A DNA stretch of 25,695 bases, from the IMG/VR virus record IMGVR_UViG_3300024352_000021. One strand, written 5' to 3'. A program made the translations under genes and the position numbers. This document shows positions 1 through 25,695 of the stretch, in pieces. The stretch is from an uncultured virus (IMG/VR IMGVR_UViG_3300024352_000021) (lineage: Duplodnaviria > Heunggongvirae > Uroviricota > Caudoviricetes). Under the pieces are notes generated by a model that was not told the DNA's origin, did no database searches, and was given only the letters and a program-made list of their open reading frames with translations. The first letter of the stretch is position 1, and every line of letters starts with the position of its first letter.

Positions 1-38
1 GAATTGAAGCAGGATTCCAGGCACAAGTGCTCTCTTAA
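1..38 (+). CDS. 3' end of upstream gene (partial), probably tail terminator/completion protein
   Basis: Frame from nt 3 reads IEAGFQAQVLS then TAA (36-38). Function inferred only from its position before the tail tube gene. Confidence 0.35.
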   Translation, partial: IEAGFQAQVLS

Positions 39-114
39 TAACTAACAGCACTGGCGCTAACCTGTATTAAGCCGGGCTGTGCCCGCAACATTGTCCACCA
101 CTAGGTAACTACCG

Positions 115-882
115 ATGGCCACCGTTCTGTCGGGCACCTCCGGCGCCCTCTACTACTCCCCTGCTGGCACTACCGCCACGTTCGGCGAATCCGACGTGAA
201 TGACACCACTGATGTCATCACGATCGACACCTACCTGAACCTCAAGGTCGGCGACCCTGTGAAGTTCAGCATCGTCAACACCGAAACTGGCGCTGCTGGT
301 ACCGGCACCCTGCCCGCCGGATTGTCTGCAGGCACCACCTACTACGTGATCGGCTACACCGCCGCCACTGGCGCACTGACTGTTTCCGCCACCCTGGGCG
401 GTTCTTCGGTTGCGATCACCGATAACGGCACTGCTGTTTCCCCCAACGCCTTCAAAGTTGCTTACGCCGCCCCCGCCGCTGTGGGTTCCGTGCGTGAGTG
501 GAGCTTTGAAATCACCCGCTCCGAGATCGACGTGACCACCATTGGTCAGACTCTCGGCCAGTACGCTCCTTTCCGCAGCTACATCACCGGCTTCGCCGAT
601 GGTTCTGGCTCGGCCACCGTTTACACCACCGACGACGACACCAACCTGTCTAACCGGATGGTGGAAGACGTGCTGCAGCGCCAGCAAGTGGGCGCCACGA
701 TGAAGCTCTACATCGACCGCGTTGTGAGCGGCGGCACTGTGGACGACACCCTGAGCCGTTCGATCACCGTCCCCGTGATCCTGACCTCGGCCAGCCTCAC
801 CGTGAACCCTGACGACGGCCAGAGCGTGGAAATCGCTTTCCGCCCCAGTGACACCCCCACCTTCGACCTCACCAAGTCCTGA
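115..882 (+). CDS. Major tail (tube) protein
   Basis: 255 aa, T/G/S-rich. Tail-tube-like motifs (VREWSFEITRSEIDVTT, YITGFADGSGSATVY). Strong C-ending codon bias, followed by a terminator, chaperone and tape measure. Confidence 0.88.
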   Translation: MATVLSGTSGALYYSPAGTTATFGESDVNDTTDVITIDTYLNLKVGDPVKFSIVNTETGAAGTGTLPAGLSAGTTYYVIGYTAATGALTVSATLGGSSVAITDNGTAVSPNAFKVAYAAPAAVGSVREWSFEITRSEIDVTTIGQTLGQYAPFRSYITGFADGSGSATVYTTDDDTNLSNRMVEDVLQRQQVGATMKLYIDRVVSGGTVDDTLSRSITVPVILTSASLTVNPDDGQSVEIAFRPSDTPTFDLTKS

Positions 883-908
883 TACGCTGCTACAGCAGTC
901 AGTTCAGC

Positions 909-945
909 AACCCCCAGCTCCTAACCGGGCTGGGGTTTTTCTTTT
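909..945 (+). terminator. Intrinsic terminator after tail tube gene
   Basis: CCCCAGCTC (912-920) / GGGCTGGGG (927-935) stem, loop CTAACC, then TTTTTCTTTT. Confidence 0.85.
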
Positions 946-984
946 CTAGTCCGCTACACTATTGCCGTAACAGGCTGCCGATTT

Positions 985-1335
985 ATGCCCACCCCAACTC
1001 AAATGAGTGCCCTGGATCGCCTGCGCAAAGCAGCGAATCTGGAGCCCTCGAAAAAAGAAGTTGAGCTTAGCGATGGCTCCATCTTCGAGATGTGGGTCAC
1101 GCCTCTGACGATGGCTGAGCGCGAACGCGCCCAGAAACAAGCCAAATCAGACGATGCCACTGCCTTTGCCCTGCAGCTGCTGATCTCAAAAGCCTGCGAC
1201 GAAAGTGGGCAGAAGATGTTCAAGATCGGCGAAATCGACATCCTCAAGAACGAAGTTAAGGACAAGGATCTCCAGTCGCTGATGCTGGCAATTCTGACCG
1301 ACGACTCGGACCAGCTCGACAACAAAAGCGCTTGA
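985..1335 (+). CDS. Tail assembly chaperone (lambda gpG-like)
   Basis: 116 aa, charged and helical, in the canonical slot between tail tube and tape measure. Confidence 0.8.
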   Translation: MPTPTQMSALDRLRKAANLEPSKKEVELSDGSIFEMWVTPLTMAERERAQKQAKSDDATAFALQLLISKACDESGQKMFKIGEIDILKNEVKDKDLQSLMLAILTDDSDQLDNKSA

Positions 1336-1519
1336 GCGCGAGCTGGAGAAAGACAGCTACGTCTTCCTGCAGTTTTACGTCGCTAAGGAGTTGGGCATGA
1401 CGCTGAGCGAACTCCGCTCCCGCATGACCGACATGGAACTACTCGGCTGGAACGCTTACTTCACCGTTCGAGCCGAACAAGAGCGCAAAGCCTACGAATC
1501 CGCCAAACGCCGCCGCTAA
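1325..1519 (+). CDS. Tail assembly chaperone extension (gpT-like), +1 frame relative to upstream gene; not in the ORF track
   Basis: Reads KALERELEKDSYVFLQFYVAKELGMTLSELRSRMTDMELLGWNAYFTVRAEQERKAYESAKRRR*. The F..A.ELG.T..EL...M...E...W..Y pattern is typical of gpT-type extensions. Confidence 0.75.
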   Translation, partial: KALERELEKDSYVFLQFYVAKELGMTLSELRSRMTDMELLGWNAYFTVRAEQERKAYESAKRRR

Positions 1520-1535
1520 CCCCGGCGGCTTTTTG
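1509..1535 (+). terminator. Intrinsic terminator before tape measure
   Basis: GCCGCCG (1509-1515) / CGGCGGC (1523-1529) perfect stem, loop CTAACCC, then TTTTT. Confidence 0.75.
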
Positions 1536-1569
1536 CCGTCTACACTGGTGAAACGAACCAGGCAGTGCT

Positions 1570-4500
1570 GTGGCCAGTTACGACGCAGTAGTAAACCTAA
1601 ACGTAGTCGGCACTAACCGTCTGGAGCGTGTAAACGCAGCTGTAGGACAACTTAACGATTTAACTAGACAATTAAACAGTAATTTTAATCTGCTTGCTCC
1701 CGGAGGCGGCAAGCTCGGCGATAAATTACGACAAGCATTTGAACCAATTAGTAATTTTGCTCGTGAAGCCTCTAATGGAACAGCTAAATTAGCGAATACG
1801 CTTGCCGGAGCTGCTGCACAAGCTCAAGTATTTGCCACAGTTCTAGATAATGTAAAAATCCAAGCCGGAGGGTTAAGCGCACAAGAGGCGAGAGTAAAAA
1901 ACCTTAGTGCTGCGTGGTTAGAGACGACATTAAATGCTCAGCGTTATCAAAAAATACAAGACGAACTTAAAGCAAGCCAGCTTGCTGCTAAAGGCTTAAT
2001 GCAGTTGAGTAGCGGAGAGATTGTCCGTGGAACTGAGGCTGGCGTTGGTATTCAAGGTCCTCGTCTGCCACAAGCCTTAGGTGGGGGCATGGGTCTACCA
2101 CAAGGCGTATCTCTTTTAGCAGCTCCTGGACTACGCGGACTTCAAGGAGCCGTATCCAAACCTGGAATAGCGGATGCCATTATCGGTGGTGGCTTCCCCG
2201 CACTTTTCGGTGGCGGCCCTGGCGCGATGATCGGTGGCGCTGTTGGCGGTTTTGCGGGTGGCGCAATGGGCGGTCCACTAGGCATGGCGCTCAGCATCGG
2301 CTTATCTGCCGTAGGTCAAAAATTCGACCAGATTTTCGGAAACGCCATACAAAAAACATCTGAACTAGGAACAGCACTAAATCGCTTAGATATACAAGTT
2401 TTGCGCGATTCTACGGTTGTAGTCACAGCCGAACTAGAAACACAAGTACGCCTTTTGCGGGAGGCAGGCAAGTACGATCAAGCCAGAGCCGTTATAGCAA
2501 AAGAACTTGCAGCGCAGACAGGAGCTACTGGCACCTCCATACAAGATTCAGCTGCTGCAACAAATCGCTTAACCTCGGCATGGCAATCTACACAAAGCAT
2601 ATTTAGTACGTTACTTGCATCTTTAACTGTCGATTTCCAAAACGGTTTAGCTGCTGCCCTACAACTGATAAATTTAATCTTCAAAGGTATCAATGTAGTC
2701 GTATCTGGAGCACGCGCACTAGGTGACATAATCAATAAGTACGCACCTCCGCTAAACATAGTTGGAGCAATCCTACAGCGAATAGCAGCACTACTACCTA
2801 AAAATACAGAAGAGCAGGCCAAGTTAAACGCCGCTGTCGAGGCAGAACTAGACGCAGGATACCGAAATATTAAACTAAAAAATGATCTACTCGGTGTAGA
2901 GCGCCAGCGTTTAGATGGTACAAATCGTATCGCCAGGGCTAGTCAGATTGAAGCGGATTACAAATCAAAAGCCCTGCAAATTCAGAGCGATTTACAAGAA
3001 AAAATCTATAAAATAAATCTTAACGGGGCGAATCTCGCTCCAGAACTTGTGCAAGCTCAACGAGATCAAGCTGCTGCGGCAGCAGCTCAAGACCTTGCGG
3101 AAGCTGCAATCACAAAAGAAAAAGCTCAGCAAAAATTGCTGATCCAAGAGCAGACTGCTGCGTTGCAGATGGCGGCGGATAGCCGAAAAGCAGAGTTGCA
3201 AGCTATTCAAATACTGCTTTCTGGTGAAGTACAGCGTCACCAGATAGGCATCGAACGTTTGCAGCAGCAACAGGAGTTTGCACTTTCGTTGAATGAGGAA
3301 GCCGGGATTATTGGCCGCATCGCAGAAATGCGTAAACAGCAAGCGCAGGCTGAGTACCAAGCTAGTGTTGTTGCTGCACAAGCCGCAGTTGAACTAGCTG
3401 CAAGCGAATTAACAATAGTAGAAACACGTTACCGCCGAAATGAAGCAGACATTGAACAGTTAAATACAGCACGTCTAAATCTCCAAACTACCCAGCTGCA
3501 AGCTGGCGTAGACACGCAGATTGCCGGACTTAAATTTGAACAAGCTAACCGCACTATACAAATACAAGCAGCACAGCAACAACTTAATGCTTATGTTCAA
3601 GAGTATGAACGTTCACATACCCGCGTAAAACTACAACTCGATGAACAACTTAATGCTCTAAACAATCAAGCACGTCTCACAAGTGCTCTGAGTCAAGCCG
3701 TCCAAACAGTCAATAACATCGAAATCCAGGCCCTCGAACGCGAACTGGAGCGCACAACTAGCGTCAGCCGCCGTAAAGAAATTATTCAGCGCATTTACGA
3801 CTTAGAAGTACAAAACGCAAAAGTAGTCTTCGAGGCTACTAAAGCACAAATTGAACTTGAAATTGCTCGTGAGGTTATTGCGTTTAGGCGTGTAGAACTT
3901 CAGGTAAAACTAACGCAGGCCACATTAGAGGAAGCCCGCGCCAAAGGTATCGTTAACCGCTCTCATTACGATGCTGTTAACGCAGCGCGGTCCGCTTTAA
4001 GTATTGCTTCCGATAACCTTTCAGTAGCTCGCCAAATCGGGCAAGCCCAACTCCAAGCTGCTGGAGCTGTATACAACGCAGCGGTCAATGCCGCAAAACT
4101 CCGTTCTGAAACCTTAGCAGCACAAGGCGCTGCTAATGCTTACGCTAATTCGATGGAGCGTGCCGCTAATGCGTGGAGAGTTTTAAGTAAAGAAACAGAC
4201 CCGAGCAAACCTGGATATTTTGCACGAAAAGGTCCAATAGGGGAAATCGGCACACAAACAATTAGAACATTTACTCCTAAGAGCCCACCAAGTTTTGCTG
4301 CTATGGCGACAGGTGGATATGTAAATAAACCAACAACTGCCTTAATTGGAGAAGGCGGCGAAGGCGAATATGTCGTACCAGAGTCCAAAGCAGCCAGTTT
4401 CGCCAAGAACTATCTCCTTGGTGCTCGTGGTTCGGCTGCTATTCCGCAATTTGCTGAAGGCGGGTATGTTGGCCCCATCAACATCACCACCGGACCTGTC

Positions 4501-4626
4501 TTGCAGCAAAACGGCGAGCGTTACGTCACGATGGGCGACCTCGAAGGCGCAATGCAGACCGTTATTAGCACCATCCTCAATAACGGTCGCACCAACGGCG
4601 GTCGCCAGTACACCGGAATCCGATGA
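1570..4626 (+). CDS. Tail tape measure protein
   Basis: 1018 aa, A/Q/L-rich coiled coil with a Gly-rich hydrophobic segment (GGGFPALFGGGPG). C-terminal ATGGYV..PT.ALIGEGGEGEYVVP and FAEGGYV motifs are typical of tape measures. Confidence 0.92.
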   Translation: MASYDAVVNLNVVGTNRLERVNAAVGQLNDLTRQLNSNFNLLAPGGGKLGDKLRQAFEPISNFAREASNGTAKLANTLAGAAAQAQVFATVLDNVKIQAGGLSAQEARVKNLSAAWLETTLNAQRYQKIQDELKASQLAAKGLMQLSSGEIVRGTEAGVGIQGPRLPQALGGGMGLPQGVSLLAAPGLRGLQGAVSKPGIADAIIGGGFPALFGGGPGAMIGGAVGGFAGGAMGGPLGMALSIGLSAVGQKFDQIFGNAIQKTSELGTALNRLDIQVLRDSTVVVTAELETQVRLLREAGKYDQARAVIAKELAAQTGATGTSIQDSAAATNRLTSAWQSTQSIFSTLLASLTVDFQNGLAAALQLINLIFKGINVVVSGARALGDIINKYAPPLNIVGAILQRIAALLPKNTEEQAKLNAAVEAELDAGYRNIKLKNDLLGVERQRLDGTNRIARASQIEADYKSKALQIQSDLQEKIYKINLNGANLAPELVQAQRDQAAAAAAQDLAEAAITKEKAQQKLLIQEQTAALQMAADSRKAELQAIQILLSGEVQRHQIGIERLQQQQEFALSLNEEAGIIGRIAEMRKQQAQAEYQASVVAAQAAVELAASELTIVETRYRRNEADIEQLNTARLNLQTTQLQAGVDTQIAGLKFEQANRTIQIQAAQQQLNAYVQEYERSHTRVKLQLDEQLNALNNQARLTSALSQAVQTVNNIEIQALERELERTTSVSRRKEIIQRIYDLEVQNAKVVFEATKAQIELEIAREVIAFRRVELQVKLTQATLEEARAKGIVNRSHYDAVNAARSALSIASDNLSVARQIGQAQLQAAGAVYNAAVNAAKLRSETLAAQGAANAYANSMERAANAWRVLSKETDPSKPGYFARKGPIGEIGTQTIRTFTPKSPPSFAAMATGGYVNKPTTALIGEGGEGEYVVPESKAASFAKNYLLGARGSAAIPQFAEGGYVGPINITTGPVLQQNGERYVTMGDLEGAMQTVISTILNNGRTNGGRQYTGIR

Positions 4627-5087
4627 GCAACAGAGGTCAAGCCCAATACCTACGTATCTTCGACGGCGCCACCACCTACCTGCGCTGGCAGAACTACTAC
4701 GTCGGTCAGACCGTCACTTGGGACAGCCAAGCCTGGGACTACTACCCCTTTTTGGCTAACGGTTTGATCGGCGGCAGCACCGGCAGCGATACCGGAGTCA
4801 CGATCACTGTCCCCGCCACATCGGATGCTGTTCCCGAGTTTGAAACGGCGCTATCCGCCAACTACCTAATTGAGCTGAAGCTGTACGAGTTCAGCACAGC
4901 ACTCAGCCAAAACCAACCGCAGGCGTCCCAACTCCTGATCGGCGCATACATTGGCGAAGTAATCGGCATCAGCGGATCTTTTTCGACGTGGCAGGTCCAG
5001 CTAGGCTCAGGTTTAGCCCCGGTTGGAGCGCAAGCCCCGCCGCGTAAGTTCACCAGCCTGCTGGTGGGAGCACCCCTCAGGTTATGA
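4623..5087 (+). CDS. Minor tail / tail-tip protein (possibly gpL-like)
   Basis: 154 aa, ATGA-coupled to the tape measure, beta-rich, C-terminal P.RKFT motif. Assignment mostly positional. Confidence 0.55.
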   Translation: MSNRGQAQYLRIFDGATTYLRWQNYYVGQTVTWDSQAWDYYPFLANGLIGGSTGSDTGVTITVPATSDAVPEFETALSANYLIELKLYEFSTALSQNQPQASQLLIGAYIGEVIGISGSFSTWQVQLGSGLAPVGAQAPPRKFTSLLVGAPLRL

Positions 5088-7408
5088 GTCTTAAGATCAG
5101 CGATCCCCTGTCACTGCTGCCTTACCAGTCCGGTCTGGTGGCACCACCGCTGGTTGAAGGTGCAGCACAGGGACAAGGCTCGCTCGATAGCCAGCAGATC
5201 ACGATCACGCTTGGCGAGCCCGTGCCGATTGTGTTCGGGCGCCGGATTGATAACATCGGCGGCGTCTTCGTTAGCCCTGGTGCTACTGAGGGGCGCTACC
5301 AAAACAACGGCACCACCAATGAACTGACTGTGCGCCTGCAGCTGGTGCTCAGCGAGGGAAACGTTCCACCGCTGCAACTACGCGACGTATTTCAGCGTGC
5401 CTGTCGGGTGGGCACCTGGAAGCAAAGCTACGACGCACGCACCGAAAACTGGACGCCGGGCAACTTCATCACCGCTGTCGCTGGCACCGAATTCTGGAAC
5501 TGCCCGTATTACTGCGGCACCGGCGGCACCTACGACAACATGACGACCCTCAGCTATCTCAATACCCACGCTGACGGTGACATGACCTGGGACAAGCAGG
5601 TCCACTGCTTTGTGCGCGAGGGTATGCAGGTAACGCGCATCCTTGATAGCACTTTTGGTCCTAGCAACAATGTTGTTGACCTGGCGTTGTACCTGATTCG
5701 CCAGAGCAGTCGTTTTCCTGAGGATATGCTGGATCTGACCGCAATGGCGGATGCAGCAGAGTTCACCAACGCAAACGGCTTCTTTTATAACGGTATTTTC
5801 AAGGAATCAACGAACCTTGAAGATTGGCTCCAGCAAATTGGCCGCAACTTTCTACTGCGTATTAGCGACAAAGCAGGTAAGAAAGGATTCAAGCCACGGC
5901 TGCCCGTTAACAACGATGGCACTATTTATACCGGCGTCATCTCGTGGGTCTTCACCTTCACCGAAGAGCACATCTTGCCGGATGGCTTCGAGATCGAGTA
6001 CATCCCACTTGCGGAGCGCAAGCCGATCTGTGCTCAGATGCTTTGGCGTCAGCAACCTGACAATGACATTGGCATCATTCGCACTACAGAAGTACGCCTC
6101 GAAGGTGAGGCAGCCAACGGACCATTCGAGCAATACGATCTCAGCCAGTTTTGCGCGTCTGAAAACCACGCGGTAAAGATCGGCGCATACGAAGTCGCCA
6201 AACGCAAATTCGTTACGCACATTCTCCGACTAAAAGTTCTCCCGGCTGCCTATAACAGCACGCTGGAGCTAGGCGACATTGTGCGTGTGCAGTTGAAGCG
6301 CGAAAACGTTGACGGTCAGATCACGCTGCACGATTACCTGTACGAAGTGGAGCGCATTAACCGGGAGAATACCGGGCGCGTGGAGCTGGATCTTGTCTAC
6401 TTCCCGGTGAGTCCGTCCGGCGTGAGCATTTTGGCTAACTATGTAGCTAATGCTGTTGGTCCTGGTTTTACGGTGCCAACCGGGCGTGCTGATTTCCAGT
6501 GCGACATTGCCGGTCGCCGGGAGGACACAACGCCGCTGGTTAGCGACCCTTATACACCACCGACACCGCCAGATCCAGCGGATTATGAATACGACCTTCC
6601 CGATAATGTCGACTGGTCCACGCCTGGTTCACCCGGACCGAACACTGATAATCCAGATGATCCTGTTGATACACCTACACCTCAAATCGGCGGTATTCCT
6701 ACCGGTCGTCCGCTCTTACCTGGTGATGAATTGACCCTTGACGCCGGATGTCCTAACGCATATACCGAATGGTGGCTGTGTCAAATGGCACCTCAAGGAA
6801 CGGTTTTCGATCCCGATAGTTCCTGTAAAAAAGTTGGTGAAGGTATAGCAGCCGTTCTTGCTATCACAAATGTACTACTTGATGAATATCCCGGATGGGG
6901 GATATACGCTGTAGGAAGATGCCCAGACCCCAGTTCGCCCACTGGATACGGCGAACCTCGTTTTTCGACTGCAGATGTATCATTGCCCGAAGCGTTTGCG
7001 CAAAAGACGGGAACGCTCGGTACCTATAGGCTTAGCGCGATAGAAAAATATAGATTTGGTCTGCCAGATCCGGGATTATATCCGCTATCTGGTACAACTG
7101 TGAATTGTACAACAGGTGCGTATGGCCCTTGGAGCTGGAACGAAATATATCCAACGCGCACAAACATCGTAAGTGTTACCGCATACGGATTAAGGGCGTG
7201 GGCGGCTACTGCCACTATCACAGCCACATGTGATACATCCGCATCGCCAACTTTAATACCTATACTTACTTATCAGACATTAAATAGTTCCGGTGTGTGG
7301 TCATCGCCCATAGTGTACGACTCTTCTCTTAGCGGTTCATATTACGAAGGGTATATTCCTACGCCTGCTACTTATTTTAAGGGGTACATGAATTTAACTA
7401 TTGCTTGA
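5084..7408 (+). CDS. Tail tip / central hub protein (gpJ-like) with variable C-terminal domain
   Basis: 774 aa. GEPVPIVFG and GPSNNVVDLALYL motifs and LELGDIVRV are typical of J-like tip proteins. Pro/Asp-rich linker then a Cys/Tyr/Thr-rich C-terminus. Confidence 0.75.
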   Translation: MSLKISDPLSLLPYQSGLVAPPLVEGAAQGQGSLDSQQITITLGEPVPIVFGRRIDNIGGVFVSPGATEGRYQNNGTTNELTVRLQLVLSEGNVPPLQLRDVFQRACRVGTWKQSYDARTENWTPGNFITAVAGTEFWNCPYYCGTGGTYDNMTTLSYLNTHADGDMTWDKQVHCFVREGMQVTRILDSTFGPSNNVVDLALYLIRQSSRFPEDMLDLTAMADAAEFTNANGFFYNGIFKESTNLEDWLQQIGRNFLLRISDKAGKKGFKPRLPVNNDGTIYTGVISWVFTFTEEHILPDGFEIEYIPLAERKPICAQMLWRQQPDNDIGIIRTTEVRLEGEAANGPFEQYDLSQFCASENHAVKIGAYEVAKRKFVTHILRLKVLPAAYNSTLELGDIVRVQLKRENVDGQITLHDYLYEVERINRENTGRVELDLVYFPVSPSGVSILANYVANAVGPGFTVPTGRADFQCDIAGRREDTTPLVSDPYTPPTPPDPADYEYDLPDNVDWSTPGSPGPNTDNPDDPVDTPTPQIGGIPTGRPLLPGDELTLDAGCPNAYTEWWLCQMAPQGTVFDPDSSCKKVGEGIAAVLAITNVLLDEYPGWGIYAVGRCPDPSSPTGYGEPRFSTADVSLPEAFAQKTGTLGTYRLSAIEKYRFGLPDPGLYPLSGTTVNCTTGAYGPWSWNEIYPTRTNIVSVTAYGLRAWAATATITATCDTSASPTLIPILTYQTLNSSGVWSSPIVYDSSLSGSYYEGYIPTPATYFKGYMNLTIA

Positions 7409-8079
7409 CCATGGCCACCTTCCCAGCCCTACAGCCGACTGCCCGGACCTACATCCCAGGTCAGGCTGCTGCAACGCCAATCGGATCACTCGATGGCAGC
7501 GAACTAAGCGTGCGCCACGTCAACGCCAGCACCGGCTACACCCTGCGCCTGGGCTTCAACGGTCTATCGCAAACCGATCACTTCTCGATCATCAGTCATT
7601 ACATGCTCCACGGCAGATTTCAGCCGTTCGATTTGCCCCCGTCTGTAGTCGCTGGAGCAAACTTTGAGTTCCCCTCGGGTTACTCCTGGATTTACGTCAA
7701 GAGCCCCGATACTGAATACTCACCAGGTGTCGTAACTACAAGCGTCGAGCTAGAACTTGTCCCTAATAACCCTTTCCTTTCTAGTCCCGATTCCATCCTG
7801 CTGTGTCCTGCAGGTCAGCAATCCGGCGGTCAGGGCACATACGTCCAGACCTACGACATTGGACCTGGTACTGGCACATTTGACTTCACTTATTCCGCAT
7901 TTACGATTCCAGATAAGTTCACAATTACTGGCGCTGCTTACTACAACAGCGGCTTTGTAACCGGCACGAATGTGACTGTCCCAATTACTAAAACCAACAC
8001 CGGCAGGTACGTTACCGTGACAGTTTCAGCCCCAGATGTAAGCACACAGTGGGAATACACTGTGGGCTGCACCTACTGA
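7405..8079 (+). CDS. Minor tail protein (distal-tail/gpM-like N-domain plus C-terminal beta domain); start may be ATG 7411
   Basis: MATFPALQP...L.LGFNGLSQ...I..HY...G.F..F..P N-domain. C-terminal GGQG..TYD.G..TG.F.F.Y.AF.IPDKF domain bracketed by two Cys. Confidence 0.6.
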   Translation: MTMATFPALQPTARTYIPGQAAATPIGSLDGSELSVRHVNASTGYTLRLGFNGLSQTDHFSIISHYMLHGRFQPFDLPPSVVAGANFEFPSGYSWIYVKSPDTEYSPGVVTTSVELELVPNNPFLSSPDSILLCPAGQQSGGQGTYVQTYDIGPGTGTFDFTYSAFTIPDKFTITGAAYYNSGFVTGTNVTVPITKTNTGRYVTVTVSAPDVSTQWEYTVGCTY

Positions 8080-8080
8080 T

Positions 8081-8596
8081 ATGACGACGTTTCCCTCACT
8101 GGTGCCGAATCAAATCAGCTTTGATGCTGGGCGCTCGAACATCAGCGAGGTCTCAACGTATGCCGGACCCGTTCGTTTCCGCCACAGCCAGCGCGTTAAC
8201 GGACACACGTTGCAACTGACATTTCGTGGTCTGAGCCAGGCAGCCGCCGACTCGATCCGCAACCACTATTCCGACAATCAGGGCACGCACGGATACTTTG
8301 AGGTGCCAGCCGGAATCTGGGGCGGGCTAACCGTCGTCAACTCAGATTCCCTCTACCGTTACACATCTCCGCCAGAAGAGCAGCATACTGGGCTCCACTA
8401 CAACGTCAGCATCTCGCTGCGTGTGATCGACGGCGTAACGCTGCTCTACATCTTGGACTGCGGTGGTGCCACACTCCCTGCAAATTCCACGTTCCTGTCG
8501 TTTGCGTTTTCTGGTACTGCGCCATTTATCCTTGACAGTAATGGCGCATCGCCCGCGCCTACATTGTTGTTAGACGGCACAGGTGCGACCCAGTGA
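8081..8596 (+). CDS. Minor tail protein, paralogue of 7405-8079 N-domain
   Basis: MTTFPSLVP...LQLTFRGLSQ...IRNHY...G..GYFEVP. C-terminal repeated (I/L)LD.xGA motifs. Confidence 0.6.
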   Translation: MTTFPSLVPNQISFDAGRSNISEVSTYAGPVRFRHSQRVNGHTLQLTFRGLSQAAADSIRNHYSDNQGTHGYFEVPAGIWGGLTVVNSDSLYRYTSPPEEQHTGLHYNVSISLRVIDGVTLLYILDCGGATLPANSTFLSFAFSGTAPFILDSNGASPAPTLLLDGTGATQ

Positions 8597-11028
8597 CAAC
8601 GCCTACCACAGTTCAAGTACGCCTGAAGCTGCGCCGCGACACGGCAGCAAACTGGACCACCGCTAACCCGGTCCTGCTGGCAGGTGAACTGGGGCTTGAA
8701 AGCGACACCAATAAGATCAAGATTGGCGATGGCACGACGGCTTGGACGAGCCTGGGCTATTTCCCGTTTGTGGTGTCCGGCGGTGTCGTTACCGGCAACC
8801 TGGAGATCGGCACCACTGGCACGCTGACGTTTGAAGGCAGCACTGCCAATAACTTTGAGACCACGCTGGGTGTTGTTGATCCAACGGCAGACCGGACGAT
8901 CAACCTGCCCAACGTCTCGGGCACGATCATTACCACTGGCGACACGGGCACCGTCACCAGCACGATGCTGGCTGATGGCACCATCGTTAATGCTGACGTT
9001 TCCGCGTCTGCCGCTATTGCCCATAGCAAGCTGGCAAACATTACCGCTGGCTATGTGCTGATCGGCAACGCCAGCAACGTCCCAACCGCTACGCAGGTTA
9101 CCGGAGACGTAACCATCAGCAGCGGTGGAGTCACCGCAATTAGCAGCGGCGTCATCGTTGACGGGGACATTTCGGCGTCTGCCGAGATCGCCGTCAGCAA
9201 GTTGGCGGATGGTGCAGCGCGTCAACTACTGCAGACCGATGCTGCTGGCACTGGCGTTGAGTGGACCAGCAATGTAGACGTGCCTGGCACACTGGACGTG
9301 ACTGGTGCTGCCACCTTCGATAGCAGCGTCACAATCACAGGTGATCTAACCGTCAACGGCACGACCACTAATATCAATACTCAAAATCTTGTCGTCGAAG
9401 ACAAGAACGTAATTCTCGGTGATGTTGCTACCCCGAGCGATACCACAGCAAACGGCGGTGGCATCACGCTAAAAGGCGCCACCGATAAGACGATCACCTG
9501 GAGTGACACCACCGACAGCTGGGAGTTCAATCAGCCGACGATCACCACCGGCAGCAGCACCGCCGCCAGCTTCATCCCCACCAGCAGCACGGTGCCCACG
9601 AATGGGGTTTATCTACCCTCCAGCAACAACGTAGCCATCTCGACTAATGGCACTGGGCGGTTGTTTGTGGATGCAAGTGGACGTGTTACAGGGCAGGGCT
9701 TTAGCTCTTATCGCGGCAATACACACACGATTGCCAGCTTTGCGGCGAACACTACGCTAGGTCCACTTAACATTGTCCAAGGGAATATCGGAACGCACCC
9801 TTCAATTTCCGCAGGGCAAAATAGCAGCGGAACGTATGCGTCACTTGGCCTTCTGACCAGTGATAAATATCGTTTGTTGATTGATCCGACAGGTTTATCT
9901 ACATTTACGTCTGATACGTCGACTGCTCCAGTTATTGTCAACATTGGGGCTAGCGAAGTTGCTTGTATTGACTCATCGGGTCGCCTGCTGGTGGGGACGA
10001 GTAGTGCCACTGGTAACGCACTGCTACAGGTTGCTGGTGACGCACTAATCCAGTCACTTAACGGTGGACCGCTGGCTGGGGCTAGGAATCGGATCATCAA
10101 TGGGGATATGCGGATCTCGCAGAGAAATGCTGGGGCGAGTGTGACGGTATCTTCTTACGGTTACGTCTTGGACCGTTGGGGATTTCAATGCTCTGGCGGT
10201 GGTCAGTGGTCTGCACAACGAAGCACAACTGCACCAGCTGGATTTACAAACAGCCTTGCTCTTACGGTTTCAACAGTTGATTCCAGCATTGCTGCAGCCG
10301 ACGTTTATCAGGTGTTCCAAAAAGTCGAAGGCTTTAATGCGGCAGACTTGGCATTTGGCACAGCGTCTGCTTCAACTATTACTGTTTCCTTCTGGGTGCG
10401 CTCTAGCATTACCGGCACTTATTCGGCGTCGATTCAAAACAACGCTTTTAACAGGGGTTTTGTTTCCACCTTCACGATTGATGCTGCAAATACCTGGGAG
10501 AAGAAATCGCTTGTGATTGCTGGGGATACTTCTGGCACTTGGGCAACCGATAACACTATTGGTTTGCAGCTAGCCATTGATCTTGGCTCTGGAAGTAGCT
10601 CAAATGTCACTGCCGGAAGCTGGCAAACCGTAAGCACCTCAACGCTCCGCACCTCGGGTTCCGTCAACTGGATTTCCAACTCTGGTGCAACATTTCTACT
10701 CACCGGCGTCCAACTTGAAGCCGGAACCGTCGCCACCCCGTTTGAACGCAGGAGCTACGGGCAGGAGTTGGCGTTGTGTCAGAGGTATTTTGAAACTGGT
10801 CGAAACAGCATCTGCGTAGGTGGTGGCACGCAAGGCACCCTTACAGATGTAAAACAGACATCTAGCTTTGCGACGACCAAAAGAATTGCAGTATGGAATG
10901 GGACCACCTCAGGTGTCACAGGAACAGTCGCCTCCATCAATACTTTTGTGGATCAAATACAAGTTAACTATTCGGCAGGTGTCAGCAATAATTTCACTTG
11001 CTTCTGGACCGCCTCCGCCGAACTGTAA
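8593..11028 (+). CDS. Tail fibre / receptor-binding protein
   Basis: N-terminal RRDTAANWTTANPVLLAGELGLESDTNKIKIGDG (Mtd-N/hyaluronidase-N-type anchor). T/S/G-rich shaft with R..ID.SG repeats. C-terminal RNRIINGDM...QLEAGTVATPFERRSYGQELALCQRY carbohydrate-binding-like module. Confidence 0.88.
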   Translation: MTTPTTVQVRLKLRRDTAANWTTANPVLLAGELGLESDTNKIKIGDGTTAWTSLGYFPFVVSGGVVTGNLEIGTTGTLTFEGSTANNFETTLGVVDPTADRTINLPNVSGTIITTGDTGTVTSTMLADGTIVNADVSASAAIAHSKLANITAGYVLIGNASNVPTATQVTGDVTISSGGVTAISSGVIVDGDISASAEIAVSKLADGAARQLLQTDAAGTGVEWTSNVDVPGTLDVTGAATFDSSVTITGDLTVNGTTTNINTQNLVVEDKNVILGDVATPSDTTANGGGITLKGATDKTITWSDTTDSWEFNQPTITTGSSTAASFIPTSSTVPTNGVYLPSSNNVAISTNGTGRLFVDASGRVTGQGFSSYRGNTHTIASFAANTTLGPLNIVQGNIGTHPSISAGQNSSGTYASLGLLTSDKYRLLIDPTGLSTFTSDTSTAPVIVNIGASEVACIDSSGRLLVGTSSATGNALLQVAGDALIQSLNGGPLAGARNRIINGDMRISQRNAGASVTVSSYGYVLDRWGFQCSGGGQWSAQRSTTAPAGFTNSLALTVSTVDSSIAAADVYQVFQKVEGFNAADLAFGTASASTITVSFWVRSSITGTYSASIQNNAFNRGFVSTFTIDAANTWEKKSLVIAGDTSGTWATDNTIGLQLAIDLGSGSSSNVTAGSWQTVSTSTLRTSGSVNWISNSGATFLLTGVQLEAGTVATPFERRSYGQELALCQRYFETGRNSICVGGGTQGTLTDVKQTSSFATTKRIAVWNGTTSGVTGTVASINTFVDQIQVNYSAGVSNNFTCFWTASAEL

Positions 11029-11031
11029 CCC

Positions 11032-11277
11032 ATGACCTACCAACTCACTAAAGAAGGCAGCATCCGCATCCCGCTAGATGGCGATGTAGTGATGTTCCTG
11101 CCCCCTGAAGACAACGGCACACCCGAATGGGCTGCCTACCTCGCCTGGCTTTCCGAAGGCAACACCCCCTTGCCTGCCCCTGAACCCGAACCTGCCCCAG
11201 TGCTCACCACTGAGCAGAAGCTGGAAGCCGCTGGGTTGACCGTGGCGGAGTTAAAGGAGCTGTTCGGGCTCCAATAG
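11032..11277 (+). CDS. Small fibre-associated protein (putative fibre chaperone)
   Basis: 81 aa with YLAWLSEGNTPLP motif, which commonly follows fibres with this C-terminal module. Confidence 0.6.
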   Translation: MTYQLTKEGSIRIPLDGDVVMFLPPEDNGTPEWAAYLAWLSEGNTPLPAPEPEPAPVLTTEQKLEAAGLTVAELKELFGLQ

Positions 11278-11313
11278 TAAACCATTTAAATTTCCCCCAT
11301 CACCACAACCCCA

Positions 11314-11628
11314 ATGGCTGACACCACGTTTACCTGGAACATCGCCAACCTTGAGCGGGAAACCGCCGACGGCTACGTCTACACCGTCCACTACACCGTG
11401 GATGCCAAGGACGACACCTACAGCGCCGGAGCCTATGGCAGCATCGGCTTGGAGCGTCCCGACACCAGCATGATCCCCTTCGCTGATCTCACCCCCGAGA
11501 TCGTGGTCGGCTGGGTCAAGGACAAGCTGGGCGACGAGAAAGTCGTCGAGATTGAAGAGGCTCTCCAATCACAGATTGAAGAGCAGCGCCAGCCCAGCAA
11601 AGCCTCAGGACTTCCGTGGGCTAACTGA
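11314..11628 (+). CDS. Conserved phage protein, likely tail-associated
   Basis: 104 aa: TWNIANLERETADGYVYTVHY...IPFADLT.E.V.GWV...GLPW. High-expression codon bias. Confidence 0.6.
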   Translation: MADTTFTWNIANLERETADGYVYTVHYTVDAKDDTYSAGAYGSIGLERPDTSMIPFADLTPEIVVGWVKDKLGDEKVVEIEEALQSQIEEQRQPSKASGLPWAN

Positions 11629-11765
11629 TGGCAGTCCGCAGCAAGACCGGCACTGCTCGCATCGAGCATCAGTCTGGTCCACCGAAAACAACCCGTCAGG
11701 GCTTCGGTCAAAACAGCCGCCCACGCCGTCGCGGCAAGAAAAAACTGGTCGGGCAGGGTCGCTAA
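11628..11765 (+). CDS. Small basic protein (45 aa), not in the ORF track
   Basis: TGATG-coupled start. MAVRSKTGTARIEHQSGPPKTTRQGFGQNSRPRRRGKKKLVGQGR*. Confidence 0.7.
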   Translation: MAVRSKTGTARIEHQSGPPKTTRQGFGQNSRPRRRGKKKLVGQGR

Positions 11766-11796
11766 ATTAGAGAGAAGGTCGGCAGTATGCCTCGCA

Positions 11797-12048
11797 ATGG
11801 AGCACCACGAAGAGGCTGTAATCACTGCCAAACCACCTGAAAACCCGTTTAATCAAGTAGTACCAGCCCTGTTGACCGCTGCTGTGGTCGGCTTGGCTGG
11901 TCTTTTTATGCAAGTCGCCAAGCTCGATCAGTCTGTTAACACAGTCGCCGCCGACATCCAAGAACTCAAAAACGACTCAAAAGAAAGGCTTAGTGATCTC
12001 GAAACTAGAGTGCGCCAGATTGAAATGCGCGTCGGTTACAACAAATGA
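11797..12048 (+). CDS. Single-TM coiled-coil protein (holin/anti-holin-like)
   Basis: Hydrophobic VVPALLTAAVVGLAGLFM followed by heptad-like LDQSVNTVAADIQELK...LSDLETRVRQIE. Confidence 0.55.
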   Translation: MEHHEEAVITAKPPENPFNQVVPALLTAAVVGLAGLFMQVAKLDQSVNTVAADIQELKNDSKERLSDLETRVRQIEMRVGYNK

Positions 12049-12218
12049 GCGTCACTAACTCCACAGACTTTGGCAACGGCTTCTACCTAGACCAGCTAGA
12101 AAACGAGCGCGGCGAACTGTATTACCGCGCCTGCAAAAACAGCATCTGCCGCTATGCCGAAGACCACTACATCGCCATGATGTATCTCGAAGGCATGGGC
12201 TGGGACCCTAGAAGCTAA
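12045..12218 (+). CDS. Hypothetical protein (57 aa), not in the ORF track
   Basis: ATGA-coupled. MSVTNSTDFGNGFYLDQLENERGELYYRACKNSICRYAEDHYIAMMYLEGMGWDPRS*, with phage-like codon usage. Confidence 0.65.
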   Translation: MSVTNSTDFGNGFYLDQLENERGELYYRACKNSICRYAEDHYIAMMYLEGMGWDPRS

Positions 12219-12251
12219 TCTGGTATACTAGGTAGACCATTATTAAATAGC

Positions 12252-13169
12252 ATGTATCTTGTTCAAGGGCACCAGTTCGCTAGCCTTCGTGAAGTAGCCG
12301 AAGCCTACAAAATCCCGTACACCACACTGCTGCACCGCCTGGATCGAAACATTTCTCTAGACCAAGCTGTAACGATAAGCTTTGCAGCCCACAAATCCAT
12401 AACGGTAAACGGTAAAACATTTGCTTCTTTTGCTTCAGCCTGTAAAGAGTACAAAGTCGCCAATACGACAGCGTTAAATAGATACAAAAAAGGCTGGACG
12501 CCCGAGCAGATTTTCGGTCTTAGCCCCAAACCTAAGCAAGTACGTAGAATAGACCGCTCCACCGCTAAATGTAAAAGTATAACCGTAAATAACCAGGTTT
12601 ATCCGTCTTACAAAAAGGCTGCCGATGCACACAGCTTTCCATACCAGAAATTTATCAACCGCGTTAAAAAAGGGCTTACTCCCGAACAAGCTCTAGAGCT
12701 AGAACCGTTCCCTGACTGGTTTGTTCCGGGTAAAGGGCAGTTTGCTGTAAAGCGTAAAAAACATAGAGAGCGTGAGGAGATGCGCACTGGTAAACGTAAG
12801 TGCTCAGTGTGCAAAGAGGCTAAGTTACTAAGAGACTTCCATAAGGCTGCGGAAGGGGAATACGCGTTTCGCTGCAGCACTTGCACATCAAAAGCGTTCC
12901 TGCGCTACAGGTACGGTATAACAGTTAAAGAATTTGAGACTTTACTGACCAAGCAAAATAAACAATGCGCTATCTGCAAAACAGCTTTAGAGATAAGCTC
13001 TGACGGCATAAAGAGAACAAAAAACGTTGCTGTGGACCATTGTCATGCCACCGGGGCTGTACGAGGTATTTTGTGTAAAAACTGCAATGTAGGTTTAGGG
13101 TTTTTTCAGGATTCTGTACTCCTCCTTAACAATGCAGCTAATTATCTCAAGCAACATCATGACCACTAG
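12252..13169 (+). CDS. Endonuclease VII-family nuclease with repeated N-terminal DNA-binding units; probable free-standing homing endonuclease
   Basis: C-terminal YGIT..EF..LL.KQ...CAIC...AVDHCH.TG.VRGILC..CN.GLGFF.D motif. Three N-terminal ITVNG..(F/Y).S...A...Y....R...G.(T/S).EQA repeats. AT-rich relative to flanks. Confidence 0.85.
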   Translation: MYLVQGHQFASLREVAEAYKIPYTTLLHRLDRNISLDQAVTISFAAHKSITVNGKTFASFASACKEYKVANTTALNRYKKGWTPEQIFGLSPKPKQVRRIDRSTAKCKSITVNNQVYPSYKKAADAHSFPYQKFINRVKKGLTPEQALELEPFPDWFVPGKGQFAVKRKKHREREEMRTGKRKCSVCKEAKLLRDFHKAAEGEYAFRCSTCTSKAFLRYRYGITVKEFETLLTKQNKQCAICKTALEISSDGIKRTKNVAVDHCHATGAVRGILCKNCNVGLGFFQDSVLLLNNAANYLKQHHDH

Positions 13170-13473
13170 TTATCCAGTCGAATATGCGTTTTTCGCGCTC
13201 ATGGCAGAAGAAAGGTTGCTGTTGATACCAAGCAGAAAAAGGTTGTGCGTCTGACTTAGATATATTGCAGGGAAAACACGCGGGCACAAGATTTGTTTTG
13301 TGTGTCAAACCACCTTTGGACTTCGGCTGTACATGGTCTAACGTGGCAAGCCTCCCAAGATCGTCCCCACAGTAAGCACAGGTGTGCTGCCAACTATTAA
13401 GGATTTCTTGCCTAAAACGAGCTTTCGCTTCCTTTTTATTTAAGTATTCGCCATCTTCAATGCGATGGTCCAT
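13147..13473 (-). CDS. HNH endonuclease
   Basis: CAYCG...TLDHVQPKSKGG....NLVPACFPCNISKS, a canonical Cys-type HNH. Confidence 0.88.
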   Translation of the reverse strand: MDHRIEDGEYLNKKEAKARFRQEILNSWQHTCAYCGDDLGRLATLDHVQPKSKGGLTHKTNLVPACFPCNISKSDAQPFSAWYQQQPFFCHEREKRIFDWITSGHDVA

Positions 13474-13572
13474 ACCCAGCAGTCGCTACCTGGAATGTAG
13501 CGGTAGAAACCATTACATGCGCTGGTCTTCTTATCTAGTACAGCTATACTTCATAGAAGCCTTAGCTACCAA

Positions 13573-13716
13573 ATGACTGACCAACAAATCGCCATTGCCG
13601 CCATCATCGTGGCTGCCGGCTCCGAAATCATTGGCATGAGCAAACTGCGTTCCAACAGCTGGATCCAGCTCGGATTGCAGGGTCTCAAACTGGCCTTTCC
13701 CAAAAAGCGCCGCTGA
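13573..13716 (+). CDS. Putative holin (47 aa), not in the ORF track
   Basis: MTDQQIAIAAIIVAAGSEIIGMSKLRSNSWIQLGLQGLKLAFPKKRR*: N-terminal TM, amphipathic helix and basic tail, directly before the endolysin. Confidence 0.7.
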   Translation: MTDQQIAIAAIIVAAGSEIIGMSKLRSNSWIQLGLQGLKLAFPKKRR

Positions 13717-13738
13717 TCTCCCCTCCTGGAGCCTTGTC

Positions 13739-14866
13739 ATGACGACCAACAAGATCCGGCTGTCCGACCTGTTCCGTTTTTACAAGGCTCTTCCGCACCA
13801 GCTCGCGGCAATCACCGAGCTGGAGCAGGCAATTAACAAAGCCAACCCCAATATCCTTGGCCGCGACCAAGGCTGGTTCAAGACCTGGGCTGTTGCCGGC
13901 AAACAAACCCAGTTCCCTAATAGCTGGGAAGGCATTTTGGAAGCAGCTCGCGTAGCCGGCGCAAAATTTCCAGAGCTGGTCGCCGCCCAATGGGCACTGG
14001 AATCCAGCTACGGAAAATTGGTTTCAGGCCGCAACAACTTTTTCGGCCTTAAAGGCGAAGGCAGCGATAAGAAAACGCAAGAGTTTATCAATAATCAGTG
14101 GGTTACTATCACTGATAGTTTCATCGACTTTCCCGATCTACTTTCCTGCGTCATCTACCTCGTAGACCACTGGTACAAGGATTACAAGAACTACAAAGGG
14201 TGCAATAACGCTGCAACCCGCGACGAAGCTGCAAAGTGGCTGCAAAAAGAAGGCTACGCAACTGATCCCAACTATCCCGGCAAACTTATCGAACTAATGA
14301 ATCAGCACGCTGGCACTAAACCACTGGTGCCGCCGGGCCAAAAGTTACTCAAAGTTCCATACGAATACCAGCTTGGACCTGACGACGGCGCCAAAGGTTA
14401 CCGCCAGTGTTTTAGCTCTAGCTGTGCAATGGTGGCGCGATATTACGGCAAGATTTCGGGCGACTACGAATACAACAAACTCCGAGCAAAGTTCGGCGAC
14501 ACCACCGACCCAAAAGCTCAAATTGCTGCCCTTAAAGCACTGGGATTAATCGCCACCTTTGAGATGGATGGCACAGTCGAAGACCTCGAAACAGAAATAG
14601 CCAACGGCCACCCCGTTCCTGTCGGGTGGCTCCACAAAAATCCCGTTACAAACCCCAGCGGCACCGGCCACTGGAGCGTAGTGGTGGGCTACACGCCAAC
14701 CCACTTCATCCATAACGATCCATTCGGCGAAGCAGATTTGGCGAATGGTGGCTACGTAAGCAACAAAGGCGGTGCGGGTGTCGCATACTCGCGCCGGAAC
14801 TGGCTGCCTCGCTGGCTCATCGAAGGCAACGACACAGGCTGGTTCATGAGAATCCGCAAAGGTTAG
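13739..14866 (+). CDS. Endolysin: GH73 glucosaminidase plus C39-like cysteine peptidase
   Basis: AAQWALES..G...NNFFGLKG...YATDPNY (GH73). QCFSSSCAM...GHWSVVVGY...HNDPFG (C39-like Cys-His-Asp). Confidence 0.85.
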   Translation: MTTNKIRLSDLFRFYKALPHQLAAITELEQAINKANPNILGRDQGWFKTWAVAGKQTQFPNSWEGILEAARVAGAKFPELVAAQWALESSYGKLVSGRNNFFGLKGEGSDKKTQEFINNQWVTITDSFIDFPDLLSCVIYLVDHWYKDYKNYKGCNNAATRDEAAKWLQKEGYATDPNYPGKLIELMNQHAGTKPLVPPGQKLLKVPYEYQLGPDDGAKGYRQCFSSSCAMVARYYGKISGDYEYNKLRAKFGDTTDPKAQIAALKALGLIATFEMDGTVEDLETEIANGHPVPVGWLHKNPVTNPSGTGHWSVVVGYTPTHFIHNDPFGEADLANGGYVSNKGGAGVAYSRRNWLPRWLIEGNDTGWFMRIRKG

Positions 14867-14868
14867 CC

Positions 14869-15090
14869 ATGCGCCCCATCGAACACACGCCAGAGTCCAG
14901 CTTCCATAAAGCTGCCCAAGATCGCTGGCTCGTCGACCTCTTCAACAAACAGGACTATCGCGGCCTGCTCGAAGCCGCCCTCGTCCTGAACACGCTCCAC
15001 CAGCTGGAAAAAACAAAAACGGCCTGGGCTATCCGCGAAGCTGCGGATAACCTGGCCAATCAATTCGGACTAGACCGCGACTCGGCCTAA
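14869..15090 (+). CDS. Small helical protein (weak NblA-like pattern)
   Basis: 73 aa, last gene of the + arm, good codon usage. Function speculative (see findings). Confidence 0.6.
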   Translation: MRPIEHTPESSFHKAAQDRWLVDLFNKQDYRGLLEAALVLNTLHQLEKTKTAWAIREAADNLANQFGLDRDSA

Positions 15091-15260
15091 TTCTCCGTGT
15101 ACTTCTGGTACAGCCCGGTGTACGTGTGATGAAAGGGATGCTCAGGATTGAAGCGCCCATCCCACTGGTACAACTTTTCGAGGAGGTCCACGCGGCTTTG
15201 ATCCACGATGACCTCACCCCAGCACTGGCGTGCCCAATCAGCGATTTTCGGACTGCTCAC
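15087..15260 (-). CDS. Hypothetical protein (57 aa), not in the ORF track
   Basis: GTG start. VSSPKIADWARQCWGEVIVDQSRVDLLEKLYQWDGRFNPEHPFHHTYTGLYQKYTEN*. Its stop overlaps the stop of the + arm. Confidence 0.65.
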   Translation of the reverse strand: MSSPKIADWARQCWGEVIVDQSRVDLLEKLYQWDGRFNPEHPFHHTYTGLYQKYTEN

Positions 15261-15564
15261 GTTTGGCCTCTACGAGTTTGAGATTTTGCCGTGCCCGCTC
15301 TTTCGGACCACGACTGGAGCGCACCAGCCTAGGCTTTTTTGCCGCCGGTTCCGGCACTTCCACCTTGCAATTCGGGTAACGATTCGTGGCAAAGGTAATT
15401 GCCTGCTGGAGCGACTCCGCCCGAATCAAATCCCGCATTGCCCCCTGACCTGGCAACCAGATCTTCAACTCAAACAACTGAGCGACTGGAGCACTGGTGC
15501 GTGAGCGACCTTCACCGAGCTTCAACTCGGGATCGGTCTGCTGTTGGAATGGGACTACTTCCAT
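15238..15564 (-). CDS. Hypothetical protein
   Basis: 108 aa in a tightly packed - strand operon, basic C-terminus. Confidence 0.65.
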   Translation of the reverse strand: MEVVPFQQQTDPELKLGEGRSRTSAPVAQLFELKIWLPGQGAMRDLIRAESLQQAITFATNRYPNCKVEVPEPAAKKPRLVRSSRGPKERARQNLKLVEAKREQSENR

Positions 15565-15770
15565 GACCGGGGGTAGGCGGGTTCTTCAACGCTATGAATA
15601 GCAACAGGGCTGTTAGTGCACTGAGCAACAGCTCGCGCCGCAATGACAGCCCGTTCATAAGTAATCCAGCTTGAAGCGTCTTCTTTTGCAGCAGTCAATC
15701 CAATTCCATTACCTGGCCCATAAACCGCTGTAACCCAGCGATCTCCGGCCATCACCACGTAGCGAGTCAT
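15555..15770 (-). CDS. Hypothetical protein
   Basis: MTRYVVMAGDRWVTAVY...; preceded by a TAATCT -10-like box. Confidence 0.65.
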   Translation of the reverse strand: MTRYVVMAGDRWVTAVYGPGNGIGLTAAKEDASSWITYERAVIAARAVAQCTNSPVAIHSVEEPAYPRSWK

Positions 15771-15847
15771 CACTTAAATGTGTGTACTGTGAGAGATTAG
15801 TACGTTTTCCTAGGCCCAACCGGACTGTGACAAAAACCGGATGAGTC

Positions 15848-16117
15848 TCATGCGTCCGTTTCTGACACTCTGCCTTCTTGCTTGGAGCGCATCCTTCCCT
15901 CCACGCGCCGTCTGACCGACTCTTTCCACGCCTGCTCATCAGCTTCCTGAGCACTCTTGTACTCCCCCGACCTCAAAGCCAGTCCCGCGTAAACCAGTTC
16001 GCGCAAGAACGCCGTAACTTTCTTGCTCTCCTGCTCAGCAAGTTTCTCCGCCAGCTTGTAACGGTTTGGGTCAATCAACAGCTGGCAATAAAACTTGTTC
16101 CCGTGGTTAAGGGGCAT
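15848..16117 (-). CDS. Ribbon-helix-helix-like DNA-binding protein
   Basis: FYCQLLI strand, DPNRYKLAEKLAEQE helix and KVTAFLRELVYAGL helix fit the RHH pattern. Confidence 0.55.
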   Translation of the reverse strand: MPLNHGNKFYCQLLIDPNRYKLAEKLAEQESKKVTAFLRELVYAGLALRSGEYKSAQEADEQAWKESVRRRVEGRMRSKQEGRVSETDA

Positions 16118-16166
16118 GGCCTGCGGTCTAGTCTGCTACACAATAGCACAATGCGACACAGTAGTC

Positions 16167-16376
16167 CTACCAGCGCACATCCTCATCCACCCGCTTCCGC
16201 CACGCATTGCTCTGGGCCACCCGCGCCCCACCCCTTTGCTTGGCACAACCCTTCCGTATACCCCGTGCCCATTCCAAAAACGCCGCAGCCCGCTGCAAAT
16301 CCGCCGTCTTCGCCATCCGAATCTCCCGCATCAGCCACTCCATCACCAACTCCCTTCCCGTGCGGGCTGGACTCAT
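16167..16376 (-). CDS. Hypothetical basic protein
   Basis: 69 aa, ATGA-coupled to the upstream gene. Confidence 0.65.
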   Translation of the reverse strand: MSPARTGRELVMEWLMREIRMAKTADLQRAAAFLEWARGIRKGCAKQRGGARVAQSNAWRKRVDEDVRW

Positions 16377-16543
16377 GAGACTAGATCTAAGACTCGAATG
16401 ATCGACTGGGGCTGGTGCTCAGGACAAAGCTCCAGTGCTTTCACCCTCGCGGCAAAAGCATCTGGAGCAACAACAAAAAGATCGTGAGTACCGCCGTGGC
16501 GCGTGTGCATCCGAACGCGATACTCAAAATCCTCTTGGATCAC
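16373..16543 (-). CDS. Hypothetical protein (56 aa), not in the ORF track
   Basis: GTGA overlap with the pol stop and ATGA overlap with the next gene. VIQEDFEYRVRMHTRHGGTHDLFVVAPDAFAARVKALELCPEHQPQSIIRVLDLVS*. Confidence 0.65.
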   Translation of the reverse strand: MIQEDFEYRVRMHTRHGGTHDLFVVAPDAFAARVKALELCPEHQPQSIIRVLDLVS

Positions 16544-18366
16544 TTGGCCTCTTGCCAGCTATCTCCGACCTTAGCTTCAGCAAGCGGCGGAATGTCACCC
16601 AACCAACGAGCCTCAGCTTCCTCCATCACTGTTTGCAGCTGGAGCGCCCAGGTATCTGCGTGTTCTTCTCTGACGAGCAGGATGATTTCGTCATGCACCA
16701 CGCCGGCCAAACGCACCACGTCCTCCCGGTCTGATTTAAGGAGCGGCCACAGCTTGCCGAGCGTAAGTTTGAGGACTGCTGCACCAGCTCCTTGGATTGG
16801 TGTGTTACAGCGCGTGGTGAGTTTGTTGTGCTCGCCCGGTAGAAACCGCCGCAAGCCCGAGATGCGTATGCGGATAGATGGATTGTCCTTAGCCGCATCA
16901 GCAGCTGCAGCATTTTTGCGCTGCCATGCGGAGATGCCTTTATATGCAGCGTGGAACTTTTGCCGCACTTCCGCAGCCTCATCAATATCCATCTGGATTC
17001 CGGTCGCCGCCGCATAGTTTCTGAGTCCTTTTGCCCCACTTCCATACAGCAATCCGAAGTTTGCGGACTTTGCGATCTGACGCTGCTCCTTTGTAACTTC
17101 ATCCGGCTCCACCCCATAAATCTGCACCGCCGTCATCGTATGGAGATCTTCCCCACGCTGAAACACCTCGGTCATTAAAGGATCCTGTGCTTCCGCCGCC
17201 GCCAGCCGCAACTCCATCTGACCATAATCCGCAACAACCAGTTTCCAACCAGCTGGAGCCTGAACCGCCAAGCGAAACCGTGGATCACGCGGAATCTGCT
17301 GGAGGTTTGGCGAAATACATGACATACGCCCAGTGTCAGCCCCAAGCTGCAAATAACTGGCACGAATAAACCCATCAAACGAGTAATTCTTTAACAAAGT
17401 CTCCGCCATCTGCCGACGCTTCTCTACTTTCTTCCACCGCAAATAATCCGCCACAACTTTGTGATCACCCACATATTCCTGGAGCGCAGAACGACTAGCG
17501 CTGGGCTTGTTGTTCTTCATATCCATAGGCGGCTCACCTAGCAAAGCGGTGAACTTTTTTAGCAACTGCGCCGGACTGTTGAGGTTGAATACGTTCGGAT
17601 CTGGCTTCTTACCTTTCGGCCCCGGCTTTGTCTGGTACAACAACTTCCCATCTAACCCACGGTGGAGCTTGTGTTCTGGCGGAAGCGCCGCATCAAAGTC
17701 CTCAATAAATTTCTCACCGACTTCCACGTTTTCAATGTCTAGATCTTCAATCAGCTGCTCCAGCATTTTCTTGTCGAACGGCAGACCTGTGCGCCACAGC
17801 TGCGCCATTGCGGGAAGCGCTTTACACTCAAGCTCCCACGCTGGCATCAACGCACCAATTGCCATCCGCTTGGTGATCGGCTCCCACAGCTGGGTCAACA
17901 CCACCACATCCTTAGCTGCATATTCGATCTGCTCTACGCGCAAATCAGCCGACCAATCGCTCTTCTGCTCTTCCTTGGAAATGTCTTGGCCTAGGTAACG
18001 GTGAACGACGTGCTGGAGCCCATGCTTCAAATTCGGCAACCCGTTCGTCAGGATCCGACTGGCCAGCATCGAGCAGTAAATCTTGCCCTCGGGGTAAATC
18101 TCGTGTTCCTGCAACCACCCGAGATCAAACACAGCATTGTGCGCCAGCCACTGCCTTGGAACAGTGCAAAACTCTTCGAGCGTGATCCAGTCCTCATCGC
18201 TGAAGCTCCAGCAGTCAAGAACCACGGGATCCTTCCCAAAAGTGGCCAACTGCAAAAGACGAAGGCCACCGAACTTCGGCTGAAGCCCGGTGGTCTCAAC
18301 GTCAAACGCGACGAAACTTGCGTCATCGAGCGTGGAGAGGTGCTCGATGCCTTGGAGGATTGTCAT
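16540..18366 (-). CDS. polA: DNA polymerase family A with 3'-5' exonuclease
   Basis: ExoI FDVETTG, ExoII HNAVFD, ExoIII YAAKD. TGRMSC.SPNLQQIP, motif A ADYGQMELR, motif B RQIAKSANFGLLYG, motif C VHDEI. No 5'-3' exonuclease domain. Confidence 0.96.
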   Translation of the reverse strand: MTILQGIEHLSTLDDASFVAFDVETTGLQPKFGGLRLLQLATFGKDPVVLDCWSFSDEDWITLEEFCTVPRQWLAHNAVFDLGWLQEHEIYPEGKIYCSMLASRILTNGLPNLKHGLQHVVHRYLGQDISKEEQKSDWSADLRVEQIEYAAKDVVVLTQLWEPITKRMAIGALMPAWELECKALPAMAQLWRTGLPFDKKMLEQLIEDLDIENVEVGEKFIEDFDAALPPEHKLHRGLDGKLLYQTKPGPKGKKPDPNVFNLNSPAQLLKKFTALLGEPPMDMKNNKPSASRSALQEYVGDHKVVADYLRWKKVEKRRQMAETLLKNYSFDGFIRASYLQLGADTGRMSCISPNLQQIPRDPRFRLAVQAPAGWKLVVADYGQMELRLAAAEAQDPLMTEVFQRGEDLHTMTAVQIYGVEPDEVTKEQRQIAKSANFGLLYGSGAKGLRNYAAATGIQMDIDEAAEVRQKFHAAYKGISAWQRKNAAAADAAKDNPSIRIRISGLRRFLPGEHNKLTTRCNTPIQGAGAAVLKLTLGKLWPLLKSDREDVVRLAGVVHDEIILLVREEHADTWALQLQTVMEEAEARWLGDIPPLAEAKVGDSWQEAK

Positions 18367-18388
18367 GCCTGGTAGGGCGTTTACCCTA

Positions 18389-18664
18389 CTACTCTAGCAG
18401 GCCGTCAACCTCCCTGGCAGAACAGAGCACCGCCGCCGCGAGTGTCCCACCCTCGGGAAACCCGAGCAGGCATTTACGCCCCCAATGTATGCAGCATTTG
18501 CATGGGCCACCATCCGCTTGGGGCTTGTAGCTCAGCCGCAGCCGCTCCATCTTTTCCTCCTGCCTCCCCGCAGGACTGGTGCGATAACACTTCATGCACA
18601 AAATAGGATTTGTTGTCGGCGTCCCACAGCCCTGGCACGCCCTGCTGTTAATGGAAATTGCCAT
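18389..18664 (-). CDS. Cys-rich (metal-binding) protein
   Basis: CQGC...CMKC finger plus C-terminal CKCCIHW...CLLGFPE...CS domain. TGATG-coupled start. Confidence 0.7.
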   Translation of the reverse strand: MAISINSRACQGCGTPTTNPILCMKCYRTSPAGRQEEKMERLRLSYKPQADGGPCKCCIHWGRKCLLGFPEGGTLAAAVLCSAREVDGLLE

Positions 18665-19164
18665 CACCCTTCAAGTTCAAAAAACGAGCACTCATCAGCA
18701 AACACCCCACCAGCCTCGGGAACCCCAAGGCTGCACTGCTTTTGCCACCAATGCACACAATCACGGCAATTACTTTTTGCAGCCTTAGGTAATGCAGTGG
18801 TAATGCGTTGAGATTTAACGCCGCCCCTACGAGGAATTTCAGGCCACAAATCCTTGTAAGCATGACCTGTCCTGACCTGACTAACGGACTGGTGCGTCAC
18901 ACCAAACAGCTCGGCCAGTTCCGTTCCAGGGCGCGGATCTGTCAGGATCAGCTTGACCTCCTCCGGCGTAAACCGCTTGAGATTAAGCACCTTGTGATCT
19001 GACATTGAGGAAGGCGTAACTTCCTTCTTTAGTTTCCTGTCGTAGTAGACATTCCACTTATACCCGCAGCACTTGCACTGCAGGCGGTACGACCGAATGG
19101 TCGAACCGTTTTTCCAGTTGTAGCTGTCAACAATTTTGCGAAAAGTGTGCGAGCAATAGTCCAC
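18664..19164 (-). CDS. Zn-ribbon + HTH + Cys-rich domain protein
   Basis: CSH...CKCCG ribbon, FTPEEV..IL...GTELAELFGVTHQSVSQVRTG HTH, and CRDCVHW...CSLGVPE...CS domain. Confidence 0.7.
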   Translation of the reverse strand: MDYCSHTFRKIVDSYNWKNGSTIRSYRLQCKCCGYKWNVYYDRKLKKEVTPSSMSDHKVLNLKRFTPEEVKLILTDPRPGTELAELFGVTHQSVSQVRTGHAYKDLWPEIPRRGGVKSQRITTALPKAAKSNCRDCVHWWQKQCSLGVPEAGGVFADECSFFELEG

Positions 19165-19172
19165 TGGAACAA

Positions 19173-19415
19173 TCAGTCGTTTCTGTAGGGTTCAGTAGCA
19201 AGAGTGTTAATTAGCCGATTTAAGTACCACCGGGCCTTACAAAAATCCTCATAAGGATCTTTCTTCAGCCACGCCCGACTGACGTATTTGATGACCTGCC
19301 AATGCAGCCCACCAACAACAGCATCTGGGGCGCCTTTTACCCAATCCTCAATCACGTCGATAACCTCAACGCGCCCAGCCGTGTAATGACTGGGCTGATT
19401 TACTGGATCACTCAT
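19173..19415 (-). CDS. DUF3310 (SaV-like) protein; true start ATG 19415
   Basis: DPVNQPSHY..G.VEVIDVI...IKY.SRA..K....ED..KA.WYL signature. ATGA overlap with the dcd stop. Confidence 0.85.
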   Translation of the reverse strand: MSDPVNQPSHYTAGRVEVIDVIEDWVKGAPDAVVGGLHWQVIKYVSRAWLKKDPYEDFCKARWYLNRLINTLATEPYRND

Positions 19416-19921
19416 CCTTTGGAAGCCTGAACAGCAGTGTCGCCGTGATAACGGCCAGTAAGCGAATAGCTCTTGCCAGGAAGCATCGACATCTTGTGGA
19501 AGACAATCTGCGCGATCCTCATCCCAGGCCACAACGGCACAGCGTGCATGGATCTAGCGTTCTGCAATTCCAGCGTTAATCGCCCCGCAAAACCTGGATC
19601 TATGTACCCGGCCAGAAGATGCTCAATCCCCTCCCTGGCACGAGACGACTTAAGAGCGAGCTGCCCAGCAACACAATCAGGCAGCTTGAACTGCTCCATC
19701 GTTTCCGAAAGTATGAATTCATGGGGCTGAAGCATGAAAGGTTTTTCCTTCGTATGCCCAGCAATAGAGTACGGAACCAGGTTAGACGTTGTGGGCAGTT
19801 CGACTAAAAGGTTTTCACCTAGTCGAACATCTAACGATGCAGGGTTAATTAGTTCTGCCTGAAACGGCGTTACTAAACCTCTGCGTGCCAAGTTGTGGAT
19901 CTCATGATCGCATAAAACCAT
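19412..19921 (-). CDS. dcd: dCTP deaminase
   Basis: INPASLDVRLG, KSSRAREG, AGYIDPGF.G.LTLEL, GMRIAQIVF and GRYHG motifs. Confidence 0.92.
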   Translation of the reverse strand: MVLCDHEIHNLARRGLVTPFQAELINPASLDVRLGENLLVELPTTSNLVPYSIAGHTKEKPFMLQPHEFILSETMEQFKLPDCVAGQLALKSSRAREGIEHLLAGYIDPGFAGRLTLELQNARSMHAVPLWPGMRIAQIVFHKMSMLPGKSYSLTGRYHGDTAVQASKG

Positions 19922-20376
19922 TAGACATGCCCCCAGCTAAAACCAGATACGGCCTTACCTAAAGTGCCCTTACGTACACCTAGGTCTTTGGCCATATTGG
20001 ATAAAGAACAACCGTTACGTTTACCAGGCGCGTAAAGCGCCCTGGCACAAATAACCTGCTCTTCCGTAAGTTTTGCTTGATTATTACGCGAGCCAGGCTT
20101 TGCTTGCTCTTTTGTTGTTTGCCAAGCGCAATTACCTGGCTCGTAATTGCCTATGTCGCCGATGCGCCCCAAAGTAGTGCCTGTGGGACGTTCGCCCATA
20201 TCCGCAAGAAAGTTCTCAAATGAGTCCCATCTTGGACACACACGAACGCCCGCACCACCGTAATTGTGATAACCAGTAACTCCGGGCTTTTGACACCGCT
20301 GGCGCATCGCAACCCACGACTTGTACGTCGGTGACTGACCAGCGCTCGTAGCGTGACCGTGCTGCAGTATGCCCAT
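19921..20376 (-). CDS. HNH-type homing endonuclease (possibly degenerate) with C-terminal HTH
   Basis: Y.SW..MRQRC...Y.NYGG.GV.VC.RW.SFENFLADMGERP.G.TL.RI...GNYEPGNC.W.T motif and AKLTEEQV...W.HV tail. Confidence 0.85.
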   Translation of the reverse strand: MGILQHGHATSAGQSPTYKSWVAMRQRCQKPGVTGYHNYGGAGVRVCPRWDSFENFLADMGERPTGTTLGRIGDIGNYEPGNCAWQTTKEQAKPGSRNNQAKLTEEQVICARALYAPGKRNGCSLSNMAKDLGVRKGTLGKAVSGFSWGHV

Positions 20377-20786
20377 CAGTCAGCCACCACAACAGGTGCG
20401 GGCTGCTGAACCTGAACGTGTTTCCACGTCTTGTTCCACTTAATGCAATTGATGGTGGTGGAGTGAACGCCAAACTCCCGCGCAATCTTGGCCACCGACT
20501 TACCACCAGCAGCCAACTGGCGCTTGATCTCCAGCACTTTGTTCTCGGTCAACACCGCGTGCCCACGCTTGCCCTTGCGGCTGGACTTACGAGTCTTACT
20601 TTGAGACTGCGGCTTGCGTACGTCAGATGTACGTACAAGCTTTTCACCAGCTGGCAGAGGAATGGTCTGTTTGGGCTTAGTCAGATCCAGCTGAACGTGT
20701 TGGGACGTTTCCAGTGCAAACCGCGCTGCTTCAAGTGCTTTGGAGATTTGATCGAACTGGGATTCAGAGAGGACGTACATGCTCAT
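20376..20786 (-). CDS. HTH DNA-binding protein (start 20786 or 20780)
   Basis: C-terminal AVLTENKVLEIK...SVAKIAREFGVHSTTINCIKWNKTWKHV with a basic linker. Confidence 0.75.
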   Translation of the reverse strand: MSMYVLSESQFDQISKALEAARFALETSQHVQLDLTKPKQTIPLPAGEKLVRTSDVRKPQSQSKTRKSSRKGKRGHAVLTENKVLEIKRQLAAGGKSVAKIAREFGVHSTTINCIKWNKTWKHVQVQQPAPVVVAD

Positions 20787-20819
20787 GAGTAAGAACGGGT
20801 GCAGTGTAGTAGGGAATGG

Positions 20820-21077
20820 TCAGTTTTGAAGCTCTAGTTTGATAGCGGCTTGGAAATAACCAGCCACCTTGAGGCGGCGGTAGACCGAGCCGCCTTCCTC
20901 GCTTTGCTTGTTCTCGACCGCCTCGTAGTCGCGGCGAGCCTCCTCCAGTGAGGCCATTGTCTCAATGTTGAGCATGTTTAATTCGCTGTCGGACAACTCC
21001 GAGAGCTTGTCCAGGTAGACCATCTTCCCCCCCAACAGGTAGGAGCGGTAGAAGGGCACCATTGAGTTTTCAGTCAT
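20820..21077 (-). CDS. Hypothetical protein (85 aa from MTENSM)
   Basis: Helical ORF with phage codon usage. ATG at 21077 avoids overlap with the upstream gene. Confidence 0.65.
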   Translation of the reverse strand: MTENSMVPFYRSYLLGGKMVYLDKLSELSDSELNMLNIETMASLEEARRDYEAVENKQSEEGGSVYRRLKVAGYFQAAIKLELQN

Positions 21078-21094
21078 TCGGGATTGGATCAAGT

Positions 21095-21280
21095 TCAGTC
21101 GAAGTAGGCACGGCGGCGCTCTTCGACCCAAGCATCGTACTCAGCAGGATCAGCAAACCTGTGCTTGAACACGTCCGGCACCTGTGTTGATGGCTTGCGT
21201 GGAGCACTGCGCAGCTCGCGCAAGTCGTTGTCGTTGTAGCCCCGCGATTGGCGGTAGTAGTCGGCGTACCAGTCAGTCAT
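21095..21280 (-). CDS. Hypothetical protein
   Basis: 61 aa, ATGA-coupled. Confidence 0.7.
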   Translation of the reverse strand: MTDWYADYYRQSRGYNDNDLRELRSAPRKPSTQVPDVFKHRFADPAEYDAWVEERRRAYFD

Positions 21281-21534
21281 GCGAAGTAGTTGGGATCTTG
21301 CTGGCGTATCCGGGTGAGATCCGTGAGTCTCAACTTGAGAATCTCGTGGATCGCCAGCTGTGCAAGTCGAGTGGAGCTGATGGTGTCGCTGGTGGCGAAC
21401 ACGTAAATCAGGTGGCGATAAAGCTGGGTCAAGGTGCGAACCCGGACCCAGTGCGTGTCGCCGGGGATCGGCTCCATGGCATAAAGCCAGTCGTCGTAAT
21501 CCTCTGCGTTGCGAAGCTCGCGGGCCTCAGTCGT
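21277..21534 (-). CDS. Hypothetical protein, start uncertain (possible ACG at 21534)
   Basis: Coding-like from TEARELRNAEDYDDWLYAMEPIPG onward. See findings. Confidence 0.55.
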   Translation of the reverse strand, partial: TTEARELRNAEDYDDWLYAMEPIPGDTHWVRVRTLTQLYRHLIYVFATSDTISSTRLAQLAIHEILKLRLTDLTRIRQQDPNYFA

Positions 21535-21784
21535 TCCAATCAGACGTGTCGATTGGAGCCCAGTCGTCGACCCGATCTGTGAGCATGGCCCGGAGTTCGG
21601 CATCGGTCGCTGGAATTAAGTCTTCATCTGAAAAGTAGAGGGTGCCTCGGCACAGGGCAGGCCCCCACTCGGCTGGGTAGAGGTGGCTTTGCGGAATGAC
21701 CACAACCATCTCGTCAACAACGGCATCGACAACAAGATGGTCACCTTCAAAGCGCAGCTCTTCAATGTCAAGTACCTGGCTCAC
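21527..21784 (-). CDS. Hypothetical acidic protein
   Basis: 85 aa, GTGA-coupled. V.AVVDEM.V..PQS..YPAEWGPALC motif. Confidence 0.7.
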   Translation of the reverse strand: MSQVLDIEELRFEGDHLVVDAVVDEMVVVIPQSHLYPAEWGPALCRGTLYFSDEDLIPATDAELRAMLTDRVDDWAPIDTSDWND

Positions 21785-22023
21785 TGGACCTCCTGTACAG
21801 CTTGGCTGGTGCTGAGGGCTTCCATACGCTCGTCCCAGGTCATTTTCAAAAACTGTTCTAGGTCCAGCAGACGCTCCAGCTGAGATTCGTCGTAGCTGGT
21901 GCTGAAGCCCCAGTCTTTGTACTGCCGGATCTTCTGCTCAAGCATGAAACGAGCCCAGCTAACGGCGAAATACCAAGGGCTGAGCTTGGAGCGGTCGAAG
22001 TGAATTTGAAGTGGATCGTCCAT
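21781..22023 (-). CDS. Hypothetical protein, first gene after the intergenic regulatory region
   Basis: 80 aa, preceded by an A/T-rich leader (ATTACTGATTAACAATG). Confidence 0.7.
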   Translation of the reverse strand: MDDPLQIHFDRSKLSPWYFAVSWARFMLEQKIRQYKDWGFSTSYDESQLERLLDLEQFLKMTWDERMEALSTSQAVQEVQ

Positions 22024-22039
22024 TGTTAATCAGTAATAG

Positions 22040-22096
22040 AGGGCCAGCCGGGGCGGGCTTGCCCTTAGTGTTACACAACAGAAGCCCGGTAGCAAG
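22040..22096 (-). promoter_or_regulatory. Putative sigma70-type promoter with 5' leader hairpin
   Basis: Minus strand: TTGCTA-N17-AACACT with TG upstream of the -10, then hairpin AGGGC-A-AGCC / GGCT-G-GCCCT (22040-22065). Confidence 0.45.
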
Positions 22097-22103
22097 CCGG
22101 GCT
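22074..22103 (-). terminator. Terminator-like hairpin downstream of the structured element
   Basis: AGCCCGG / CCGGGCT perfect 7-bp stem (22083-22103), followed on the minus strand by TCTGTTGTG (weak U-tract). Confidence 0.5.
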
Positions 22104-22125
22104 GTCGCATTTCGTTACAACCGTA

Positions 22126-22250
22126 TGGGAGGACTGGTGCTGGCTAGGGTTATCGCCTTGTTTCCTTTTGGTCTCAAGGCGTCCGCTGTGCCCGGCAGCG
22201 GTGAGGCTGGCACCTCGTGCGGACCAGTCACCGGGCACCCCTATTAGCGA
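22126..22250 (-). ncRNA. Candidate structured (pseudoknotted) non-coding RNA
   Basis: At least five complementary segment pairs of 5-8 bp in ~115 nt of intergenic sequence (details in findings). Strand inferred from flanking genes. Confidence 0.55.
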
Positions 22251-22256
22251 AGGTGA

Positions 22257-22493
22257 CTACTGGGTTTCAAGTTCAATAGCAATGGCCAGAAGTTCGGCTC
22301 GTATTGCTGATGCACTTACATCACAGCAAGAATCATACGGAAGACGTGGTGCTGGAACCACCTGATCTGCAGCGGCCCGCAGGGCGGCAGCAGCAATCCA
22401 GCGAGATTCATTGAGGTAGTCGTCAGGATCATAACATTGAGCGTCGTTGGCAGCATCCAGTACCGCCTGCGCGGCGGGGGAGAGATTAGTCAT
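22257..22493 (-). CDS. Array family A protein (LSPAAQAVLDA...AAALRAAA...LLAIA.ELE)
   Basis: 78 aa from MTNLSP. Start overlaps the upstream stop (ATGACTAA). Confidence 0.75.
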   Translation of the reverse strand: MTNLSPAAQAVLDAANDAQCYDPDDYLNESRWIAAAALRAAADQVVPAPRLPYDSCCDVSASAIRAELLAIAIELETQ

Positions 22494-22656
22494 CGTTTTC
22501 TCCAAATGTAAAGTACTCATCAATCTCATTCATCACTCGTTGAGTGAATCGCTCAACAAGCCAATCTTCATTTGCAGTTAGGTCTTCATTGATGATACCT
22601 CCAAGGATTCCACGTTGAACGCATTCTTCAAGAAGTCGAGCGGTGTTTACTTTCAT
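22486..22656 (-). CDS. Array singleton protein (MKVNTARLL..., 56 aa)
   Basis: ATGA overlap at 22653-22656, ends ...ENDD*. More AT-rich than its neighbours. Confidence 0.65.
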   Translation of the reverse strand: MKVNTARLLEECVQRGILGGIINEDLTANEDWLVERFTQRVMNEIDEYFTFGENDD

Positions 22657-22856
22657 CGCTGGGTCTCCAGTTCGGCAGCGATGGCGAGAAGGTCGTCCTC
22701 GCACAAAATGCCATCCCCGGTCGCATGACCAAAACTCAGTTGAAAAGCAGCAGCTCGCAGGGCGGCGGCGGCAATGCGGTGTAGGTCTGTGGGGTGTATG
22801 CAGTCGTCTTCAACGGCATCCAGCACCGCCTGCGCGGCGGGTGATAGGTCAGTCAT
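22653..22856 (-). CDS. Array family A protein
   Basis: 67 aa, MTDLSPAAQAVLDAVEDDCIHPTDLHRIAAAALRAAA...LLAIAAELETQR. Confidence 0.75.
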   Translation of the reverse strand: MTDLSPAAQAVLDAVEDDCIHPTDLHRIAAAALRAAAFQLSFGHATGDGILCEDDLLAIAAELETQR

Positions 22857-22857
22857 C
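22747..22857. repeat. 111-bp direct repeat, copy 1 (copy 2 at 24247-24357)
   Basis: 4 mismatches in 111 bp, last 73 bp identical. Copies are 1500 bp apart. Confidence 0.95.
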
Positions 22858-23199
22858 AAGCTGCTCCAGTGCGCGGCGGATGGTGTCGGTGATCTCTGGA
22901 ATTACAACGCCCATCTCTTCGATGGTGCTCAGCATCTGCAGAGCAATACTGTTGAGTGTTTGTGGCTTGGAGCGGCGAGCGGCGCGGAGTGATGGGATTA
23001 GCTCCGGGTGTGTCGCTAGATTTTGCCAGTGCAGCCACTCACAGCACGCCTCCAGCTCCTGGTCTGCGCCGTACTGAGCAGCCAGTTTGGCTAAGCAAAT
23101 GTCGTCACTACCAACGACTGCACCGGGACCACCGTAGATCTCGTCGGTCCACTGCTGCACCAGCTCCGGCGATGGAGCGATCGGATGCTGTTGTGTCAT
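22849..23199 (-). CDS. Array family B protein (P.ELVQQW...GADQELEACC...LRAARR...IRRALEQLDD)
   Basis: 116 aa, paralogous to 23549-23890 and 25470-25695. Confidence 0.78.
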   Translation of the reverse strand: MTQQHPIAPSPELVQQWTDEIYGGPGAVVGSDDICLAKLAAQYGADQELEACCEWLHWQNLATHPELIPSLRAARRSKPQTLNSIALQMLSTIEEMGVVIPEITDTIRRALEQLDD

Positions 23200-23360
23200 G
23201 GCTTTTTGCGGTTAAGCAGTTTGTTGAAATTAGCCTCTCGCTGCTTGTCCCATTTTTTATCACCCTGCGCCTTGCCGCGCAAAAATGATTCCTGAGACTG
23301 CCCAGGCTTTGGGCCACGAGAAGGAAGGCGTGTGATCTTCCACTCAGTCGGTTCAGCCAT
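23196..23360 (-). CDS. Array singleton basic protein (MAEPTEWKITRL..., 54 aa)
   Basis: 8-nt start/stop overlap with the upstream gene and ATGA overlap with the downstream gene. Confidence 0.65.
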   Translation of the reverse strand: MAEPTEWKITRLPSRGPKPGQSQESFLRGKAQGDKKWDKQREANFNKLLNRKKP

Positions 23361-23556
23361 TGAATTGCTCCAATTCGTTAACAATGTCAAGCACGTCCTG
23401 GCGGATGTCGTCGGCGCCCTTGATGCGCACCGCCAAGGCGGTGAGCGCAGCAGCTAAGCAAACCTCCTGCCAGTTGCCTTCCAGCGGGCCAAGTCGCTCG
23501 TAGCGCTCCTCGAACGCTTCCACGATGGCGCGAGCGGCGGGTGAAAGTTCAGACAT
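23353..23556 (-). CDS. Divergent array family A protein
   Basis: 67 aa, MSELSPAARAIVEA...LAAALTALA...VLDIVNELE. Confidence 0.72.
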   Translation of the reverse strand: MSELSPAARAIVEAFEERYERLGPLEGNWQEVCLAAALTALAVRIKGADDIRQDVLDIVNELEQFNG

Positions 23557-23890
23557 TGTCATCCAGCTGCTCCAGTGCGCGGCGGATGGTTTGGGCGGCG
23601 TTGTTGTTGATGTGCCCACCTTCCCAAGCGTTCTCAAGCATCTCAAGCGCCTGCTCCTTCAAGCTCGGCGGTTTGGGGCGGCGGGCGGCGCGGAGATCAG
23701 CCGCAAGACTTTCCCGAAGATCACGAGTGAAGTAGTTGCAGCACGCCTCCAGCTCCTGGTCTGCGCCCCATTGTGCAGCGCGGGTGGCGAGATAGAGATC
23801 GTCCGAGCTGACTTTGGAGAAACCGGGGCCGCCGTAAAACTCGTCGGCCCATTGCTGCACCAGCTCTGACGGTGGGATCAGATTCTCCAT
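23549..23890 (-). CDS. Array family B protein
   Basis: 113 aa, PPSELVQQW...WGADQELEACC...LRAARRPKPPSLKEQALE...TIRRALEQLDD. Confidence 0.78.
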   Translation of the reverse strand: MENLIPPSELVQQWADEFYGGPGFSKVSSDDLYLATRAAQWGADQELEACCNYFTRDLRESLAADLRAARRPKPPSLKEQALEMLENAWEGGHINNNAAQTIRRALEQLDDNV

Positions 23891-24120
23891 TTGATTCCAT
23901 CTCCTTTGAGTCCGTTTGCAGTGATCACAGCTTCAAACAACTGCAGCGCATGGCGAATGCTGTAGATGTCGCCAGTCAAGTCCTCATAGCGGTACGAATC
24001 GTCCTCCTCAAGGGACGTTTCAAGCGCACCATCCATGCGGCGCAGTGCCGTATGGGCAGCGCAGATAGCGCTATACGCTCCATGCAACGCCTCATGCACG
24101 GCATCGTGTGGGTCAGTCAT
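23878..24120 (-). CDS. Array singleton helical protein
   Basis: 80 aa, MTDPHDAVHEAL..., ATGA-coupled. Confidence 0.65.
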   Translation of the reverse strand: MTDPHDAVHEALHGAYSAICAAHTALRRMDGALETSLEEDDSYRYEDLTGDIYSIRHALQLFEAVITANGLKGDGIKWRI

Positions 24121-24503
24121 CGGTTTTCGGTGGTAAAGGTTTTTAGTTCGTCGGCGATGGCGAGGATGCTTCGTCGCGTGATCTCGCGCTGCACCGCGGC
24201 AGCGTTCTCTGGCGGCCCAAATTGATTTTCCGGCACCACCTGATCTGCAGCAGCTCGCAGGGCGGCGGCGGCAATATGGTGCAAGTCTGTGGGGTGTATG
24301 CAGTCGTCTTCAACGGCATCCAGCACCGCCTGCGCGGCGGGTGATAGGTCAGTCATCTTCGCTGGGCAGAATCTCAAGAAGGGATGTGATGCAAGGACGC
24401 GTTGATCAAACGAGCTAATCACAGAAACTGGACCGCCGTATAGCTCTTCCAGCCACTGCCGCACCGGCTCCGACGGTGGGGTGATGGGGTGTTGACTGGT
24501 CAT
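24117..24503 (-). CDS. Chimeric ORF: family B N-terminus fused through an out-of-frame remnant to an intact family A gene (internal ATG 24356)
   Basis: MTSQHPITPPSEPVRQW...YGGP (B-type), then ASHPFLRFCPAK (remnant), then MTDLSPAAQAVLDA... (A-type). Confidence 0.7.
   Translation of the reverse strand: MTSQHPITPPSEPVRQWLEELYGGPVSVISSFDQRVLASHPFLRFCPAKMTDLSPAAQAVLDAVEDDCIHPTDLHHIAAAALRAAADQVVPENQFGPPENAAAVQREITRRSILAIADELKTFTTENR
24247..24357. repeat. 111-bp direct repeat, copy 2
   Basis: See 22747-22857. Confidence 0.95.
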
Positions 24504-24781
24504 TCTTCGACCTCATAGCGCTTGCCGATGGCAGCAGCCCAAGCCACCAGATCACTGGCACGCACAAGCTGCACTCCATCTTCAGGGCCATCGGCAACAC
24601 GCCAATGACATGAGGCAGTGTCCTTCAGGGCGCACTCGATGGCAGACTTCGCGCCCCAGGTTGCAGCCTTAGCAGCGATGTAGAGGGCTTTGTTGCAATG
24701 GGCGGCACCGTTGGTGTCCCATTCGGCTTCCCATTGGCGGATGATTTTGGCGGGTGGAGAGATTAGGCGTTGATCAGTCAT
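24500..24781 (-). CDS. Array protein with divergent family B N-terminus (93 aa)
   Basis: MTDQRLISPPAKIIRQW...LYIAAKAATWGA resembles the B N-half. C-half unrelated. Confidence 0.68.
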   Translation of the reverse strand: MTDQRLISPPAKIIRQWEAEWDTNGAAHCNKALYIAAKAATWGAKSAIECALKDTASCHWRVADGPEDGVQLVRASDLVAWAAAIGKRYEVEE

Positions 24782-24956
24782 CGTCGTCAGGTAGAACTTC
24801 AAGAAGGGATGAGATGCACTGGCCGGTGATGTTCTCAGCGCCGAGGCAGTAGCGCTCGGCTTCGCGCAGTGCCATGCGCAGCCGCTCCACAACGGGCCAG
24901 GGATCGCGTAGCTCGGTGGAGAAGTCTTGAAAGGGTGCTGGGTGGAAGTCGCTCAT
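24774..24956 (-). CDS. Array family C protein (60 aa)
   Basis: MSDFHPAPFQDF...CISSLLEVLPDDDD*. A homologous 3' remnant lies at 24349-24393. Confidence 0.68.
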   Translation of the reverse strand: MSDFHPAPFQDFSTELRDPWPVVERLRMALREAERYCLGAENITGQCISSLLEVLPDDDD

Positions 24957-25477
24957 TGCTGCACCTCCTCTAGCAACAGATCAGCAAGCTCCTCAAAAGG
25001 TGCGAGCCAGTCGTCGTCGCGCTTCCGGTCAATCAACCACGCCGCCACCGTGCGGATCGCAGCGCGGGCTTCTTCCTCCCAGTTGATGGGTTCATCGTCT
25101 CGACCGATAGCGCGGGCTACCTGATCCACCAGCGAATTACCAACTTGGTTTGAAGTAGAAGTTGGCGTCATGCCAACCCTAAAATCGGGCGTCAGTAATG
25201 CTTTTAACTCTGCCTGCTGCTTTGCAGTAAGTTTCAGAGGTTTGCTGATCTGGTGGACTTTTGATGCTTGGCGTTCAGCAGCCTCTAACGATTCAACCCG
25301 GCTAAATAAAGCCACAATGTTTGAATTCGTTTCGACAATGTGCTTGTGAGCCGCATCTTCTAGCGTCTTGACCCTGGCGCGGAGTTCAAGGATGCAGGTT
25401 TGAGGAGCGTAGCCGTATTCATCAGACCAATGCTCTATTTCGGCCCATTGCTTGGGCGTTGCTGTGTAATCAGTCAT
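24953..25477 (-). CDS. Array protein with internal L.L..RV..LE repeat
   Basis: 174 aa: ILELRARVKTLE / IVALFSRVESLE, then SLVDQVARAI...EARAAIRTVAAWL. Confidence 0.7.
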   Translation of the reverse strand: MTDYTATPKQWAEIEHWSDEYGYAPQTCILELRARVKTLEDAAHKHIVETNSNIVALFSRVESLEAAERQASKVHQISKPLKLTAKQQAELKALLTPDFRVGMTPTSTSNQVGNSLVDQVARAIGRDDEPINWEEEARAAIRTVAAWLIDRKRDDDWLAPFEELADLLLEEVQQ

Positions 25478-25695
25478 CGAGTTGCTCCAGTGCGCGGCGG
25501 ATGATTGATAACGCGTTGTCGTCTAGGTAGTCGCTTTCAGGGTCGGTGCAGCCGTCGATCAGCTCCAACGCCTGCTCCTTCAAGCTCGGTGCCTTGGGGC
25601 GGCGGGCGGCGCGGAGCGAAGGGATCAGTTCGGGATGTGTGGCCAGGTTTTGCCAGTGAAGCCACTCACAACACGCCTCCAGTTCCTGGTCGGCG
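25470..25695 (-). CDS. Array family B protein (5'-partial, runs off the window), not in the ORF track
   Basis: ADQELEACCEWLHWQNLATHPELIPSLRAARRPKAPSLKEQALELIDGCTDPESDYLDDNALSIIRRALEQLDD*. Confidence 0.8.
   Translation of the reverse strand, partial: ADQELEACCEWLHWQNLATHPELIPSLRAARRPKAPSLKEQALELIDGCTDPESDYLDDNALSIIRRALEQLDD

Follow-up and report, generated by a model that had tools for sequence, protein, structure and literature searches.

Comparative sequence evidence for a conserved structured RNA module of about 105 nucleotides in uncultured freshwater tailed phages

The DNA analysed here is a stretch of 25,695 nt from an uncultured tailed phage, which we refer to as the window. As judged from comparison with related sequences, it carries a conserved structured RNA module of about 105 nt that is present once per genome in uncultured freshwater tailed phages. 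A covariance model (R1), built from 46 copies, matched the window at a single place, 22246-22142 on the minus strand, with 61.3 bits and an E value of 2e-14. The element is read from 22246 to 22142, and this extent replaces that of the first-pass annotation of the same DNA, which had set the borders at 22258 and 22126. All segments named in that annotation were found on the minus strand where it had placed them when 22260-22130 was checked base by base. Its proposal of a structured non-coding RNA, and not chance pairing or a coding segment, is borne out by covariation in more than 150 copies, by length changes that are not multiples of three and by the lack of a match in Rfam. No conserved open frame was found in the homologues, and the element is considered non-coding because one bulge differs by 4 nt between copies and the lengths of one hairpin (P4, see below) vary by non-multiples of three. 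We hold with high confidence that the element is a selected, folded nucleic acid.

Comparison with known RNAs was done with Rfam 15 (4227 models, among them PhotoRC, HDV, CPEB3, hammerhead, twister, pistol, hatchet, ykkC-III, ZTP, HEARO and Yfr1/2). Over the whole window no model matched at its gathering threshold, which excludes the cyanophage motifs manA and wcaG that had been named as candidates. At relaxed E values, the region 21950-22400 gave just four matches (E 2-8.3, 10.8-15.7 bits), all far below threshold. Within the scope of Rfam 15 the element thus appears to match no described RNA family. ARAGORN detected neither tRNA nor tmRNA genes in the window. The novelty claimed is at the level of an RNA family. 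The motif is abundant in river and lake viromes, where it stays single copy and moves between contexts as a unit.

The window itself is phage DNA. Structural and lysis genes lie on the plus strand, and the minus-strand genes between 16.5 and 25.7 kb encode a DNA polymerase A, a dCTP deaminase-like protein, a DUF3310 protein and an HTH protein. A DNA similarity search of the window against 50,697 phage records gave no match, and its DNA polymerase is only 25-28% identical to those of cultured phages; the lineage has no cultured relative. G001, the nearest virus record in the comparison, is complete at 42.5 kb and bears terminal repeats. PF00940, the T7-type RNA polymerase family, was not matched in G001, and the control genomes were likewise unmatched. 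Two further genes may be recorded here, an 811-aa tail-fibre-like protein with an Mtd_N domain (PF18454) on the plus strand of the window (8593-11028) and, in a related phage (G006; L293:6004-7107, minus strand), a full sigma-70 family factor with regions 1.2, 2, 3 and 4.

Relatives were fetched with an 80-aa ORF downstream of the element (21781-22023, minus strand) as anchor, which yielded 47 viral loci. In most of these the intergenic DNA upstream of the ORF is conserved, and a 60-nt core keeps about 90% identity in loci whose protein has dropped to 57-60%. The element is missing from the relatives L025-L031, and L004/5/7 and L024 have deletions in its 3' part. A pattern derived from the core matched at least 120 stretches of viral contigs. 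Removal of duplicates and of four chance matches, three of them in a coding gene, left 94 distinct copies. The covariance model identified the element in 95 of 100 viral loci (picked from 168, duplicates dropped) and in 69 of 100 metagenome loci (119 fetched); 46 of these 69 had previously unseen cores. Five further phage records, of which four are rated complete, contained exactly one copy each. A scan of genome contigs with the pattern matched at least 120 stretches, nearly all of them chance matches in GC-rich bacteria, and 120 were searched with the model. Among the matches listed, the only true copies were two phage-like contigs assigned to MAGs, L249 and L263; L233 (26 bits) turned out to be coding sequence and L285 (17 bits) a partial match, and neither was counted. 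Samples of bacterial genomes gave no copy, neither with the covariance model in 151 picocyanobacterial genomes (from the order that includes a Cyanobium MAG, with no more than 25 candidates scored in each) nor by DNA search in 401 Burkholderiales and 401 Cyanobacteria genomes; being samples, these are no proof of absence.

Covariation among the homologues supports four helices, termed P1, P2', P4 and Px. Unless indicated otherwise, all features described below are on the minus strand. P1 is a 9-bp stem between GUGCCCGGU (22230-22238) and GCCGGGCAC (22188-22196) and includes the stem GTGCCCGG/CCGGGCAC of the first-pass annotation, which is thereby backed by covariation. Changes on both sides were seen at 4 of its 9 pairs. 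Alignment columns 12-60 are GC in 62 copies, CG in 28 and UA in one, and columns 11-61 are GC in 79, AU in 11 and GU in 4. The pair 17-55 is U.G in 93 of 94 to 94 of 95 copies. P2' is a hairpin of GACUGG (22224-22229) and CCAGCC (22205-22210) that had been overlooked because the window copy has an A.C mismatch there. In the relatives its pairs 20-40 and 21-39 covary strongly. Columns 18-23 and 37-42 are paired in 97.7% of cases, and pair 21-39 is UA in 48, GC in 43 and CG in 4 copies. P2' closes a 13-nt apical loop, UCCGCACGAGGUG (22211-22223) in the window and UCCUCACGCGGUG in most copies. This loop is nearly invariant, also in copies that were fetched via the neighbouring gene rather than via the loop pattern, and it remains so where the flanking protein drops to 57% identity. 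On the 3' side, a bulge of 8-12 nt separates P2' from P1. P4 (CGCCUUG ... CAAGGCG with an A-rich loop, 22154-22181) was already recognized in the first-pass annotation. It is the variable hairpin, with changes on both sides at 10 of 10 pairs and covariation in two copy sets. The 3' tail AUAACCCUAGCC (22142-22153) contains an invariant A and a conserved UA, as defined by the alignment columns.

The nested structure of P1, P2' and P4 was tested against shuffled alignments. In the 95-copy alignment 90.0% of cells pair, compared to 80.1% after shuffling, and 17 of 25 pairs have changes on both sides. None of 500 shuffles matched the observed value on any of five measures. As a control, the partners were slid by 1-3 columns, and pairing fell to 54% or less. 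The 69 metagenome copies served as a replicate and gave 90.4% pairing versus 76.6%, with a covariation score of 0.350 versus 0.132. In a scan for mutual information, the eight strongest pairs all fell within P1, P2', P4 or Px.

In contrast to these helices, most of the tertiary arrangement proposed earlier could not be maintained. The three-way junction with two pseudoknots had been closed by TAGGG/CCCTA, and the duplex of each flank with its own tail (-7.76 kcal/mol) is no better than that with mismatched partners (-7.68 kcal/mol, p 0.38). The pseudoknot of GACTGGT with the tail ACCAGTC likewise failed its control (-10.03 versus -9.72 kcal/mol, p 0.18, n=32). A pairing of the loop, TCCGC/GCGGA, was equalled by 133 of 500 shuffles. 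In place of the GAGG of the GAGG/CCTC mini-hairpin, most copies have GCGG, and the AGTCACC leader of a supposed competing helix occurs in just 7 of 94 copies. Two further candidate helices, one between the loop and a GGAC 3' of Px and one of GCGGUG with CACCGC, drew no support from covariation, for which the nearly invariant loop offers hardly any changes.

The pairing CCGCT/AGCGG had been proposed as a second pseudoknot. The helix itself covaries and is our Px, formed by CCGCUG (22196-22201), which lies in the 3' bulge between P2' and P1, and CAGCGG (22183-22188). Its coexistence with P1 is doubtful; by geometry, Px would be an alternative to P1 in about half of the family. Pair 54-65 (AU in 66, UA in 22 copies) is the third-strongest mutual-information pair of the alignment, and pair 49-70 is CG in 45 and AU in 12 copies. 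The covariation score of Px is 0.134 versus 0.034, and none of 500 shuffles reached the observed value. The two Px strands lie on either side of the 3' strand of P1, 0-1 nt away from it, and the linker between P2' and Px measures just 3-4 nt in roughly half of the family members. Because of this spacing and the short linker, simple helix geometry suggests that P1 and Px could not coexist and would be alternative states. Folding with either helix enforced gave the P1 state as the more stable one in 82 of 94 copies, with a mean gap of 6.7 kcal/mol and a gap of 3.7 kcal/mol in the window.

Two competing conserved helices provide a concrete hypothesis that can be tested at the bench. One possible reading, although a rather unlikely one, is a cis-acting two-state switch in which a ligand, a protein or a terminating ribosome would select P1 or Px and thereby set read-through, stability or processing. 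The covariation of both exclusive helices and the modest energy gap between them are in line with such a switch, as are the many conserved unpaired bases, which are typical of binding pockets, the stop codon that lies 0-18 nt from P1 in most copies and the terminator-like hairpin downstream in the window. However, neither the gene downstream nor an expression platform is constant, with four downstream contexts occurring among the 94 copies, and no upstream ORF ends next to the element in 27 of them. In addition, Px has a C.A mismatch in 54 of 94 copies. Of the general marks of riboswitches, the element thus has two exclusive conserved folds, with the exclusion deduced from geometry, and lacks a constant position in a 5' leader.

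We next describe the surroundings of the element. The first-pass annotation had it directly after the last gene of an array and followed by a terminator-like hairpin. This is correct for the window and is one of several contexts, not the rule, in the family. In the window, the last gene of the small-gene array is a 90-aa ORF without a Pfam family (22257-22529, minus strand), whose stop codon TAG (22259-22257) is 10 nt ahead of the model match. The array (22257-25695, minus strand) consists of small paralogous genes, one kind of which starts M(T/S)DLSPAAQAV.. and another of which ends ..RRALEQLDD; these kinds have no Pfam family, and loci of other phages, such as L289 and L292, show the same kinds of gene next to the element. 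Downstream lies the terminator-like hairpin AGCCCGG..CCGGGCU with a U-rich tail (22073-22103), which was detected by a terminator scan. The scan picked it up on the minus strand (22103-22083) and also on the plus strand (22087-22107), as expected of a two-way terminator. A conserved box, TGTGTAACACTAAGGGCAAG (22058-22077), precedes the 80-aa ORF. The box, TGTG(T/C)AACACTAAGGGCAAG, is probably a promoter, because it is kept in the element-less relatives L025-L031 together with TTGACC about 17 nt upstream.

Of the 94 copies, 67 have the stop codon of an ORF of 40 or more codons no more than about 40 nt upstream. A T-arm-like sequence is found upstream in 8 copies. L311 has a tRNA-Leu gene 21 nt upstream on the same strand, and in L303 a tRNA, a 77-nt tRNA-like fold and the element follow in series. 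The 3' end of such a tRNA or tRNA-like sequence is 14-29 nt ahead of P1. Downstream, the element is followed by an HNH gene in 41 copies, by the conserved box within 160 nt in 32, by a hairpin and an ATG in 8 and by other sequence in 13. The element therefore has the character of a self-contained module placed where transcription units end, within a neighbourhood of small RNAs and homing endonucleases. It marks a small-RNA island with tRNA, tRNA-like fold, abiF RNA and HNH gene. The 77-nt fold lies directly upstream of the element in L075:298-375 and also in L145, L104, L289 and L303. It has a 7-bp acceptor stem (CACCCAG/CUGGGUG), a T-arm and a tetraloop hairpin in place of the anticodon arm, and it was neither called by ARAGORN nor matched in Rfam at E 0.1. 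At L152:177-213, the abiF RNA motif (RF03085, 52.8 bits, E 3.7e-07) precedes a T-arm-like sequence and the element by about 80 nt. This RNA is otherwise tied to abortive-infection genes, and a copy carried by a phage could act as a decoy.

The HNH gene found in 41 of 94 copies is a convergent gene for a 105-aa protein (PF01844, 41-100% protein identity) that overlaps the tail by 0-15 nt. This overlap, together with the coincidence of the conservation border with a strain breakpoint (see below), raises the idea that the element is the RNA partner or the homing target of the small endonuclease and that both form one mobile unit. We regard this as improbable. The remaining 53 copies have no adjacent HNH gene, and the homologue in the window, which shares 38% identity with the HNH genes adjoining the element, is 8.7 kb away; the same values apply to G001. 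The adjacency may also be inherited within one phage lineage. Moreover, homing endonuclease genes commonly sit in clusters of stable RNAs without making use of the RNA, which counts against such a unit. The window homologue (13147-13473, minus strand) encodes a 108-aa HNH endonuclease and runs towards an endonuclease VII/HTH gene (12252-13169), with whose 3' end it overlaps.

The strand from which an RNA would be made was considered separately. The minus strand was first chosen because of G.U pairs, with columns 10-62 in 69 copies and 23-37 in 34 in addition to the U.G at 17-55. The full count is less clear. Read in the sense direction, G.U and A.C were counted as 168 and 5 in P1, 35 and 10 in P2', 2 and 62 in Px and 66 and 48 in P4, and without the two near-invariant end pairs 109 G.U stand against 125 A.C. 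The C.A mismatches inside P2', P4 and Px would be G.U pairs on the other strand. Folding stability does not distinguish the strands either. The window copy reached a minimum free energy of -49.1 kcal/mol, compared to -42.7 +/- 3.7 kcal/mol for shuffles (z -1.73). Taken by itself, the window copy thus exceeds shuffled controls, a comparison named in the first-pass annotation, by a modest margin, with 9 of 200 shuffles being equally stable. The plus strand of the window gave a z of -1.45, and over the 94 homologues the mean z was -2.26 for sense and -2.17 for antisense (p 0.28). The window context favours the minus strand as the RNA strand, because all neighbouring genes are on it and the plus-strand terminator-like hairpin would stop antisense transcription before the element. 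The orientation after tRNA or tRNA-like sequence in L311 and L303 agrees with this. In 41 of 94 copies, however, it is the opposite strand that continues from the HNH gene.

The balance of G.U and A.C intermediates and the equal z-scores of the two strands would be expected if the element acted on both strands, as a barrier or terminator between converging units, as a sense/antisense pair, or as a folded single-stranded DNA site for a nuclease, a recombinase or replication. Its position between a converging ORF and the HNH gene in at least 23 of 94 copies fits as well, and so do the single copy per genome, the integrase or recombinase genes 1-2.5 kb away in G003, G004 and G005, and a strain variant in which the element is exchanged exactly at the border 22245 for a sequence with a GC hairpin. 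Nevertheless, an invariant 13-nt loop and tail are not what terminators or barriers maintain, and a cruciform is implausible with P1 enclosing 38 nt. No intrinsic terminator, that is a GC hairpin with a U-run, was found inside 22142-22246; no U-run follows the element, and a separate terminator-like hairpin lies at 22103-22083 of the window. G001 has no tyrosine integrase. A replication origin at the element was rejected, since cumulative GC skew in five genomes had no consistent extreme there. Overall, we consider a both-strand function unlikely.

Six river metatranscriptome runs contain the stretch, as contigs that give no strand, ends or level and may reflect DNA carry-over. Contigs over the element were X16 21641-22775, X22 21956-22495, X23 22171-22416 and X24 22098-22460. 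In X23, the contig 22171-22416 is the deepest on the compared stretch. In X24, the least-covered run, 22098-22460 is the only contig within a 3-kb stretch, save one at its far edge. Gaps between contigs were given no weight. A contig of X16 agrees with the window at 22245 and above and departs from it below this point; the sequence found there instead opens, in the minus-strand reading, with a plain GC hairpin. A co-occurring strain in this run thus has the same upstream gene and another sequence in place of the element, exactly from its 5' border at 22245.

As the best explanation we tentatively propose, while giving it less than an even chance, that the element gives rise to a small RNA through maturation of transcript 3' ends and that this RNA binds through the invariant loop. 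In the ground state, the 9-bp P1 stacks directly on the 6-bp P2', which presents the near-invariant 13-nt loop UCCUCACGCGGUG; the 3' bulge, the variable P4 and a short tail with its fixed A and UA follow, and Px competes with P1. The module would be produced as the 3'-terminal part of an upstream transcript, which in the window would correspond to the 3' UTR of the last array gene, with the transcript ending at the terminator-like hairpin 39 nt beyond the element, and elsewhere to the trailer of a tRNA or tRNA-like gene. Maturation would yield a stable small RNA whose loop binds a partner, either RNA or protein. The alternation of P1 and Px could reflect refolding that is coupled to 5' processing or to a ribosome that stops 0-18 nt upstream.

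This small-RNA reading would account for the single copy, the invariant loop, the positions in tRNA clusters and 3' UTRs, the A/U-rich leader, the terminator in the window and the dispensability of the element. Deletion variants (L004, L024) and relatives lacking the element (L025-L031) indicate that it is dispensable, as an accessory RNA would be. The strand symmetry and the copies without a terminator are left unexplained. Against the reading stand the 41 of 94 copies that have no terminator-like RNA end and in which the convergent HNH gene overlaps the tail. A search of the window for targets of the loop gave two matches at up to three mismatches, one of them the element itself, with 2.5 expected, and a scan for a promoter-like site found none. 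A more far-reaching interpretation, to which we give a low probability, is a new class of catalytic or switching RNA. It could be a module that cleaves or refolds itself and by which phages define the 3' termini of mRNAs and tRNA precursors, P1 and Px being its two working states, or, bolder still, the RNA subunit of the adjacent 105-aa HNH nuclease.

Catalysis leads to the comparison with HDV-like and theta ribozymes. In common with these, the element is about 100 nt or less, has the 3' strand of its first helix after an internal hairpin, forms a helix with bases just 3' of P1, has a variable distal hairpin and lies in phage intergenic DNA near tRNAs. The order P1, hairpin, P1', hairpin resembles that of the HDV-like fold. 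A C is frequently found directly 3' of P4 in the alignment, and the catalytic C of HDV-like ribozymes is the first position of J4/2. Size, crossing helix, invariant unpaired bases and the site by tRNA genes recall small ribozymes, and a self-cleaving ribozyme of a new class or a far HDV-like variant, which would cut the transcript to free the upstream mRNA or tRNA, was weighed as an explanation. It is a doubtful one. No Rfam ribozyme family matched even at E up to 10. The element has no partner for a P2, which in the nested double pseudoknot of these ribozymes involves the 3' tail; 5' flank, tail and 3' flank all failed controls, with pairings of the tail to the 5' flank and of the 3' flank to the inner strand being no better than cross-sequence controls. 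Px differs from the HDV-like arrangement in that it uses the strand after the internal hairpin and not the hairpin loop, and in that it excludes P1. PMC10879173 describes theta ribozymes of gut phages as adjoining phage tRNAs, with about 5 nt at most between cleavage site and tRNA end, whereas the spacing from P1 is 14-29 nt here. Furthermore, RNA contigs of four runs bridge both borders of the element, which is a weak argument as these are contigs and not reads.

Bacterial small RNAs derived from 3' UTRs or tRNA trailers are made from the end of a longer transcript. The element resembles them in the A/U-rich stretch ahead of a structured body and, in the window, in the terminator-like hairpin that closes the unit. 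Compared to typical seed-type small RNAs, it is far more structured and conserved, and 41 of 94 contexts have no terminator.

The loop also contains UCCUCAC, which overlaps the motif of the cyanobacterial RNAs Yfr1 and Yfr10. In passages of PMC6778093, UCCU is given as essential in the Yfr1 motif, and the motif of Yfr10 lies in a hairpin loop; a 10-mer of the motif occurs in PMC2190773 and in other papers. The element shares 7 nt only with these RNAs, matches no Rfam Yfr family and was not found in the sampled cyanobacterial genomes. Because no cyanobacterial copy was found in these samples, we treat the likeness as a lead and not as a relationship.

Finally, the motif was compared with the covariation screen of IMG/VR-type viral contigs by Fremin, Bhatt and Kyrpides (2023), for which parts of PMC10690425 give 10,006 candidates. 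The loop sequence was absent from the six supplement files searched. It was also not found in a text search of the literature, and passages of the Minerva preprint (10.64898/2026.09.22.753630) do not mention the motif. We consider the motif a new RNA family, which may be among those 10,006 candidates and may stand unnamed in that catalogue. Orphan motifs with comparable covariation and fixed unpaired bases have often proved to be riboswitches, ribozymes or RNAs with a protein partner.
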